In this document: positions 1 to 64,000 of the stretch, in pieces
Numbering within the stretch: position 1 is the stretch's first letter
Layout: each line of letters opens with the position of its first letter
DNA from: Dehalococcoides sp. JdFR-56
Lineage (GTDB): Bacteria; Chloroflexota; Dehalococcoidia; Dehalococcoidales; RBG-16-60-22
Assembly: GCA_002011495.1 (NCBI GenBank)
Contig: MTNR01000072.1
Location: 7,371 to 71,370, forward strand
DNA length: 64,000 nucleotides
Reading direction: 5' to 3'
The notes under the pieces: model-generated
Database searches by the model: none
Seen by the model: the letters and a program-made list of their open reading frames with translations, nothing else
What the model was told of the DNA's origin: nothing
Position numbers and translations under genes: made by a program

Positions 1-259
1 TGACCGATTGGGAGTAAATGAATGACTCCGGTAGATATGATGCCAGCCGCCACTTAATTACCTCCGGAGGCTGTGCTGGCGCTGGGGCAGGTGTTGGAGT
101 TGGTGCTGGCGCCGGGGCTGGCGCAGGCGCTGGTGCCGGCGCGGGAGCTGGAGCAGGCGCGGGGGCTGGGGTAGGCGCTGGGGCGGGGGCGGCACAACCA
201 GCCGCGATTAACCCACCTACCAGAACCACCGCCAGAACCACCAATAACTTTCCTTTCAT
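1..259 (-). CDS. Secreted lipoprotein, N-terminal fragment (gene runs off window start); possibly a solute-binding protein
   Basis: Absent from the ORF track because there is no stop in the window. Minus-strand ATG at 259-257 follows AGGAGGAAAA. It translates MKGKLLVVLAVVLVGGLIAAGC (signal peptide plus lipobox), then a ~40-aa PA/PT linker, then EVIKWRLASYLPESF. Track ORFs 18..272(+) and 54..389(-) are other frames of the same low-complexity DNA. Confidence 0.7.
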   Translation of the reverse strand, partial: MKGKLLVVLAVVLVGGLIAAGCAAPAPAPTPAPAPAPAPAPAPAPAPAPAPAPTPTPAPAPAQPPEVIKWRLASYLPESFIYSQSV

Positions 260-469
260 TTTTTCCTCCTAAAATTCGGGACTTAGCCGAGAAATCTTCA
301 CTTTGCCGAAAGCTCTCACCTCCCTTTACTTGTTCTGGACGCTCGCCTGCGATTTTCCTATCCAATGGTCTTGAGGTGATAATTGCCATTTAGTATTGTA
401 ACACACCTTGTCAAGACCGCAGTTCAGCTTCTTAACGGCGGAATATTCTGAAAAGCCTTGCTTTTAGCC

Positions 470-1525
470 TCAATCTAGGGATAGGGGGTATCGGCCATAC
501 TCCCTGATGGCTCTTACCATCTCCGCATAATTTTCCGGACTTACCGCGCCATGGATTGAGTTGCTGGACATGCAGATATACCCACCCCCCTTGCCCGCCT
601 TTCTGATGCAGTCCTTCACCGCCTCACGGACCTCCTCCTTGGTTCCCCAGCTGAGCAGGTTGCCGCAGTCAACATTCCCCAGTAAACACACTTTGTCTCC
701 GTATTTGGCCTTAGCCTCCCCCAGGTCCATGCCGGCCAGCGGGTCAATGGGGTGCACGCCGTCCACCCCGGTGGCAACGATCATGTCAAAAATCTCCCAG
801 ATATTGCCATCGGTGTGCTTGAGGCAAGGCACCCCCCGGCTGTGGCAGTACTCCACTATCTCCCTGAAGACGGGTATGATGAACCTCTCGGTGTACTTGG
901 GGGATACCATTGGCCCATGGGTGAAGGCCCAGTCGGCGGTCTCCATGATGATGTCAACGCCGACGTCAATCAAATTCTTAATATATCTGCGGTAGTAATC
1001 GCTGACGATTTGATTTAGCCGGTCCACCATATCAGGGTCCCGTATCATATCCTTGAATAGTTCGTTCTGGGCGCGCAGGCTGTCCTTGACCGTGGCAAAG
1101 GGCCTGACGGTGGCGATGATCGCTTTTCTACCCTTAAATCTCTTCACCGCCTCCTCCAGCCTCTTGAACCTGGCCGGGAGGTCAGGGTCGGGGCCGACGT
1201 AGCTCTCCAGGTCCTCCTTGCTCTTGATCGCCGGCTCCAGGGTGACGGGCACGCTCATGGAGACTGGCGAATATTGCTTGATGGCGCCCCACTGGTCGCG
1301 AACAATCCCCTTGGCCTTATCTATGACTTGATACTGGTCGGTTCGCGTCTCATGGTAGCAGACCGCGTCCAGGTCCATGTATTCGCAGAAATCCTCATAG
1401 GAGGCGCCGGGCTTTATCGCCTCAATCACCCTCTCGTCAATGTCTATCTCAAAGGTGGGGATGGCGTCAGGTTCCTCCCGTCTGATGGCGGTAAGCATAC
1501 GCTCCAGGTTGGATAATTTCTTCAT
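470..1525 (-). CDS. Uroporphyrinogen-decarboxylase-family methyltransferase (MtaA/CmuA-like, methylcobamide-dependent)
   Basis: 351-aa ORF of URO-D/MtaA-like length and sequence character (recognised by eye). It lies 14 nt downstream of a corrinoid-protein gene on the same strand. Confidence 0.75.
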   Translation of the reverse strand: MKKLSNLERMLTAIRREEPDAIPTFEIDIDERVIEAIKPGASYEDFCEYMDLDAVCYHETRTDQYQVIDKAKGIVRDQWGAIKQYSPVSMSVPVTLEPAIKSKEDLESYVGPDPDLPARFKRLEEAVKRFKGRKAIIATVRPFATVKDSLRAQNELFKDMIRDPDMVDRLNQIVSDYYRRYIKNLIDVGVDIIMETADWAFTHGPMVSPKYTERFIIPVFREIVEYCHSRGVPCLKHTDGNIWEIFDMIVATGVDGVHPIDPLAGMDLGEAKAKYGDKVCLLGNVDCGNLLSWGTKEEVREAVKDCIRKAGKGGGYICMSSNSIHGAVSPENYAEMVRAIREYGRYPLSLD

Positions 1526-1539
1526 TCTGGTTCCCCCTT

Positions 1540-2169
1540 TTATAGAAGACTCTTGGCGATGGCCACGGCCTCGACGGCGTCTCTGGCGTAGGCATCGGCC
1601 CCGATCTGCTGGGCGAAGGCCGGGGTCACCGGGGCGCCGCCGACCATCACCTTGATTTTGCTCCTCAGCCCGGCTTCCTTGAGGGCGCTTATGGTATCGG
1701 CCATCTTGGGCATGGTAAAGGTCAAAAGCGCCGATAGCCCCAGGATGTCAAAGTCACCGCTTTTAACCACGTCACAGAACTGCTCCGGGGCAACGTCAAT
1801 GCCTAGGTCGGTCACCTCCCAGCCATTTCCCTCCAGCATGAGGATGACGATGTTTTTGCCGATATCGTGTAAATCGCCCTGAACCGTGCCGATGGCATAC
1901 CTGCCGGCGTAGGCGGCTCCTTTGGTGGCTAGCTCGGGCCGCAGCAGCTCCAAGGATGCCTTCATGGCATCCCCCGCCATCAATAGCTCGGGGAGGTAAA
2001 TCTCACCCTTCTCGAAGGAGTTGCCCACTATCTCCATGGCGGGGAGAAGGCCTTTATCCAGGACCTCCTTGGCAGCTATCCCGCTATCCAGGGCCCGGCG
2101 GGTGAGGTCACCGGCCTTGGAGACCTCGCCTTCGGCAACGCTATGGGTAAGTTCGGTGAAATCAAACAT
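1540..2169 (-). CDS. Corrinoid (B12-binding) methyltransferase partner protein
   Basis: Has the DxHxxG B12-binding motif (GDLHDIGKN) and the downstream GLSALLT / MVGGAP Rossmann signature. I prefer the start at ATG 2169 (MFDFTEL...) because AGGAGG lies 9 nt upstream. The track ORF extends to 2232. Confidence 0.85.
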   Translation of the reverse strand: MFDFTELTHSVAEGEVSKAGDLTRRALDSGIAAKEVLDKGLLPAMEIVGNSFEKGEIYLPELLMAGDAMKASLELLRPELATKGAAYAGRYAIGTVQGDLHDIGKNIVILMLEGNGWEVTDLGIDVAPEQFCDVVKSGDFDILGLSALLTFTMPKMADTISALKEAGLRSKIKVMVGGAPVTPAFAQQIGADAYARDAVEAVAIAKSLL

Positions 2170-2349
2170 GCTTTGGAACCTCCTAGATATTTTTTCAAGC
2201 CAGGCACATTCAAGGTTACCCATATAATACACGAAGATACAAGCTGCGGTCTAGGGCGCGCTGTGATTAGGTCGTTGTTATCTCTACAAGGGGTAAAAGT
2301 ATATGGCCCAATGCTACAATATTCGGCGATTATTGGGTAGTTTTACCTC

Positions 2350-2378
2350 TTGACAAGGCCTGCCCGAGCCGTTAATAT
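2350..2378 (+). promoter_or_regulatory. Candidate sigma70-type promoter for the 15-heme cytochrome gene
   Basis: TTGACA (2350-2355), a 17-nt spacer, then TAATAT (2373-2378), about 55 nt upstream of the coding start. Confidence 0.4.
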
Positions 2379-2431
2379 AACTTCCAGCGTCTTTTCGTTC
2401 AGGAACTTTCGGCTTGGAGGAATCAGCGATA

Positions 2432-3754
2432 GTGAGTTTGCGCCACTGGCATCGGGTTGGTTGGATTGGACTATTTCTTTTCCTTATCATAGCTTTATTG
2501 CTCGCCGGTTGTGGCCCAAAGGCACCCACACCTACCCCAGCGCCGGCCCCTGCCCCGGCGCCGACAACGCCAGCTCCAGCACCAACCCCGACGCCAACCC
2601 CGGCGCCCACTCCCGCCCCAGCTCCCTCACCTATACCTAAGCCGGCACCACCGAAAACAACGCCAACGTCAATCGGGCCTTACATCGCGCATACTACTGA
2701 AGGTAGAGACGATTGTTTGGCCTGTCACGGTGTCTTCGTGATGTGGCCAGTCCCAGCCACCCATGAGGGCCGCACCAACGAGACCTGTCAGGGATGCCAT
2801 CAGCCCATCCCCGGCGGCCCCACCCTAATAGCCCATGCCGTGGAAGGGCGGAGCCAGTGCGATACCTGTCACTCCGATGAGGGGTTGGTGGCTCTGCCGG
2901 CAGACCACGAGGGACGGACGGCGAAAATCTGCCTCATGTGCCACGAGGTATCTCCCACCATGCCTACCCTCATCGCCCACAAGACAGCGGGCAAGGAGAA
3001 TTGTTCTGCCTGCCATGCTGAGGGGGCGCTGGTTGTCCTGCCTGCTACTCATGAGGGGCGCACCGACCAGATGTGCCTGGCCTGCCATGAGGTCTCGCCG
3101 GTAACCCCAACGCTCATCGCCCACAAGACAGCGGGTAAGGAGAACTGTTCTGCCTGCCATGCTGAGGGGGCGCTGGTTGCCCTGCCTGCTACTCATGAGG
3201 GGCGCACTGACCAGATGTGCCTGGTCTGTCACGAGGTCTCGCCAGTAACGCCACCTCTTATCACGCATAGTCTGGTGGGCCGAGGCACTTGTTCTGCCTG
3301 CCATGCTGATGGCGCGCTGGTCGCGGTGCCGGCCAGCCATAAGGGCAGGACTGACCAGACTTGTCAGGTCTGCCACGAGGTCTCGCCGGTAACTCCAACG
3401 CTCATCGCCCACCGCATTGAGGGAAGGGAAACCTGCTCCACCTGCCACGCTGCAGGCGCGGTGGTGGCTCTGCCTGATACTCATGAGGGGCGCACCGATG
3501 AGATGTGCCTAGTTTGCCACAAGGTGGCTCCGGTGCTGCCGCCGGATGCCCCGCATACGCTGGCAGACCGTCACCCGTGTGCTGACTGCCACGCTGAAGG
3601 GAAACTGGTGGGGGCACTGCCCGAGACCCATGTGGACCGCTCCGATGAGACCTGTGAGCTCTGCCATGAGGTCGTTCCCGGCGGCGTGGCCCAGATACCG
3701 CACAAGCTGGAAGGCCGCACTGATTGCACGCTCTGCCACATCCCCGCCCAATAG
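2432..3754 (+). CDS. Multiheme c-type cytochrome lipoprotein (15 CxxCH motifs)
   Basis: Signal peptide with lipobox (LLLAGCG), a PA/PT-rich linker, then 15 CxxCH motifs that alternate with conserved extra His residues (IAH / THEGRT). The GTG at 2432 has GGAGGA 10 nt upstream. The track uses TTG at 2414. Confidence 0.9.
   Translation: MSLRHWHRVGWIGLFLFLIIALLLAGCGPKAPTPTPAPAPAPAPTTPAPAPTPTPTPAPTPAPAPSPIPKPAPPKTTPTSIGPYIAHTTEGRDDCLACHGVFVMWPVPATHEGRTNETCQGCHQPIPGGPTLIAHAVEGRSQCDTCHSDEGLVALPADHEGRTAKICLMCHEVSPTMPTLIAHKTAGKENCSACHAEGALVVLPATHEGRTDQMCLACHEVSPVTPTLIAHKTAGKENCSACHAEGALVALPATHEGRTDQMCLVCHEVSPVTPPLITHSLVGRGTCSACHADGALVAVPASHKGRTDQTCQVCHEVSPVTPTLIAHRIEGRETCSTCHAAGAVVALPDTHEGRTDEMCLVCHKVAPVLPPDAPHTLADRHPCADCHAEGKLVGALPETHVDRSDETCELCHEVVPGGVAQIPHKLEGRTDCTLCHIPAQ
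2963..3538 (+). repeat. In-frame 144-bp (48-aa) tandem repeat, about 4 copies, inside the 15-heme cytochrome gene
   Basis: The unit PTLIAHKTAGKENCSACHAEGALVVLPATHEGRTDQMCLACHEVSPVT recurs. Copies 1 and 2 are near-identical at the DNA level (2963-3106 versus 3107-3250). Copies 3 and 4 are diverged, and degenerate units flank the array. Confidence 0.85.
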
Positions 3755-3862
3755 CCTGAGCGCCTAGAGCGGTCTCTCGGGGCTGGTCAACCCCGGCATC
3801 TCAGCATTCGTGCCGCGCCTTGCTGGCAAAAACGGGAGAAGACCATCGTCACGGGCTTTTCC

Positions 3863-6800
3863 CTAATGGCAGGGGCCACCTAGGCAGTTATCCTTCGTCC
3901 ATCCTCCGGGGCCAGCCCATGAGGAGATCACCAGCTTGGAGCCGTTGCTGTAAGGCGCTGGGTCGGTGGTCTGCACCACCATAGCCCGGGTCCATCCGCC
4001 ATGGGGGATGGCGCTGTGGCAGTTCTGGCAGCCTTTCACTGCGCTTCGGCCCATATGGAAGGCGTGGAGGTTGGGGCGATCTCCGGAGAAGCTGGTAAGG
4101 CCGGCAGTATTGGAGCCGCCGGCATCATACACATTCGGGTCGTGGCACTGGAGACAGAGGCTATATGATGTGCCCGTGGTAGTATCACTCCAGGTGCCCC
4201 GCAGCAGATAGGCATTATTGGAGCCGTGCGGCCCCCTAGGGTCGGTTGCCGTCTCGCTGGCATGGCAGCTGGAGCAGCCCAGGGGTGTGTCCTTTGACAT
4301 GCCTGAGCCCGGGGTAAAGGTCATGTCTCTGTTGCTGGCATTGGTCCGCGGCGTGTTGCCTGAGGCTGCGGTCAGGTCATTCTCCACCCAGTGGTAGGAG
4401 GCGTTGTTGACGTTGAACTCCTTGGCCTGGTCAGTCTCGGTGATGCCACCGGTGTGGGAGAGGGGTGGCGTAACATCGTAGGCATAGGATGAGTGGCACT
4501 TAAAGCACAGCTGATACTCCTCAGTTATCGGCGAGACCCTGGTATAATTGGCGCTGGTGAGCGCTGTCCACCCGGTGGTGGGGTTGCTCACCGTCACCCC
4601 CCAAACCCGCTCAATGGTTCTGGCCAGGTCACCGAATCCAGGGGTGGAGGCCCCTGTCCAGGCAGCGTGCGGGTTGTGGCAGTCCTCACACTCCACGTGA
4701 CGGTTGGAGGCGGGAAGCCAGTTGTAGTATCCCTCACCGGTTCCGTGGCTCCCCTCGGTGGCGCCGATGGGGTGAGTGTAACTCTTGTTGCTGAACTGGG
4801 AGGCGATGTCAGTTCTGGCGCCGGTGCCATCGTGGCAAGCGTTGCACAGCCCCTCCTCAGGCCATACCTTCCGCAGTTTCTTCCCTGAGGCCGTGTGTGC
4901 CCGGTGGCAGGAGACGCACTTATCAGTATCCGTGGCAAAATTATAGTGTGGGCTAAACGGATTATCATCCTCCCATACCGAGATGGTGGCGTAGTTGGCG
5001 TAGCTGTTAAAGGCGGTTCCGGCATCGGTCAGGCGGAAGGAGTAGGCGGTGTAATACTCAGCATTGGCATTGGCCTGAACGTTAAATTCAATCTCCGTAT
5101 AGGAGCCAGCATCAAGGGAGATAGCCGATGGCGGAGAGGCGTCATACGCGTATCCTGCCTGGGCGATGCCGGTTCCGGTCCCCAGGGCGAAATCGGTGGT
5201 GGCGATGGTGTCCCCGTTGTTGAACTGGCTGGTGGGCGCGATAAAGAAGGGGTCTGTTCCCGAGGTGGTTGGCACCGCCGTCCAAGTACCTCCTGACGAG
5301 AGATACTCCAGTTGAGGTAGCCAGCTCTTGGCGGTGCCGCCGTTATTATACACCTGGAAGCGCACCCGGAAATTGGTGTTTCGTCTGATGCCCCTGGTTT
5401 TGGTATCAGTGGCCTCATACCACTGCATTGAGGAGAGGGGGGTATCCTGGCCGATGCGGTAGTGAGCCTCACGGATGTTACCCGGCGCCGTTGATATCGT
5501 ATAGGCAAGGTCAATCCTAGAGTTCTCCGACGAGGTATCAAAGCCCAGGTAAACGGTGGCGGGGTCAGCGGTGCGCACCCAGAACTCCACCCCGAAGCGC
5601 TCCTCAGGCCCGATGATGGTGCCGGTTGGCACATTCACACTCCAGTTGAATAGGCCGTAGTTCGGATAGGCAGTGAGGTCCTGATTGGTCTTATTGGTAT
5701 CGGAGAAAAGCTCCGTCTTCGTTCCAGAGCTGTCAATTTTATATATCTTCACTATTAGCCGTTTCATGGTAACCACGGGGTCACTGCTGAAGTAGATATT
5801 GAAGGTCCAGGTGCTCCCGATGTCCCACTGCTCGCCCGCCGGGACCGGGTCGGAGACGAAGATGGAGATGCCGTCGGCATCGGCTAGCTTGACATCGGAG
5901 CCTGCTGGTGAGGAGGCGGTAAGCTCAGCTAGGACGCCCACCGGGGCGGTGCTGTTCAGCGTATTATAAGTGACGGAGCCCACCACCACATCGGCAGCGT
6001 GGAGATAGTCCGTCACCGCTGGGTCAGCCACCAGCACCTCCCAGGTGCCGCTGGTGGCTAGGCCCGGGGAATGGCTGATTTCACTCCAGAACCGGTATTT
6101 GGTGGGGGGTATGGTTCTCTCCGGACTGAGCAAGACGTATTCCCGGCTGACGGCTCCCCCGGCGCTTATGTCTCCCACCGCCCACTCAATCTTGTTGGTG
6201 GTCGCGTCCACGGGGGAGACCACGCCTCCACGGGCATCACTGACCACCCACGAGGCAGGGAAGTAGTCAATGAGCTTGACCGAGGTCAGCCCTACCTCCA
6301 CGGAGACTCCTATCCGCATGGTGACCTGGGAATTGGGGGGAACCTTGTGCTGCCCCACCTTCTCGCCAAAGAGGCGCCGCTCAAAGGTAGCCAGTCTACT
6401 GATGGACATAACGCTGAAGCGGGTAAAGTGGCTCACCGGACTGCTGATGGTGTTTGCCGCCGGGTCAACGGTGATGCCTTTAAGCATAACCCACTGGCCG
6501 TTGTTCTCATCCCAGAAGGCGATGAACAGGCTTTCTTCGTTGATCCCTTTGGGGATATCCGCCTCATCATAGGTGAGGGTCATGGTTATCGGCGGATCAA
6601 AGGTGGCGCCGCTGGGCCCAAGCTCATAAGCGGTGCCAATAACGCTGGCGCCCTTGGGCAAGGGTGGCAGCTCAGGCGCCTCAATTATGCTTATTTCAGT
6701 AAGGGGCTTCCCTTCAGCGGTTTTGCCGATGGTTCCTTGGTTGATGGTGAGCCTGAGCTTCCCATCCAGAGATTCAGCGGTGGTGGCGCTGGTGAATACC

Positions 6801-7462
6801 CCCTTGGCATCAACAATGCCCATCAGGTCCTTGAAGCCGGGCGCCAGCGAGCGCCCCGGGGCCACGAGCGCAGCGGAGAGGCTGAACAGGCTGCTGCTTT
6901 GGGTGAAGCTGTCGCCATTGGCGGCGAGCCTAGCATCAATGCGGTAATCGCCGGCGGGCCAGTCGGGCGGGGAGGTCCAGGTGACATCATAGGTTATGGA
7001 GACGGCGCCGGCTCCATAGGCGTAGCTATAGCCGGAGACATAACCCCAGGAATAGGCACCGCTTGGCGCCCAGTAAGCGTACCCGGTGCCGGTGGTATAC
7101 GCCCAGCCATACCCGGGGGTAGCCGTAACGCTGGCAGCACCGCCACCCGTTTCTGCCGTGGTATAGCTTTTGGAGCCTGTGCCCAGGGGGAGGTTGGTCA
7201 GGGTGGCCTGGTAGGTCTCCCGCGCGTCCGCTTTATAAATATATAGGGTGACCTGCTCAATGGGCACCAGCTCCTGGTCCTCAATGGTGATGGTCACGCT
7301 GAAGGAGTGGGTGCCGCCGGCGGTTCCGGAAGCCGGGGGGGCGATGGTTATCTCCAGCGCGCTCGTTGGGGCAGCAAACCACAGCGAGGTGCCGGTGACC
7401 ATCACCAGAATAAGTGCCAGCACTATTCTGGATGCACTCTTCTTAAACCCTTTCATATCCAC
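3863..7462 (-). CDS. Large secreted/surface protein with a C-terminal multiheme cytochrome domain (7 CxxCH plus a terminal CxxxxCH)
   Basis: 1199 aa with an N-terminal signal/TM segment, followed by ~830 aa that are beta-rich and rich in Gly/Thr/Ser/Tyr. The C-terminal ~370 aa carry CVSCHRAH, CNACHDG, CEDCHNPH, CFKCHS, CSSCHA, CLQCHD and CQNCHS. The protein ends in CLGGPCH-stop. Confidence 0.85.
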   Translation of the reverse strand: MDMKGFKKSASRIVLALILVMVTGTSLWFAAPTSALEITIAPPASGTAGGTHSFSVTITIEDQELVPIEQVTLYIYKADARETYQATLTNLPLGTGSKSYTTAETGGGAASVTATPGYGWAYTTGTGYAYWAPSGAYSWGYVSGYSYAYGAGAVSITYDVTWTSPPDWPAGDYRIDARLAANGDSFTQSSSLFSLSAALVAPGRSLAPGFKDLMGIVDAKGVFTSATTAESLDGKLRLTINQGTIGKTAEGKPLTEISIIEAPELPPLPKGASVIGTAYELGPSGATFDPPITMTLTYDEADIPKGINEESLFIAFWDENNGQWVMLKGITVDPAANTISSPVSHFTRFSVMSISRLATFERRLFGEKVGQHKVPPNSQVTMRIGVSVEVGLTSVKLIDYFPASWVVSDARGGVVSPVDATTNKIEWAVGDISAGGAVSREYVLLSPERTIPPTKYRFWSEISHSPGLATSGTWEVLVADPAVTDYLHAADVVVGSVTYNTLNSTAPVGVLAELTASSPAGSDVKLADADGISIFVSDPVPAGEQWDIGSTWTFNIYFSSDPVVTMKRLIVKIYKIDSSGTKTELFSDTNKTNQDLTAYPNYGLFNWSVNVPTGTIIGPEERFGVEFWVRTADPATVYLGFDTSSENSRIDLAYTISTAPGNIREAHYRIGQDTPLSSMQWYEATDTKTRGIRRNTNFRVRFQVYNNGGTAKSWLPQLEYLSSGGTWTAVPTTSGTDPFFIAPTSQFNNGDTIATTDFALGTGTGIAQAGYAYDASPPSAISLDAGSYTEIEFNVQANANAEYYTAYSFRLTDAGTAFNSYANYATISVWEDDNPFSPHYNFATDTDKCVSCHRAHTASGKKLRKVWPEEGLCNACHDGTGARTDIASQFSNKSYTHPIGATEGSHGTGEGYYNWLPASNRHVECEDCHNPHAAWTGASTPGFGDLARTIERVWGVTVSNPTTGWTALTSANYTRVSPITEEYQLCFKCHSSYAYDVTPPLSHTGGITETDQAKEFNVNNASYHWVENDLTAASGNTPRTNASNRDMTFTPGSGMSKDTPLGCSSCHASETATDPRGPHGSNNAYLLRGTWSDTTTGTSYSLCLQCHDPNVYDAGGSNTAGLTSFSGDRPNLHAFHMGRSAVKGCQNCHSAIPHGGWTRAMVVQTTDPAPYSNGSKLVISSWAGPGGWTKDNCLGGPCH

Positions 7463-7600
7463 GTCCCTGCTAAGCCAAGCTTAACCCTGCCCTTCGCCTC
7501 CGGCTTGGATGGAAACCTGAGCCCATCCGCAGTTAGTGAGATGGTAAGTTTTCTGCCATTCTACCATAATCAGCTTGGCCAAATCCCTGCCTTCCCATCC

Positions 7601-7633
7601 AAAAATGAGAGCGGCCCTCTAAGGGCCGCTCTC
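7601..7633 (-). terminator. Rho-independent terminator after hexaheme cytochrome A
   Basis: Perfect 11-bp stem gagagcggccc/gggccgctctc (7607-7633) with a 5-nt loop. On the minus strand it is followed by a U-run (AAAAA on plus, 7601-7605). It sits 46 nt past the stop at 7679. Confidence 0.7.
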
Positions 7634-7678
7634 GGGGTAGCTCCACCAGCTTGAAGCCAGAGTAACCTCAGCTGGCGG

Positions 7679-8632
7679 CTAGTTCTGCGACAAGTCACTG
7701 CTGCTATGGCACTGCAAGCAGACGCCGCGGTTATCCACGGTGAGCAAGCGGCTGTACTGTCCTTCAGTCCCGGTCTGCCAGGTCGCGTTGGCGCTGCCAT
7801 CAGGCCAGGTTGGTCCAGCGGCGTTGCCACTCATGCTGGCTGAGGTACCGTGCGCCACATGGCAGGCCAGACACTCGCCGCTCAGGGTATCAGTATGATG
7901 GCGGTAGTTGAAGGGCGAGCTGCCGGAGTCAGTGCTGCCCGAGCCGGGTGATGCCTTATATCTGGTATGGCACTGGCCGCACCACTCAGCCATCTTGTTG
8001 GTGACGTTGGCGGAGTAGGCGCTCAAGTCACGGTAGTTATTGGCATCATAGGTGATGGTGTAGTTGTCGCTGAGTCCGGCCGTGATGTTCACCGCGGTGA
8101 GGCTGGACCATCCGGAGAGGGAGGTGGGCTTGGGCCTGAGGATGCGGTAATTGGAATTGCCGTGAGGGTTGTGGCAGTTACCGCACTCCAGGGCAACCGT
8201 CTCACCGTTACCCGTGGTTCCCGAGCCCCAGGCGGTGGCGGCGCTGGCTCCCACAGTATGCTTGGAGGTGATATTGCCTGAAGTCACATTGCCCGAGGCT
8301 GAGGTGTCCATATAGGCCTGCTCGAAGCCGCCTCCCCTCAGCCCGGCGTTCTGGACGCCCTGGCTGGTGCCGAGGTAAACACCAGTGGTCACCTTGGTAT
8401 CAGCGGAGGTACCATCATGACAGCTGGTGCACAGGGCATACTGAGTGGTGCTCTTCAGGAGCTTGGCTGCGGTACCAGTGTGCGCCCGGTGACACCCGGC
8501 GCAGGCATCAGTGGTGGCGGTGAATGTCCCCTGGTGCGGCCCTCCCGTGGCGAAAACCGTCGTCGCCATGACTGAAACCAGGGAAACAATTGCGAGGAAG
8601 ACTACGACCGCTCTCCATGTATTGGCTCTCAT
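7679..8632 (-). CDS. Secreted hexaheme c-type cytochrome (paralog A; OmcS-like motif order)
   Basis: Signal peptide, then 6 CxxCH motifs: CAGCHRAH, CTSCHDG, CGNCHNPHG, CGQCHTRY, CLACHVAHG, CLQCHSS. It is collinear with 14190..15110 and shares GLRGGGFEQA, YRILRP, EWCxQCHTRY, FNYRH and a C-terminal LSQN. Confidence 0.9.
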   Translation of the reverse strand: MRANTWRAVVVFLAIVSLVSVMATTVFATGGPHQGTFTATTDACAGCHRAHTGTAAKLLKSTTQYALCTSCHDGTSADTKVTTGVYLGTSQGVQNAGLRGGGFEQAYMDTSASGNVTSGNITSKHTVGASAATAWGSGTTGNGETVALECGNCHNPHGNSNYRILRPKPTSLSGWSSLTAVNITAGLSDNYTITYDANNYRDLSAYSANVTNKMAEWCGQCHTRYKASPGSGSTDSGSSPFNYRHHTDTLSGECLACHVAHGTSASMSGNAAGPTWPDGSANATWQTGTEGQYSRLLTVDNRGVCLQCHSSSDLSQN

Positions 8633-8950
8633 TAGCTACCCCCTTTCTAGTGCTATAACACCTCGGAAGCCGGTGTTAGACTCGAACCGGTACCATCTCC
8701 CGGGCAGGGAAAAGTTCCCAAATCCATCTCAAAATGTACTTCATCATTCTCATTCCTGGGAGGTTCAAGTCTACAAGGAGTTTATATGAGCTACTCTGAA
8801 ATATCTACCGTAATCGAGGGCTCGAATAACCCAATTTTTGTGGGTAGGGGGTACCCAATTCACAGTAACAAGGCCAAAAATGCCTAGAGAAAAGCCAAAA
8901 TTTGCCTAGCGGGTGGGGAAGTATTGGTACTGGGGCAGCTTCGGGCCGGT

Positions 8951-9607
8951 TTACCCTTCGAAGTCTATGAGCCCCTTGCGCAGGGCGTACTTGGTCAGGT
9001 CCTCGCGCCTGGCCAAATTGAGCTTGCGCATCACTGCTTGACGATGTTTTTCCACTGTTCTTATGCTCAAGAACAGCTTCTCCGCCATCTCCCGGTTGGT
9101 GTATCCGGAGGCGGCCAGGCGGAGCACCTCTCTCTCCCTGGGGGTGAGCGAACTATATTTTTCGTCTTGTGGACCGGCGTCCGCCTTGACGAAGCCTTCC
9201 AGAAAGACCTTGGCTATGGCTGGGGAGAGAAAGACCTGCCCCTGACAGACCACATAGATAGCGTAGAGCAGCTCCTGTGGTTCCGCCTCCTTCAGGATAT
9301 AGCCTGATGCCCCAGCTCTGAGCACGGGGAAGAAGAACTCCTCATCGTCGTGCATGGTGAGGACGAGGACATTGATGTCAGGGAACTCCTTTTTGATTTG
9401 GCGGGTGGCCTCAATGCCGTTCATCCCCGGCAGCGCGATGTCCATCAGCACTAGGTCAGGGTGAAGCTCTCTTGCCTTCTCGATGGCCTCTTCTCCATGG
9501 GCTGCCTCACCCGCCACCTCAATGTCAGGCTGGCTCTCCAGGAGCGAGCGTATGCCCGCCCGAACAATCCCGTGGTCATCCACGATCAAAATGCGTATCT
9601 TGCCCAT
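8951..9607 (-). CDS. Response regulator, NarL/FixJ (REC + LuxR-type HTH)
   Basis: REC motifs are present (ILIVDDH, LVLMDIALPGMNG). The C-terminus has LTPREREVL...SIRTVEKH, a LuxR-type HTH. It abuts the kinase gene. Confidence 0.9.
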   Translation of the reverse strand: MGKIRILIVDDHGIVRAGIRSLLESQPDIEVAGEAAHGEEAIEKARELHPDLVLMDIALPGMNGIEATRQIKKEFPDINVLVLTMHDDEEFFFPVLRAGASGYILKEAEPQELLYAIYVVCQGQVFLSPAIAKVFLEGFVKADAGPQDEKYSSLTPREREVLRLAASGYTNREMAEKLFLSIRTVEKHRQAVMRKLNLARREDLTKYALRKGLIDFEG

Positions 9608-9609
9608 GG

Positions 9610-11088
9610 CTAGACACTTCCCAGAGGGATGCGGAACTCGATACTGGTGCCCTTCCCTCGTTTGGATTCTATCTTGAGCTCGCCCCCGAGGATGGCTACC
9701 CTTTCCCGTATGCCGCGCAGCCCCCAGGACTCGGGGGCCTGAAACGCTGCCTCAACATCGAACCCCTTACCGTTATCCTTGATGGTGGTGGTGACCATTG
9801 AGTTTTTCGCCGTTACTTGGATGTTGACCTCCGAGGCGCCAGAGTGGCGGATGATGTTGGTGATCGCCTCCTGAATGATTCTGAACAGCGTAATCTCTAC
9901 TTGGGGAGAGAGCCGGTCCTTCAGGCCGATGAAGCTGAGCTGCGCCTTGATTTTCTGGGCTTCCAGATGGCTCTTGACGTAGGAGCGTAGCGCCGGAACC
10001 AGACCGAGCTGGTCGAGAACTTCAGGGCGAAGGTCGTAGATTAGCTTGCGCAGGTCGGCCAGGGTGCGAGCGGCGAGGGAGCGTGACTGGGCTAGCTTTT
10101 CTTTGGCTTCGGTGGCTTCATCAGGCAAGGCCTCTATCGCCCGGGATAGATTCATCATGATCGCGGAGAGGGCCTGCCCAGCTTCATCATGGAGTTCCCG
10201 GGCCACCCGGCGCCGCTCCTCCTCCTGGGCGGAAATGAGCCTCTGCAGCAGCTGACCACGAACTGCCGCCATCTGCTGCACCTGCTTGGTCCTCTCCTGC
10301 ACCCTTGCCTCCAGCTCTCTCTTGGAATCCTCAAGGGCTCGGGCGTATTGCTCAACCCGCTCCGCCATCTCATTGAAGGTACGGGCCACCATGCCAACCT
10401 CGTCCTCCTTCTCCACCTCAGCCCTGGCGCTGAAGTCGCCTTTCGAAATCCGGCGCGCCGAGGCAGAGAGCTTGGAGAGAGGATTGAGCACCGCTGACCT
10501 GACCATGAAGGCCACCGCTCCCCCCACGGCGATAAAGGTGAGCCCACCAATCAGCGCCATGAGCAGCATCTGCGTCCTCAGTTGCTTCTCAATGGGGCTT
10601 CTGTTCAACCCAATCTCAATCGCCCCCAGCATCTTTGCCTCAGCGCCATGACACGTCTGGCATTCGGGCTTGTTCATTACTGGCATGATCACGCAGAGTT
10701 CGCTCTGCCCATACATTATCTCGGTTCTGGTCACTATCTTCCCTGTGGCCAGGGCCTGGGCGATTTCGGCATCGTGCCTTGTTTTACCGATCTCTGAGAT
10801 CTCGCCTGAGGCATACACTTTTTGGGTGCTGGAGAGGATGACCACCTCATTGATCAGTGGTACCGAGGCAATGCGCGCCACTGCATCTTGGATGTTCTCC
10901 TGCCCGCCCTCCAGCATGTCATGCTCCAGGGTCTCGTGAATCATCTCGGCCATGCTCAGCGCTGACTCTTCAAATTGGGAGAAGGCGGCCTGCCGCTGCA
11001 AGTGCAGCATGATTCCAGCGCCAGCTACCCCGATAACCAGCAGGATGAGAAAGATGAAGAAGGTGATTTTGTATTGAAGTTTCATCAC
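9610..11088 (-). CDS. Sensor histidine kinase (HAMP, HisKA_3, HATPase_c) with a CxxCH motif in the extracytoplasmic domain
   Basis: Two TM segments flank a ~150-aa outer domain that contains PECQTCHG. It also has a HAMP-like linker, an H-box (ARELHDEAGQAL) and a C-terminal ATPase region (DNGKGF...GLRGIRERV). Confidence 0.85.
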   Translation of the reverse strand: MMKLQYKITFFIFLILLVIGVAGAGIMLHLQRQAAFSQFEESALSMAEMIHETLEHDMLEGGQENIQDAVARIASVPLINEVVILSSTQKVYASGEISEIGKTRHDAEIAQALATGKIVTRTEIMYGQSELCVIMPVMNKPECQTCHGAEAKMLGAIEIGLNRSPIEKQLRTQMLLMALIGGLTFIAVGGAVAFMVRSAVLNPLSKLSASARRISKGDFSARAEVEKEDEVGMVARTFNEMAERVEQYARALEDSKRELEARVQERTKQVQQMAAVRGQLLQRLISAQEEERRRVARELHDEAGQALSAIMMNLSRAIEALPDEATEAKEKLAQSRSLAARTLADLRKLIYDLRPEVLDQLGLVPALRSYVKSHLEAQKIKAQLSFIGLKDRLSPQVEITLFRIIQEAITNIIRHSGASEVNIQVTAKNSMVTTTIKDNGKGFDVEAAFQAPESWGLRGIRERVAILGGELKIESKRGKGTSIEFRIPLGSV

Positions 11089-11105
11089 AGCCCACCGTCA
11101 ACCGC

Positions 11106-12992
11106 TCAATATCCCCACACTTGGATTCGGTTGTTCTCACGGTCGGCGATGTACAGCCTCCCCGCAGCGTCAATAGCCAAATCATTGGGGAAGTTGAACT
11201 CGCCGTTGCCTACCCCTCTCTGGCCGAAGGTGAACAGTTGCCTCCCTCCCTGCTCTAGGTCATAGACGCGAATCAGGTGACTGAAGGTATCAATCACATA
11301 GAGATAGTCCCCCTCTATGGCAATCCCCCGGGGGAACCCGACCACTTCCTTGGCACCGCTACCAAGCTCAGCCAGGAGCTGACCCTGGGCATCGAAAATT
11401 TGGACACGGTAGTTGTTGCTGTCAGAGACGTAGATTCGCCCGAGGCTATCCACGGCGACGTCATTGGGGAAGGAAAATTCCCCCTTGCCGTTACCCTCCT
11501 TGCCGAATTCCAGCTTCAGTTTCCCCGAGGCGTCAAATACCATGACCCGGTGCTTGAGGCTGGTCACCTCGGTGACGTAGAAATTGCCGCTGGCATCAAG
11601 GGCTAGGCCAAGGGGAGACCACCGCATCTCCGGATTGTCTCTGGGGGTAAAGGCGCCGAGATAGGCGCCGTCTACGTCATAGATATCTATGGTGCCCCTC
11701 ATCCGGTCAGAGACATACATGGTGCCCATGCGGTCAATGGCCGCATAGGTGGGGGCACGCTCCGCAGGCTCTGTTCCCGGAGGAACCAGAACCAAGATCT
11801 CATTTCCTTCGCCATCGAAAACCCGAGTAACGCGGTCACCCCGGCTCTCGGTAACCACGATGCGCTGCCCCGCCGGGTCAACCGCCACCCCAAGTGGCCG
11901 CTGTATATCGTAGATGGAGAAGAGATACTTGGGCGGGCCCTCCCGCACCACCGGCTTGGTGGGGGTAGCCCAGACTTCAGGGACGGGCAGGACCGGGAAG
12001 AACGGTCTCCGGATGACATCAACTCTGGCGAGGACAATGCCTGGTGCATGCTGTGCCAGAACCTCGTCCCGCTTCTCTTGGTAGTTGGCCGGGAGTGGCG
12101 GAGGCGCGGGAACTCTGGAGGCGGGCTTTATCGCTTTCTTCACCTTGAAAACGGCGGTGCCGGTTTCAGAATTGAGCGCCAGCAGGGAGGCACCGCCTAC
12201 CTTAACGTCGGAGCGGTCCTTGGCCACGGATTTTCTCGCTAGGTTTCTGGCCACGGTCACCAGCCTCTTCAGCACGGCCGGGTCCTCTCGCCATTCCTCA
12301 GGAAGCGGGGGTATGGCCACCACGTCACCGGCGTTGAGGGGAATGAGGGTCACCACCGCCCTCTGCTCACTATCTACAGTTATGGCGCTGACCCTGACGG
12401 CGCCCTGGCTGACCTCAAGGATGGTCTCCTGTGCCTTGCCTACCTTCACCTCAAGCATGGTGCCCTGGACCACTGCCACCTGGTTGAGGGTGAGGAGTTC
12501 AAAGAGAGAATCGGGGTTGGTCTGCCTTACCGCGGCGATGGCCACCCTCCCCTGAACGACCTCCAAGCCGATGGACCTAGCTGCCTCCAGGGGTTGCTCT
12601 TTGAGGCTTCGGCTCCAGGACTGGTGCACTTCAGCCTCGCCTTCAATCTTAACGGTGCTGCCATCAAAGTATTGCAGTACGGCTAGACTATCTGGCTTTG
12701 CTCTGATGTCATTGCCTGCTTCAAGCCAGGTTTTATCAGCTGACCCTAGGAATTCCCCCTGGTGGGTGGCGTAAACTTCCACCTCTCCCTTCAGGATGCG
12801 CAGCATCACCGGCTGCTCAACCCAGACTTCCCTTATCACCAGCCAGTAAATCGCGGCCAAAGCCAATACCAGCGCTGCGGCAATCCCCAGCCAGAGCCTC
12901 TTTCTCTTTCTCCAAGGAAAGCCCTTCGATCTGGAGAGCGCCGAGTTGAAGCTTATCCGCAGTCTGGAGATTAGTGGTGATAGTTTTACCAT
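11106..12992 (-). CDS. Membrane-anchored NHL-repeat beta-propeller protein
   Basis: The C-terminal half holds about 6 NHL-type repeats (e.g. GEFNFPNDLAIDAAGRLYIADRENNRIQVW). There is an N-terminal TM segment. I prefer the start at ATG 12992 (MVKLSPL...), 1 nt after the upstream TGA. The track extends to 13037. Confidence 0.8.
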   Translation of the reverse strand: MVKLSPLISRLRISFNSALSRSKGFPWRKRKRLWLGIAAALVLALAAIYWLVIREVWVEQPVMLRILKGEVEVYATHQGEFLGSADKTWLEAGNDIRAKPDSLAVLQYFDGSTVKIEGEAEVHQSWSRSLKEQPLEAARSIGLEVVQGRVAIAAVRQTNPDSLFELLTLNQVAVVQGTMLEVKVGKAQETILEVSQGAVRVSAITVDSEQRAVVTLIPLNAGDVVAIPPLPEEWREDPAVLKRLVTVARNLARKSVAKDRSDVKVGGASLLALNSETGTAVFKVKKAIKPASRVPAPPPLPANYQEKRDEVLAQHAPGIVLARVDVIRRPFFPVLPVPEVWATPTKPVVREGPPKYLFSIYDIQRPLGVAVDPAGQRIVVTESRGDRVTRVFDGEGNEILVLVPPGTEPAERAPTYAAIDRMGTMYVSDRMRGTIDIYDVDGAYLGAFTPRDNPEMRWSPLGLALDASGNFYVTEVTSLKHRVMVFDASGKLKLEFGKEGNGKGEFSFPNDVAVDSLGRIYVSDSNNYRVQIFDAQGQLLAELGSGAKEVVGFPRGIAIEGDYLYVIDTFSHLIRVYDLEQGGRQLFTFGQRGVGNGEFNFPNDLAIDAAGRLYIADRENNRIQVWGY

Positions 12993-12993
12993 C

Positions 12994-13911
12994 TCACTCT
13001 TTTCCCACCCCCAGCGCCTGCAATTTGGCCTGAGCAAGCCAAATGTCCGGGTCTAAGTTCAGGGCCTGCTGGTAGGCGCTGATGGCTTTCTCAATTTGGC
13101 CTTCCTTCTCATAAGCTAGCCCAAGCCCGAGGTAAGCATCAGCTAGGTCAGGCATGATGGCCACTACCTCCTCCAGCTGCCGCACCGCTTTACCGGTGGC
13201 ACCTGAACTGTAGCTCACCATGGCCTCGGCGTATCGGGCCAGGCCCTCCTGCCCGGTCTTCTTATAGCACTGGGCCAGGCCCTGATAGGCTTCAGCGAAG
13301 TTGGGCACAAAGCGTACCGCCTGCTTAAAGGACTCGATAGCCTTTTCCAGCTCCCCGGTATGCTGGTAGGTGGCCCCCAGCGTGTACCAGGCATCAGCGT
13401 CGGTCCTATCAATGGACAGCGCTTCCTCGAGATATTCAATGGCCTTTTCCGGCTTCTCCAAGTTAAAGTAGGCGACGCCCAGATAGTAGTAAACCCCCTC
13501 CAGCTGGCGGCTGACACCCCGCAGAGGGTTATCTTCATTTAGTTCCACCACTTTGAGGTAAGGCTCGAGGGCCTCCTCATAGCGCCCCTGCTCCATGTAA
13601 ATATCCCCGAGTGCCACCAGTGCCCCTTGATGGGAGCCATCTAGCTCCAGCGCTGCTTTAAGCTGGTCTGTGGCCTGCTCTAGGGAGCCCGCCTCATAAT
13701 AGAAGAGCGCCAGCTCCACCCGCTTGTCCGGGTCATCAGGATTCTGGGCCACCACCTTTTCCAGCCTGGCGACCTCTCTCTCCACAAGCTCCCCCGGCTG
13801 ATCGCGGGAGATGAGAAGGTAGGCGGTCACTCCACCAATCACTATGGCCAAGCCCGCAGCAACAAGTATGCTGAACCTCAGACTGCGCAAACGTCCCAAC
13901 ATCAGATTCAT
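12994..13911 (-). CDS. Membrane-anchored TPR-repeat protein
   Basis: N-terminal TM segment followed by multiple 34-aa TPR-like units (A..YY.LG.AY...G....A...Y..AL..DP). It is first in the TPR-NHL-kinase-regulator gene string. Confidence 0.8.
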   Translation of the reverse strand: MNLMLGRLRSLRFSILVAAGLAIVIGGVTAYLLISRDQPGELVEREVARLEKVVAQNPDDPDKRVELALFYYEAGSLEQATDQLKAALELDGSHQGALVALGDIYMEQGRYEEALEPYLKVVELNEDNPLRGVSRQLEGVYYYLGVAYFNLEKPEKAIEYLEEALSIDRTDADAWYTLGATYQHTGELEKAIESFKQAVRFVPNFAEAYQGLAQCYKKTGQEGLARYAEAMVSYSSGATGKAVRQLEEVVAIMPDLADAYLGLGLAYEKEGQIEKAISAYQQALNLDPDIWLAQAKLQALGVGKE

Positions 13912-14189
13912 CCTGCTGTGGGGGATTTCTTGGCTAACGAGTCTGCCCTCCGCTCCATAGTATACGATAGCGCCCCAAGCTAATCAAGCAATTCGGGGCT
14001 GGGGCAAATGTCCCCCAACCACCGACCTACCTGGGCCCAAGGCGCCTATCTCCCCAGGATGTTTAGGAAATGTTTAGAAATCCCCAGTGAGTTTTAGGCA
14101 TTTGTTTAGCCTCACCCACCTACAATGGGCCCAGAAAGCAGCGCGGTAGTGACCGAACTTTCGCTTTCAAGCCTGAAGTAGGAGGAGTG

Positions 14190-15110
14190 ATGAAAAAGAT
14201 AAGATATATCCTGCCGCTTGTGGTGCTCCTCGCCAGTCTCTTATTTGCTAGTCTAGCTCTTGCCGATAATGGCCCGCATAGTCAGGACAAGATGAGCGAC
14301 CCTGAGCACTGCACGCTGTGTCATCGGTCCCACTCCTCTGCGGGCCCCGGGCTGCTGAGGGAGAGCCAGAATCTGGCCGCTTTCTGTTATACCTGTCACG
14401 GGAGAGACCGCTCCGGGGCGGCCACCAATGTTCAGGATGGCCGGTACTCCAATGGGGAGGGGTTGAGGGGCGGTGGCTTTGAACAGGCAGTGATGGACCC
14501 GGGGCTGACCGGAACTCCCTCAAGCAAAAAGGTGACCTCGGCGCACAGCGTTGATAGCTCCCTGGTGAGAGCCTGGGGCGGCGGCGATATCAGCAGCACC
14601 CCCGATTATGGGAACTTGATAGCGCTGGACTGCACCAGTTGCCATAATCCTCACGGCAATGGCACCTATCGCATGCTGCGCCCCCGGCCCAAGGGGATGT
14701 TCAATGAGGAAAACGCGGAGCCAGTGGTGGTGCCTGATGAAGATTCGCCCACCTATACCATCACCTATGATGAGACCACCCACTACCGTGATACTTCCTA
14801 TGTGCCGGAGAATCTGGATAAATGGTGTGCCCAGTGCCATACCAGGTATTTAGCCGGCCCTGAGGCGGGGCACACCCCGTCTGGTGATGCTATCTTCAAC
14901 TTTCGGCACCCCACTGAAGGCTTGCCTGGTGGCTGTCTAGCCTGTCATGTGGCTCATGGCACCACGGCCACAGTGGGGGAATATGGTGGGGCAGTGAACC
15001 TTCCCGATGGCACCTCCGGTGGCGGCGCCAGCGATAGCCGCCTGCTCCACACCGATGGCCGCGGCGTGTGCCTCCAGTGCCACAGCGCCAGCTCTCTCAC
15101 CCAAAACTAG
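14190..15110 (+). CDS. Secreted hexaheme c-type cytochrome (paralog B; OmcS-like motif order)
   Basis: Signal peptide, then CTLCHRSH, CYTCHG, CTSCHNPHG, CAQCHTRY, CLACHVAHG, CLQCHSAS, ending in LTQN. GGAGGAG lies just upstream of ATG 14190. The track starts at GTG 14187. Confidence 0.9.
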   Translation: MKKIRYILPLVVLLASLLFASLALADNGPHSQDKMSDPEHCTLCHRSHSSAGPGLLRESQNLAAFCYTCHGRDRSGAATNVQDGRYSNGEGLRGGGFEQAVMDPGLTGTPSSKKVTSAHSVDSSLVRAWGGGDISSTPDYGNLIALDCTSCHNPHGNGTYRMLRPRPKGMFNEENAEPVVVPDEDSPTYTITYDETTHYRDTSYVPENLDKWCAQCHTRYLAGPEAGHTPSGDAIFNFRHPTEGLPGGCLACHVAHGTTATVGEYGGAVNLPDGTSGGGASDSRLLHTDGRGVCLQCHSASSLTQN

Positions 15111-15215
15111 TCACATCTCCCGCCCGCGGCCAGGCGAGGGCAAAGCTGGGCTAAAAAGCCCTGCCGGTTGAGAAGGTGGCTTCTGCTCAATATGATATAA
15201 TTTAGGCTAAAAGAG

Positions 15216-16922
15216 GTGAAAAGATTGGCGGTGCTCTCAAGGATGCCAAACTCCGGCCGTTATGCCTTGATTCTCATCATGGCTCTCCTTGTGGTTGTGG
15301 TGCCGCTGGCCGGATGCAGAGAGCTACCGCCTGCCACCCAGCCGGCACCTCCACCAGCGCCAGCTTTTACGCCACCAGCAACACCGGGGCCACCGCCATC
15401 GCCGCTTCCTCCGCCAGTACCGGTTCCTCCACCGGCACCGGTGCCACCGCCATCACCAGCGCCTCCACCGCCTCCACCTCCTCCCATACCTGGGCCACCC
15501 CAGCCACCGCCGGCATATCCTCCACCACCATCACCACCCAGCACACCACCCCCTCCGCCGGCATACGTGCCCCCGGCCCCACCTGAGGTGCCGCTGCTCG
15601 AGATAACCGTCAAGGATGATATACCTGGCGGCAACCAGCGAGCCGTGGATAGCTTCCTCGAGACCTATCCATTTTTGGTCAAATATCTGGGGGAGCCTTT
15701 CACCATCGGCACTGAGGGTGTCAACTGGGAATTTGATGCCGACGCCCCGGGATGGGGCTGGGATGCGGAGACGAATACCGTCTTCCTCAATGGCAATGTT
15801 CTGGAGCAGGGCCCGGAGCAAGCTCCCTACGCCAAGCTTGATGAGTCTTACCAGCATGAAACTGCCCATCTTTTTTACGATGTGGGCGATAGCGCCATCC
15901 GCTTTGATTTCGGGCAGTGGATCTGGGAAGCCCACGCCCTGGCCGGGCAGGCTTTGGCCAATCAGGACGCGCGGGGAGAGCCCACCTTCGGCCAGGTGGC
16001 CACGGGCTATGATACCCAGGCCAATATCGGCTATGAGGTGGTGAATGGTGTGCCCCGGGATGGCGAGAAATGGAACCGCACCATCGTTGACAGCAATGCC
16101 ACCCAGGCCCTGCTCATGCTGGTGGACGTGCTCTCCGCTGATTCTGACCGCGATTTCCTGAAACGGGTGAACGCTCTCCTTTTGGCGCACTACCAGGCTA
16201 CGGGAAGTCCGGATATCTCCGCTGAGACCTACCGCGCTATCCTGAATGAAGCCGCCGCTGGCCGTCAGATTGACGGACAGCCCCCCGGCGACTGGCTGTT
16301 TGCCCAGCCGGTGGCCAACATCGCCGGGAAGACGGGCGACTATCTGGCGGTGGTACCGCTATACAGTGCTGCCTGGGATGGGATGGAGCTGTGCCCCACC
16401 CGCTTTTGGGTCTTTGCCTTCCGGCGGGAAAAGCCGGGGCAGGACTACCGCGAGACCGCTCTGGAGGGCCTTGATATCAAGCTGACGGTATACAACGCTG
16501 CTGGTGAGGTAGAGGGAGAGACCACGGTGCAGAGCACCGGCGGTATAGGCCGGGAGCTAGAAATCTGGGAGCTACTCCCATCAGATCTCAGAGATGGGGC
16601 TTACCTGGTCAAGGCCGAAACCACCTCTGGGGATAAGCCGCTGGTGGCGTATAACTACTTCGTGGTGATGCGCCAGTCCCCGAGGGTTACCATTGAGGAT
16701 GACCGCTTGATTATCGTCCTCACCAATGCCTCAGGGACCGCGCTGGTGTCCGAAATGCCAGTAGGTATGAGCATCACCGGTGGGGAGCTAACCCAGACAC
16801 TGTCCGGCGTGCTGGTGGTGAGCGCCTCGCCGGGGGCTGCCGTCACCTTCCAATTGGACTCTTTCCAGAAAACCATCTCCAAACCGGTAACAGCACGCGT
16901 GGTCTCCCTGCGTCTCCCGTAA
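15216..16922 (+). CDS. Lipoprotein with a ~100-aa polyproline tract and an HExxH motif (putative zinc metallopeptidase-like)
   Basis: Signal peptide with lipobox (PLAGC), an extreme P-rich tract (PPPAPVPPPSPAPPPPPPPP...), then a ~440-aa globular region containing YQHETAHLF (HExxH). The start is uncertain: GTG 15216, TTG 15225 or ATG 15243. Confidence 0.7.
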   Translation: MKRLAVLSRMPNSGRYALILIMALLVVVVPLAGCRELPPATQPAPPPAPAFTPPATPGPPPSPLPPPVPVPPPAPVPPPSPAPPPPPPPPIPGPPQPPPAYPPPPSPPSTPPPPPAYVPPAPPEVPLLEITVKDDIPGGNQRAVDSFLETYPFLVKYLGEPFTIGTEGVNWEFDADAPGWGWDAETNTVFLNGNVLEQGPEQAPYAKLDESYQHETAHLFYDVGDSAIRFDFGQWIWEAHALAGQALANQDARGEPTFGQVATGYDTQANIGYEVVNGVPRDGEKWNRTIVDSNATQALLMLVDVLSADSDRDFLKRVNALLLAHYQATGSPDISAETYRAILNEAAAGRQIDGQPPGDWLFAQPVANIAGKTGDYLAVVPLYSAAWDGMELCPTRFWVFAFRREKPGQDYRETALEGLDIKLTVYNAAGEVEGETTVQSTGGIGRELEIWELLPSDLRDGAYLVKAETTSGDKPLVAYNYFVVMRQSPRVTIEDDRLIIVLTNASGTALVSEMPVGMSITGGELTQTLSGVLVVSASPGAAVTFQLDSFQKTISKPVTARVVSLRLP

Positions 16923-17045
16923 GGGGTAATGAAATAGGTGGTATCGCTCATACTCTCCAGCCATAGCTGATGAGGTAGCTTAGCGGGTAGGATTTATGGT
17001 GCTTCTCAGTGGCGTCCTTGAGGATGACCGGCTATAATCAGTATT

Positions 17046-17693
17046 ATGGGCTGCCTGGGATTGATTCTGGTAATTCTGATAGCTCTGCCGGTTATCTTTC
17101 TTCTTCTTTTCCTCAACATTATCACCCTATCTTTCGGCCAGCTAGGCTTGTCGCCAGAGGCGGCGGTAACGCTGCTGCTGGCCATGGTCCTGGGCAGCAT
17201 GGTGAACATACCAATCTCCCGTCGCCGCATCCTCTATGAGCAGCCGCGCCCTCTATATTTGCGCTTCTTTTTCTATCTACCGCCTCGGGTGAGGCATCAG
17301 GTGATAGCGGTGAATTTAGGTGGGGCGGTAATCCCTGTGGTCTTCGCCTTATACCTGCTGCCGCGGTCTCCGCTGCTGGCCACCCTTGAGGCTACCATAG
17401 TGGTGATAGTGGCCACCAGGCTACTAGCAAAACCGGTGCCTGGAGTTGGCATCGTCATGCCTGCCTGGATTCCCCCAGTCATCTCTGCAGGTCTGGCGCT
17501 CCTTTTGGCGAGGGATAACCCGGCGCCCGTGGCCTATATTTCGGGGACGCTGGGTACTCTCATCGGAGCCGACCTGCTTAACTGGCCGAACTTCAAGAAG
17601 CTTGGGGCTCATCTCATCAGCATTGGAGGGGCTGGGGTCTTCGATGGCATATTCCTGGCGGGGATAATGGCGGTTCTCATTACCTCGCTCTAA
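17046..17693 (+). CDS. Polytopic integral membrane protein, function unknown
   Basis: 215-aa ORF that is hydrophobic throughout, with about 5-6 predicted TM segments by eye. Confidence 0.6.
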   Translation: MGCLGLILVILIALPVIFLLLFLNIITLSFGQLGLSPEAAVTLLLAMVLGSMVNIPISRRRILYEQPRPLYLRFFFYLPPRVRHQVIAVNLGGAVIPVVFALYLLPRSPLLATLEATIVVIVATRLLAKPVPGVGIVMPAWIPPVISAGLALLLARDNPAPVAYISGTLGTLIGADLLNWPNFKKLGAHLISIGGAGVFDGIFLAGIMAVLITSL

Positions 17694-17850
17694 CCCCGCG
17701 ATCGGCTGGTGAGCACGTCATCTGTGGCATACCTCCTTCGCTTTGAGGGAAACCCAGTTCATTGACAAAGTGCTTCCCGTGAACCTACAATGAGATTGCA
17801 AGCCTCAATTCTAGCCTTGGTTCTTTCCTGTTGAGGGAAGGGGGAGGGCG

Positions 17851-19221
17851 GTGAGTCTGAAAATCCTTAAGATAGTAACCATAGTCGGCCCGGCTGTTTT
17901 TATCGCCCTGTTTGAGCTATCCCGGCATATCATATTCGTTGAGCGCCAGCCGATGGTAATAGGGAACCTGCTCGTTTTTGTCGCCGTTATCATCGGCGCC
18001 TTTTTCTTCTCCCGATTTATCTTCGGAATCATTGAGAGAACGCAGCGGGAGAGCCTCCGCCGCAATCAGGAACTTGCCGCCCTGAACAGCGTGGCCCTGG
18101 CGGTAAGCGAATCCCTGAACCTAGATGTGGTCTTGTACCGGGCTCTGGACAAGGTGCTTCAGGTGAGCGGCGCCGAGGCCGGCGAGATGTTCCTGTTTGA
18201 TGAGGAGACCCAGGAGATGGTGCGGCGGGTACATGCTGGGCTTTTCCCCGAGGCCTTTCAGGAGAAGACCAGGTTTCGGTTGGGCGAGGGCTTCGCCGGT
18301 GGGGTTGCCCAGTCAGGTGAGCCGATAGTGCTGCCAGACCTGGCTGATGACGCCAGGCTGCTCAGAGGCAAGGTGAGGGAGCATGGGTTCCGCTCTCTGG
18401 CCTGTGTCCCCCTCAAATTGAAAAACGCCATCATTGGTGCCATCAACGTCTTCAGCCTGAAGCCGGGGCGCTTTGCCCCTGATGATATCCGGCTGCTAGC
18501 CAATATTGGCAACCAGATTGCGGTGGCCATCGAGAATGCCCGCCTCCATGAGAAGGTGCAGGGTATGGCCGCTCTGGAGGAGAGGGAGAGAATCGCCCGG
18601 GAGATGCATGACAGCCTGGCTCAGGTATTGGGCTATGTTAACACCAAGACACAGGCAGCAAGAAAATTTCTTACCTCAGGGCAAAAAGCCAAAGCCAAGG
18701 CGCAGCTTATGGAGCTGGAGAATATCGCCCAGGAAGTTTATGCCGATGTCCGGGAGGCTATTCTGGGTCTCAGAAGCACGGCTACTCCGGAGAGGGACAT
18801 GGTGTCCACTCTTAAGGAGTACGTCTTCCGCTTCAGCCAGATGAGTGGCATCAAGGCTGAGCTGGAAATCGAAAATGGCAACCTCCCCTCCCTGCCCACC
18901 GCCACGGAACTGCAGGTCATCCGCATCATCCAGGAGGCGCTGACCAATGTGAGAAAGCACGCCCGAGCCAGCCACGCCTGGGTGCGAATCTCCACGGACA
19001 ACGAGCACCTTGAGATTATCATTGGGGACAATGGCCAGGGTTTCAACGTCTCCTCAATCAGACGGGCAGACTGGCCGCAGTTCGGTCTGCAAACCATGAA
19101 GGAGCGGGCGGAGAGCGTCAGGGGTACGCTGGATATAAGTTCTGCGCCCAGCAAGGGAACCACGGTGACCCTCAAGATTCCCTTGCAGATTGCCGAATCG
19201 CCTCCCGAATCAGAGGGCTGA
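17851..19221 (+). CDS. Sensor histidine kinase (TM, GAF, HisKA_3, HATPase_c)
   Basis: N-terminal TM segments, a GAF-like region (GEGFAGGVAQSGEPIVLPD), an H-box (AREMHDSLAQVL) and an ATPase region (DNGQGF...GLQTMKERA). A GGGGGAGGG RBS precedes the GTG start. Confidence 0.85.
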   Translation: MSLKILKIVTIVGPAVFIALFELSRHIIFVERQPMVIGNLLVFVAVIIGAFFFSRFIFGIIERTQRESLRRNQELAALNSVALAVSESLNLDVVLYRALDKVLQVSGAEAGEMFLFDEETQEMVRRVHAGLFPEAFQEKTRFRLGEGFAGGVAQSGEPIVLPDLADDARLLRGKVREHGFRSLACVPLKLKNAIIGAINVFSLKPGRFAPDDIRLLANIGNQIAVAIENARLHEKVQGMAALEERERIAREMHDSLAQVLGYVNTKTQAARKFLTSGQKAKAKAQLMELENIAQEVYADVREAILGLRSTATPERDMVSTLKEYVFRFSQMSGIKAELEIENGNLPSLPTATELQVIRIIQEALTNVRKHARASHAWVRISTDNEHLEIIIGDNGQGFNVSSIRRADWPQFGLQTMKERAESVRGTLDISSAPSKGTTVTLKIPLQIAESPPESEG

Positions 19222-19223
19222 CC

Positions 19224-19880
19224 ATGAGAGTATTGCTCGTTGATGACCATGCTTTAGTCCGTGATGGCATCGCCAGCCTGCTGACCGCCAGCGGCATCGA
19301 GGTGGTCGGGGAGGCTAGCGACGGGCTGGAGGCGCTGGAGAAGACCCGCCGGCTGAAACCAGACATCGTCCTCATGGATATCAAAATGCCCCGATGTAAT
19401 GGCCTGGAGGCTACTCGCCTCATCAAAGCCGAGATGCCCAAGGTTAAGATTGTCATCCTTACCGTATCCGATGATGAGGAGGACCTCTTCGAGGCGATAA
19501 AGAGTGGGGCCGAGGGCTACCTGCTGAAGAACATCAAGGCCGAGCAGTTCCTTGCCCTGCTCTCCGGCGTGGACAAGGGTGAGGCTGCCATCTCCCCAGT
19601 GGTCGCCACCAAGATCATGGAGGAGTTCGCCCGCCGCATCAAGGGAGCCGGGCTACCAACCCCGGAGACCGAGCTGACTGACCGGGAAGTTGAGGTGCTG
19701 AAGCTGGTGGCTAGCGGTGCCCTCAACAAGGAGATAGCTGCCACCTTGAACATCACCGAGAATACGGTTAAATATCACCTTCGGAATATTACCGAGAAGC
19801 TTCATCTCAGGAATCGGGCGCAGGTAGCCGCCTACGCGGTGAGCAAAGGGATAACCCCAGCCCCCTTCCCTGAGGAATAG
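19224..19880 (+). CDS. Response regulator, NarL/FixJ (REC + LuxR-type HTH)
   Basis: Has VLLVDDH, IVLMDIKMP and a C-terminal LTDREVEVL...ENTVKYHL HTH. It starts 2 nt after the kinase stop. Confidence 0.9.
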   Translation: MRVLLVDDHALVRDGIASLLTASGIEVVGEASDGLEALEKTRRLKPDIVLMDIKMPRCNGLEATRLIKAEMPKVKIVILTVSDDEEDLFEAIKSGAEGYLLKNIKAEQFLALLSGVDKGEAAISPVVATKIMEEFARRIKGAGLPTPETELTDREVEVLKLVASGALNKEIAATLNITENTVKYHLRNITEKLHLRNRAQVAAYAVSKGITPAPFPEE

Positions 19881-19928
19881 CTACCCCCACCCGAAAGGGT
19901 GGGGGAGAAACCATACTTAATATCTTTT

Positions 19929-19955
19929 GGGCGGTTTACTAGACCGCCCTTTTTT
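19929..19955 (+). terminator. Rho-independent terminator after the GAF-kinase/regulator operon
   Basis: Stem gggcggt/accgccc with a 7-nt loop, followed by TTTTTT (19950-19955). A second perfect 9-bp hairpin (cccccaccc GAAA gggtggggg) lies at 19884-19905, just after the stop codon. Confidence 0.75.
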
Positions 19956-20064
19956 ATATCCCCAGACCACCCGCAGGGGCGGGGTAGCCAGGGGAGAAGG
20001 GTGGGATAATGAAAGTGAGCGTCGCTTTGGTCGAACGCTGATTCAAAAGCAAGCGAGGGGAAAG

Positions 20065-20520
20065 ATGAAAAAGAGAGTATTGATTTTGGGCCTTATTTTG
20101 ACAGCGCTGGTTGTACCTTTTATTTCCGCCTGTGCCCAACCGGCCCCAGCCCCACCTCCTGCGGCCTCAACGCTGGCCTTGCCTGAGGGGGCAGTAAAGC
20201 TCTCCGAACTCGTCCCGGCCATGGGTGAGCACTGGGCTATCCCGGAACAACTGCCCCTTGGCCCTATTTACCTGGTCCATGATGAAGAAGTAGTCGGGAT
20301 AGAGTATATGTGGAGTGAGGACATGCTGCAGGAGGTGAGCACTCCCGAGGGAACCATCAATACGCTGGTGCCTCTTCCCGTAGGGGTGAAGGTGGACCAT
20401 GCCACCGTGGAATTCCTGCCCGAGGGGCACGAAGGCTTTGAAATGCCCCATTGGGACCTGCACCTATACTTCATCTCCCCCGAGGAACGCGAGGAGCTAG
20501 CTCCGCATGAACCTAGGTAG
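20065..20520 (+). CDS. Hypothetical lipoprotein
   Basis: An internal ATG at 20065 gives MKKRVLILGLILTALVVPFISAC (signal peptide plus lipobox), then a PAPAPPP linker. GAGGGG lies upstream. The track ORF begins at 19927. Confidence 0.6.
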   Translation: MKKRVLILGLILTALVVPFISACAQPAPAPPPAASTLALPEGAVKLSELVPAMGEHWAIPEQLPLGPIYLVHDEEVVGIEYMWSEDMLQEVSTPEGTINTLVPLPVGVKVDHATVEFLPEGHEGFEMPHWDLHLYFISPEEREELAPHEPR

Positions 20521-20573
20521 CGCCCTCATTGATGATGGGGAGACGGGAGTAGCCGGGGGAGGAGGAAGACCAG

Positions 20574-21179
20574 TTGAGAAAAATCATCACCGCCTTTTTG
20601 AGCATTCTTATAGTTATCGGAATAGTTCTGGGAAATGGCGTTGCCCTGGCCCACGGGGAGGATGAGGATAAAGAACCTGAGCCTGACGGTGCTGGGACTG
20701 CGGTTACCTTCTCCGCAAGCCCGAGGTTCCCGGTGGCAGGGCAACCGGCAGAGCTTACCTTTACCGTACTCCACCAGGGAGTCCCTGAGGAGGAGTTGCC
20801 GCTTACGGTGGTGCTAACCCCGCTGGGGACTGGACACGGGCACGACGGGGCCCATCACCAGCATTCTGGCGAGGTGGCTGATGAGCACCCTCACGATGAG
20901 GCAGCAGAGCCCCACCATGATGAAGGTTCCGATGAGGAGCTGGAATCTGTAACCATAGCCCCTGCCGAGATAGCCCCCGGAGTCTATACCGCCGAGTATA
21001 CCTTTGATAGCGGGGGCAAGTATCTGGTTACTGCCCAGATAGGAGATGAGCAGAGGGAATTTGAGGTAGCGGTCCGCTCCGCCCCGGTGGCATGGTCATT
21101 CATTATCGGGCTGGGGGCTGTTTCGGTCTTCCTTGCTGGCATGGTGGCGGTGGTCAAGACGGTGCGTAAGGAGTGGTAA
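20574..21179 (+). CDS. Secreted His-rich protein with a C-terminal TM anchor (putative metal-binding, YtkA/FixH-like fold guess)
   Basis: The TTG start follows GGGGGAGGAGGAAG. It has a signal peptide, the tract HGHDGAHHQHSGEVADEHPHDEAAEPHHDE, and a C-terminal TM segment. The stop lies 3 nt before the next gene. Confidence 0.6.
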   Translation: MRKIITAFLSILIVIGIVLGNGVALAHGEDEDKEPEPDGAGTAVTFSASPRFPVAGQPAELTFTVLHQGVPEEELPLTVVLTPLGTGHGHDGAHHQHSGEVADEHPHDEAAEPHHDEGSDEELESVTIAPAEIAPGVYTAEYTFDSGGKYLVTAQIGDEQREFEVAVRSAPVAWSFIIGLGAVSVFLAGMVAVVKTVRKEW

Positions 21180-21182
21180 CCA

Positions 21183-24038
21183 ATGGCGGTAATGAGGAGG
21201 GAAGGCGTTTATAAGGACTTATTGGAGCTGGGCTGGTTCAAGCGCCTGGCGAAGTGGCGTGGGCTCCAGTTCACCTTACAGGTTATCGGGCTTGCTTTTT
21301 TCGGCGTGATCATCTACGCGGGCCTGTTCGGTACCCCGGTGGGCGGCGAGAACGTGGGGTCTACCTTTACCTGGCTTATCTGGTGGACGCTCATCCCGGT
21401 GACCATGCTGGTGGCGGCCCGAGGGTGGTGTCTGGTATGTCCATGGATCGCTCCTGCTGAGTGGCTGCAGCGCCTGGCCTTCTGGTGGAAGGGAAAGCGA
21501 ACTTTAAGCCTGAACTGGAAGGTGCCCAGATTCCTGCAAAACTTCGGGCTGATGCTGGTCTTTTTCCTCATCTTGCACTGGGCGGACTCTACTTTCCATC
21601 TCGCCCTCCGCCCTGAGACCACGGTCTACCTCGCCCTAGGTCTGTTTGGTCTGGCCATAGCCGTTTCCCTAGTTTTTGAGAAGAGAAGCTTCTGCCGCTA
21701 CTTTTGCCCCATCGGCGCCATTATTGCTGCTTATTCGCTGGTGGCGCCAGTGGAAGTCCGCAATAAAGACCCCCAGGTCTGCCGTCGCTGCCACACCCGC
21801 AACTGCTTCAAAGGCAGCGAAAAGGGCTACGGCTGCCCCATGATGACCCACCCCTATGACTTTAACATTGATGAGCGGGGCTACGCACCATGCCGGGCGG
21901 CCTGTCCCGCTGGCGTCCACAGCGATGGCTATATCGCCCTTATCGCCCGGGGCAAGTTCAAGGAAGCCCTTGAGCTGCACCGGCAAACCATGCCCTTCGC
22001 CGGGGTTTGTGGACGCATCTGCATCCATCCCTGCGAGTCACAATGTGAAAGAGCCAAGGTGGATGAGCCAGTGTCTATCCGCAGGCTGAAGCGCTTCATG
22101 GCGGACTATGCGCTCAATAACGGGGGCAGGGGAAATATACTTCCCATTGCCAAGACAAAGGCGGACAAGGTGGCCATAATCGGCTCAGGCCCTGCTGGTC
22201 TGGCCTGCGCCTATGACCTGGTGAGGGAGGGATACCCGGTTACCGTCTTCGAGGCTGCCCCTGAGGCTGGAGGCCTGCTCCGATATGGCATCCCGGAATA
22301 CCGGTTGCCCAAGCGGATTCTGGATAGCGAGATAAGCTACATTGAAGGGCTGGGTGTTGAGATAAGGACAAACACCCCGGTAAGCGACCTCAGCAGCCTG
22401 TTTAGTCAAGGATACAAGGCCATTTTCTTGGCCACCGGGGCTGGCGCTAGCCAAAGGTTGAATATCCCCGGGGAAGAGGCTGAGGGGGTAGTCCATGCCC
22501 TTGATTTCCTCAGGCAGGTGAACTCCGGGGAAAAGGTCAGGATAGGCAGCCGAGTGGCAGTTATCGGCGGAGGTAACGCCGCCATAGATGCCGCCCGGGT
22601 CGCCCGGCGGCTGGGGGCACAGGAGGTCTCTATAATCTACCGGCGTTCCCGGGATGAAATGCCGGCGATCAGGAGTGAAGTTGAGCAGGCCGAGCGCGAG
22701 GGGATCAAGATTCATTTCCAGAAGGCGCCGGTCCAGGTTCTGAGCAAAAATGGTAGACTGACTGGCCTCCAGTGTGTTCAGACTGAGCTAGGCGAACCAG
22801 ATGCCGATGGCCGGCGCCAGCCGATACTCGTTGACGGCTCCCAATTCGATATTGAGCTTGATAATGTCATCATCGCCATCGGTCAAATTGTGCCTGGAAC
22901 AAAATTAACCAGCGGGCTTAAGCATACCGATTGGGGGACCCTCTCCGTTGACCCGGTTACCCTGCAGACAAATGTGGCCGGCGTTTTTGCCGGCGGTGAC
23001 GCCGTGGCTGGCCCGGCCGATGCCATCAGTGCCATTGCTGACGGCAAGGAGGCCGCCATCTCCATCAAACGCTACCTGGGCGGGATGGAAGTGGGGGAGG
23101 GAAGAGCGCCCCGGGCCAGAGTGGCCTCAACCGATGGTTTGGAAGTTAAGGAAAGGGAGGTTATGCCGGCATACGCCCTGGGGAAGCCAGGAGACTTCAG
23201 CGAGGCTGAGCCGGGCTTTGACCCCAAGACGGCGGTCAGCGAAGCCAGACGTTGCTGGAGCTGTGGCACCGGCTCCGATGGCGTAGACCGGAATACTTAC
23301 TGCGTGTTATGCCTGGAGTGCGTTAAAACCTGTCCCAATGATAACGTGGCGCTCAACATCCGAAGGCCCTTCCACGATATTTTCAAGAAAGGCGTGGGCT
23401 TTCTGCGCACCCGCGATATAAAATTCTCCCTCTCCTTGATCGCTATCGTGCTGCTCGGTGTCATTCCCTTCCACAATCTGGAGATGACGAATACCTATAC
23501 CAGCTTAGAGGCCAATCTAGCCAGTGGGCTGGGCATCTCTGAGATGGTGGTACGCACCACCGCCTTTCTCCTGACGGGGCTGATTGCCGTGGCTATCTTC
23601 TTCGGCTTTTCCTGGCTTGCCCAGCGCGCTAGCGGCGATAGGCAGTTCGGCACCAAAGGCATCTTCACCTGGTTTGCTCTGACCTTTATCCCCCTGGCGA
23701 TTAGCTTGCACCTGGCCCACAACTATTTCCATCTGCTGGAAGAGGGGGCGGTGATTATCCCCAACCTCTCTGATCCCTTTGGCTTCGGTTGGGATCTCTT
23801 CGGGACCGCTGGCGCCAGCGTGACCATTCTCCCCGCCACAGTGATAAGTAACCTGCAGTTCATCACCATCGGTCTTGGGTTCCTGGCCTCTGGTTACGCC
23901 CTGTACCGATTGCCCACCAATATGTTCGCCGCGCGGGCGCAAGCCTTGAGGTCCATGGCGCCGATGACGGTGCTTCTCATTGGCATGGCGATTTTCTACC
24001 TGTGGGTGCTGACTATACCCATGAGCATGAGATTTTAG
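21183..24038 (+). CDS. Membrane-bound Fe-S flavoprotein fusion: NapH/NosR-like polyferredoxin membrane module + GltD-like NAD(P)H oxidoreductase + C-terminal polytopic domain
   Basis: N-terminal TM region with CLVCPW and FCRYFCPIGA. The GltD-type Fe-S region reads CRAACPAG...GVCGRICIHPCESQCER, and the dinucleotide fold reads KVAIIGSGPAGLACAYDL...VAVIGGGNAAIDAA. Then YCVLCLECVKTCP and about 6 further TM segments. Confidence 0.8.
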   Translation: MAVMRREGVYKDLLELGWFKRLAKWRGLQFTLQVIGLAFFGVIIYAGLFGTPVGGENVGSTFTWLIWWTLIPVTMLVAARGWCLVCPWIAPAEWLQRLAFWWKGKRTLSLNWKVPRFLQNFGLMLVFFLILHWADSTFHLALRPETTVYLALGLFGLAIAVSLVFEKRSFCRYFCPIGAIIAAYSLVAPVEVRNKDPQVCRRCHTRNCFKGSEKGYGCPMMTHPYDFNIDERGYAPCRAACPAGVHSDGYIALIARGKFKEALELHRQTMPFAGVCGRICIHPCESQCERAKVDEPVSIRRLKRFMADYALNNGGRGNILPIAKTKADKVAIIGSGPAGLACAYDLVREGYPVTVFEAAPEAGGLLRYGIPEYRLPKRILDSEISYIEGLGVEIRTNTPVSDLSSLFSQGYKAIFLATGAGASQRLNIPGEEAEGVVHALDFLRQVNSGEKVRIGSRVAVIGGGNAAIDAARVARRLGAQEVSIIYRRSRDEMPAIRSEVEQAEREGIKIHFQKAPVQVLSKNGRLTGLQCVQTELGEPDADGRRQPILVDGSQFDIELDNVIIAIGQIVPGTKLTSGLKHTDWGTLSVDPVTLQTNVAGVFAGGDAVAGPADAISAIADGKEAAISIKRYLGGMEVGEGRAPRARVASTDGLEVKEREVMPAYALGKPGDFSEAEPGFDPKTAVSEARRCWSCGTGSDGVDRNTYCVLCLECVKTCPNDNVALNIRRPFHDIFKKGVGFLRTRDIKFSLSLIAIVLLGVIPFHNLEMTNTYTSLEANLASGLGISEMVVRTTAFLLTGLIAVAIFFGFSWLAQRASGDRQFGTKGIFTWFALTFIPLAISLHLAHNYFHLLEEGAVIIPNLSDPFGFGWDLFGTAGASVTILPATVISNLQFITIGLGFLASGYALYRLPTNMFAARAQALRSMAPMTVLLIGMAIFYLWVLTIPMSMRF

Positions 24039-24051
24039 AGGAGCTTGGCCC

Positions 24052-24168
24052 TTGAATAAGCTTGACCTCGCTGGAATCGCCATTTACCTGGCTCTTGCCG
24101 GGCTGGTGGTTGGCCTCTTTCTGGTTCTGATAGGGACCATCCTCAAGAGCCTCATCTTCGGCGTTTAA
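24052..24168 (+). CDS. Candidate 38-aa single-TM small protein
   Basis: Below the ORF-track size cutoff. TTG 24052 lies 8 nt after AGAGGAG. It translates (M)NKLDLAGIAIYLALAGLVVGLFLVLIGTILKSLIFGV and sits immediately after the 951-aa fusion gene. Confidence 0.3.
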   Translation: MNKLDLAGIAIYLALAGLVVGLFLVLIGTILKSLIFGV

Positions 24169-24289
24169 CATAGCCATCCCGCTTCCTGCCAAGCTAGGGC
24201 GTATTTGGCACCCATGCCAGCGGTGCCAACTCCAGGGGGTGCTTTAGGGTAACCCTTTGGTTTTGAAGTTTGACCGGGGCTGATAGACG

Positions 24290-25153
24290 ATGGACATACT
24301 GGCGACACTTTTCCGATTCCGGCAGTTCCTATTTGAATTCGGGCCATTCTTCCTAGCTGCCTGGTTTGGGCTGGCGCTGACTACCGGGCTGATAACGGTG
24401 CTCTCCAGTAAGAGGAGCAAATGGCCGAAGCTGGGGAGGTTTCTCTCCGCTATGCTCTACCATCCCGGCGGGAAGGCATGGGCAGTGCCTGCCGCCAGCG
24501 TGCTTTCCCTCTTCAGCCTGGCAACTTCCCTCCCGGCTCTGGTGGTAACCTCTCTCATTGGTATAAATGCCGTCCTGCTGCGGGCGGCCATGGCTGCCCT
24601 TCTAGCACCCTTCCTCAATTGGCTCATCACCTCAATACTATGGCCCAATCCAGGTGAGCGAGAGCCAGAAGCAGAGCAAATAGTGCCATTCTCAATAAAC
24701 AAGAGTGTTTTGGAGGCGGTGCCAGGGTCCAGCTCCCTGGTGCGGGTTAGCTGGAGAAGCTTTACTGGGCAGGTGAGTAGTGCCCTGCTTCCTTTGCTCA
24801 TCGGATTCATTTTGGCTTCAGCCCTCACTGTCCATGTTCCTGCGTATACCATCCGCCCTTGGCTGGGGGATGGGGTCTGGTGGGCGCCCTTCTTGGCGGC
24901 ACTTCTCGCCATTCCCTTCCAGCTAAGTGGGGGAGCCGAGGTGCCTTTGGCTTCGGCGCTGTTGGTCAAGGGAGCCAGCCTGGGGACGGCGCTGAGCGTG
25001 ATGCTGGCCTCCCCGATAGCCACTTCCTCCGCGGTTCGTCGCCTCTTCCAGCCAGCAAGGGTTGGGACAGTGGCCGCGTATTTGCTCACTGTCTGGCTTG
25101 CTGCTGGCTTTCTGGGGGCAGCGGTAGATGGGGCGCAGCGGCTTTTTGCCTGA
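24290..25153 (+). CDS. Polytopic membrane protein (putative permease)
   Basis: 287-aa hydrophobic ORF with several TM segments. The family assignment is not secure from sequence alone. Confidence 0.55.
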   Translation: MDILATLFRFRQFLFEFGPFFLAAWFGLALTTGLITVLSSKRSKWPKLGRFLSAMLYHPGGKAWAVPAASVLSLFSLATSLPALVVTSLIGINAVLLRAAMAALLAPFLNWLITSILWPNPGEREPEAEQIVPFSINKSVLEAVPGSSSLVRVSWRSFTGQVSSALLPLLIGFILASALTVHVPAYTIRPWLGDGVWWAPFLAALLAIPFQLSGGAEVPLASALLVKGASLGTALSVMLASPIATSSAVRRLFQPARVGTVAAYLLTVWLAAGFLGAAVDGAQRLFA

Positions 25154-25179
25154 CCGGATAGGGCAAGTGAGAAAGGCGG

Positions 25180-25923
25180 ATGATGGAGAATTTTGTCGCT
25201 AGCCTAACTAGTCTACTACCGTTCGGATATGCCTTTGGCGCCGGCATGGCGACCGGGGTCAGCCCCTGCGGTATCGCCATGCTGCCCGCCTATGTTTCCC
25301 TCTATCTGGGGGTGGAAGAGGGAGAGCCACTCAGCGGCTCCTCGCCCCGTCGAGTTGCCTGGGCGCTGATAATGAGCGGGGCCGTCACCCTGAGCTTCGT
25401 CGCCCTTTTTGGTGCCATGGGGGGCTTGCTTGCGGCAGGAGGCCAATTCCTGCTCGCCTTTATCCCCTGGATAGCCGTGCTTATTGGTGCGGCGCTTATT
25501 CTTTCGGGCATCTTTCTCCTCACTGGTGCCTCTATCTACAGCAGCCTGCCGGCACGCCTGGTGGCCCGGCTGGGCAGGCCTGACGGCCCTGGGGTAAAAG
25601 GTTTCATCGCCTTCGGTGTGGCCTATGCCATCGCCGCGCTGAGCTGCACGCTGCCCGTTTTCCTGGCGGTGGTGGCGAGCGCCCTGACCACAGGGGGGTT
25701 CGCCTCAGGACTATTTCAGTTTGTCAGCTATGCTTTGGGCATGGGGTTGGTCATCACCGTGGTAGCCATAGGGTCAGTGCTCTTCAGAGAGACGATGAAC
25801 AGATGGCTGCGACGTCTGGTGCCAGTTGTGGCCAGACTCAGCGGTTTGCTGCTTATCTTTGCTGGCGGCTATATTCTCTACTTCTGGTTTGTGGTGGGGG
25901 ACATCCTGAACTGGACATTCTGA
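25180..25923 (+). CDS. ccdA: Cytochrome c biogenesis thiol-disulfide transporter, CcdA/DsbD-TM family
   Basis: 6-TM protein with GVSPCGIAMLPAY and a second Cys-containing TM segment (ALSCTLPVF). A thioredoxin-like gene follows 13 nt downstream. Confidence 0.85.
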   Translation: MMENFVASLTSLLPFGYAFGAGMATGVSPCGIAMLPAYVSLYLGVEEGEPLSGSSPRRVAWALIMSGAVTLSFVALFGAMGGLLAAGGQFLLAFIPWIAVLIGAALILSGIFLLTGASIYSSLPARLVARLGRPDGPGVKGFIAFGVAYAIAALSCTLPVFLAVVASALTTGGFASGLFQFVSYALGMGLVITVVAIGSVLFRETMNRWLRRLVPVVARLSGLLLIFAGGYILYFWFVVGDILNWTF

Positions 25924-25936
25924 GAGGAGGGAAGAG

Positions 25937-26512
25937 ATGGATAAATTACCGGGACGCAGTAAATTATGGTCTCGCCATCTGGCCCTGGTGGTGCTGGCGC
26001 TCTCTATGCTTGTGGCGATACAGGGTTGTGCCGCCAGCCCTCCGGACTCGGGCAGAGGCGCGGGTGCCCGGGCAATCGAGCTCGAGCCTGCCCCCGAGGT
26101 GGGACATCCGGCGCCTGATTTTAGTTTGAAAGACCTGGACGGCAATACAGTTCGCCTGAGAGACCTGCGGGGCAGGGTGGTCTTCATCAACTTCTGGGCT
26201 AGCTGGTGCCCCCCGTGCCGGGCCGAGATGCCTGAGATTGAGGCCGTGCACCAGGAGTACAAGGATAAGGGGGTGGTGGTGATTGGCGTGGATATCTCCG
26301 AGCCGGAGAGCGTGGTCCGCCAGTACATACGGCAAGGCGGTTTTAGCTGGACGATAGTCCTGGACAGCACCGGGGAAGTCGCCAGAGACTATCGGATTAC
26401 TGCCATTCCTACCAGCTTCTTTGTGGATAGAGACGGGGTGATTCGGGCGGTGAACGTTGGTGCCATGACCAAGAGGGCCATGGAGGAAAAGCTGGCCCAG
26501 GCGATGCGATGA
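25937..26512 (+). CDS. Membrane-anchored thioredoxin-like thiol:disulfide oxidoreductase (ResA/TlpA family)
   Basis: Signal anchor with Cys (IQGCAA) and the WCPPC active site (FWASWCPPCRAEMP) in a TlpA-like context. Confidence 0.9.
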   Translation: MDKLPGRSKLWSRHLALVVLALSMLVAIQGCAASPPDSGRGAGARAIELEPAPEVGHPAPDFSLKDLDGNTVRLRDLRGRVVFINFWASWCPPCRAEMPEIEAVHQEYKDKGVVVIGVDISEPESVVRQYIRQGGFSWTIVLDSTGEVARDYRITAIPTSFFVDRDGVIRAVNVGAMTKRAMEEKLAQAMR

Positions 26513-26549
26513 AAAGCATAAATTCAACCCGGTCACGGCTCACTGAGCG

Positions 26550-27272
26550 GTGAATAGTGTATTAGGAGGGGCTCTCGTGGAAGCCAGCGTAGGGATGGCT
26601 TTGCTGCTGGGGTTGCTGTTGGGCGCCAGACACGCCGTGGATGCTGACCACGTGGTGGCGATAACGACCATCATCGGCCGTAATCGTGGCATGCTGCGCT
26701 CAGCGCTGGTCGGCCTAGCCTGGGGAGCGGGTCACAACCTCACTCTTTTTGGGGCGGGCTTTGTGGTGTTAGTTCTTAAGTTGAGCATTCCTCACACGTT
26801 TACTTTATCTGCCGAGTTCGCGGTGGGGGTGTTGCTGGTCATACTGGGGGTACCCTTGGTATGGCAGCTTATGAGGCGTAAGGCTCACGCCCATGTGCAT
26901 CAGCATGATGATGGGAGCCATTTTCACCTCCATTCCCATGCCGATACTCCGCATCACGAGCATGCTCACCTGAGGAAGCCGCTGCTGGTGGGGATGCTCC
27001 ACGGTCTGGCCGGGAGTGGGGCCCTTACCCTAGTGGCGCTCAATACCATGCCCTCGTTGGGGCAGGGCTTGGTCTTCTTGGCAGTCTTTGCCCTGGGGAT
27101 TACGGCGACTATGATAGTGCTCAGTGGTCTCATCGGCCTTCCCTTCAGGCTAGCTGCCCAGATATCAATACGGCTTGGTCAATGGATTCAGGGAGCGGCT
27201 GGAATGGGTAGTATTGCCCTCGGCCTTTTGGTGATGTGGCAAACTGGGCTTGCTGGCAAGCTATTTCATTGA
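26550..27272 (+). CDS. Nickel/cobalt transporter family membrane protein (NiCoT/RcnA-like)
   Basis: HX4DH signature in the first TM region (RHAVDADH), a central His-rich loop (HAHVHQHDDGSHFHLHSHADTPHHEHAH), and about 6 TM segments. Confidence 0.7.
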   Translation: MNSVLGGALVEASVGMALLLGLLLGARHAVDADHVVAITTIIGRNRGMLRSALVGLAWGAGHNLTLFGAGFVVLVLKLSIPHTFTLSAEFAVGVLLVILGVPLVWQLMRRKAHAHVHQHDDGSHFHLHSHADTPHHEHAHLRKPLLVGMLHGLAGSGALTLVALNTMPSLGQGLVFLAVFALGITATMIVLSGLIGLPFRLAAQISIRLGQWIQGAAGMGSIALGLLVMWQTGLAGKLFH

Positions 27273-27340
27273 CCTCGGGCTTCGCCCCTGGCACGTTTTA
27301 TCCGGCGCCGTCTGGTGCCTCTGCTGAAGAAGCCGCAGCT

Positions 27341-28018
27341 CTAAGATATTTTTCTCAAAGCCTCTGGCTTCAAGACAATGATGCGTCGCCCCTCCATTTT
27401 GATGAGGCCGTTTTTCGCCATCCTGCGGAGGGAATTGTTCACCACCTGCCGGGAGCAGCCCAGCACGCAGGCCAGCTGCTCTTGGTTCAGCTGATGAACA
27501 GGAGCTGTGAGCGCCTCGCCACTTTGCTCGCTCGATTGAAGAAGCAATTTGGCCAGGCGTGAGTACACCCGTCTAAAGGAGAAATCCTCCACCGTGTTAA
27601 GGAAAAAGCGGAGCCTCATTGCCAGAATACGTATGATATCCAAAAGCGCCTGAGGGTGGGCATCGAACATTGCCCAGAAATCCGAGGCGGGAATGAGGAG
27701 CACCTCGCTCGCCTCCAGTGCCTCAGCGGTCACCGGGCTGGGGCCGCCGTCGAAGAGGGGCACGCATTCAAAACACCCTCCGCGGCGCACGATGTACATT
27801 ATCTGCTCCTCCCCCTGCGGGGAGGCCCGGAAAAGCTTTACTGAGCCAGATTTAACCAGAAACAAACCTGGGCACTTCTCCCCCTGCAGTATGATGATTT
27901 CCCCCTTGCCGAAGGAGAGTTCTTTGGCACAGCTGAGCAGCCATTCTATGGCCTCGGGACCAAGCCCAGCAAAGCAGGGCAGGGATTCCAAGAGGTCATA
28001 ATGGTGGCTGACTACCAT
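27341..28018 (-). CDS. Crp/Fnr-family transcriptional regulator
   Basis: cNMP-binding-like beta-barrel (GEIIILQGEKCPGLFLVKSGSVKLF) with a C-terminal HTH (NQEQLACVLGCSRQVVNNSLRRM). It is divergent from the oxidase operon. Confidence 0.85.
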   Translation of the reverse strand: MVVSHHYDLLESLPCFAGLGPEAIEWLLSCAKELSFGKGEIIILQGEKCPGLFLVKSGSVKLFRASPQGEEQIMYIVRRGGCFECVPLFDGGPSPVTAEALEASEVLLIPASDFWAMFDAHPQALLDIIRILAMRLRFFLNTVEDFSFRRVYSRLAKLLLQSSEQSGEALTAPVHQLNQEQLACVLGCSRQVVNNSLRRMAKNGLIKMEGRRIIVLKPEALRKIS

Positions 28019-28149
28019 AGTTTACCCTATGAGCAAAGCCAAAAAGTATGTATTAAAGATACACACTCTTCAGTATTTTTGTCAACTTTTTGACAGACAG
28101 GGGGTTCATCTACTGCTAAATTTAAATTCAGGTAAGGAGGGGCTTGCTC

Positions 28150-28254
28150 ATGTTGGTGCAAGAAGCAGTCAGGTTGTTATACATCATCTACTTCGTCGGC
28201 GCCAGTCTGTTCATGGTCTTTTTCATCATTAAGGTCAGAAAAAGGGGTGATTAG
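28150..28254 (+). CDS. Candidate 34-aa single-TM protein preceding the oxidase genes
   Basis: Below the track cutoff. ATG 28150 lies 8 nt after AAGGAGG. It translates MLVQEAVRLLYIIYFVGASLFMVFFIIKVRKRGD. The stop lies 2 nt before the subunit II ATG. Confidence 0.5.
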   Translation: MLVQEAVRLLYIIYFVGASLFMVFFIIKVRKRGD

Positions 28255-28256
28255 CC

Positions 28257-28679
28257 ATGGAGAGGAAAGAGAAGCTCTGGTTTGCCCTGTTGATTTTGAT
28301 CGCGGTCACCTTTAACGCCGTCACCCTTTCCCCATTGATTCCCTGGCAGGAATGGCGTCTGTGGTCTCACCCCACCCCGGAGAAGAGGTTCTTCATAGAG
28401 ATGGAGGACTATGAAATAAGGCTCCCTGAGCAGGGCATTGAGGTCAATGCCGGCGAGTTCGTTGAGTTTGTGGTTACCTCCAAGGACGTGACCTACGGAT
28501 TTGGTGTTTTCCGGCCTGATGGGACTATCGTCTTTCAGATGCAGGTGCTCCCCGGGTGGGAGAACAAGTTTCTCTGGAAATTTGACCATCCCGGCACCTA
28601 TAGCATCCGTTCCACCGAATACTCAGGGCCACGGCACCCTGAGATGTTCCTGAAAGACGCCATCAGGGTTAAATCTTAG
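28257..28679 (+). CDS. Heme-copper oxidase subunit II-like cupredoxin protein lacking the CuA cysteines
   Basis: One N-terminal TM segment plus a cupredoxin-like domain. The canonical CxExCGxxHxxM reads STEYSGPRHPEM, so both Cys are Ser. The upstream DVxHxF reads DVTYGF, so His is Tyr. Confidence 0.75.
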   Translation: MERKEKLWFALLILIAVTFNAVTLSPLIPWQEWRLWSHPTPEKRFFIEMEDYEIRLPEQGIEVNAGEFVEFVVTSKDVTYGFGVFRPDGTIVFQMQVLPGWENKFLWKFDHPGTYSIRSTEYSGPRHPEMFLKDAIRVKS

Positions 28680-28693
28680 AGGAGGAAAGGCAC

Positions 28694-30337
28694 ATGGCGC
28701 AGCTAGGCTTTCTGGAAAAATGGACGCTGAGGTTTGCCGTGGTGGGGCTTCTCTTCCTGGCGCTTTCCGGCCTGGAAGGAGTGCTCATGAGGATAGACCT
28801 GGTCAATGAAGAGGCCCTGCTTGGCCTGCAGGGGGCGCTGAATGTCATCCGGCCACTGGGCCAGGGGGCTTCTCCGGCCGAATATTTTTATGCCACGCTC
28901 ACCGCGCATCCCATCGTCGGCATTTATGGCTTCGCCTATATGGCCATCATGGGCGCTTTCTACTTTTTGGTTCCTTTCCTATTGAAGAAAGAGATACGGT
29001 TTAAGAAGCTGGTCCCGGTCAACTTCTTTCTGCAGATCGCCGGGGTATTGATTTGCTGGGCAGCCGGTTTCTTCCTCCTCTTCAATGGCCTCTATACCCT
29101 TTACTGGCCGCTGCCGGTCTCCTTTGACCGGGTGCCGGTGGCGGGCACGGCCATGTTTGGCTTTGGGCTTCTGCTCATTGAGATTAACATCCTGATATTT
29201 GTTTTCAACCTGTTTGCCACGGTGCTCAGGAGGAGCAACCCCTCCCCGGGATACAGCCTCCGCCGCTACCTGATGGAGGCCTTTGGCCTATCCCGGCTGG
29301 TGAGATTTCTGCTGAGGAAGGAGAAGAGCGAGGACGACCTTCGCTATGAGGAGATGCCGGTGTTCATCGTGGCGGTGGGGCGTGGCTCCATTGATACTGT
29401 GATCAATGCCTTTGTCCTGCTCACCGCCGGCGCTCTCCTCGTGATCTATGCGGTTCCTGCCCTGGCCGCTGGGCTATATCTCAATCCTCAAGCCATAGAC
29501 CCGCTCATTTACAAGAACTGGTTCTGGTGGGGTCTGGACATGGTCGCCGATGGCAATGTGCTCATGTACACCGCGGGAACCTGGTATCTGCTGGTGCCTT
29601 TGCTGGTGGGCAGGAAGCTGTACGGGGAATCGGTGGTCCGGACGGTGATATTGGCTGACCTTTTGATCTCGCTGGGGGTGTGGAGCCATCACCTTCTCGC
29701 CGACCAACCTCAACCTGCCTTTCTGAGACTACTCTCGGGTCAATTCATCACCTGGGGCGAGTTTCTCACCATGGGGCTGACCATTTTTGCCGTCATGATG
29801 ACTATCTGGCTGGCCAGACCAGTCAAGTTTACCCCGCCCTTAAAGTTCATCATGGGCTCCATCTTCAGCTTTGCTGTGGGTGGCGTGGCGGGAGTATTCC
29901 AAGCCAACTACGGCCTCAACGTGGTGGCGCACAATACCCAGTTAATCGTCGGGCCGCACGCCCATACCATGCTCCTCGGCGGGCTGGCTATGCTCATCTT
30001 TGCCGTAATCTATGCCTTGATTCCCATGCTGACCAAGATTGAGATACCCAACAGCCGCTGGGTGGACGTTCATCTATGGGGCTGGCTCCTGGGGGCCTTT
30101 GGCATGACCAGCGCCATGGGCTGGGCCGGCAATCTGGGCATGCTCCGAAGAACGCTTTATCCTGATGGCGCCTATCAGCCCGAGATGGTGGTGGCTCTGA
30201 TCTCCTCCCTCTTGATGGCCATCGCCTTCGCTAGCTTCCTCATCAATATCATCAGGAGTTTAGGATGGCGCAACGTACTCAGCTTGTTCATCCCCCAAGG
30301 ACGCCAAGTCTCTCCCTCCCCGCCATCGGTAACCTAA
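28694..30337 (+). CDS. Heme-copper oxidoreductase subunit I, atypical active site (B-family/NOR-like)
   Basis: 12 or more TM segments. Heme-ligand His residues are present (TLTAHPIVG; AHNTQLIVGPHAH), as is the HH pair (VWSHHLL). Helix VI reads WFWWGLDMVADG instead of WWxGHPxVY. Confidence 0.9.
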   Translation: MAQLGFLEKWTLRFAVVGLLFLALSGLEGVLMRIDLVNEEALLGLQGALNVIRPLGQGASPAEYFYATLTAHPIVGIYGFAYMAIMGAFYFLVPFLLKKEIRFKKLVPVNFFLQIAGVLICWAAGFFLLFNGLYTLYWPLPVSFDRVPVAGTAMFGFGLLLIEINILIFVFNLFATVLRRSNPSPGYSLRRYLMEAFGLSRLVRFLLRKEKSEDDLRYEEMPVFIVAVGRGSIDTVINAFVLLTAGALLVIYAVPALAAGLYLNPQAIDPLIYKNWFWWGLDMVADGNVLMYTAGTWYLLVPLLVGRKLYGESVVRTVILADLLISLGVWSHHLLADQPQPAFLRLLSGQFITWGEFLTMGLTIFAVMMTIWLARPVKFTPPLKFIMGSIFSFAVGGVAGVFQANYGLNVVAHNTQLIVGPHAHTMLLGGLAMLIFAVIYALIPMLTKIEIPNSRWVDVHLWGWLLGAFGMTSAMGWAGNLGMLRRTLYPDGAYQPEMVVALISSLLMAIAFASFLINIIRSLGWRNVLSLFIPQGRQVSPSPPSVT

Positions 30338-31182
30338 AGGCGTACTTTCTGGTCACCAAGCCAACCATGGTCTCCCTGCTGGTGTTTACCGGGGTGGTTG
30401 GCTTTGCCGTGGCCAGCCAGGGCACCTTCCCGGCGCTGCCCTTTCTACTTCTGGTGCTGGCGCTGAGTCTGGGCTGCGCCGGGGCCAATGTGCTCACCGG
30501 CTACATAGATAGAGATATTGACGCCATCATGGCGCGAACCAGACACCGGCCGATTCCCACCTCCCAAATCTCCCCGGATAAGGCGCTCATTTTTGGTCTG
30601 GTCTTGGCAGCTCTCGCCCTGGGTACCTCGCTCCAAATCAATGCGCTAACTTCCGCCCTCATTTTCCTGGGTCTGGTCAATAATGTGGTGATGTACAGTA
30701 TCTGGGCAAAGAGAAGGACTCCCCTCAACATATTGGTGGGCAGCCTCGCCGGAGGGTTGCCGGCGGTGGCGGGATACGCTGCCTATGCCAACGGCATTGG
30801 CCCAGAGGGCCTATTTCTGGGGGCTATCGTGGTGGTGTGGATCCCAGTGCATATATGGAGCCTCGCCCTTAAACACCGAGCTGATTATACAGAAGCGAAT
30901 GTGCCCATGCTGCCGGTGGTGATGGGTAAGAGAAGGGCGGTGCAATTTATCGCCATGGCCTCGGGTCTGCTGGTCCTCTTTTCCCTTGTCCCGGCTGCCC
31001 TTAACCTGTTCGGCTGGCTCTATCTATACAGCGCCCTGAGCCTTGGCCTAGTTCTGCTTTATCGCGGTCTGCGGCTTATGCTCAAGCCTGAGGCAAGTCG
31101 CGCCCTGGGTCTGTTCAAAGTGTCCAACCTCTACCTCGGCCTTCTCTTCCTCAGCGTACTCATTGAGGCGGTGGTCGCTTAA
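30265..31182 (+). CDS. ctaB: Protoheme IX farnesyltransferase (heme O synthase), UbiA superfamily
   Basis: Has LKAYFLVTKPTMVSLLVFTG and an Asp-rich motif (TGYIDRDIDAIMARTRHRP), with about 8 TM segments. The annotated start overlaps subunit I by 73 nt, so the true start may be further downstream. Confidence 0.85.
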   Translation: MAQRTQLVHPPRTPSLSLPAIGNLKAYFLVTKPTMVSLLVFTGVVGFAVASQGTFPALPFLLLVLALSLGCAGANVLTGYIDRDIDAIMARTRHRPIPTSQISPDKALIFGLVLAALALGTSLQINALTSALIFLGLVNNVVMYSIWAKRRTPLNILVGSLAGGLPAVAGYAAYANGIGPEGLFLGAIVVVWIPVHIWSLALKHRADYTEANVPMLPVVMGKRRAVQFIAMASGLLVLFSLVPAALNLFGWLYLYSALSLGLVLLYRGLRLMLKPEASRALGLFKVSNLYLGLLFLSVLIEAVVA

Positions 31183-31264
31183 AAAGCGCATCAGAATACC
31201 TTACCCTTGTCCCTTTTTCCCTTACTAGCAATATGAGCTGCCTATCAGCAAGAGGTGCGGCGTT

Positions 31265-33328
31265 CTATCTGATTTCAACGGGGTGCCACTGCTTCTCCTC
31301 GCCGAGCACATCCCGGGCGAAGTGGTGGTAGAGGTCGCTCTCCGCCTCAGCAAAGATAAAGGCGTCAATCTTCATTCCGCTCTCTAGCTTCAGCTCGGCC
31401 AGCGGGAAGCGCAGGGTGACGAAATCGGCGCCAACGCCGCCGGCAACCAGGGTGCCCTGCCGCCACTCGCCGATCTCTTCAGGTGCCTGGGCATCATAGA
31501 AGGCATACTGGGCGTAGTAATACAGCTCTCCCCTGGCCTCTGGGGGCGAGCCAAACCACGCCTCAAGGGCTAGGTCAGCGCCGGCATACCTCATCGCCTT
31601 TCCGGTTTGCCGGTTCCGGTCCAGATCTATCAGAAAATCCACCATAACTATCCGCACCGTATCGCCGTCGTGGGCTAGCGGCAGAACTGGGAATTCTCCG
31701 TCCATCTCAAATCTGAGGTAGAGATACTGGCTGTCATTCAGCAGCAGCACCCTGACGATGTCCGAGGGCGGGAACTCGATTACCTGAGGTGGCGAACCCT
31801 CCCCCAGCCAGAAATCTCCCCTGGGGTCCTCCCAAACCTGAGCCTGGCTCCAGTCAATCCCGTCCTCCATCTTTGGCTTGCCAAGCCAGGGAGCGGGCCC
31901 TTCCCTGCCCATCGGTTCCTCAGCTGGAGGGCCGCCACACCGCTGCACCATGCTCCAGGGGCCGGTGGCAATGCCGAGGAAAGAATATCCCCTAGCACCG
32001 ACGGTGATGAAGATGAAGGCGCCATCATCCCCCTTCCTGAAGAAGGCGAGGTAAAAAGCGCCTTCCGGCCTATCCGGGGGCGAGAAGCTATCTTCACGCA
32101 CCAGCAGCCACTGGCTTGCGTATGCCTTATACCAGTCCAGTATCTCAGCTGCCGGCGCCCCAACGTGGTACCCGCGGCTCTCAAGACTTTCATCGATGCC
32201 GAACTGTGCCTTCATCTCCTCAGGCAGTTCTGCCTCAGCCGCCATGGGGTATACTGGGAACTCGCCAACGGTGGCTGGTTCTACTTCGGGCGGAGGGCGG
32301 GAGAACCATTCCGCGATGACCTTCTCCCCCTCCCTGCCCTTGAAGCTGAACTCCAGTTCAGACCAGCCCAGAAAATCATAGCCATCAACCTTGCCCCAGG
32401 TCTCCTCAAGTATCGTCCTGAATATCTCGGCCTGAGTGCGCTCATCAACTCTGGCCTTCTCCGCCCCGAGCTCGCCGAAGAAAAAGCCGCGCAGGCCATA
32501 CTGCTTCCTTAGTTCGCCGCCCTTGGCGATGGCTCGTCTCAGGTGCTCCCTCAGTTCATCAAGCCGATTATCCCCCCAGATAATGTCAAAGGCGACATAG
32601 TCATAATGGTCAATTCCCTCAATCTCATCAGGCCCTAGGTCAGCGAATTTCAATACCAGATAGCCGGAGAACAGTGTCCGTAGCTCTCTGGTCTTCCGTA
32701 TCCATTCCGCAATTAAGTCCTGATTACGGCCGAAGAGCAAATCCGGCTCATTCAGCGGCGAGTACAGCTCCACCCCCTCCTCCTCGGCAATAGCCGCCCA
32801 CTCTGAGCTCATAGCAAGGATTTTCTCGATAGATTCAGGGTCACTTAACTGAAGGCCGGCGCCGCCGATAAACAGATTTGGCTCGAGAAACACGGCGAAG
32901 CCCTCATCCTTGGCCTTTCGTATCAGGCTGAGGTAGAACTCTTTGGGACGGAGCAGCCTAAGAGCTCCATCTGTGCTCATTTGGTAGAGAGGGCAGATTC
33001 TGAGGCTGTTGATATTCAGGCTCTTGAGCCGGCTTATCTCCTCATCGTCAAGGATATAATCTCCAGGCTCGCTGGAGACCATTTTGAAGAAGGCGATCTC
33101 TTTCCTCTGCGGTTGCCGTGGAGGTTGGGATAGCTCCTGTTTACCGCTCTCGGTGCCTGGTGCCGGCTGCGGAGTAAGGGAGACTGGCGGTGGCGGCGAT
33201 GGTGTCTGCGCCGGAGCCTCGGTTGGTGTTTCAGGTTCAGGCGGCGCACTCGGGGGAGGGCTGGGAGCTTGGCCGCAGCCCAGGAGGAAGACAAAAATAA
33301 AAGCCAAGATAAGAAGCAGTCCTCTCAT
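31265..33328 (-). CDS. Lipoprotein with a GH5-like (clan GH-A TIM-barrel) domain and a C-terminal unknown domain
   Basis: ATG 33328 gives MRGLLLILAFIFVFLLGC (lipobox) followed by a P-rich linker. Candidate catalytic motifs are YSPLNEPD (NEP acid/base) and FFFGELGAE (nucleophile). The track ORF starts at 33364. Confidence 0.55.
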   Translation of the reverse strand: MRGLLLILAFIFVFLLGCGQAPSPPPSAPPEPETPTEAPAQTPSPPPPVSLTPQPAPGTESGKQELSQPPRQPQRKEIAFFKMVSSEPGDYILDDEEISRLKSLNINSLRICPLYQMSTDGALRLLRPKEFYLSLIRKAKDEGFAVFLEPNLFIGGAGLQLSDPESIEKILAMSSEWAAIAEEEGVELYSPLNEPDLLFGRNQDLIAEWIRKTRELRTLFSGYLVLKFADLGPDEIEGIDHYDYVAFDIIWGDNRLDELREHLRRAIAKGGELRKQYGLRGFFFGELGAEKARVDERTQAEIFRTILEETWGKVDGYDFLGWSELEFSFKGREGEKVIAEWFSRPPPEVEPATVGEFPVYPMAAEAELPEEMKAQFGIDESLESRGYHVGAPAAEILDWYKAYASQWLLVREDSFSPPDRPEGAFYLAFFRKGDDGAFIFITVGARGYSFLGIATGPWSMVQRCGGPPAEEPMGREGPAPWLGKPKMEDGIDWSQAQVWEDPRGDFWLGEGSPPQVIEFPPSDIVRVLLLNDSQYLYLRFEMDGEFPVLPLAHDGDTVRIVMVDFLIDLDRNRQTGKAMRYAGADLALEAWFGSPPEARGELYYYAQYAFYDAQAPEEIGEWRQGTLVAGGVGADFVTLRFPLAELKLESGMKIDAFIFAEAESDLYHHFARDVLGEEKQWHPVEIR

Positions 33329-33516
33329 CTTGACCCACCAAAACGCATCGTTTTCAATCACCATTCTATACGCCGCAGATGACCAGCGTCAAGGGGTGCA
33401 CTTCACCAAGGAATCAAGAAGCTGGTCTCGGCGGGCCTGTATTTGTGGGGTGGACTTAAGACCGGTTTTCCTTGGTCTTTGGGCTGTGAATAGAGCTTTC
33501 ATGCCGGAGAAAAAAT

Positions 33517-33567
33517 TGGCGACCCCGAGGGGATTTGAACCCCTGATCTCCACCGTGACAGGGTGTC
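33517..33567 (-). tRNA. tRNA-Asp(GUC) 3' fragment: anticodon arm to CCA only, truncated and presumably non-functional
   Basis: The minus strand reads ACACC-CTGTCAC-GGTGG (anticodon GTC), AGATC, AGGGG-TTCAAAT-CCCCT, CGGGGTC-G-CCA. No matching 5' acceptor strand (GACCCCG) or D-arm can be placed upstream. Confidence 0.7.
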
Positions 33568-33784
33568 ATGTTGTATTCCCGACCCATCGGCCAAACCGCC
33601 GTCGGCCAACTCGCCGATGGCCAGGTGGATATCCTCCCTGCTGGTTTGGGCTTGTTTCATGCGAGTCTCCTTCGGCGAGCGGTATGGCGGTCTTCCTTGG
33701 TAGTGAGTGTGCTCATTTACCTATCCTCTGCCGATGGTTAGTCTATCAACCAGGCAGACCGGGTGTCAAGGCGGCGGACGAACT

Positions 33785-34447
33785 CTAGTCGAGTTCAAAC
33801 CAATGCTGCCTTAGCGCCTTTGAGACCGCCTCCGTCCTCGAGCTGACGCCCATCTTGCCAAAGATGTTCATAAGATGTTGCCTGACTGTGCGGTCGCCGA
33901 TTCCGAGTTGAGCCGCAATGTGCTTGTTGTTCATCCCCTTGGCTGCCAGCTTCAGCACATCAAGCTCCCGCCGCGTCAGGTGTTCAGCGGAATTGACGGC
34001 GATCGGAAGGCGAACCGTGCGTTTAAAGAGTCTCTGTGCCAGCAGGGGGTCACAGACGAAATCTCCAGCGCGGACAGAACGGATGGCCTGCACCAGTTCG
34101 TCTCCGTGTGCGCTCTTGAGCAGGTAGCCGCCGGCTCCTGCCAGGACAAGCCCGACAATGTGTTCCTCATCCTCAGAGGCAGTCAAAATAAGGACCGCCG
34201 CCCGGGGATGTTCTGCCCTGATGCGCCTGATGGTTTCCGCGCTGTCGAGCTTGGAAATACAGGCTTCCATTACGATTACATCTGGCTTGATCTCACGCGT
34301 CAGCCTGACCGCGTCTAGACCGTTGTCCGCCTCACCAACCACTTCGAAGTCCGCCTCGCTCTCCAGAAGCCGCCGGATGCCCTGTCGCACCAGGTGGTGG
34401 CCGTCGGCAAGGAGTATTCTTGTGTTCCGTCTTGTCTCCCCCGACAT
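33785..34447 (-). CDS. Response regulator, NarL/FixJ (REC + LuxR-type HTH), orphan
   Basis: Has ILLADGH, VIVMEACISKLD and a C-terminal LTRRELDVL...DRTVRQHL HTH. There is no adjacent kinase. Confidence 0.9.
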   Translation of the reverse strand: MSGETRRNTRILLADGHHLVRQGIRRLLESEADFEVVGEADNGLDAVRLTREIKPDVIVMEACISKLDSAETIRRIRAEHPRAAVLILTASEDEEHIVGLVLAGAGGYLLKSAHGDELVQAIRSVRAGDFVCDPLLAQRLFKRTVRLPIAVNSAEHLTRRELDVLKLAAKGMNNKHIAAQLGIGDRTVRQHLMNIFGKMGVSSRTEAVSKALRQHWFELD

Positions 34448-34517
34448 GTTCCCCTCCCTTCATCTTGAGGAAGGGTTAGCGCTGCAATTGCTACCGGGCT
34501 CCTGATGTCTTCGCAGG

Positions 34518-35168
34518 TCATTTATTGGGCGAGCCTTGAGAGTATTTCCTCAGCACACCTATCACTCGTCCTTGCACCTGGACCTCGTGAGGGCGTACAT
34601 AGAGAGGCGCCATGCTGCGATTCGCTGGTTGGAGGCGGATGCGCCCCGGCTCGCGGTAAAGCTTCTTTAAGGTAGCCTCCTGTCTCTCGGGCAGCCAGGC
34701 AGCTACCATCTCACCATCCTCTGCCACGCGGGTGGCCTCCAGGACGACAACATCGCCGTCATCCACAAGGGCATCAATCATCGATGTTCCCTTTACCCGG
34801 AGGGCGTAAGCCCGGGCCTGCCTGGACAGCATTTCCGCCGGCACCTCGATTGTCTCCTGCGCATGCGCAACGCTGTGCCACGTCTCCTCCGTGGGTACCG
34901 GGATGGGCTCGCCAGCGGCGATTGTTCCCAGAAGCGGCACGGCGCGGGCTCTTCTTCCGACCCCGGAGACCTCAATGCCCCTGGCGACCTCGGGCTCTCG
35001 TGTGATGAGGCCCTCTTCCTCAAGTGCGCTGAGGTGATACTTCACCACCGACTTTGAGCTGATGCCTAGTGCCTTTTGTATCTCGCCAATGGTCGGGGCG
35101 TAGCCTCTTTCCTCCACGAAGTTGCGGATAAACTCCACTATGCGCCAGCGGGTGGTGTATATTTTCAT
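34518..35168 (-). CDS. lexA: LexA repressor (winged HTH + S24 peptidase)
   Basis: N-terminus reads RGYAPTIGEIQKALGISSKSVVKYHLSALEEEGLI. The cleavage region reads PLLGTIAAGEPI. The catalytic Ser is in VKGTSMIDA and the Lys in EATLKKLY. Confidence 0.9.
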   Translation of the reverse strand: MKIYTTRWRIVEFIRNFVEERGYAPTIGEIQKALGISSKSVVKYHLSALEEEGLITREPEVARGIEVSGVGRRARAVPLLGTIAAGEPIPVPTEETWHSVAHAQETIEVPAEMLSRQARAYALRVKGTSMIDALVDDGDVVVLEATRVAEDGEMVAAWLPERQEATLKKLYREPGRIRLQPANRSMAPLYVRPHEVQVQGRVIGVLRKYSQGSPNK

Positions 35169-35216
35169 CTTTCACCTCCCGGAACAAGCGGTACCACTGG
35201 TTCATCGTCGGTTCTT

Positions 35217-35244
35217 ATTATAGCACGAAAGTTCTACACGTCAA
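35217..35244 (-). promoter_or_regulatory. lexA promoter with an embedded Cheo-like SOS box candidate
   Basis: The minus strand reads TTGACG (35244-35239), a 16-nt spacer, then TATAAT (35222-35217). The spacer contains AGAACTTTCGTGC, i.e. GAAC-N4-GTGC, one mismatch from GAAC-N4-GTTC. Confidence 0.5.
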
Positions 35245-35714
35245 GCGCTTTTAGGCAAATTTCTAGGGACCTGGCAGCTGATTTTCAGAGCGACTGGTCG
35301 TGCCGGGTCCTAAAATCGACCATTTTCTGGCTGGGAAGAGTGATGGTGAATTTGTAGCCCCCGAGGCTATGCCATGACGCCCCAGGCTTTTTCATCTCTA
35401 CCTTGGTGTCCGGCCGTCCCGGTGCTGATGTTATACCGCAGGGACGAATTAGCCCAATACGTGCTTAGCTCATGGAATGATGCTGAGAAATTGCAGGAAA
35501 AGATGATTGCTTACTGGAGACCGCTACGTCTGCCGATAGAATTTCAACATATGCCGTAATAAGGATCTTGCTTATACAGAACCTTTAGCATAGAATAGGC
35601 TCGTTAATATTAAAACGAGTACCCACGGACAAGCTCTGAAGCGTAATAGCTGAAATTTCCGGCACTCCTTAGATAGTTGGCATCACTTGTCCCCGGGGTG
35701 ATATTCTAACAGGA

Positions 35715-36563
35715 ATGGATATCTCGCAACTAATAAATAATCGACGTTACCCATTACTGTGGCAATTTTTGAAGTACCAGGTAGATATGCAATTTGCGGA
35801 TCTCCGTTGCCTCTTACAGCTTCCCAAAAGCGATCTAAATGCAGGATGCAACTTTGCTGCCGCTGCGGTACTTTTCAACATAATTGCAGGTTTCTCTGTC
35901 TGTTTCTACAATGCTTCCCTACAAGGGCTTAAATCACGAAAGGAACGAGGCGGTAGGTTCAAAGGACTTCTGCGAAAATATTACCCATGGGCAAATGAGC
36001 CTGTTGGGAAAGATACGGGTGTCAAAGTACTTTATGAAGCCGCCAGAAATCCTCTCGCACATAGCCTTGGAGTTTATGAGCCTGGAGCGGAGTGGCGGGT
36101 CATGCTTGGGAAGGATGCACTAACCGCATCACAAATTGAAACAATGGAAAATAGTAAGTCTCGACCAGTGTGGCTGCCTCCGACTATATCTAAGACGGAA
36201 TTAGCCTTTCAAATTTACATTCCCACTCTGTATTGGGGCGTACATTGCTTGGTGCGACGCCTGCTAAACGAGACAAAGCAGGCAGAGAGCGCAGAGAAAT
36301 TCCATATGGAGCTAAGTATAGAGTATGACCTCATAGCCGTGGAATCAAAGGTTTCACAACTGCAGACTTTTCTAAATGGCTCACCCAGCAAGCTTGGTCC
36401 TGAGTATGCAGAGAAGGTCAATGAGATCAATGTCATACTAGATAAGTTGGTGACACTTAGGAACATGACTCAGGAGCAAAACGAGAAAGTTACATGTTTG
36501 CAGCGTTCTTATCAAAGAATTCGTGATCAGATAGCCAAGGCAAAACTGTTCCCGGGTATGTGA
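35715..36563 (+). CDS. Hypothetical protein with a HEPN-like Rx4H motif and a C-terminal coiled coil
   Basis: 282-aa AT-rich ORF. It has LYEAARNPLAHSLG (R-x4-H) and a heptad-like C-terminal ~80 aa. Confidence 0.6.
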   Translation: MDISQLINNRRYPLLWQFLKYQVDMQFADLRCLLQLPKSDLNAGCNFAAAAVLFNIIAGFSVCFYNASLQGLKSRKERGGRFKGLLRKYYPWANEPVGKDTGVKVLYEAARNPLAHSLGVYEPGAEWRVMLGKDALTASQIETMENSKSRPVWLPPTISKTELAFQIYIPTLYWGVHCLVRRLLNETKQAESAEKFHMELSIEYDLIAVESKVSQLQTFLNGSPSKLGPEYAEKVNEINVILDKLVTLRNMTQEQNEKVTCLQRSYQRIRDQIAKAKLFPGM

Positions 36564-36762
36564 CACTTTGCGGGGAGGTAATATTCTGGCTGATTGTTAG
36601 ACGAACGTGGCGTGACATCCGTCGAAGTAAATGATAGACTTGGTTGCGACGCCCCATCTACCGCCATGACATGGTCTTTGTTCCTTCCGCCCGAAAATAC
36701 CCAGAGAACAGGCAGATAATCAACTTGCCTGACCAGCTACAGATGCGGAGAGGAGCTTCAAA

Positions 36763-37425
36763 ATGGACATAGCTGAGGCTAGAAAAGTCGGCAGGACATT
36801 CCTTGTAAGCTTGGATGAATTTCTGGCAGCCAACTACCAAAGGCTCAAGTGTCGGGAAATCTGCGACATATACTATCAGTTTTGGCACGATTTAAAGTAT
36901 TTTAGAGGCACTGCAACTGGTTTCACAGGCCTTTCGGAGTTCCTCATCTTTAGATTTCTGTACCACCAACTGGGCGGCGGTTTCGAGAGGAAGGATATTA
37001 GCCGCGATTTGAGTGAATTTGTAAGACGTGAGATTAGAATGGGCCAAGGTATACCTGTGCAATTAGGAGAGACAAAACGTACTCGGCCTGACATAGTTCT
37101 TTATCACGAAGAAAGACTCGTGGCTGTTGTCCAAATCAAACTGTTTGTCACTGGTGGATTAAAGGAAATAGAAAGGGAAATGAGAACCCTAAAGGGGCTC
37201 AAGCAGGCTAATCCTAACAATTTCCGCGCTCTGCTAGTAATCTATTCTCACTGTCCACCAGAAGGTAAGGTGCCGCTGGAACTTAGGAAGCATAAAGACA
37301 CGAATACTTGGTTCGACTACGTAATTCTCGAAGACAATGAGGAATTGCTGCAACAAAGAGTGAATAGTGCTCTCTCATTGGATCGCCTAGGATTGTACCG
37401 GCCCGACTCGCACAGTGGCCCATAG
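36763..37425 (+). CDS. Hypothetical protein, possible PD-(D/E)xK-like nuclease fold
   Basis: A GGAGAGGAG RBS lies 8 nt upstream. The sequence ...LSEFLIF...RPDIVLYHEERLVAVVQIKLF resembles the E...PD...(E/Q)xK arrangement. The family is not recognised. Confidence 0.55.
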   Translation: MDIAEARKVGRTFLVSLDEFLAANYQRLKCREICDIYYQFWHDLKYFRGTATGFTGLSEFLIFRFLYHQLGGGFERKDISRDLSEFVRREIRMGQGIPVQLGETKRTRPDIVLYHEERLVAVVQIKLFVTGGLKEIEREMRTLKGLKQANPNNFRALLVIYSHCPPEGKVPLELRKHKDTNTWFDYVILEDNEELLQQRVNSALSLDRLGLYRPDSHSGP

Positions 37426-37644
37426 TAAAGGGTCATCGGCCACCTTTACACTCTGACGATAGGTACAGTCCGAGAAGTGCCTTGGAAAGCCCAATAGTGA
37501 GGTTGTTAGAGTCGGGTAACGCGTGCCTTTCAGGACAGTTCCCCAATTTCTATTTGAGAACAAGCGACTTATTCCCGCGCTACAGCAACTTCTAATGTTG
37601 CACCATACTTTCCGATGGTTGGTGCTGTTGCATTTAATCTCCAA

Positions 37645-38313
37645 TTATCCCTGTTTTGGAACTATCGATACAATATCACGAGGTCCCTGTTGCTTAAAAC
37701 TATAGTCAATTTCTGGAACTTTTATTTGCCAATTCAAGTTTGTAAAAACATTTACTGGTTTAACTTCAGAAATGCATTTCTGTAATTCTTCTATCGCGTC
37801 GTCTTTTTCTGGGAAATACAAAGTACAAGTTAAGTTCTGTCCTGCATAACAAGTTAAGTTTATATTTGATGAAATGTGATTAAGTTCAATGTCCTTTAAT
37901 TTGGCATTTCCATTCACAGATTCAAATTGCACTTCAAAGACCGACCCATTAAACCACTCTACATCTAATCTTATCTCGTTATTTCCACAAAGATAGAGTT
38001 GCGAAAATCGTGGATGTAAGAACTGACTTATATTCTGCCTCTCATATTCTATAAGTCCCAATTTGGTTGTATCACGCTTCCATACACTCTCTGATGCTCT
38101 GAAAAAGGAAATTAACAAGAATACCGTAAAGAAGACGGATATGCCTATCATTGTGTATCGTACACTTCCACCCCATAGAATCGCAGTGACTATAGTAGGT
38201 AAAATGCCGAGAACGGAAAACCAAACAGTGAAACTATAGATACGACGTCGATTAAACCCATGTAATTGACGCCACATCTCCCATACCTCTCTAAAATAAC
38301 CTTTTCTGACCAT
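37645..38313 (-). CDS. Hypothetical 2-TM membrane protein with a beta-rich C-terminal domain
   Basis: 222 aa with two N-terminal hydrophobic helices (FTVWFSVLGILPTIVTAILW; MIGISVFFTVFLLISFF). No motif was recognised. Confidence 0.55.
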   Translation of the reverse strand: MVRKGYFREVWEMWRQLHGFNRRRIYSFTVWFSVLGILPTIVTAILWGGSVRYTMIGISVFFTVFLLISFFRASESVWKRDTTKLGLIEYERQNISQFLHPRFSQLYLCGNNEIRLDVEWFNGSVFEVQFESVNGNAKLKDIELNHISSNINLTCYAGQNLTCTLYFPEKDDAIEELQKCISEVKPVNVFTNLNWQIKVPEIDYSFKQQGPRDIVSIVPKQG

Positions 38314-38619
38314 ACTCCCACCTCCATATTTGCGGTGGAAGTAGTATAAGACAAGCTAAATCGTAATGCAACAGAACCGGGTGGTTCGTTTGCTTGGCAT
38401 CAGACGAATATAGCAGGCTTTCTCTCTTAGCCAATTCCAACGACAGGCTTGTGTCATGATTCCAGACCAACGTATAATAGCTTGGCGGAACCGCAAACCA
38501 CCCGCAAGACGAAGTGGTGACCACCGCTATCCATACGAGGACAAGATCGCCCAGATGGCGAGCAGCACTTGGCGCCATCATGGCAGACATAATAGTTACC
38601 ACACGGAAAGGAGGATAAA

Positions 38620-39556
38620 GTGACGAGTCCACAATCCATTGAGACGACGAACCACCTCATTGCCTGGCTCAAACTGAGCCGGGTGCCTTTCCATACCGTA
38701 GGGTTTTTTTCCCTTTCTGCTGGGAATGGTGATTGCCTGGAGCCAGGGTTATCCCTTCAACTGGGGAGTGGGCACTCTCTCCACCCTGGCGGTGATTCTG
38801 ATAATGCTCGCCACCTATTACTCTGGCGAATATTACGACTACGACACGGACTCTCTGAACAGGGAATACAACAAGTTCAGCGGCGGCACCAGAGTCCTGC
38901 AGGCGGGATTAGTCCCCAAGAAGCAGGTTCTTTTGGCTGCCCTCCTAGCTCTGGCAGCAGCGGGAATTATCGGACTTATTCTTCAGTTTTATTTTAAGAC
39001 GGGACCCTTTACCATACCGCTCGGTGCTTTCGGCATGCTGTGTGGTTACTTCTATACCTCAAAGCCCCTGCGCTGGGCCTATAGAGGTGTAGGGGAGGTA
39101 CTGATAGGCATCTGCTATGGTTGGCTCGCCGTCAGCACTGCCTATTATCTTCAAACCGGTACCTTTGGGCTGATACCGACGCTGGCCTCCATACCTATCA
39201 GCATCAGCATTTTCCTGGTGATTCTGATCAACGAGTTCCCCGACTATACCTCGGACCGGGCGTCAGGCAAGAACAACCTGGTAGTGAGGCTGGGGCGTGA
39301 CAGAGCTGCCCTGTTGTATGCTAGCCTGGCGGCCATCTGTTTTCTGTCGATCGTGCTTGGCGTTCTGGCCGGGATACCCAGGCTCATGGCTTTCCTATCG
39401 GTAATACCGCTGGGACTGATAGTTCGCAACCTGCTGGCGTTGAAAAAGCGGGAATACAGGGAGAAGCAGGCTCTAGAAAAGATTTGCTCCAGAACGCTCC
39501 TACTCAATCTGGGCACAACCGCCTTGTATATTCTCGCTTTTGTCTTGTGGATATGA
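38620..39556 (+). pseudogene. UbiA-superfamily (MenA-like) prenyltransferase interrupted by a +1 frameshift in a T7 run
   Basis: GTG 38620 follows GGAAAGGAGG and gives MTSPQSIETTNHLIAWLKLSRVPFHTVGFF. The frame then breaks at T7 (38704-38710). Removing one T restores GFFPFLLGMVIAWSQG, which continues into track ORF 38726..39556 (Asp-rich motif EYYDYDTD). Confidence 0.7.
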
Positions 39557-40761
39557 AGGAAATTAATAGGTTAAGAAGAATAGTCAAGCCTTTCTATATG
39601 GCGCCGTCGCTGGTTGCCAAGCAGGCACTGAGTGCCTTGTATTTCGGCTATCTCACCCAGTGGCGCAGGTTACCCCAGTGGCTTCTCAAAGGAGGCAAAA
39701 CGCTTCCCACCGCCGCTGGGGCTATCGGCATGGGTTGTATCGGCTTTCCCATTCACCCGGTATGGGAGGTCACCACTGCCTGCAATCTGAGGTGCCGGCA
39801 CTGCCATGCCAGCGCGGGCAAGCGTCAGGAGGAGCTGAACACGGAGGAGGGCAAGAAGCTCCTTGACGAGATAGCCTCTGTGCCTGAATTCCGCATGCTG
39901 GTGCTGACCGGGGGCGAGCCCCTGGTACGTCCTGACATCATTGAGCTGGTGCAGTACGCCTCGGCTCTGGGACTCAAGGTGGCGATAGCCACCAATGGCA
40001 CCCTTATTGATACCCAGATGGCAAAGAAACTCAAGCGGGCGGGTGTCTGTGACCTTGCCATGGGGCTTGACGCTGCCACCCCGGACCTCCACGATTTTAT
40101 TCGCGATACCCCCGGCAGTTATGAGCGTACCCTGCGAGGCATTCGCGCCTGCCGAGAGGCAGGTATGTGTCTCCAAATAAATGTCACGGTGATGAAATAT
40201 AACTACTCGGAAATACCTAGGATACTTGACCTCGCCGATGAACTGGAGGCAGAGATCGTTCTTCTCTATCAGGTGGTGCCTCAGGGAAGGGGTGGCGGAA
40301 ATGGCCTGGAGCTGACAAAGGAGGAATACGCTCATCTGATGGATTTCGTCGCTGGGAAACAGGCGAGTGCCGTGCCCATTATTGAACCTACCTGCTCTCC
40401 TCAGTACTGGGCTTACTTGCTCAACAAAAGGCAAGTAAGTCATTGGGAACTGGGGCTGGCCCGCAAGGTGTTCCGGGGCTGTGCCGCGGGTTGGGGCCTC
40501 TGCTATATTAAACCCAATGGTGAGGTCTGGCCTTGTCCCTTCGTCCCTGTGAGCGGAGGGAATGTGCGCCAGATGCCCCTAACCCAGATATGGCATGAAG
40601 GGGGGCCATTCCGAAAGCTGCGGAATAGGGAGAAAAACCTTAGAGGAAGCTGCGCTACCTGTCATTGGCAGTCTGTATGTGGGGGGTGCCGCGGGAGGGC
40701 TTACGCTCACTCCGGTGATTATCTGGCAGAAGACCCCCTCTGCTTCCTTCACGACTGTTAA
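39553..40761 (+). CDS. Radical SAM enzyme with a C-terminal SPASM domain
   Basis: Has CNLRCRHC (CxxxCxxC), GGEPL, and SPASM cysteines (CAAGWGLCYIKPNGEVWPCPF; CATCHWQSVCGGCRGRAY). ATG 39553 overlaps the UbiA stop as ATGA. The track ORF starts at 39484. Confidence 0.85.
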   Translation: MKEINRLRRIVKPFYMAPSLVAKQALSALYFGYLTQWRRLPQWLLKGGKTLPTAAGAIGMGCIGFPIHPVWEVTTACNLRCRHCHASAGKRQEELNTEEGKKLLDEIASVPEFRMLVLTGGEPLVRPDIIELVQYASALGLKVAIATNGTLIDTQMAKKLKRAGVCDLAMGLDAATPDLHDFIRDTPGSYERTLRGIRACREAGMCLQINVTVMKYNYSEIPRILDLADELEAEIVLLYQVVPQGRGGGNGLELTKEEYAHLMDFVAGKQASAVPIIEPTCSPQYWAYLLNKRQVSHWELGLARKVFRGCAAGWGLCYIKPNGEVWPCPFVPVSGGNVRQMPLTQIWHEGGPFRKLRNREKNLRGSCATCHWQSVCGGCRGRAYAHSGDYLAEDPLCFLHDC

Positions 40762-40941
40762 TGCGGGTTAAGACAGCGACCTAGGTAGCTCCCAGTGCAT
40801 GAAGCCAAGCCTCTGCCGTGCCACAGACCGGTAGAGTCGACTCGATCATACCGAAATTGTCTTAAACGGTTTGCGGGACAGACATGCTCTTGTTGCGGGT
40901 ATTATACCGGCACCGGAAATCTTACCCTCTATGCTAGAGGT

Positions 40942-42135
40942 TCACAGCCCGATGACATTGAGTAGTATGCTGACTAATATTCCACCAATTAAGACTTCTA
41001 TAGCCCACTTCTTTGTTCGGCGCGTCGCATTATCAATGATGATCTTATTATTTCTGTAGCCCCTCACGACCGAGTCCCAAAAGAGACTAATTGAGATGAC
41101 TGCCATGCTAGCAAGGATTATGCAAAGAATTGCGGACCGTAGTGAGGGGATCACGCGGGCACTCACAGCATCCGCTTGAATTGCTCCTAGCCAGCCGATT
41201 TGCCATAGATACCACCCTAGCCAGGTGTCAAAGCCCAGTATTAGAAAAGACACAATGCCTCCTATTCTCGTCAGCAAAGGCAGGCCACCCAGCTCTTCCT
41301 TTGAAACCCTAACTGTCTCGGTGCCGAAATTTGTAGCTAGGTCGAGACTTGCTGCAACCAGAATCTTCGATACACCCCTTTTCGAGTCTGCGCCATAAAC
41401 GTTTCTTATAGATGAGTTGGCCGCTTGTGTCTGGAAGAACGCAGGAATGTTTCGTAGGGTCGTATCCACGAATTCTCTTAAAATTGCGATGTCGTTCTTT
41501 TCCCTAAATTGCCTGTAGTTCCATAGGACCCATGCATAGTACACAGCATCATCGGAACGAACCTTGTTTTTCGATACTGCTTTAAAGCAATAGTCGACTA
41601 CTTCCTTAAGCTTCTCATCGTTTCCCAGCTTTTCAAAGAGGAGCGCTGTAAATAAGAGATTTTTGGGGTCGTTGAAAACTGCAGATTCGGTGACTTCCTT
41701 CTCAAGCTGCTTAAGTACCTCGTTAAACGGGGGGACTTTGTTCCTTATGTCGGCCAATGATAGCAAGATGATCGCCGTATAAGCTATATTGTTGAATAGG
41801 GATCTATTTACAACATGTTTGCTAACAATGTCAGCCAACTGTTTTGCTTCAACGTTAACGCTAAGCCTCTTGTACCGTTTCAGACAGTAGGAGGCAAGCA
41901 CCGCTGAAGTAAGCTCCCTGTCAACAAACCTGCCAAATTTCTCCTGATTTATCTTTTGGTCAATCCAAGCGTTCATCCAGTCTACCAGGTTATCTGTCCC
42001 GGGACTTTCCACACCGTTCTTGAGAAGAAAGAAGAGATATATGGCGAACCCGAGCGGGTCAGTCGCCAAATCGGTTTGCGTTTCTTCCTCTATCCAGCTT
42101 CTCAGTTTCTCCCTCAGTACCTCTACCGAATCCAT
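40942..42135 (-). CDS. pAgo-associated membrane protein: ~290-aa helical N-terminal domain + 3 C-terminal TM helices (candidate effector)
   Basis: Third gene of the pAgo operon, with a 10-nt gap. TM segments are GGIVSFLILGFDTWLGWYLWQIGWLGAI, AILCIILASMAVISISLFW and WAIEVLIGGILVSILLNVIGL. No enzymatic motif was recognised. Confidence 0.7.
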   Translation of the reverse strand: MDSVEVLREKLRSWIEEETQTDLATDPLGFAIYLFFLLKNGVESPGTDNLVDWMNAWIDQKINQEKFGRFVDRELTSAVLASYCLKRYKRLSVNVEAKQLADIVSKHVVNRSLFNNIAYTAIILLSLADIRNKVPPFNEVLKQLEKEVTESAVFNDPKNLLFTALLFEKLGNDEKLKEVVDYCFKAVSKNKVRSDDAVYYAWVLWNYRQFREKNDIAILREFVDTTLRNIPAFFQTQAANSSIRNVYGADSKRGVSKILVAASLDLATNFGTETVRVSKEELGGLPLLTRIGGIVSFLILGFDTWLGWYLWQIGWLGAIQADAVSARVIPSLRSAILCIILASMAVISISLFWDSVVRGYRNNKIIIDNATRRTKKWAIEVLIGGILVSILLNVIGL

Positions 42136-42145
42136 ATGACTACCT

Positions 42146-43453
42146 TTAAATAAACCAAGGTCTTCGATTCAAGATCTCATTCACCTCAGGACTTGTCATA
42201 CCCTGCCATTCTTGTGCAGATATCGCCGCTGTAAGATAGGCAAGCTCCTGGGAGAATTGTAGGGTTATCGGCTGACGTACTAAAGGCGTCGCCGTTGCCC
42301 AGTCCAACTTGGTAAGGCCGAGTACTTGGAGTGCCAAGTCGTCCGCATCAAGAAACTTGACCGGGTGCTGTTCCGATCTGATATGTAGCAACTTTGGTGT
42401 CCCCATTCTTCTCCCGGCGATATCGGTATATCCTGTCGTAGAAAGCAGAACCTCATTTTCATTCCAATAAACGTAGTAACCCCTGGGGAAGCTCCCATCA
42501 TCAACCTTCAGGTCGTACATCCTGAACGGATGTGAGTCGTCAATGGATACAAAGGCTACATTGTAGTCCTTGACACGCTCGTCCAAGAACCGCTTGACGC
42601 CATCAATCTCCTCTCTTGCAAATTTTTTGTAGCAGTGTATTACTATGCTGCGAGGGGCTTGCCCTTTTTCAGCTTCAAATTTTGTTATCGCGCTGGAGAG
42701 CAACTCATGAAGTCTTTCTGCCTTCTGTTCCTTCTCGTACAGTTTCGCCGTCCCTTCAAAGAACATCCACCGACCGTAGCTATCGAACACGTTAACGTAT
42801 CCTACGAACTGGGGCAGTTCGCCGGCTCTGTGTTTATATGACACACAATTAGAGATAGACAGGCCAAGAATCATGTCTGTGTTCTTCATTTCGCTTTCTA
42901 GGACCCACGGGATGCCACCGGCCTTTGAGAAGATGGCTGAAGCTAGATTAAGATAGGACCAGCGTAGGTTCTCAAATGTCGACTCGGTGATCATTTGACT
43001 TGTGAACCCGTGAGACGCAAGCATAGCTTTAAGACGATAATACGGGGTTCTTGCAAAATACCTGCTGGTCTTGGGCACGTAGGCTAAAACGGTATCCACT
43101 TTCCTTGGGTCTTCGGCGGCAACCAACTCGTCAGCCTTCTTCTCGTATTCGTCGACGTCAAGTGATTCGGTTATGTATTCGCCTACTATCTCAATATTGC
43201 ACCTAAAAAACTGAGGCATTCCGCCGGGAAAAATCGGCGTGCCCACATTCAGTTCCCTAATAAGCGCATCTACCTGTTGCTTATGTGCTTCTGGGCAAAT
43301 CAGGACCATCCTCACCTTGGAGAGCCCCTTGTCGTACGGCCCAAACTGCCTCAGTCCCCAATACACCTGGGGATGGACACATGAAGTATCAACCTTGTCA
43401 AATAGCAAGCTGGGCTCGCTATCAATTCTATTTCCCTCAAGATACGTCGGCAT
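42146..43453 (-). CDS. Short prokaryotic Argonaute (MID + PIWI only), catalytically inactive
   Basis: 435 aa. The MID 5'-end pocket pattern is Y-x3-K...Q...K (YYRLK, TSQMI, FSKAGG). PIWI hallmarks are AIFSKAGGIPWVL, GTPKLLHI and a C-terminal PWFI. DEDX positions are degenerate (ILGLSIS for GxDV; IHCYKK for HRDG). Confidence 0.8.
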   Translation of the reverse strand: MPTYLEGNRIDSEPSLLFDKVDTSCVHPQVYWGLRQFGPYDKGLSKVRMVLICPEAHKQQVDALIRELNVGTPIFPGGMPQFFRCNIEIVGEYITESLDVDEYEKKADELVAAEDPRKVDTVLAYVPKTSRYFARTPYYRLKAMLASHGFTSQMITESTFENLRWSYLNLASAIFSKAGGIPWVLESEMKNTDMILGLSISNCVSYKHRAGELPQFVGYVNVFDSYGRWMFFEGTAKLYEKEQKAERLHELLSSAITKFEAEKGQAPRSIVIHCYKKFAREEIDGVKRFLDERVKDYNVAFVSIDDSHPFRMYDLKVDDGSFPRGYYVYWNENEVLLSTTGYTDIAGRRMGTPKLLHIRSEQHPVKFLDADDLALQVLGLTKLDWATATPLVRQPITLQFSQELAYLTAAISAQEWQGMTSPEVNEILNRRPWFI

Positions 43454-43457
43454 TGCC

Positions 43458-44300
43458 TTACACCCTTATCACAACAGGTTCACTGTCGAGACTTACTTTG
43501 AACTTACCAAATCTCAGTGGAAAGACATTTCTTCGGAGCTCTGTTATAATTGCTAACGTTCTCATAAGTCTATCTCTGGACGCTGTGAAACTGTCTAAAA
43601 ATGATTGTTTCCTCTGAAGGGCAATCACATTAAATCGTCGGCTCAAGTGCTCTAGCACTCGCTGTATGAGTTCTGGCTTGGGCTCTGGCAAAACATTTTC
43701 GGCAGGTACGTCCTCTTGTTTGAAGTCACGATAGTTCTTCACTTTGCATAGTGCCTGCCCGGAATCCGATATCCGGGTCTCGATCAGGTAACCATCAATC
43801 CTGTACCTTTCCTCCCTCCTGTAGTTAACAGAGAAGTCAGACAAGTCGGCCGGGCTCATGCCTTTCTCTAAGAGCTGACCGATAGTGCAATTGCTCCTGA
43901 AGATCAAATGTGGATCGACACATAATAATATCCCATTGGTGAGGTTGACGACTCGAAACTCGAATCCGTCATAGATGCAAAAGATGTCTTTGCAAGGCTG
44001 ATCCAATTCATCTTGCTCGCGGTACACTATATAACGTCCTTTTAAGCAATAACCGGCTTCTTTGAGTCCCAAGACAAACTGTTTCGTTACCAGCCTCATC
44101 AACATAGGCAGGGTTACCTCAATTGGCTGGAGTCCTTCCTTAGATTCGTGAGTAAAGTACTTCCCGTCATAATAGATCGTCTTTGCCTTCTCGTGCGGCG
44201 AGGGTGGGCCGTCCAGTTGATACAACATGCCTTGTTGGACTGTTAGGCCAAAGAGATTGCCAAATCTGTCGTACATTCTAAAGATATCTGGGCCTTGCAT
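43458..44300 (-). CDS. Stand-alone APAZ-like (Argonaute N/L1/L2-like) protein with no fused effector domain
   Basis: 280 aa, and first gene of the operon. Its stop lies 4 nt before the pAgo ATG. The mixed beta/alpha sequence (FEFRVVNLTNGILLCVDPHLIF...) and its position match APAZ partners of short pAgos. It is too short to carry a SIR2, TIR or Mrr module. Confidence 0.55.
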   Translation of the reverse strand: MQGPDIFRMYDRFGNLFGLTVQQGMLYQLDGPPSPHEKAKTIYYDGKYFTHESKEGLQPIEVTLPMLMRLVTKQFVLGLKEAGYCLKGRYIVYREQDELDQPCKDIFCIYDGFEFRVVNLTNGILLCVDPHLIFRSNCTIGQLLEKGMSPADLSDFSVNYRREERYRIDGYLIETRISDSGQALCKVKNYRDFKQEDVPAENVLPEPKPELIQRVLEHLSRRFNVIALQRKQSFLDSFTASRDRLMRTLAIITELRRNVFPLRFGKFKVSLDSEPVVIRV

Positions 44301-44401
44301 TCTTATCCCCCAGCCTTAAAGGTCTTTCCTTTTTCCTAGGATTTGAACTGCTCTTGCCAAGTCGGTCATGGCAATAATAGGCTGGAGCACGCTTTGATTG
44401 A

Positions 44402-44430
44402 ATTGTAGCGCCAACCGAATAGGATTTCAA
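44402..44430 (-). promoter_or_regulatory. Candidate promoter of the pAgo operon
   Basis: The minus strand reads TTGAAA (44430-44425), a 17-nt spacer, then TACAAT (44407-44402), about 100 nt upstream of ATG 44300. Confidence 0.4.
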
Positions 44431-44627
44431 TCGCGCTCACTGGGGGCACAGACATGTGAAGACTAGACTGCGCCCGAAAGAAGCTGTCATAACTGCAACA
44501 CAATGGTTTGAATAAACAATGGGATGAAAAGTACACCCGGGTGCCGGAGCGCCTCCGATATTGCGGCATCAATCTAGCGAGAGTAGAATTTGAGAAATGG
44601 CACAGAATTAGTCGGAGGAGGGTTCAC

Positions 44628-44825
44628 ATGACCTTTCGAGATGCGGTTAGGCAAGCACTACAGATAAAGCCTGAAATGACGCTAGAAGAGGTTGCTAATG
44701 TCTTTAACCAAAAGAGGTTATACGCTAGGAGAAATGGGGAACCAGTGGATGCCAAATTGGTCGGCTTACGAGCTATTAATAACCTGGATATGCTGAAAGT
44801 CACGATTCAACTAAGAAACAGATAG
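44628..44825 (+). CDS. Small (65-aa) winged-helix / HARE-HTH-like protein
   Basis: ATG 44628 follows GGAGGAGGG. The pattern of MTFRDAVRQALQIKPEMTLEEVANVFNQKRLYARRNGEPVDAKLVGLRAI resembles HARE-HTH N-terminal domains of restriction-associated proteins. The track ORF starts at 44508. Confidence 0.5.
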   Translation: MTFRDAVRQALQIKPEMTLEEVANVFNQKRLYARRNGEPVDAKLVGLRAINNLDMLKVTIQLRNR

Positions 44826-45048
44826 TACGAGGCCAGACTTCAAATTCAGGATTGAGGATATTTCTCGTATCGAGTCCGTCGTTTGATCTGAAAAGATCCG
44901 AATGCACAGAGTGGCTAATTGTTCACAACAGCCCGCAGACACAATGCCTTATAGTCTGTACAGTCGCCACTGCAAGTATTAGAATTGCAATTATGTATGA
45001 TGCGAGGTATCACCATCAACGTAGTGGAAGAAACAGCTCTAGAGGTGT

Positions 45049-46143
45049 ATGTACAAGATGATGACCGACAAAATAGCGGCCGATGTACGAGTGCAGTTGT
45101 TACTGCCTGCCAATCTTCACTTCCCTGAGCAACGCGGCATTGTAGAAAGCGTCAGGTTAGCCGATACTGAGGATTTTCAAATAACACTGAAGCACTCCGA
45201 CGGACCACAAGGAGACCTGCTCAAGAAATGGCGTAAGCGACGCCGTGATTTTGCAGGTGATAGTGACTACGAGGCACTTATCAACCATCTTGAGCGAACC
45301 CTGATCGTTCCACAGGTAGAAATCGTCTTGAAAAAACGGACTTTCGTAAAAGAGGAGCTGAGTATTCGAGACGGCAGGATCTTGATTCGAGGGGACGACC
45401 CTAAAAAGGCCAATTGGTTCCAGATAGCTAAGGAAATCGTCATTGTGTATGACTCATTGATTAATCATCTGTTCACGATGTTCGCCAACAAACCTTGGAA
45501 GAGGTTGGAATCTCTTAGCCTCAGCCCCAGTGGTCCGTTTGCAAATCTTTCGGATTTCGCACGCTGCTTACAATCTTGGAACGTCGAGTTCAGAGAAGTG
45601 TCTGGAGACGAGTGGGTCGGAGGCTTTTCCTTCCTCTCTGAGGCAGAGTCTTTGGAACGAGTGAGTTTGCAAATAGCAAGTGCTGATATCGGTTCTGAAC
45701 AACTACAAACTATCGCTGAAGGCCTGAAGTCGCTGATTGGCAACAAAGCGAGTTTGCCAACTGGATGGGAGTACCTGTACCTTGCATCTCTTCACCTCAA
45801 TAGAGGTGACGTCAGAAACACAATTATTGATCTAGACATAGCGGTCGATTATCTAGTTAAACGATACATCCGAGATAGAGTAAGCATATGCGAGGAAGCC
45901 ATTAATATAATCTTTGAAAAATCTTCCACAGGCAATCTGCTCACTATCGCGAAAATGCTGTCAAGTAGTGATAGTGAATCTGCCATGTGGGACGCATTTG
46001 AGAAACTCCACGGTTTCAGAAATGAAGTGTTACACAATTACCGAAGGCGTTTTGGTGCCTCGGAGCTGAAGATAATTGAAAGGTCACAAAACGACATATT
46101 ATCGCTATTGAGAGATCTTGCTGTAAGTTCAAGCACAGGGTGA
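45049..46143 (+). CDS. Hypothetical protein with a C-terminal HEPN-like domain (Rx4H)
   Basis: 364 aa. The C-terminal helical region has FEKLHGFRNEVLHNYRR (R-x4-H). The start may be ATG 45058, which has better spacing to AGAGGTG. Confidence 0.6.
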   Translation: MYKMMTDKIAADVRVQLLLPANLHFPEQRGIVESVRLADTEDFQITLKHSDGPQGDLLKKWRKRRRDFAGDSDYEALINHLERTLIVPQVEIVLKKRTFVKEELSIRDGRILIRGDDPKKANWFQIAKEIVIVYDSLINHLFTMFANKPWKRLESLSLSPSGPFANLSDFARCLQSWNVEFREVSGDEWVGGFSFLSEAESLERVSLQIASADIGSEQLQTIAEGLKSLIGNKASLPTGWEYLYLASLHLNRGDVRNTIIDLDIAVDYLVKRYIRDRVSICEEAINIIFEKSSTGNLLTIAKMLSSSDSESAMWDAFEKLHGFRNEVLHNYRRRFGASELKIIERSQNDILSLLRDLAVSSSTG

Positions 46144-46411
46144 GCTGTTAGAATTGAGTAGTCTGTGAGTGTAGCCAACTCGCAGATGCTTCAGCAATTT
46201 GACGGTTTGTGACCCGGGCTGGGTGCGTGGCGGACTTAGGTACACCTGACCCGAAGTGGCAAATTTCTTCGGATACAGTAGCCTTTTCCCTCAGTCGTAG
46301 CAAATTCGCCCAGCAACACCATAAGAAGAGAGTTTGACAAAATTGTTATAGGAAACAGGAGCTTGGCAGACTATAGGTGGATGCCTGAGCGCATATAAGG
46401 GGAGGCAGGCA

Positions 46412-46555
46412 ATGGGGTTACGAAGTTCTCTCTACAAGATAGCTAGAATAATGGGCGACGTTAACGCCATCCAGAAGGGTAAGGTCGGCAAAAGGGTAGC
46501 AAGGCGAGTGTGCGGCAAGGTTACTGGCAGAACGCTCCAGAAGTTAATAAAGTAA
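46412..46555 (+). CDS. Candidate 47-aa highly basic small protein
   Basis: Below the track cutoff. AAGGGGAGG lies 7 nt upstream of ATG 46412. It translates MGLRSSLYKIARIMGDVNAIQKGKVGKRVARRVCGKVTGRTLQKLIK. Confidence 0.35.
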   Translation: MGLRSSLYKIARIMGDVNAIQKGKVGKRVARRVCGKVTGRTLQKLIK

Positions 46556-46599
46556 CGTGCAGAATCATCATATCAGCACACGGCGCCGGGGAAGGGTGA

Positions 46600-48354
46600 C
46601 TAACACCAACCTAGTCTGGAAACTGCGTTAGCGTATTCAACAGCAATTTCCTCAAAGCGCGAGTAATCTCCGCCAAAGAGGCCTTGTCTTAAGGGTTCCC
46701 ATGACTCTTTTCGCTGTTTCGCTTCAGCTAATAGGTCTTTTAAGGGATTCTGCCCCTCGCTATTCCCTAATTTATAGCCAAACCTTCCGATTGGTCCCCA
46801 TATGCGTTTTCGTTCTTTGTTGAACAAATCAGCGTAAACCAAGGCAAACAGACATTCGAACCGGTCAAATGTTCTTTCATAAGTAACGTCGTCAGCCAAG
46901 AACTCCCGGAGCGGATTACGAAGTACGCGAGCCAGATGCTCACTAACCGGTGTATAAAAGTTTTGTCCCAGTATCTGGTTCATCGCTTTTTGGTCAGCTA
47001 TTTCCGCGGGGACTAGTTTCAAGGCGAGAGGCCTTCTTTCCCCATTATCGTTATACATTGGACCAGCCAGTAAGGCTGACAGAGTATCATATTTGTCTGC
47101 GGCTACCGCTGCAAGTCCCGATGTGTAGAGCAGCAAGAGGGCAGGATAGAGTCTGAGATTGAGCCAGACAACTAGTCCACCCTTACCGCCTTGCGGGTTT
47201 CCGATTCTCTCCAGGACTTTCACCCATAGTTTATGGTGAGCCGAGTTTCCCCAGTAACATCCTGTTGCCATTAGTGAGACAAGTGTTTCCAAGTTAGCCT
47301 CGTATTTGGCCAGGCGCTTCTTTAATTCTTCAACACTGAAGCCAACTCCCTCCACAGGAAAGTTGGTTTCAGATAGGATTCCATATGCTCTTTCTGTCTC
47401 TTCCATTACCAAGTCGTGCAAACGAATCTGATAACGCTCGTCCGTGAGATACCGTTTGGCACGGGCGATGGCCGCCTTGGTTGATAGCGGATGTGGCCGG
47501 GCATATTCTTCAAGCGCCATTACCTTTTCTGTTAGGTCACGAAAGAAGGTGTCTGCATCCTGTATCTCAATACGCTGGGCGCGGCGCAGTGTCATAATGC
47601 GCTGGGCGGAAGGGCTATCCTCGCCAAGAGACGTCCAGTAAGTAGTGAACCTGTGGCTCTGGCACCTCTCCAGTGCAGCCCGGAGCGCCGTATCCCACTC
47701 AGCAGACCATCCGCAAATGATAAGTCCAAACTCGTCGAAAATCCGGTCAAGGAGCGCATTCATTCTGTCATCAAACTGCGCCAGCTCCTCCGGGGTGTTC
47801 TTAATACGGGTATCCAAATAATCACCATGCACCTTTATTATGGTACACGACGTATGTACAATAGGAATAGCCCCCTCCGCAGCGTCGGGTGTGCTGATAA
47901 CAGTGGGCGTTACGCCCACATTCTCAAGTGCCGTTTCCAGCAGGCGATCAAAATTTGTGGTAATAATGACTCGGATATAGCCGTTGGCCACAAGCTCAGC
48001 AATGGCTTTATGGGCCTCAGTCGGGGTTTTAAGACCTTGCTCCCGCTCTTCTTCGTTCGGCTCGAAGTAGGTTCTCAATAAGCTGGCTCTTTCCGCCGGG
48101 GAACCCGCGGCTATTTCAAGTAATCTGGCATAGTCAGGATATGTGCCGAATTTGCTCTGATACCAATCCACAGGGTCAGCCTCACAATCTTCGCCCTGGA
48201 GATGAGCCACTTTACGTATCAGGTCAAGGATGACCTCCCATCCTGTAGGAATACCTGCTGCCCTAGATACCCCTGAACCTAGGAGCAGAGCATAAACGCC
48301 TTTCCCGCCATGTATTGAGAAAGCCAATGAAATTATCGGGTCAATCAGGGTCAT
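46600..48354 (-). CDS. SIR2-family (SIR2_2-like) protein with a ~320-aa C-terminal domain of unknown function
   Basis: The N-terminus has LLLGSGVSRAAGIPTGWE, TTNFDRLLE and IIKVHGD, so the SIR2-type Gly-rich loop, Asn and His are present. It starts 7 nt after the upstream RM gene stop. Confidence 0.8.
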   Translation of the reverse strand: MTLIDPIISLAFSIHGGKGVYALLLGSGVSRAAGIPTGWEVILDLIRKVAHLQGEDCEADPVDWYQSKFGTYPDYARLLEIAAGSPAERASLLRTYFEPNEEEREQGLKTPTEAHKAIAELVANGYIRVIITTNFDRLLETALENVGVTPTVISTPDAAEGAIPIVHTSCTIIKVHGDYLDTRIKNTPEELAQFDDRMNALLDRIFDEFGLIICGWSAEWDTALRAALERCQSHRFTTYWTSLGEDSPSAQRIMTLRRAQRIEIQDADTFFRDLTEKVMALEEYARPHPLSTKAAIARAKRYLTDERYQIRLHDLVMEETERAYGILSETNFPVEGVGFSVEELKKRLAKYEANLETLVSLMATGCYWGNSAHHKLWVKVLERIGNPQGGKGGLVVWLNLRLYPALLLLYTSGLAAVAADKYDTLSALLAGPMYNDNGERRPLALKLVPAEIADQKAMNQILGQNFYTPVSEHLARVLRNPLREFLADDVTYERTFDRFECLFALVYADLFNKERKRIWGPIGRFGYKLGNSEGQNPLKDLLAEAKQRKESWEPLRQGLFGGDYSRFEEIAVEYANAVSRLGWC

Positions 48355-48361
48355 TTCTCTC

Positions 48362-51300
48362 TTACTCCATCGGCCATCCCGGTATCAGCTCGTCAATCTC
48401 TTCCATCAGCCTAATCGTCTTTTTAATAGCAACCACTATCTTCTGATAATGCTGGGCTTCATCTAGAGTCAGGTTGCGCCCCTTGCGGTCTTTGAGCCAC
48501 TTCTGGCAGACCTGGTAGCCGCCGATGTGGAAGTTCCAGACCTCCGGCGGCACGCCCTCAAAATACTGTGCCTTGTTTATATAGACCCGCTGGTTATTCT
48601 CATCATAGGTTACCTTTTCAACCGTGTTGGTGCCGGTTACCGGGTATCTGGTAATCAGGTTATTAAGCACAGGGGATTCCATCAGGTGCAGGGATACCAG
48701 CTCAGCACCTTTTGCCACCAGTTTACTAAACAGCTCTTTATCCGAAGTCAGCGGCAGGCGCGGGAAGTCTATCTTCAAGAACTCGGCATAGCGGGTACGG
48801 TAGGTGGGCGAGTGGAAGACAGCATAGGCATAGTGGAAGATGTCCTCCGGGCCGAAGGTCTCGGTAAGGTCTCCCCTACCATCCTCAACAGGCTCCAGCC
48901 CCAGCTTCTTCGAGAAAGCTTTGATGAAGTCCGGCTTCAGGTTGGGACGGCGTTTGCCTCCTTCAAACTGCATCTCGCCCTCAGCAGCGTAAAGATAGAG
49001 CGGAAAGTTGACATTCCCTCCGCGGTAGAACAAGTTGAAGTCTTGTATTGAATCGGAGCAATATATAATGTCCCATAGCTCTGGCCCCACCACTTGCCCC
49101 GCTCTTCCTATACAGAGAGCCAGGTTCTCTCCCGCCAGCATGTGGCGCATGACCTCGAGGCGGGGCATACAGTGGAATCCCCTTGAGTGCCCAGTATAGT
49201 AGGTGTACCTGGTGTCAAACGGACGGTAGAGTATGGGAACCACCTTTTCTGCTTTCAAGCCTGAATCTTTAAGGTCTTTTTGCGCCAGGGCAACTTTCCA
49301 GTCACGAACGTCGCTGCCAAGATTGTATCTCTCCCTAGCTTCCTCGGTAGGAAGAGAGGCAAACTCAGTGACGACAGTCTGTACCTCTGCCTGAGACCAG
49401 CGTATAGCTAGCTCATCTCTGGCCGTCACAATGCCAACACTGTTAACAGGGAAGATATCGGTTATCTTCCAGCCTTTCTCATATTCGCTCAACAGACCTT
49501 GCTCAACGGGCACAAAGAGGTAAAACGGACTGCTCGGCGTAAGCTCTAACCACTCAGTCTTATCTATGTCTGTTTCCAGCAAGGTGTGATACTTTGTGCC
49601 TTCCCGAGGGTTAGGCCACTCACCGCGCTTTCCCCACAGCTCGGCATAGTGGACTGTGGCGGGGCCGGTTCTGCCTGGTTCCTTAATGAAAATACCAATA
49701 GCTACCCCTTGCTGGATATCAAAAACATTTTCATCTTTGCTACCATCTGGAGCAACCTCCTTTTTCTTCACGTTGCCGTGGAGATTGAGGATGTAAATGT
49801 CAGTAAAGCTATTCATCAGGGACTGGCGCATGCCGCGGAAGGTGGGGTTATCCAGGTAAGAATGATTGGTAATAAAGGCCAGGATACCCTGTCCTGTAAG
49901 CTCTATCCGCCACTGTCCAAAACGAATGAATTTAACATAGTCATCCTGAAGCCATTTCGGGTTTTTCTCCTTCAATAACTGGTTATCAACAATTTTGTAA
50001 TCTTCTATAAGCCTACCGATAAAGGTCTTTACACGCTTTTTTATTGGGGAAGTTGCTTTTATTTCTACCGGTGACCAGTAGACTTTTTCCTCGCCATCTT
50101 TAAGCGTCATGATTTTAAGTTCCAAGTGGTCAACGTATGTCTGCCCTGGTTGAATTTCCATTTCAACTTCGCTTCTATTAACTGAATGTCCGGAATAAGG
50201 AGGATTTCCCAGCACCACCATTATTGGCTTTTCTTTCTTAATTTGGGCAGCAGCGTTGGCTTCCTCCACGATGTACTCGTTGAAACCGGCCAGTTGCTCA
50301 GATTTTTTGAATGCCTCCTCAAGCGTATTGGTGAGGTAGATTCCCAGACGCTGCTCGCCCTGGAAATGGTAGCCCGTTTCCTGAAGCAGAAGCTCTAGCT
50401 TGAGGTGGGCGACGGCATAGGGAGCCATCAAAAGCTCAAAACCGAAAAGACGCGGCAGAAGCTTCTCTTCTACATACTCGCTCCACCAGCTCTGCTGCCC
50501 TTGGCTGATGATGGTCTGGTGAATCTCATTTATCACCATGTACAGGAATGTGGCAGTGCCCGCCGCCGGGTCAAGAATAAGTGTCTTCTCATCGGCTAGG
50601 CCCTGCGGGCGCTTGAAGCGCGTTTTCAAAAGATGGTCAATAGACCGCACGATGTAGGAGACCACCGGTTCCGGAGTATAGTAAACGCCGCGCATCTCCC
50701 GTATCTTCGGGTCGTACTCCTTGAGGAAAGTCTCGTAGAAATGGACTACTGCGTCCTCTTTGGCAGTGCGCTTGCCAAAATCTTTGCGGATTGCCTCCAT
50801 ATCAGCTTTGGCAAGGAGCTGCACCAAGTCATCAACCAGCCAGGCAATGCGATCATCTAATTCGAATGCGATATGATAGAACAGTTTCCGCAAAAAGGGA
50901 TTAGTTTTACGCACCAAGTAGGCAGCGCTCTGGCGGGTGAAGGATGTACCACCGTCGGAAGCGCAGCGTGCAGCAAAATACCCGTAGGCGATAGTCTGAG
51001 CATACATATCGGCGAACTGCTCCACCGAGAGGTCGGGGATAAGGTTGTCACGGAAGGCAGACAGCTGCACGTGCAGACTCTCGCTCTCTGGCTCTTTCTG
51101 GAAAGCGGCAACGATGAAGCTGCGAATCATCTGAGCTAGGCGTGCCATGCGCAGCGCAAGCTCCTTGGGCGTGCCTATTCCCTCAGCCCTGTGTGCAAGA
51201 AATTCGCCCAACAGCTCACCAACAGCCTTCTCCCCATCTTTGTCACGCTTAATTTTGCCTTCCTTGGTCAATCTACCTAGAGTTGCCGAAAGACGATACG

Positions 51301-51661
51301 CTCCATTGACGTACCACCGAAACTCCAGGTAGTTAGTGAGGACCAAGTTGGGCAGGGAAGACAAGTAGCGTTGAAATCTTTCTCCGTCTGACCCCTTTCC
51401 TTGCTCAATCTCGTCAAGAGGCTTACCGACATCCTTGGCCTCCAAGTAGCCAACCGTGGTGCTATCCTTAGTAATAACAAAATCAGGTGCGCCGCACTCG
51501 ATACGACTCGGCAAGCTGGTTGCGGATATCCCTTCGCCCAAAGACTCGAGCAGTACTTTCAACGACGGATAATGGGAGCCCTCGCTAGCATAACCCGCTG
51601 CCAGAGTCGTTTGAATACTTTTCAAATAAGCAGCAAATACACTAAGTTCACCCGGATTCAT
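48362..51661 (-). CDS. Type IIG/IIL-like single-chain restriction-modification enzyme (PD-ExK nuclease + gamma-class N6-adenine MTase + C-terminal specificity domain)
   Basis: 1099 aa. N-terminus has GAPDFVI...GYLEAKDVG (PD...ExK). MTase motif I is LDPAAGTATFL and motif IV is LGNPPYSG. The C-terminal FHIGGYQVCQKWLKDRKGRNL is typical of type-ISP-like specificity domains. Confidence 0.8.
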   Translation of the reverse strand: MNPGELSVFAAYLKSIQTTLAAGYASEGSHYPSLKVLLESLGEGISATSLPSRIECGAPDFVITKDSTTVGYLEAKDVGKPLDEIEQGKGSDGERFQRYLSSLPNLVLTNYLEFRWYVNGAYRLSATLGRLTKEGKIKRDKDGEKAVGELLGEFLAHRAEGIGTPKELALRMARLAQMIRSFIVAAFQKEPESESLHVQLSAFRDNLIPDLSVEQFADMYAQTIAYGYFAARCASDGGTSFTRQSAAYLVRKTNPFLRKLFYHIAFELDDRIAWLVDDLVQLLAKADMEAIRKDFGKRTAKEDAVVHFYETFLKEYDPKIREMRGVYYTPEPVVSYIVRSIDHLLKTRFKRPQGLADEKTLILDPAAGTATFLYMVINEIHQTIISQGQQSWWSEYVEEKLLPRLFGFELLMAPYAVAHLKLELLLQETGYHFQGEQRLGIYLTNTLEEAFKKSEQLAGFNEYIVEEANAAAQIKKEKPIMVVLGNPPYSGHSVNRSEVEMEIQPGQTYVDHLELKIMTLKDGEEKVYWSPVEIKATSPIKKRVKTFIGRLIEDYKIVDNQLLKEKNPKWLQDDYVKFIRFGQWRIELTGQGILAFITNHSYLDNPTFRGMRQSLMNSFTDIYILNLHGNVKKKEVAPDGSKDENVFDIQQGVAIGIFIKEPGRTGPATVHYAELWGKRGEWPNPREGTKYHTLLETDIDKTEWLELTPSSPFYLFVPVEQGLLSEYEKGWKITDIFPVNSVGIVTARDELAIRWSQAEVQTVVTEFASLPTEEARERYNLGSDVRDWKVALAQKDLKDSGLKAEKVVPILYRPFDTRYTYYTGHSRGFHCMPRLEVMRHMLAGENLALCIGRAGQVVGPELWDIIYCSDSIQDFNLFYRGGNVNFPLYLYAAEGEMQFEGGKRRPNLKPDFIKAFSKKLGLEPVEDGRGDLTETFGPEDIFHYAYAVFHSPTYRTRYAEFLKIDFPRLPLTSDKELFSKLVAKGAELVSLHLMESPVLNNLITRYPVTGTNTVEKVTYDENNQRVYINKAQYFEGVPPEVWNFHIGGYQVCQKWLKDRKGRNLTLDEAQHYQKIVVAIKKTIRLMEEIDELIPGWPME

Positions 51662-51910
51662 CTTGACCCCGAAATTGTCTTATGTTAATCGCATTATACT
51701 ATATGAGTATGAGAATGAGTAGCACCACAAGGTGACACAAATCAAGAGCATCTGCAGCTATGAAGGTCACTTAGGCGATTACCCAATCATTGCGCGATAA
51801 CAGGTACGACACGAACAATTTACTCCAACCTTAGAGCACGAGAAATGCGATAGTTTGTTGGCTTTCTGTTGGATTCCACATATTTGCTATAATTAAGTCG
51901 GGGGCAAGAC

Positions 51911-53164
51911 ATGCGAGTTCTAATCCTTTCAGCCACTATAGACAGGATGCAAAAATTTGGTAATCCACCCTATCATCCCCCGTATGACGTACACGTGGAC
52001 ACAGACGACCTGAACAGAGAAGATTTCAATTTTAGTGTGTTTGACTACGATGTCTCCATTGTTCATATTTGTGAGGGCCCCTACCACACGATAGGCTACT
52101 ATGCTAACCTTCCTAAATTACTTCGAGATTCAGCACTGGCCCTCGAACATGGCCATTCCGTCATTTGCCTGCCCCATTCGAGAAACTTTATTTCGAAGAG
52201 GCTTGACGAGAGAGGAATGTCAGCCTACGAATGGTTAGAGAAATTCGGAGTTCAGCTTCAAGACAACGAGGGCGAAAATATCAAACCTACAGGAGCTGGC
52301 CGTGCACAAGTAATTCAAGAATATCTCAATCATGCATTTAAGTACTATCAAATAGTGACTGAGTTCCCACCCACTTCAAGCAACAAATTGGCCGTGGTCG
52401 ATGATACTGAAATCGTGGTTGGGTTAGAATGCCAAGTAGGAAAAGGAAGTCTGGTTATTCTTCCACCACCCACATTTCATGAGAGCGAGTATTACTTGAT
52501 GATGTCACGAATGTTAGCCGTTGCACGTCGCTATTATGACCGTTCACAGCGCTACCTGGCTATAGGCGACGTTCCCGATTGGGTCAGCAATTACTTAGTG
52601 CCACGCGCTAAAGTTTTAGAAGAGCAAATTAGCAAGCTGTCAGAAGAAAAGGCGAAATATGACAAGTTAGCTTACGTTCTTTATGGAACAGGGGATGAGT
52701 TGGTGACTAGTGTTACTCTGCTACTCGACGAGTTAGGCCTTGAGGTTCAGCCACAACCACGTGGTGCCAATATCGACCTGAAAGCGAAGCATCCCGGACT
52801 GAATATTGGGTTTGCGATCGAGGTCACGGGGACAAAAGATATCATTCGCAAAGATAGTAATAAAATCGCGCAAGCCCGGCAGTATCTGAGCGAGCGGGCA
52901 GGGACTCCCGAAGAGAATGACAGACTTATAATAGTTGCCAACAGCCAGTATCACCTCGATCCGAAGGAAAGAAACAACGCAGGCTTTAGCCCAGAGGTTG
53001 TGAGACTACTCGGTAACACCGGAGTTCTAATGATTACTTCTTTGCAGCTTTATGAACAGTGGAAGGCAGTCCACGAGGGACACAAGTCATCTGATGACCT
53101 CATTCGGGAGTTGCACAGTAGTTCAGGCCTGTTTGGAAAGTCCTCACAGCCTGAGGTACTGTAG
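51911..53164 (+). CDS. Hypothetical protein; the C-terminal part is possibly restriction-endonuclease-like
   Basis: 417-aa AT-rich ORF with a central coiled coil (LEEQISKLSEEKAKYDKL). The C-terminus has ELGLEV...ANIDLKAK...FAIEVTGTKD...LIIVAN, resembling a D...ExK core. Confidence 0.5.
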   Translation: MRVLILSATIDRMQKFGNPPYHPPYDVHVDTDDLNREDFNFSVFDYDVSIVHICEGPYHTIGYYANLPKLLRDSALALEHGHSVICLPHSRNFISKRLDERGMSAYEWLEKFGVQLQDNEGENIKPTGAGRAQVIQEYLNHAFKYYQIVTEFPPTSSNKLAVVDDTEIVVGLECQVGKGSLVILPPPTFHESEYYLMMSRMLAVARRYYDRSQRYLAIGDVPDWVSNYLVPRAKVLEEQISKLSEEKAKYDKLAYVLYGTGDELVTSVTLLLDELGLEVQPQPRGANIDLKAKHPGLNIGFAIEVTGTKDIIRKDSNKIAQARQYLSERAGTPEENDRLIIVANSQYHLDPKERNNAGFSPEVVRLLGNTGVLMITSLQLYEQWKAVHEGHKSSDDLIRELHSSSGLFGKSSQPEVL

Positions 53165-53506
53165 GACAGGGCGAGCCAGACGGTTAAGAAGTCCTTATGG
53201 TTTATTTTGCTTTTCATTCCTCGTCCACTCAGGAGTTGACAAAAGCAAGAAATAATCCCACAACAAACAAGAGGCCTCCCAAAGCGAAAGAGATAAACTT
53301 TACCCTTATCGTAATGCCTGTGATACCAATGATACCTCCTAGCAATATAAGGCTATAACCGATTTCTTCTTTGGAGGCAGTAGCAAACCAATTTACTATT
53401 TTGGCAATGGATCCATTGGAAAGGCCCCCCTTTCAACACAGAGGGTGGTGACACCTCAAGCATTCAGTCTGCTTTAAGACTTCAGCTGTTGCTTACGCCT
53501 GCAATT

Positions 53507-54211
53507 TCAAGCGGCAGCCCTTCTTCTAATCACAAGAAACAATACAACTCCTATTAGTATGACCCCCGCAATGATGCCTATCGCAACCCAATTAATATAT
53601 CTAGTGTGAACCATCATGTAGCGGCCTGTTTCCACTGATTCAACATCAAAATACCAGGTTGCAGATTCATCATCGTGAACGTCTGCATTGGTTTCAACAA
53701 TCCGTCCCGGCAGATCGAGCGTCCAAGACATATTGAACACGGATTTCATCATCGCCTTGCCGAGTTCAGCAAATTCATCTTGTTCCTCAAGGCCTATAGC
53801 AGTTCCAGGAATTGTCACTTCGAAGTAATATTCTTTATACACCAATCTATCTTTCTCATAAAACACCGCATCTTGAAAACTTATTTCTGAACTATCTTCA
53901 CCGAAACCGGGGATTGCAATTTCCTCCCCTTCTTCAAAATCCTTCGTAGCGATAAGAGAAGCAGAGCCTTCAGAATGGCTAGTGGTAACTTCCCAACCAT
54001 CCTTTTTGAACTCTTGAATTATGTCTGAGCTGACAACAAGGTTGCCCATCATCCCCGTCCCACTGATTTGCACCTGCTGCCTGACATCTCCAGTTGGTTT
54101 CACTTTCGTATATAGGTCAATTGACACAGTGCCACAGCCCAGCGGGAATAACGCTAATACCAATTGGAGGATGAGTAACAATTTGAGATATCTAGAATAT
54201 GGGGCTTTCAT
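53507..54211 (-). CDS. Hypothetical lipoprotein with a C-terminal TM anchor
   Basis: Signal peptide with lipobox (LFPLGCG), a ~180-aa domain, then a TM segment (WVAIGIIAGVILIGVVLFLVI) followed by RRRAAA. Confidence 0.6.
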   Translation of the reverse strand: MKAPYSRYLKLLLILQLVLALFPLGCGTVSIDLYTKVKPTGDVRQQVQISGTGMMGNLVVSSDIIQEFKKDGWEVTTSHSEGSASLIATKDFEEGEEIAIPGFGEDSSEISFQDAVFYEKDRLVYKEYYFEVTIPGTAIGLEEQDEFAELGKAMMKSVFNMSWTLDLPGRIVETNADVHDDESATWYFDVESVETGRYMMVHTRYINWVAIGIIAGVILIGVVLFLVIRRRAAA

Positions 54212-54453
54212 TTTACGCTCCCTTCACGTTCAATTTTTGTAAGCTAATTGTCTATGTCTTCCAGTGATTTGTCAATAGGCATGCCAAGAAATAGTGGACA
54301 AATTGGCAGAGTGTCTCAACCACGATTTATTGGAACCCCAAAAGTGCCGGAAATGCGACAGCTTCTGGCTGAATCTCCAGGAATCTTGGCCGTATTAGGA
54401 GAGAAGCGCACTAAACGAGAATTAACTAAAACTGGTGGCCTAGACGGGGTTTT

Positions 54454-54885
54454 CTAGAGGAGATGTGGTTGCACTTCTAGCAAGAAATCGGTACCACTAA
54501 TACATCGAATCCCAAGGGACTCTGCTACTTTTCTAGCTCGCCCTTCATCCACCACATAGGTTCCGTTTCGATAGTAAGCAAGAACGATGCCTTGAATGTC
54601 GGGGTCTTCTAGAAGTTTCTCTTGCACACGTAGCCTCATAAACATCCTACGTTCATCATTTGTCACAAAGTCGGTGGGTTTACCACTGTTCAGCCAATTC
54701 TTCGTCTCAGCTGGGGCACCAGAGCTGTTAACCTGCTTCGCTACCTTGTAAGGAACGACCAGCCATTTTCCGGGGCGCTCTGGCATATCTCGGAGACCTC
54801 TCCCATTTGGTCTTCGCTCTATTTCAATTAGAGAGGAAGAATCAAATACATAACATGGAGGAGGCGAACCCGATAACATCTTCAT
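54454..54885 (-). CDS. PIN-like domain protein (DUF4411-like), probable toxin partner
   Basis: 143 aa with an N-terminal YVFDSSSLIEI (PIN-type acidic residue) and a C-terminal IVLAYYRNGTYVVDEGRARKVAESLGIRCI. It lies 14 nt downstream of the HTH-ImmA/IrrE gene. Confidence 0.55.
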   Translation of the reverse strand: MKMLSGSPPPCYVFDSSSLIEIERRPNGRGLRDMPERPGKWLVVPYKVAKQVNSSGAPAETKNWLNSGKPTDFVTNDERRMFMRLRVQEKLLEDPDIQGIVLAYYRNGTYVVDEGRARKVAESLGIRCISGTDFLLEVQPHLL

Positions 54886-54899
54886 TCGGATGGTTTTAC

Positions 54900-56015
54900 T
54901 TACTCTGAGCGAGCACTCCTAGCCTGCCGCACCACTTCCAATACGTCCCTCAAATCCAATCCGAAGTAGCGAGCCAATTTGCTTGCGGATAAATGTCCGG
55001 CTGAATAAGCGCTCAGAGCTAATGAGACAAAATCTTCGCCGAGCTGCCGACGCCATTTGGGACCCCGAGGAGCCCGAAAACGGGTCGGCCTTTTTTCCCA
55101 GTCAGCAATACGCGAGTCTGTAGTTCCCTCAGGAATTAGGCCTAGTTCTTCTAGTCTTCTTCCCGCTGCCTCCAGACTCACCCCGAAGTGCCTGGCAAGC
55201 CTGCCCAGAGCTTGGTCAGTAGGCAATGAACCAGGTGGCCCGATGATTTTTAGGAAGAGGTCCCTCATAGCGCGGGCTGGCATGAGAAAGACGGTAGCAA
55301 AACGGTTGGCAAAGCGTTCCTCAGGAATTTCCAACATGTACGCACAGGCTGTAGGGGAATCATTGCAGAGAAGGTGAACATACTCGTGTGCTATGGTAAA
55401 GGAGCGACGGCCAGCATTGTTGCGCCCATTGATTAGCATGCAGGGACCGTATTCTTCGTGCCACCAAGATATACCGGAAAGCTCTATCGGGGAGACATCC
55501 GGTATAGGAAGTACGAAGACCCTTACTCCTTGGCTTGCAATGAGATTGCGAACATCTCTAATAGGATTTTCTCCTAGGCCAAGTCTCCTTCTTTCTCTTT
55601 CTGCAAGCTCCTCGGGAGCACACTCACAAGAGGACCTTTTGATGAGAATCTCACGTTTTCTCTGAAGCGCTTCTTCTAGTTCAAACTCGGCCCGGCAGAG
55701 TTCCTCAAAACGTACAATAACTTTCCGAACCGCATGAGGCAAATCCTTTAGCACCCGGTGATGTTTTAACCTAAAATTGAGACGTTCAGGTAGTGCAGGT
55801 AGTGTTCTCAAGAAGTAGTCTGTACTCCGCTGATATAACTCTGCCAAATCCCATAATGCTTCCAACGGTGGTTCGGAAACACCCCTCTCCCACTCTTCCA
55901 GTTTTTTCTCGTCAATTCTTAGAGTCTCGGCAACTTCCTTGCGCCCTAGCCCAAGGCTCTCCCTTGCTTTGCTAAGCTGATCTGGAATCACTATAATCCT
56001 ATCTGCTTCCGGCAC
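54900..56015 (-). CDS. XRE-type HTH + ImmA/IrrE-family zinc metallopeptidase fusion
   Basis: The N-terminal HTH reads LGLGRKEVAETLRIDEKKLEEWERG. The central region has FTIAHEYVHLL (HExxH) in an ImmA/IrrE-like context. Confidence 0.8.
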   Translation of the reverse strand: MPEADRIIVIPDQLSKARESLGLGRKEVAETLRIDEKKLEEWERGVSEPPLEALWDLAELYQRSTDYFLRTLPALPERLNFRLKHHRVLKDLPHAVRKVIVRFEELCRAEFELEEALQRKREILIKRSSCECAPEELAERERRRLGLGENPIRDVRNLIASQGVRVFVLPIPDVSPIELSGISWWHEEYGPCMLINGRNNAGRRSFTIAHEYVHLLCNDSPTACAYMLEIPEERFANRFATVFLMPARAMRDLFLKIIGPPGSLPTDQALGRLARHFGVSLEAAGRRLEELGLIPEGTTDSRIADWEKRPTRFRAPRGPKWRRQLGEDFVSLALSAYSAGHLSASKLARYFGLDLRDVLEVVRQARSARSE

Positions 56016-56048
56016 CGTAGCCTCCTCCTATCTGCCCTTTACCACGTG

Positions 56049-56426
56049 TTACGTAAAGAATCGAACTTCGTTGCCGATAATGGTATATGTTTGCAAGTTA
56101 ATATCTAGTCCTCTGATAAATCGTCGGGCTACGTCTACACGACTTGCCGGCACAATCAAATTGAATTTGTACCCCAACCCGAGATAAGGTTTCCACTGGG
56201 TATCACACTCGTCCTGTGTTACGGAACTTTCAGTCTCAATCTCCTCGATGATAATCGATCCATCCGGTTTTTTGACGATAACATCAGGATAGAGACCTTT
56301 CGCCGAATAATTCTTCTCAGTCCCAGGATTTACGTACGCTTCCATGCCCTCTTTCTTGAAGGTGGATGCAGATTCCATTACAACTCGATCATGCTCTGCT
56401 TGTTCTTTGTCTCCCCTTAAAGCCAT
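56049..56426 (-). CDS. Small hypothetical protein, possible PD-(D/E)xK nuclease fold
   Basis: 125 aa. GLYPDVIVKKPDGSIIIEEIETES fits a PD...ExE/K-like core. There is no other recognisable motif. Confidence 0.45.
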   Translation of the reverse strand: MALRGDKEQAEHDRVVMESASTFKKEGMEAYVNPGTEKNYSAKGLYPDVIVKKPDGSIIIEEIETESSVTQDECDTQWKPYLGLGYKFNLIVPASRVDVARRFIRGLDINLQTYTIIGNEVRFFT

Positions 56427-57057
56427 TTCCCACTACCCCTGCTTACCAATATTTGCAATCTCACACAGATTATACCATCTGCTAATTCATACTCACCTCA
56501 GCCAGATGGTCGTATTTTATAACATCGCATTATCTAAGTCACTACCCACCGAAAAGTACTTAGCTTGAGCGCTCAACTATGCTTTAATGCAACCCTCCGC
56601 CGATGTCACTTAAACTCCCTGTACGAGTATGCATTCCGCTTGCGCCCCGAAATGTACCGCAGTGCCGAATTAATCCGCCGACACACTTCCCTCTCCGTCA
56701 TGCACAGCGGGGTAAACAGGATTGACCACTACCGCCCCCACATACTGAGCAAGTTCGCTTTCTACGGAGTACGGACCACCGGCAGCAAGGAAATCCCGGC
56801 AACTCCGCTCAGTGCTCGGGCAGAGGCAGGCAACGTTAAGCTGGTGAGGGAATGGGCTACGACGAGGACGATTATTTGAATGGTCATTGGTGGAGAGCAG
56901 ATGCTGAGCAGAAAATGATGGATAATTTCAATGGACAAGTAAAGGACGGTAAGTCATTAAAGGGGCGGTTAGTTATGGTCGACAGAACAGTGGAATGGAC
57001 TGGACAGTCACGCAGAATGTTCAGCTGGGCACGGTGCGCTGCAGCGAGATAACCTCC

Positions 57058-57830
57058 CTAGACCTTCAAACGAGATGCGCGACAAAGTGATTGATTGAAA
57101 ATTTTTATTGAACATTGAGGGGCGAGTCGGATAAGTACCAGGCCGAATACGATCAGGCAAGAACCGAGAGCACGACCTTTACCGAAGGGTTCCCCAAGCA
57201 TCAAGGTGCCGAAGAAAAGTCCGATGACTGTCCCCACCCCCGGTGCTGGTGTAATGTAACTGACCCTAGAAAATTGCAGCGCAAACAAAATTAAGCCATA
57301 GGCAATGAACATCAGAAGACCAGACATGATAATGCTGCCAGTCTTCTCTTTTCATTTCGGTGCCTATTGCCTTAATGCCGTGAACCCGACGTACATATGG
57401 TACAAGAAACAGAGCCCTACCTAGCACTAAGCAGTACATATACAAAAAGGGACTAACATAGCTGATACCCACTTTATCCCATACTGAATACACCGTGATA
57501 ACCAAGCCCGCAAGTAAAGCATACCATGCCCCAGCTTCCCGGAAAAACCAGAAGGGTCATGGAAAACCTTCCGAAACTGCCCCCACCAGTGGACGGTAAA
57601 TCTACTAAACCGATAAAGGGAACCGAAACAATCTGTTTCTCCGCTTGCTACCCGGCCCTAAGGTTGTTGACGATGACCATAGCAAGTAGTATGGTGTTAC
57701 ATAGGCAGTGTAAGTAGACCTGCACCGCTGGTAATTCAGCGAGCAGTGAAATTGCTGGTCGTTTTGTGGAGTCCGCCACATGAGGGATGTAAATAGAACC
57801 AAAGAGCAGTTCATAATCAACAGCTAGAAG
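57058..57830 (-). pseudogene. Decayed EamA/DMT-family transporter gene (multiple frameshifts and stops)
   Basis: Three frame fragments read as one DMT protein: ...PFWFFREAGAWYALLAGLVITVYSVWDKVGISYVSPFLYMY...DWQ / IIMSGLLMFIAYGLILFALQFSRVSYITP...GEPFGKGRALGSCLIVFGLVLI. The upstream N-terminal part is further broken. Confidence 0.55.
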
Positions 57831-57877
57831 TAGGCCAACGAATTACTTAGATAGAAGCGGCAGGTGTTGAGTGGGGG

Positions 57878-59701
57878 ATGAAGGTTAAGAGCACACGTCG
57901 CAAAAGGATAATAAGCGCGGTAGGCAAAGGGGTATTGGCCGGAATCGGACTGGCAGCACTCTACTGGGTGCTTGATTCGGTCATGCATATCTTCTTATTT
58001 CATGAGGGCACGTTTATTAAAGCAGCATTCCCTCTGGCAGAACCCCACGTCATCTGGGAACGTTCGTTGGTGGTATCCCTCCTAGTTGTTTTCAGTATCT
58101 TTGCCCAACTCATTATCAACAAGCGCAAGTGGGCAGAAGAGGCACTGAGCGAGTCAGAGGAGAGGTATCGCGCCCTTGTGCAACTCGGCGCCCAGGTGGG
58201 CGAGGCGGTTGTCATGTTGCAGGACACCGAACAGGGTGAAGGCATCCAGACGTTTGTCAGCGACGAGTGGCTGCGTATTACCGGCTATTCCCGAGACGAA
58301 CTACTGGGCAAGCCCTTCTTTGATCTTGTTAGCCCCCAAGACCGAGCCGCTTCTCTAGAGAGACACCGCAGGAAGATGTCCGGGGAAGCCCTGCCCGGTC
58401 TGTATGAGATGAGCATTATGAGGAAGGATGCGACCGAAGTCCCTATCGAGCTTACCAGTGCCTACACAACATACAAGGGTAAGAAGGCCAACGTCGCCTA
58501 CATCAGGGACATAACCGAGCGCAAGCGGGCCGAGGCAGAGAGACGAGAGCTTGAGCGCAGAGCCCACCTCGCTAGTCGGCTGGCCACGGTTGGCCAGATG
58601 GCAGCCGGCATCGCTCACGAGATAAACAATCCCCTGACCGCCTTAGTCGGTTTCGTGCAGCTACTTATGGCCAGAAAGCTGCCTGAAGACGTCATGAAAG
58701 ATCTCAGGGTTATCAGCGAGAGTGCCCAGCGGGTAACTGATATCGTGAGGAGACTACTGACCTTTGCCCGCCAGTACCAGCCAGAACGGAGCCGGCTCAA
58801 TATTAATGAGCTAATCAAGGCCACACTTGAGCTGCGGGCCTACGAGCTGAGGACAGGTAATATAAAGGTTACCACCGAGCTTGACCCGGAGCTGCCCGAG
58901 ACGGTAGCTGACGGCGGTCAGCTGCAGCAGGTCTTCCTCAATTTGATTATCAATGCTGAAACCGAGATGACCAGCGCCCACGGCAGAGGCAACCTGCTGA
59001 TTAAGACCGAAACGATAGATGGCGCTATCCGCATTTCATTTCAGGATGATGGTCCGGGAATTCCTAAGGAGAATCTGGAGAGAATATTTGAGCCTTTCTT
59101 CAGTACTAGGAAAGCAGGCAAGGGTACGGGATTGGGCTTGAGCATCTGCCACGGGATCATAACGGGCCATGGCGGCCGGATATACGCCGAAAGCGAGCCA
59201 GGCAAGGGAGCCACCTTCATTGTGGAACTTCCCGTGGTAGCCGAGGAGAAAGAGGCGAAGCCCGCAGAGATGGCTGCCGAGGAAGCCAGGCCTCCTGTCA
59301 AGGCCAAGATACTGGTGGTAGACGATGAACCGGCGATTACCCAGTTCTTGAGCCGGGTGCTCACGGGCGAAGGATATGAAGTGAAAACAATAGATAATGG
59401 CGAAACCGCCCTGAAGCTGATTGAGCGTGAAAGGTACAGCCTTATCCTGCTTGATATCAAGCTGCCTGGTATGAGCGGCTTTGAGTTGTATCAGCACCTT
59501 GAGCAGATGGACAAGTCTTTGGCACGGAGAATAGTTTTTATCACTGGCGATGCTTTAGGAACCGACACCAGGGATTTCCTTTCCCGGACCAAATCCCCTT
59601 ATATCACCAAGCCCTTTAATATTGAGCAACTACAGGAGGAAATAAACCGCATATTGTGCCATGGTGAGCAGAATACGCATGATGCTGCTCATTCATGCTG
59701 A
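57878..59701 (+). CDS. Hybrid sensor histidine kinase (2 TM, PAS, HisKA, HATPase_c, REC)
   Basis: H-box AAGIAHEINNPL, ATPase region DDGPGI...GTGLGLSICHGI, and a C-terminal receiver (ILVVDDEP...LILLDIKLPGMSG). Confidence 0.85.
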   Translation: MKVKSTRRKRIISAVGKGVLAGIGLAALYWVLDSVMHIFLFHEGTFIKAAFPLAEPHVIWERSLVVSLLVVFSIFAQLIINKRKWAEEALSESEERYRALVQLGAQVGEAVVMLQDTEQGEGIQTFVSDEWLRITGYSRDELLGKPFFDLVSPQDRAASLERHRRKMSGEALPGLYEMSIMRKDATEVPIELTSAYTTYKGKKANVAYIRDITERKRAEAERRELERRAHLASRLATVGQMAAGIAHEINNPLTALVGFVQLLMARKLPEDVMKDLRVISESAQRVTDIVRRLLTFARQYQPERSRLNINELIKATLELRAYELRTGNIKVTTELDPELPETVADGGQLQQVFLNLIINAETEMTSAHGRGNLLIKTETIDGAIRISFQDDGPGIPKENLERIFEPFFSTRKAGKGTGLGLSICHGIITGHGGRIYAESEPGKGATFIVELPVVAEEKEAKPAEMAAEEARPPVKAKILVVDDEPAITQFLSRVLTGEGYEVKTIDNGETALKLIERERYSLILLDIKLPGMSGFELYQHLEQMDKSLARRIVFITGDALGTDTRDFLSRTKSPYITKPFNIEQLQEEINRILCHGEQNTHDAAHSC

Positions 59702-59724
59702 TTAATTGGCAGGGGGAGGTAAGC

Positions 59725-60099
59725 ATGGAGAAGAAAGCGCATATCCTGGTGGTGGATGATGAGCAACACGTGCTAGAGTTGGTTAAGAGGACCTTGGAGC
59801 CAGAAGGGTATGCTGTTACCTTGGCTGCTGACGGCAACTCAGCCCTTGCCCAGCTAACGGAGCGCATGCCAGACCTGGTTCTGCTTGATATCAGGATGCC
59901 TGACCTCGATGGCTATCAAGTTCTAGTGCGCATAAGGGAGAAGTCTGACGTTCCCGTGATCATGCTCACCGGAGTGCTTGAACCAACTGCAGTAGGACAG
60001 AGCCTCGGTCTTGGAGCAGACGATTATATAAGAAAACCGTTTCACCAGCGGGTGCTTCTCGCTCGTATAGAGGCGAAGCTAAGACGTGCCAGGTCATGA
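59725..60099 (+). CDS. Stand-alone CheY-like receiver protein
   Basis: ATG 59725 gives MEKKAHILVVDDEQHV...LVLLDIRMPDLDG...KPF. There is no output domain. The track ORF starts at 59695. Confidence 0.85.
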   Translation: MEKKAHILVVDDEQHVLELVKRTLEPEGYAVTLAADGNSALAQLTERMPDLVLLDIRMPDLDGYQVLVRIREKSDVPVIMLTGVLEPTAVGQSLGLGADDYIRKPFHQRVLLARIEAKLRRARS

Positions 60100-60392
60100 G
60101 CTTCATCCCATACGTGAAAAAGGAATCCACCCCTGCGGCTAATTACCAACTTGCGCTGGATGTGTTGTCTGCGTTCCCTACACGAGAGTCCATTTGGTGT
60201 TACCGGTAACAATTGCCTATTTTGCCTAGTCACAGTCTAAAAATAGGCCGAACATATCCCTCCGAAGAGGTGCCCCCAATTTTTACCCGGGCTAACTTTT
60301 TAGGTAGAATTCGTTTATATTTTGTGTAAGATAGCTGTGATACTTTCTTCATTTCAGCGTACATATGAATAGAAGCAACCTCGAGGAGTGCT

Positions 60393-60941
60393 GTGAGACA
60401 GCCAGAAGACAGCCCAAGAGCATATACTCGTGAGAGGGCAAGGGAGGCTTTTGCGGAACTCTACGAGCAGCATTTTCCAAAGGTCTTCCGCTACATAAGT
60501 TACAGGGTAAACAATATCCAGCTGGCCGAGGATCTCACATCGGAAGTGTTCGTAAAAGCGCTAAAGGGTTTCAGCAACTATCGCTCAGATAGGGCCTCAT
60601 TCTCGACATGGATTATGTCTATCGCCAGGCATACCGTCATTGACTATTACCGGGTGGGCGCGAAAAGGAAGGCGGTTTCTCTAGAGCAGGTAGCCGGGGC
60701 ATCATCCGAAGGGATAGCCGAGGAGGAAACCGTCAGAAAGGAAGAGCTTTATAGGCTACAAGCATGCCTAGCACGACTTGCCCAGCAGGAACAGGAAATT
60801 ATCTCGCTCAAGTTTGGGGCTGAGCTTACCAACCGCCAGATTGCCGGAATGCTCAATATCTCCGAATCCAACGTGGGAACGATACTCTACCGGGCGGTTC
60901 GCAAGCTGAGAGACTGCTTCAGGGAGTGGCAGAATGGGTGA
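60393..60941 (+). CDS. ECF-type sigma-70 family RNA polymerase sigma factor
   Basis: Region 2 reads FAELYEQHFPKVFRYISYRV...AEDLTSEVF. Region 4 HTH reads ELTNRQIAGMLNISESNVGTILYRAVRKLR. The GTG start follows GAGGAG. Confidence 0.85.
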   Translation: MRQPEDSPRAYTRERAREAFAELYEQHFPKVFRYISYRVNNIQLAEDLTSEVFVKALKGFSNYRSDRASFSTWIMSIARHTVIDYYRVGAKRKAVSLEQVAGASSEGIAEEETVRKEELYRLQACLARLAQQEQEIISLKFGAELTNRQIAGMLNISESNVGTILYRAVRKLRDCFREWQNG

Positions 60942-60951
60942 GGAAGTCAAC

Positions 60952-62220
60952 ATGGAAAGGGAGTTTTCAAAATATCTGGACAGGATGCTGGCTGGTGAGG
61001 AAGTCAAGGTCGGTGCCGAAGTAGAGCCTGACTTTGGGACGGTGCTAGATTTTGCCCAAAAGATGGCGCAGCTTCGGGCCGTCCCATCACCATCTTTCAA
61101 AGCACAGCTCAAAGAGAGACTGCTCCGGCAGTTAAGTGAAGGCGCGGCTGAAGTTGGGGAAAAACGGAACTGGTTCTGGGAGGACTTAAGACGTCTGGTC
61201 CCGCGGAGCGCCGCCTGGCGCGCTGCGGTGACTTCAGCTGTGGTCATTGTCCTGGCAATTGTGGGAGTGGTCTGGTATATGGGCGGATTCGCTCAAGCCC
61301 CGCCTCCGATGCCAGCACCTGTGCCAAGGCCGGCACCAGCACCTGCGCCAGCACCTGCTCCAGCTCCTGCTCCGACGCCAACGCCGGCTCCCGGGCCGCC
61401 GCCCAGGCTTGTAGAGCTTAGCGCGTCTCCCGCCCGAACCGTCTATCTCCCGGGGGAAGAGGTAGAGATTGATTTTAGATTTACCAACGTGGCTTCGGAA
61501 GCGGTCGTGGTAAGCCCTTATCCTCCACGAATCAGGATACTCATGCCCTCGCTGCCCGGGCCTTACGAGGAAGATATCGTCCGGTCGTTCCCTCCCGGCG
61601 CTGAGGAGCTTAAGCTCGAGCCGGGCGAGTCGGCAAGTTACACCTTTATTTGGGACCAGCGTGATGAAGGCGGCCAGCAGGTAAACCCTGGCTGGTACGA
61701 GGTCGAGGTCAAACATACGGTGAGAAAAGCTGCTGAGGCGGAAGAGGGCTACTCGATTACCGGCACCGAGGCGAGGATCCTCATCCAGTACCCCCAGGGA
61801 GCTATGGAGAAGACCATCGAGGTGAACCAGTCCCAAACAGCAACGGGCCTGCCTTTCACCTGGAAGCGGGAAGAGCTAGCGATTGACGTGACCATAACCC
61901 TTGAGCGAGTGGAACTCAGCGTGGAGGGTGTCAGGTTCAGGGCTCTCGTCACTTCGCCCAGCTACACCCTGCCCCAGGGTCCCCTCCTGCCGCCGCCTCA
62001 ATGGATGCTTGCCGCGTATGCCCACTATACCGTCGATGGCGTCACGAAGGACGCTGGCGTTGCCGGTATGCGGCCGCTCGAGGACGGCCTTCAATTGCGT
62101 TGGGGCTATGCCCCTGCCAGACTCGACCCGGTCCCCGGCGACGCCAGGAAGCTGACCTTTACCATAACGAGGCTCGGCGACTGGGAAGGCCTCTGGGAGT
62201 TCCAAGTGCCACTCGAGTAG
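60952..62220 (+). CDS. Single-pass membrane protein downstream of the ECF sigma (putative anti-sigma factor) with a PA-rich linker and an extracytoplasmic domain
   Basis: Overlaps or abuts the sigma gene. It has a ~95-aa cytoplasmic N-terminus, a TM segment (VTSAVVIVLAIVGVVWYMGGF), a linker (PPPMPAPVPRPAPAPAPAPAPAPAPTPTPAPGPPP), then a ~270-aa beta-rich domain. An alternative start is ATG 60934. Confidence 0.7.
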   Translation: MEREFSKYLDRMLAGEEVKVGAEVEPDFGTVLDFAQKMAQLRAVPSPSFKAQLKERLLRQLSEGAAEVGEKRNWFWEDLRRLVPRSAAWRAAVTSAVVIVLAIVGVVWYMGGFAQAPPPMPAPVPRPAPAPAPAPAPAPAPTPTPAPGPPPRLVELSASPARTVYLPGEEVEIDFRFTNVASEAVVVSPYPPRIRILMPSLPGPYEEDIVRSFPPGAEELKLEPGESASYTFIWDQRDEGGQQVNPGWYEVEVKHTVRKAAEAEEGYSITGTEARILIQYPQGAMEKTIEVNQSQTATGLPFTWKREELAIDVTITLERVELSVEGVRFRALVTSPSYTLPQGPLLPPPQWMLAAYAHYTVDGVTKDAGVAGMRPLEDGLQLRWGYAPARLDPVPGDARKLTFTITRLGDWEGLWEFQVPLE

Positions 62221-62249
62221 TTGAGAGCAAATTTCAGGGAGGTCAGTAA

Positions 62250-63374
62250 ATGAAGAAGCTGATAATAGTTTTGGTAGCAGTACTTTTGGTCTTGGTGCCT
62301 GTTGCCTGCGCTAAACAAGCACCAGTCCCGCGGCCAGCACCAGCGCCAACTCCCGTGCCTGCTCCTGCGCCAGCGCCGATGCCAGCACCAGCTCCTGCTC
62401 CGACCCCGAAACCAGCACCAGCAAGAGGAGAGGAGATAGTCGTAACCGGGGCTGAGGTTGGCGAAACCTGGGCTGCCGAGCGCATGATTGTGCGCACGGG
62501 GAACATACAGCTGGTGGTAAATGACGTCCCTCAGACCCTGGAGCGAATTGCTGAGCTGGCCGAGAGCTTCGATGGATACGTAGTTTCTTCCAAACAGTGG
62601 AAGGAAGGGGAAAGACTCGCCGGTACCATCACCATTCGTGTGGTGGCCAGGTATTTCGATGATGCCCTGAGGGCGCTGCGCGAACTGGCAATTGAGGTAA
62701 CTTCTGAAAGCACGTCAGCCAAGGATGTGACCGAGGAATACGTGGACCTGAGCGCCAAGCTGAAAAACCTCGAGGCCACCGAAGAACAGCTGCTGCGGAT
62801 AATGGAGAAGGCGGAGAAGGTGGAAGATGTCCTGGCAGTCCAGCGAGAGCTCTCCAAAGTGAGAGGCGAAATTGAGCAGACCAAGGGCCGCATGCAGTAT
62901 CTGGAGCGGACCTCCGAGACTTCACTTATCGAGGTGCGCTTGGAGCAGGCCAAGCTCGATGTCAACTTCACTGCCAGCAAAGCGAGGGTGAAGGAGGGGG
63001 AGGAGGTGTGGTTCGACAGCCGGGTTGCTGGTGGGTTTGCGCCATATAGCTATGAGTGGGATTTCGGCGATGGTGAGACAAGCACCGCGAACAGTCCAGC
63101 CCATGCGTATAAAGCTCCTGGAAGCTATACGGTGACCCTCAAGGTGACAGACGATAAGGGTAACACTGATACCGAGACCAGAAAGGACTATATCACCGTC
63201 CTGCCCGGCTGGAGTGCGGGTAGTGTTGCCAGCAGCGCCTGGAATGGTCTGGTCACCTTTAGTCATGCGCTGGCCGACATTTTCATCTGGGTGGGCATCT
63301 TCAGCCCGGTGTGGGTAGTTATTGGTGGCCTGGTATACTGGTTCTGGTGGCGAAGACGCAGGAAGACAGCTTAG
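62250..63374 (+). CDS. Lipoprotein with a DUF4349-like domain, a PKD domain and a C-terminal TM anchor
   Basis: Lipobox (VPVACA), a PA linker, and a DUF4349-like pattern (ERMIVRTGNIQLVVNDV...FDGYVVSS...ITIRV...DVTEEYVDLSAKLKNLE). The PKD motif is YSYEWDFGDGETS...YTVTLKVTDDKGN. The terminal TM segment is followed by WWRRRRK. Confidence 0.8.
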   Translation: MKKLIIVLVAVLLVLVPVACAKQAPVPRPAPAPTPVPAPAPAPMPAPAPAPTPKPAPARGEEIVVTGAEVGETWAAERMIVRTGNIQLVVNDVPQTLERIAELAESFDGYVVSSKQWKEGERLAGTITIRVVARYFDDALRALRELAIEVTSESTSAKDVTEEYVDLSAKLKNLEATEEQLLRIMEKAEKVEDVLAVQRELSKVRGEIEQTKGRMQYLERTSETSLIEVRLEQAKLDVNFTASKARVKEGEEVWFDSRVAGGFAPYSYEWDFGDGETSTANSPAHAYKAPGSYTVTLKVTDDKGNTDTETRKDYITVLPGWSAGSVASSAWNGLVTFSHALADIFIWVGIFSPVWVVIGGLVYWFWWRRRRKTA

Positions 63375-63585
63375 GAACCCAATCAGTCGCTAGAGGACCG
63401 GGACAGGTAAGTAGCAACGGGTTTCTTGGACAAAAGCGGTGCTGATCATAATGCGCTTTGGTGGAATTGGCGTCCTGACCCAGGTGAGCCAGGAGAGTCT
63501 GAATTGGTACTGTGAGCATGTAATAGGATTCCGGAACAAGAACTGGTAAAGGTCGCCCGGTCTGTGCGTTAGTGAGGGGGATTCT

Positions 63586-64000
63586 ATGACTTTACTGAGA
63601 AGGATTTTGGGCATATTAGCCGTTATTCTTCTATTATGCACAGTACTTGCCGGCTGTGTAGTGCAGTCTCTGTCTTTAAGCATAGACTCACCTGAAGATG
63701 GGTCGGAACTTGATGTTAATGTGATAAAGGTAAGAGGTAGGGTCTCTGACCATCGAGCCATGGTAACAGTAAACGGTATTGCAGCGAGGGTAGCCCAAGA
63801 TGGCAGCTTCTCCAGCTGGGTCCAACTGATGACGGGGCCCAATACCATTGAAGTAGTTGCAACGCTCGGTGATAAAGACATCAGCAAGACTATCACTGTT
63901 GCCTTTAATCCTGCATTGGCCGTTTATCTCGAGATGCCGCGACCCGAGATCGGTACTGACCATACTAAGATTCCACTGAGAGTGAGTGGCACTGTGTCTA
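63586..64000 (+). CDS. Lipoprotein, N-terminal fragment (continues past window end)
   Basis: Absent from the track because there is no stop in the window. ATG 63586 follows GAGGGGG. It translates MTLLRRILGILAVILLLCTVLAGC (lipobox), then an Ig-like beta-rich sequence. The overlapping minus-strand track ORFs look spurious. Confidence 0.65.
   Translation, partial: MTLLRRILGILAVILLLCTVLAGCVVQSLSLSIDSPEDGSELDVNVIKVRGRVSDHRAMVTVNGIAARVAQDGSFSSWVQLMTGPNTIEVVATLGDKDISKTITVAFNPALAVYLEMPRPEIGTDHTKIPLRVSGTVS

Follow-up and report, generated by a model that had tools for sequence, protein, structure and literature searches.

A DrdV-like restriction-modification gene and a SIR2-family gene in a Dehalococcoidia defence island: probably two autonomous anti-phage genes in one operon

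In a 64,000-nt stretch of a Dehalococcoidia genome (hereafter the window), a gene for a single-chain restriction-modification (RM) enzyme is followed within a few nucleotides by a gene for a SIR2-family protein. Do the two form a dedicated system, in which restriction is tied to NAD+ depletion, or are they separate defence genes that share an operon? We approached this question by examining how the genes are built, which families they belong to, what surrounds their homologues and how their products are predicted to fold, in a comparison that took in about 170 related loci. With a probability of roughly 0.6, we read the locus as two autonomous, already catalogued anti-phage genes, co-transcribed in a low-GC defence island.

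Both genes lie on the minus strand and start with ATG. The RM gene (48362..51661) encodes 1099 aa and the SIR2 gene (46600..48354) 584 aa, exactly the coordinates and lengths given in a preliminary description of this DNA. The tight operon arrangement reported there can likewise be read in the sequence, with a 7-nt spacer, GAGAGAA (48355..48361, minus strand), between the RM stop and the SIR2 ATG. The junction reads ...ATGGAGTAA-GAGAGAA-ATG, and a GGAG sits inside the final codons of the RM gene, upstream of the SIR2 start. We infer that the two genes are co-transcribed, and translation of SIR2 is probably coupled to that of the RM gene. Because both reading frames are long and intact and their family matches very strong, a chance origin of either gene is, on the sequence, not an issue. 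The intergenic region 5' of the operon (51662..51910, minus strand) separates it from the divergent ORF 51911..53164 and contains a TATAAT at 51698-51693, 31 nt ahead of the RM-gene ATG, which may be the operon promoter. A consensus promoter scan called no promoter in 51662..51910, and in a promoter and terminator scan of 46000-52000 the match counts equalled those of shuffled controls.

The RM protein matches the PADLOC model REase_MTase_IIG (PDLC03610) over its full length (E 4.5e-296), and an NCBI protein annotated from a Dehalococcoidia MAG is 100% identical to it. Nuclease, methyltransferase and specificity domain are all carried by the one polypeptide. Alignment conservation defines the PD-(D/E)xK nuclease motif, APDFVI...LEAKD (residues 58-77; 51431..51490, minus strand): A58-P59-D60 and E74-A75-K76 are invariant or nearly so among 119 aligned homologues, and D60, E74 and K76 are invariant in 119/119. 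The gamma-class N6-adenine methyltransferase domain (residues 301-494; 50180..50761, minus strand; Pfam N6_Mtase, E 4.6e-11) has motif I, DPAAGTATFL, and motif IV, GNPPY, conserved across 120 sequences, with D364-P365..G368-T369..T371-F372 and G485-N486-P487-P488-Y489 invariant or nearly so in the 119 homologues. The target-recognition domain is of the Type_ISP_C kind (residues 735-1088; 48398..49459, minus strand; Pfam PF18135, E 2.1e-101). Pfam, PADLOC and the alignment of 119-120 sequences thus bear out both the domain calls first made for this protein (PD-(D/E)xK nuclease, gamma-class N6-adenine methyltransferase, Type-ISP-like specificity domain) and every motif cited for them. Residues 751-900 are the most diverged stretch relative to the paired homologue at locus L081 (32-46% identity), and scattered stretches within residues 498-549 make up a 40-50-aa insertion after motif IV that most homologues lack.

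The closest solved relatives are DrdV (PDB 7LO5, E 4e-45) and LlaBIII/LlaGI. With DrdV, a Type IIL enzyme, the RM protein shares the whole layout of N-terminal PD-(D/E)xK nuclease, gamma-class N6-adenine methyltransferase and Type_ISP_C-type specificity domain. With the Type ISP enzymes LlaGI and LlaBIII it shares the methyltransferase and target-recognition module, the LlaBIII match (E 2e-42) being confined to that region. Type ISP enzymes, however, are about 1400-1600 aa long and have a helicase-like ATPase/translocase between nuclease and methyltransferase, a domain that was not detected in the RM protein: no ResIII, helicase or SNF2 Pfam match was found in it, nor any helicase-like ATPase in Pfam and PADLOC profile searches. 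We therefore rejected an assignment to Type ISP and regard the gene as a DrdV-like Type IIG/IIL enzyme. The polypeptide is predicted to methylate adenine in its own recognition site, with the N-terminal nuclease cutting unmethylated DNA.

The product of the second gene matches PADLOC family PDC-S65 (PDLC05061) over residues 3-579 of 584 (E 1e-223). PDC-S65 is catalogued as a single-gene phage defence candidate, and this stand-alone status counts against a fixed RM-SIR2 pairing. The window protein shows no structural difference from the family, its HMM match being full-length and its architecture the same ~580 aa that is constant among thousands of homologues; the family definition, however, includes no Type IIG gene, whereas the window member is operonic with one. 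PDC-S65 spans more than 6000 database clusters. Members occur in 46 plasmid records, mostly annotated "SIR2 family protein", and phage genomes gave just two weak matches, at 24% identity and with coverage from roughly the N-terminal half up to 60% of the protein. The literature searched held no paper mentioning the family and no published test of it.

The preliminary description had considered the pairing as potentially fixed and proposed a check of synteny, and here the counts went against it. This Type IIG gene adjoined the SIR2 gene in none of the 80 genome loci of SIR2 homologues at 44-55% identity, and most neighbouring genes were unrelated; a SIR2 gene was found in 0 of 80 loci of Type IIG homologues (50-69% identity), 64 of which extend 600 bp or more downstream. 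Co-conservation of the two genes is confined to a narrow SIR2 clade of ~80% identity, where the pair recurs in four of the eight lineages examined at 70-80% identity (the window, P0002, P0003 and P0005), in at least two different genomic contexts. The SIR2 relatives P0001, P0004, P0007 and P0008, also at 70-80% identity, lie in other contexts. Within the pair-bearing lineages the same 7-nt junction is present at L081/L084 (read in the sequence), L171 (from gene calls) and L175 (from tblastn coordinates), unchanged with the RM gene down to 59-60% identity. Since the pair and its junction persist in four diverged lineages, some selection may hold the two genes together in this one clade. Paired Type IIG genes are interspersed with unpaired ones in a neighbour-joining tree, a scatter that would reflect gain or loss; the neighbour-joining trees are star-like and without support values, and show just that paired or RM-associated members do not form one tight clade. 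Neither PADLOC nor the searched literature contains a named system that corresponds to the pair, in agreement with the preliminary description; that literature, on SIR2 together with Type IIG enzymes, beside hsdS or inside Type I RM loci, offered nothing on PDC-S65 or on the pair.

The position taken by the SIR2 gene is itself a recurrent feature of this Type IIG family. A co-oriented ORF lies within 150 nt downstream in 46 of 74 Type IIG loci, and these ORFs form at least 28 unrelated clusters, including ApeA-HEPN/PDC-S58, AriA/PtuA-like ATPases, HerA-like proteins, DUF5677 and PIN. The site directly 3' of the family is, judging by these gene neighbourhoods, a variable cargo slot. On the SIR2 side, proximity to methylation-based systems is recurrent, not obligate. 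Such a neighbour is present in about 19 of 79 loci: Type I RM genes within 8 kb in 15, another Type IIG gene in two, Hma in one and a weak Type III-like match in one. SIR2 homologues repeatedly lie inside Type I RM operons, in the order hsdM-hsdS-SIR2-hsdR, where starts and stops overlap (-4 or -8 nt), the SIR2 start often overlapping the hsdS stop, and these members are scattered over the SIR2 neighbour-joining tree, which has no support values. Homologues also adjoin four other Type IIG families (among them those at L026, L033 and L087), a PglX-like gene (L089/L090) and Hma (L004). About three quarters have no RM-like neighbour, counted within 8 kb for Type I RM and among co-oriented flanking genes otherwise. 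This neighbourhood fits a functional link as well as hitch-hiking in defence islands.

A functional link could take the form known from PrrC, encoded within the EcoprrI Type I RM locus and switched on once T4 Stp has inhibited EcoprrI (PMC12707154, PMC3632139). By analogy, the SIR2 protein would be held latent by the co-encoded methylation-based restriction enzyme, or would monitor it, and would deplete NAD+ once that enzyme was knocked out by a phage anti-restriction factor. This is in essence the possible link between restriction sensing and NAD+ depletion put forward in the preliminary description. Both loci have a suicide-type effector gene (predicted here) embedded in or coupled to an RM operon, and the tight coupling through a 7-nt gap kept in four lineages, the 15 of 79 Type I RM loci scattered over the SIR2 tree and the homologues beside other Type IIG families, the PglX-like gene and Hma all argue for such a guard. 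We nevertheless consider it unlikely. The PrrC effector is an ABC-ATPase plus HEPN anticodon nuclease whereas that of the window is a SIR2 protein, and the association of PrrC with RM is described as persisting across diverse bacteria, with regulation by the RM complex shown, whereas the RM-SIR2 association is non-obligate. With about three quarters of its homologues lacking an RM-like neighbour in the sequence examined, the SIR2 protein must be capable of acting by itself. [quoted passage not shown] Adjacency to RM genes is moreover expected of any defence gene, because RM genes form the core of defence islands more often than any others do, and many unrelated genes occupy the cargo slot 3' of this Type IIG family. 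Nor is the effector conserved in or beside the RM operon, at 0/80 and 0/80 for this Type IIG gene and about 19/79 for any methylation-based system. In a broader version, PDC-S65 proteins would be general guardians of methylation-based immunity, their helical domain sensing either a shared consequence of restriction that has failed or been blocked, or the restriction enzymes as such, before NAD+ is depleted. We hold this to be rather improbable; at the same low odds it would cover Type I systems, several Type IIG families, PglX-like genes and Hma, with the window pair as one instance.

What chemistry the SIR2 protein performs bears on either reading. Its SIR2 domain (approximately residues 18-284; 47503..48303, minus strand), delimited by profile and Foldseek matches and by motif conservation, is a predicted NADase, with a Pfam SIR2_2 match at residues 129-247. 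The GxG NAD-binding loop and the catalytic Asn, Asp and His are complete (G26-S-G28, N134, D136, H176), and G26-S27-G28, T132-T133-N134-F135-D136, K174, G177 and D178 are invariant in alignments of 18 and 36 sequences. H176 is present in the window's protein; 18 of 79 family members have Asn in place of the canonical catalytic His. By profile the protein matches PADLOC Aga_SIR2 (E 1e-33) and the SPARSA Sir2 chain 8in8/8jkz (E 1e-17), and by Foldseek its SIR2 domain matches SPARSA (E 2e-10), ThsA, DSR2 and KomC, over a range of E 2e-10 to 1e-6. The SIR2 domain call made from the signature residues is thus upheld, and we infer that the protein is an NADase with a defence role. That it is instead a protein deacylase or ADP-ribosyltransferase, with the RM enzyme or some other protein of host or phage as its target, is suggested by weak matches to SIR2_2 and CobB-like models and by the His-to-Asn replacement, which hints that the chemistry may vary within the family. 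We judge this very unlikely, given that matches to NCBIfam deacylase models fall far under their cut-offs (21.6 bits against 320), that the top sequence and structure matches are all to anti-phage SIR2 domains (SPARSA, ThsA, DSR2, KomC), and that the gene is located in a defence island and its family is a PADLOC defence candidate.

The remainder of the protein is a family-specific, all-helical C-terminal domain of about 300 aa (residues 285-584; 46603..47502, minus strand), presumed to be sensory or regulatory. An unrecognised domain had been noted at this position, and it is real: the AlphaFold model is confident (pLDDT 89.9, pTM 0.91), and in isolation it had no significant match in the PDB (best E 0.14, TM < 0.3) and no match in a viral structure library. 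As the isolated model found no PDB match better than E 0.14, we rejected APAZ, SLOG and DSR2-like sensors as assignments. In a search of 1.84 billion representative proteins, the best 150 of 2663 matches to the domain were ~580-aa proteins of the same architecture or shorter ones, probably fragments, and none among these 150 had a swapped N-terminal effector. We take the domain to be a putative sensor.

None of the named SIR2 systems compared here accounts for this protein. DSR1 and DSR2 are similar in layout, each joining a SIR2 NADase at the N-terminus to a large helical sensor at the C-terminus in one polypeptide (functions that are predicted for the window protein), and the SIR2 domain matches that of DSR2 (Foldseek, E ~1e-8). 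They are, however, about 1000 aa long compared with 584, no DSR model was among the PADLOC matches of the protein, and superposition on DSR2 is limited to the SIR2 domain and does not take in the C-terminal domain, whole-chain alignments giving an RMSD of ~20 Å. SPARSA Sir2 (8in8/8jkz) has the closest SIR2 domain by sequence and a similar overall length (584-587 aa), but the two resemble each other only as far as about residue 296, the window protein having no APAZ-like C-terminal half, and neither the operon nor homologous loci contain a pAgo. The Thoeris ThsA HMM matches residues 109-179 only (E 1e-6); ThsA has a SLOG/STALD domain and a neighbouring TIR-domain ThsB, whereas the window's C-terminal domain is helical and not SLOG-like, and the genes directly flanking the RM-SIR2 pair gave no TIR or ThsB match. 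SIR2/HerA (GAO_19) systems are inserted between or beside RM genes in a Streptococcus thermophilus defence island (PMC11514479), but they require HerA, for which the flanking window ORFs scanned gave no match, and their SIR2 family is a different one.

The surroundings of the pair are those of a defence island. GC content falls from ~58% to 44-51% across ~36-58 kb of the window, and a short pAgo operon (40942-44300) and an RmrA-like gene lie near the pair; a search for tRNA genes as integration sites found none in the 64,000 nt. It is most improbable that the SIR2 protein acts in trans as effector of this pAgo operon in a split SPARSA-like system. Such a role might be suggested by its SIR2 domain, closest to pAgo-associated SIR2 proteins, and by the short pAgo, encoded 2.3 kb away on the same strand together with an APAZ-like partner that lacks an effector. 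Against it, the opposite-strand gene 45049-46143 intervenes, SPARSA Sir2 matches cover the SIR2 part alone and leave a C-terminal domain that is not APAZ-like and whose isolated model has no PDB match, the pAgo operon carries its own transmembrane candidate effector, and no pAgo-like neighbour recurs at the RM-SIR2 pairs of L081 and L082 or at 80 SIR2-homologue loci.

Our preferred reading is therefore of two proteins that, we suggest, act independently. The SIR2 gene would have landed in the Type IIG downstream slot in one lineage, where it would borrow the transcription of the RM gene and probably its translation by coupling. By analogy with DSR1/DSR2, ThsA, SIR2-HerA and SPARSA, the SIR2 protein most likely remains dormant at first; once its own C-terminal domain has sensed a sign of infection, it is predicted to hydrolyse NAD+ and so abort the infection. 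The result would be a layered defence, with restriction acting first and NAD+ depletion as backup, neither protein depending on the other.

To conclude, the locus as it stands is an ordinary defence-island operon of two catalogued parts, and its value lies in the leads that it offers. [quoted passage not shown] The recurrence of PDC-S65 inside and beside methylation-based systems raises the third: a guardian role for the family, if true, could extend the PrrC/PARIS principle to NAD+ depletion.

The two genes lie on the minus strand, exactly at the coordinates given in the preliminary description: a Type IIG/IIL restriction-modification (RM) gene encoding 1099 aa (48362-51661) and, downstream of it, a SIR2 gene encoding 584 aa (46600-48354). 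Their junction reads TAA-GAGAGAA-ATG, a 7-nt spacer, with GGAG within the final codons of the RM gene. In a consensus scan, promoter- and terminator-like sites showed no excess over shuffled controls and none fell at this junction, so that co-transcription would be the natural reading. The RM protein matched the PADLOC Type IIG model PDLC03610 end to end (E 4.5e-296), with Pfam N6_Mtase at residues 301-494 and Type_ISP_C at 735-1088 (E 2e-101). Its nuclease residues D60, E74 and K76 and methyltransferase motifs I (DPxxGTxTF) and IV (GNPPY) were invariant in an alignment of 119 homologues; judged by its sequence, it is a complete single-chain RM enzyme. Among solved structures, DrdV (Type IIL; 7LO5, E 4e-45) is the nearest, and the MTase-TRD modules of LlaBIII and LlaGI, both Type ISP enzymes, come next. 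As no helicase domain was detected in the protein, a Type ISP identity was ruled out in favour of Type IIG/IIL. A 100% identical protein has been deposited from a Dehalococcoidia MAG. The enzyme also carries an insertion of ~40-50 aa directly after GNPPY (residues ~498-549, window 49999-50170), which is lacking in more than 70% of the 119 homologues.

The SIR2 protein belongs to a very large family. Pfam recognised only its SIR2_2 core, whereas the PADLOC model PDC-S65, a single-gene "phage defence candidate", matched residues 3-579 (E 1e-223); more than 6000 database clusters match the whole protein at E ≤ 1e-5. Its SIR2 domain has its closest match in the Sir2 chain of SPARSA (profile E 1e-17, confined to query residues 22-296), and Foldseek matched the predicted fold to SPARSA, ThsA, DSR2 and KomC (E 2e-10 to 1e-6). 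G26-S-G28, N134, D136, K174, G177 and D178 are invariant in SIR2 alignments, and the window protein has H176. This catalytic His (KVHGD, ~47827-47829) is Asn in 18 of 79 homologues from genomes; these variants are scattered over the tree, with Asn in one of 15 members associated with Type I RM. The H146N substitution engineered in a deposited KomC structure (PDB 9xvc) is the equivalent of this natural change. Residues 285-584 are confidently predicted to form an all-helical domain (pLDDT 90, pTM 0.91). Neither the PDB (best E 0.14) nor BFVD contained a significant structural match to this model, so identities as APAZ, SLOG or the DSR2 sensor were rejected. The domain alone matched 2663 representatives of a protein set clustered at 50% identity, and in the best 150 of these it was confined to the C-terminus of ~580-aa proteins with this architecture and to shorter proteins, which are probably fragments.

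A fixed pairing of the two genes, as considered in the preliminary description, was not borne out in either direction. We examined 80 loci with SIR2 homologues (44-55% identity) on one-genome-per-species contigs from Archaea and many bacterial phyla, and a homologue of this Type IIG gene adjoined the SIR2 gene in none; one locus (L034) has such a homologue ~7.5 kb downstream, two others gave weak partial matches only, and the SIR2 neighbours are mostly unrelated to one another. Conversely, none of 80 metagenome loci with Type IIG homologues (50-69% identity), 64 of which extend at least 600 bp downstream, held a SIR2 homologue. We infer that neither gene would require the other.

Three more lineages among the SIR2 proteins nearest to that of the window (P0002, loci L081-L084; P0003, L171; P0005, L175) do have the pair, with the same stop-7 nt-ATG geometry. 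In P0002 (Type IIG 60% and SIR2 79% identical to those of the window) it lies in another genomic context, flanked by a pst/PhoU operon and a large surface-protein gene. A conserved co-oriented ORF of 294-296 aa, with no family match and absent from the window, follows SIR2 there (L081:9928-10818, L084:3649-4533). When paired loci are compared, the RM enzyme has diverged most in its specificity region. Equally close SIR2 relatives follow different genes: an ORF of 79 aa plus an unknown-family gene (P0001, 80% identity), an unknown-family gene with a transmembrane tail (P0004, 78%) and another unknown gene (P0008, 70%). The P0007 protein (77%; L087:1-7927) is the last product of a cluster of four co-oriented genes, of which the first three encode a Type IIG enzyme of a different, Eco57I/DrmMI-like kind (at least 1370 aa), a 282-aa radical-SAM SPL-like protein and a PDC-M30A-like protein of 404 aa. 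A neighbour-joining tree of the SIR2 proteins, without support values, suggests that the pairing may be ancestral to the ~80% identity clade and lost in one sub-branch; paired Type IIG proteins are scattered among unpaired ones, likewise in a tree without support values. The pair is an unnamed, lineage-restricted arrangement and not a system.

What follows the Type IIG gene elsewhere is highly variable. In 46 of 74 loci (L091-L170) a co-oriented ORF begins no more than 150 nt from the Type IIG stop, often at -29 to +16 nt. At least 28 unrelated clusters are represented among these ORFs, although the lists are mechanical and some members may not be genes. Family scans identified DUF5677 (four members), mad8-like matches (two), ApeA-type HEPN, PDC-S58, AriA/PtuA/AbiL-like ABC ATPases, a HerA-like ATPase, a PIN domain and a Tdp/PLD-like protein, alongside ordinary housekeeping neighbours. 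Taken together, this position behaves as a variable cargo slot, with SIR2 one of many occupants.

Around the SIR2 family, 15 of 79 genome loci carry Type I RM genes within 8 kb, usually as hsdM-hsdS-SIR2-(x)-hsdR; the hsdS stop and the SIR2 start often overlap, by 4 or 8 nt. Pfam confirmed Methylase_S in seven members of these gene clusters, HsdM_N in five, HSDR_N in six and T1RH-like_C in six, and one HsdR was additionally confirmed by direct table. The SIR2 members with Type I RM neighbours are spread over the tree. Further neighbours are the Type IIG families PDLC03623 (L033) and PDLC03620 (L026), a PglX/MmeI-like enzyme with a HEPN protein (L089/L090), a DUF1156 methyltransferase with HmaC (L004), a weak Type III-like match (L016) and Avs4 (L027). 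About a quarter of the family adjoins methylation-based defence of several unrelated kinds; about three quarters does not.

The pair sits in a stretch of ~22 kb (roughly 36-58 kb of the window) where GC drops from ~58% to 44-51%, between flanks of 54-60%; no tRNA genes were found in the window. A minus-strand short-pAgo operon (40942-44300) lies nearby, its layout resembling pAgo-Aga1-membrane-effector systems: a 280-aa protein (43458-44300) matching only the APAZ-like middle of a long PADLOC pAgo model (E 1e-13), a 435-aa short pAgo (42146-43453; PDLC02436, E 2e-89) and a 397-aa protein (40942-42135) with C-terminal transmembrane helices and no family match. Also on the minus strand, at 54454-56015, an HTH_3 and Peptidase_M78 gene (ImmA/IrrE, RmrA-like, E 2e-30), followed by an ORF of 143 aa that weakly matches PDC-S70, may represent a further defence or regulatory module of the island. 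Four further island ORFs (35715-36563, 36763-37425, 45049-46143 and 51911-53164) matched nothing in Pfam or PADLOC.

We favour, with a probability of roughly 60%, two autonomous defence genes sharing one operon in a defence island. The RM enzyme would provide a first line by restriction, the SIR2 protein would act as an NAD+-depleting abortive effector with its own sensor domain, and the cargo slot that follows the RM gene would account for their adjacency. The coupling of restriction sensing to NAD+ depletion proposed in the preliminary description would correspond to the PrrC/EcoprrI paradigm, where inhibition of restriction sets off a suicide effector encoded inside an RM locus (PMC12707154, PMC3632139). 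The recurrent RM neighbourhood of the family and the retention of the coupled pair in four lineages speak for it; however, the majority of family members occur on their own, the RM partners differ widely in structure and many genes of unrelated families occupy the slot, and we consider it rather improbable. In Streptococcus thermophilus, SIR2/HerA is inserted within RM loci without demonstrated coupling (PMC11514479). That the SIR2 protein is a regulatory deacylase, or serves the nearby short pAgo, is unlikely.

Both proteins of the pair belong to catalogued families. The leads lie in the candidate family PDC-S65 with its predicted novel-fold C-terminal domain, in the RM neighbourhood of that family, in the natural His-to-Asn variants at the SIR2 catalytic position, and in the cargo slot behind DrdV-like enzymes.
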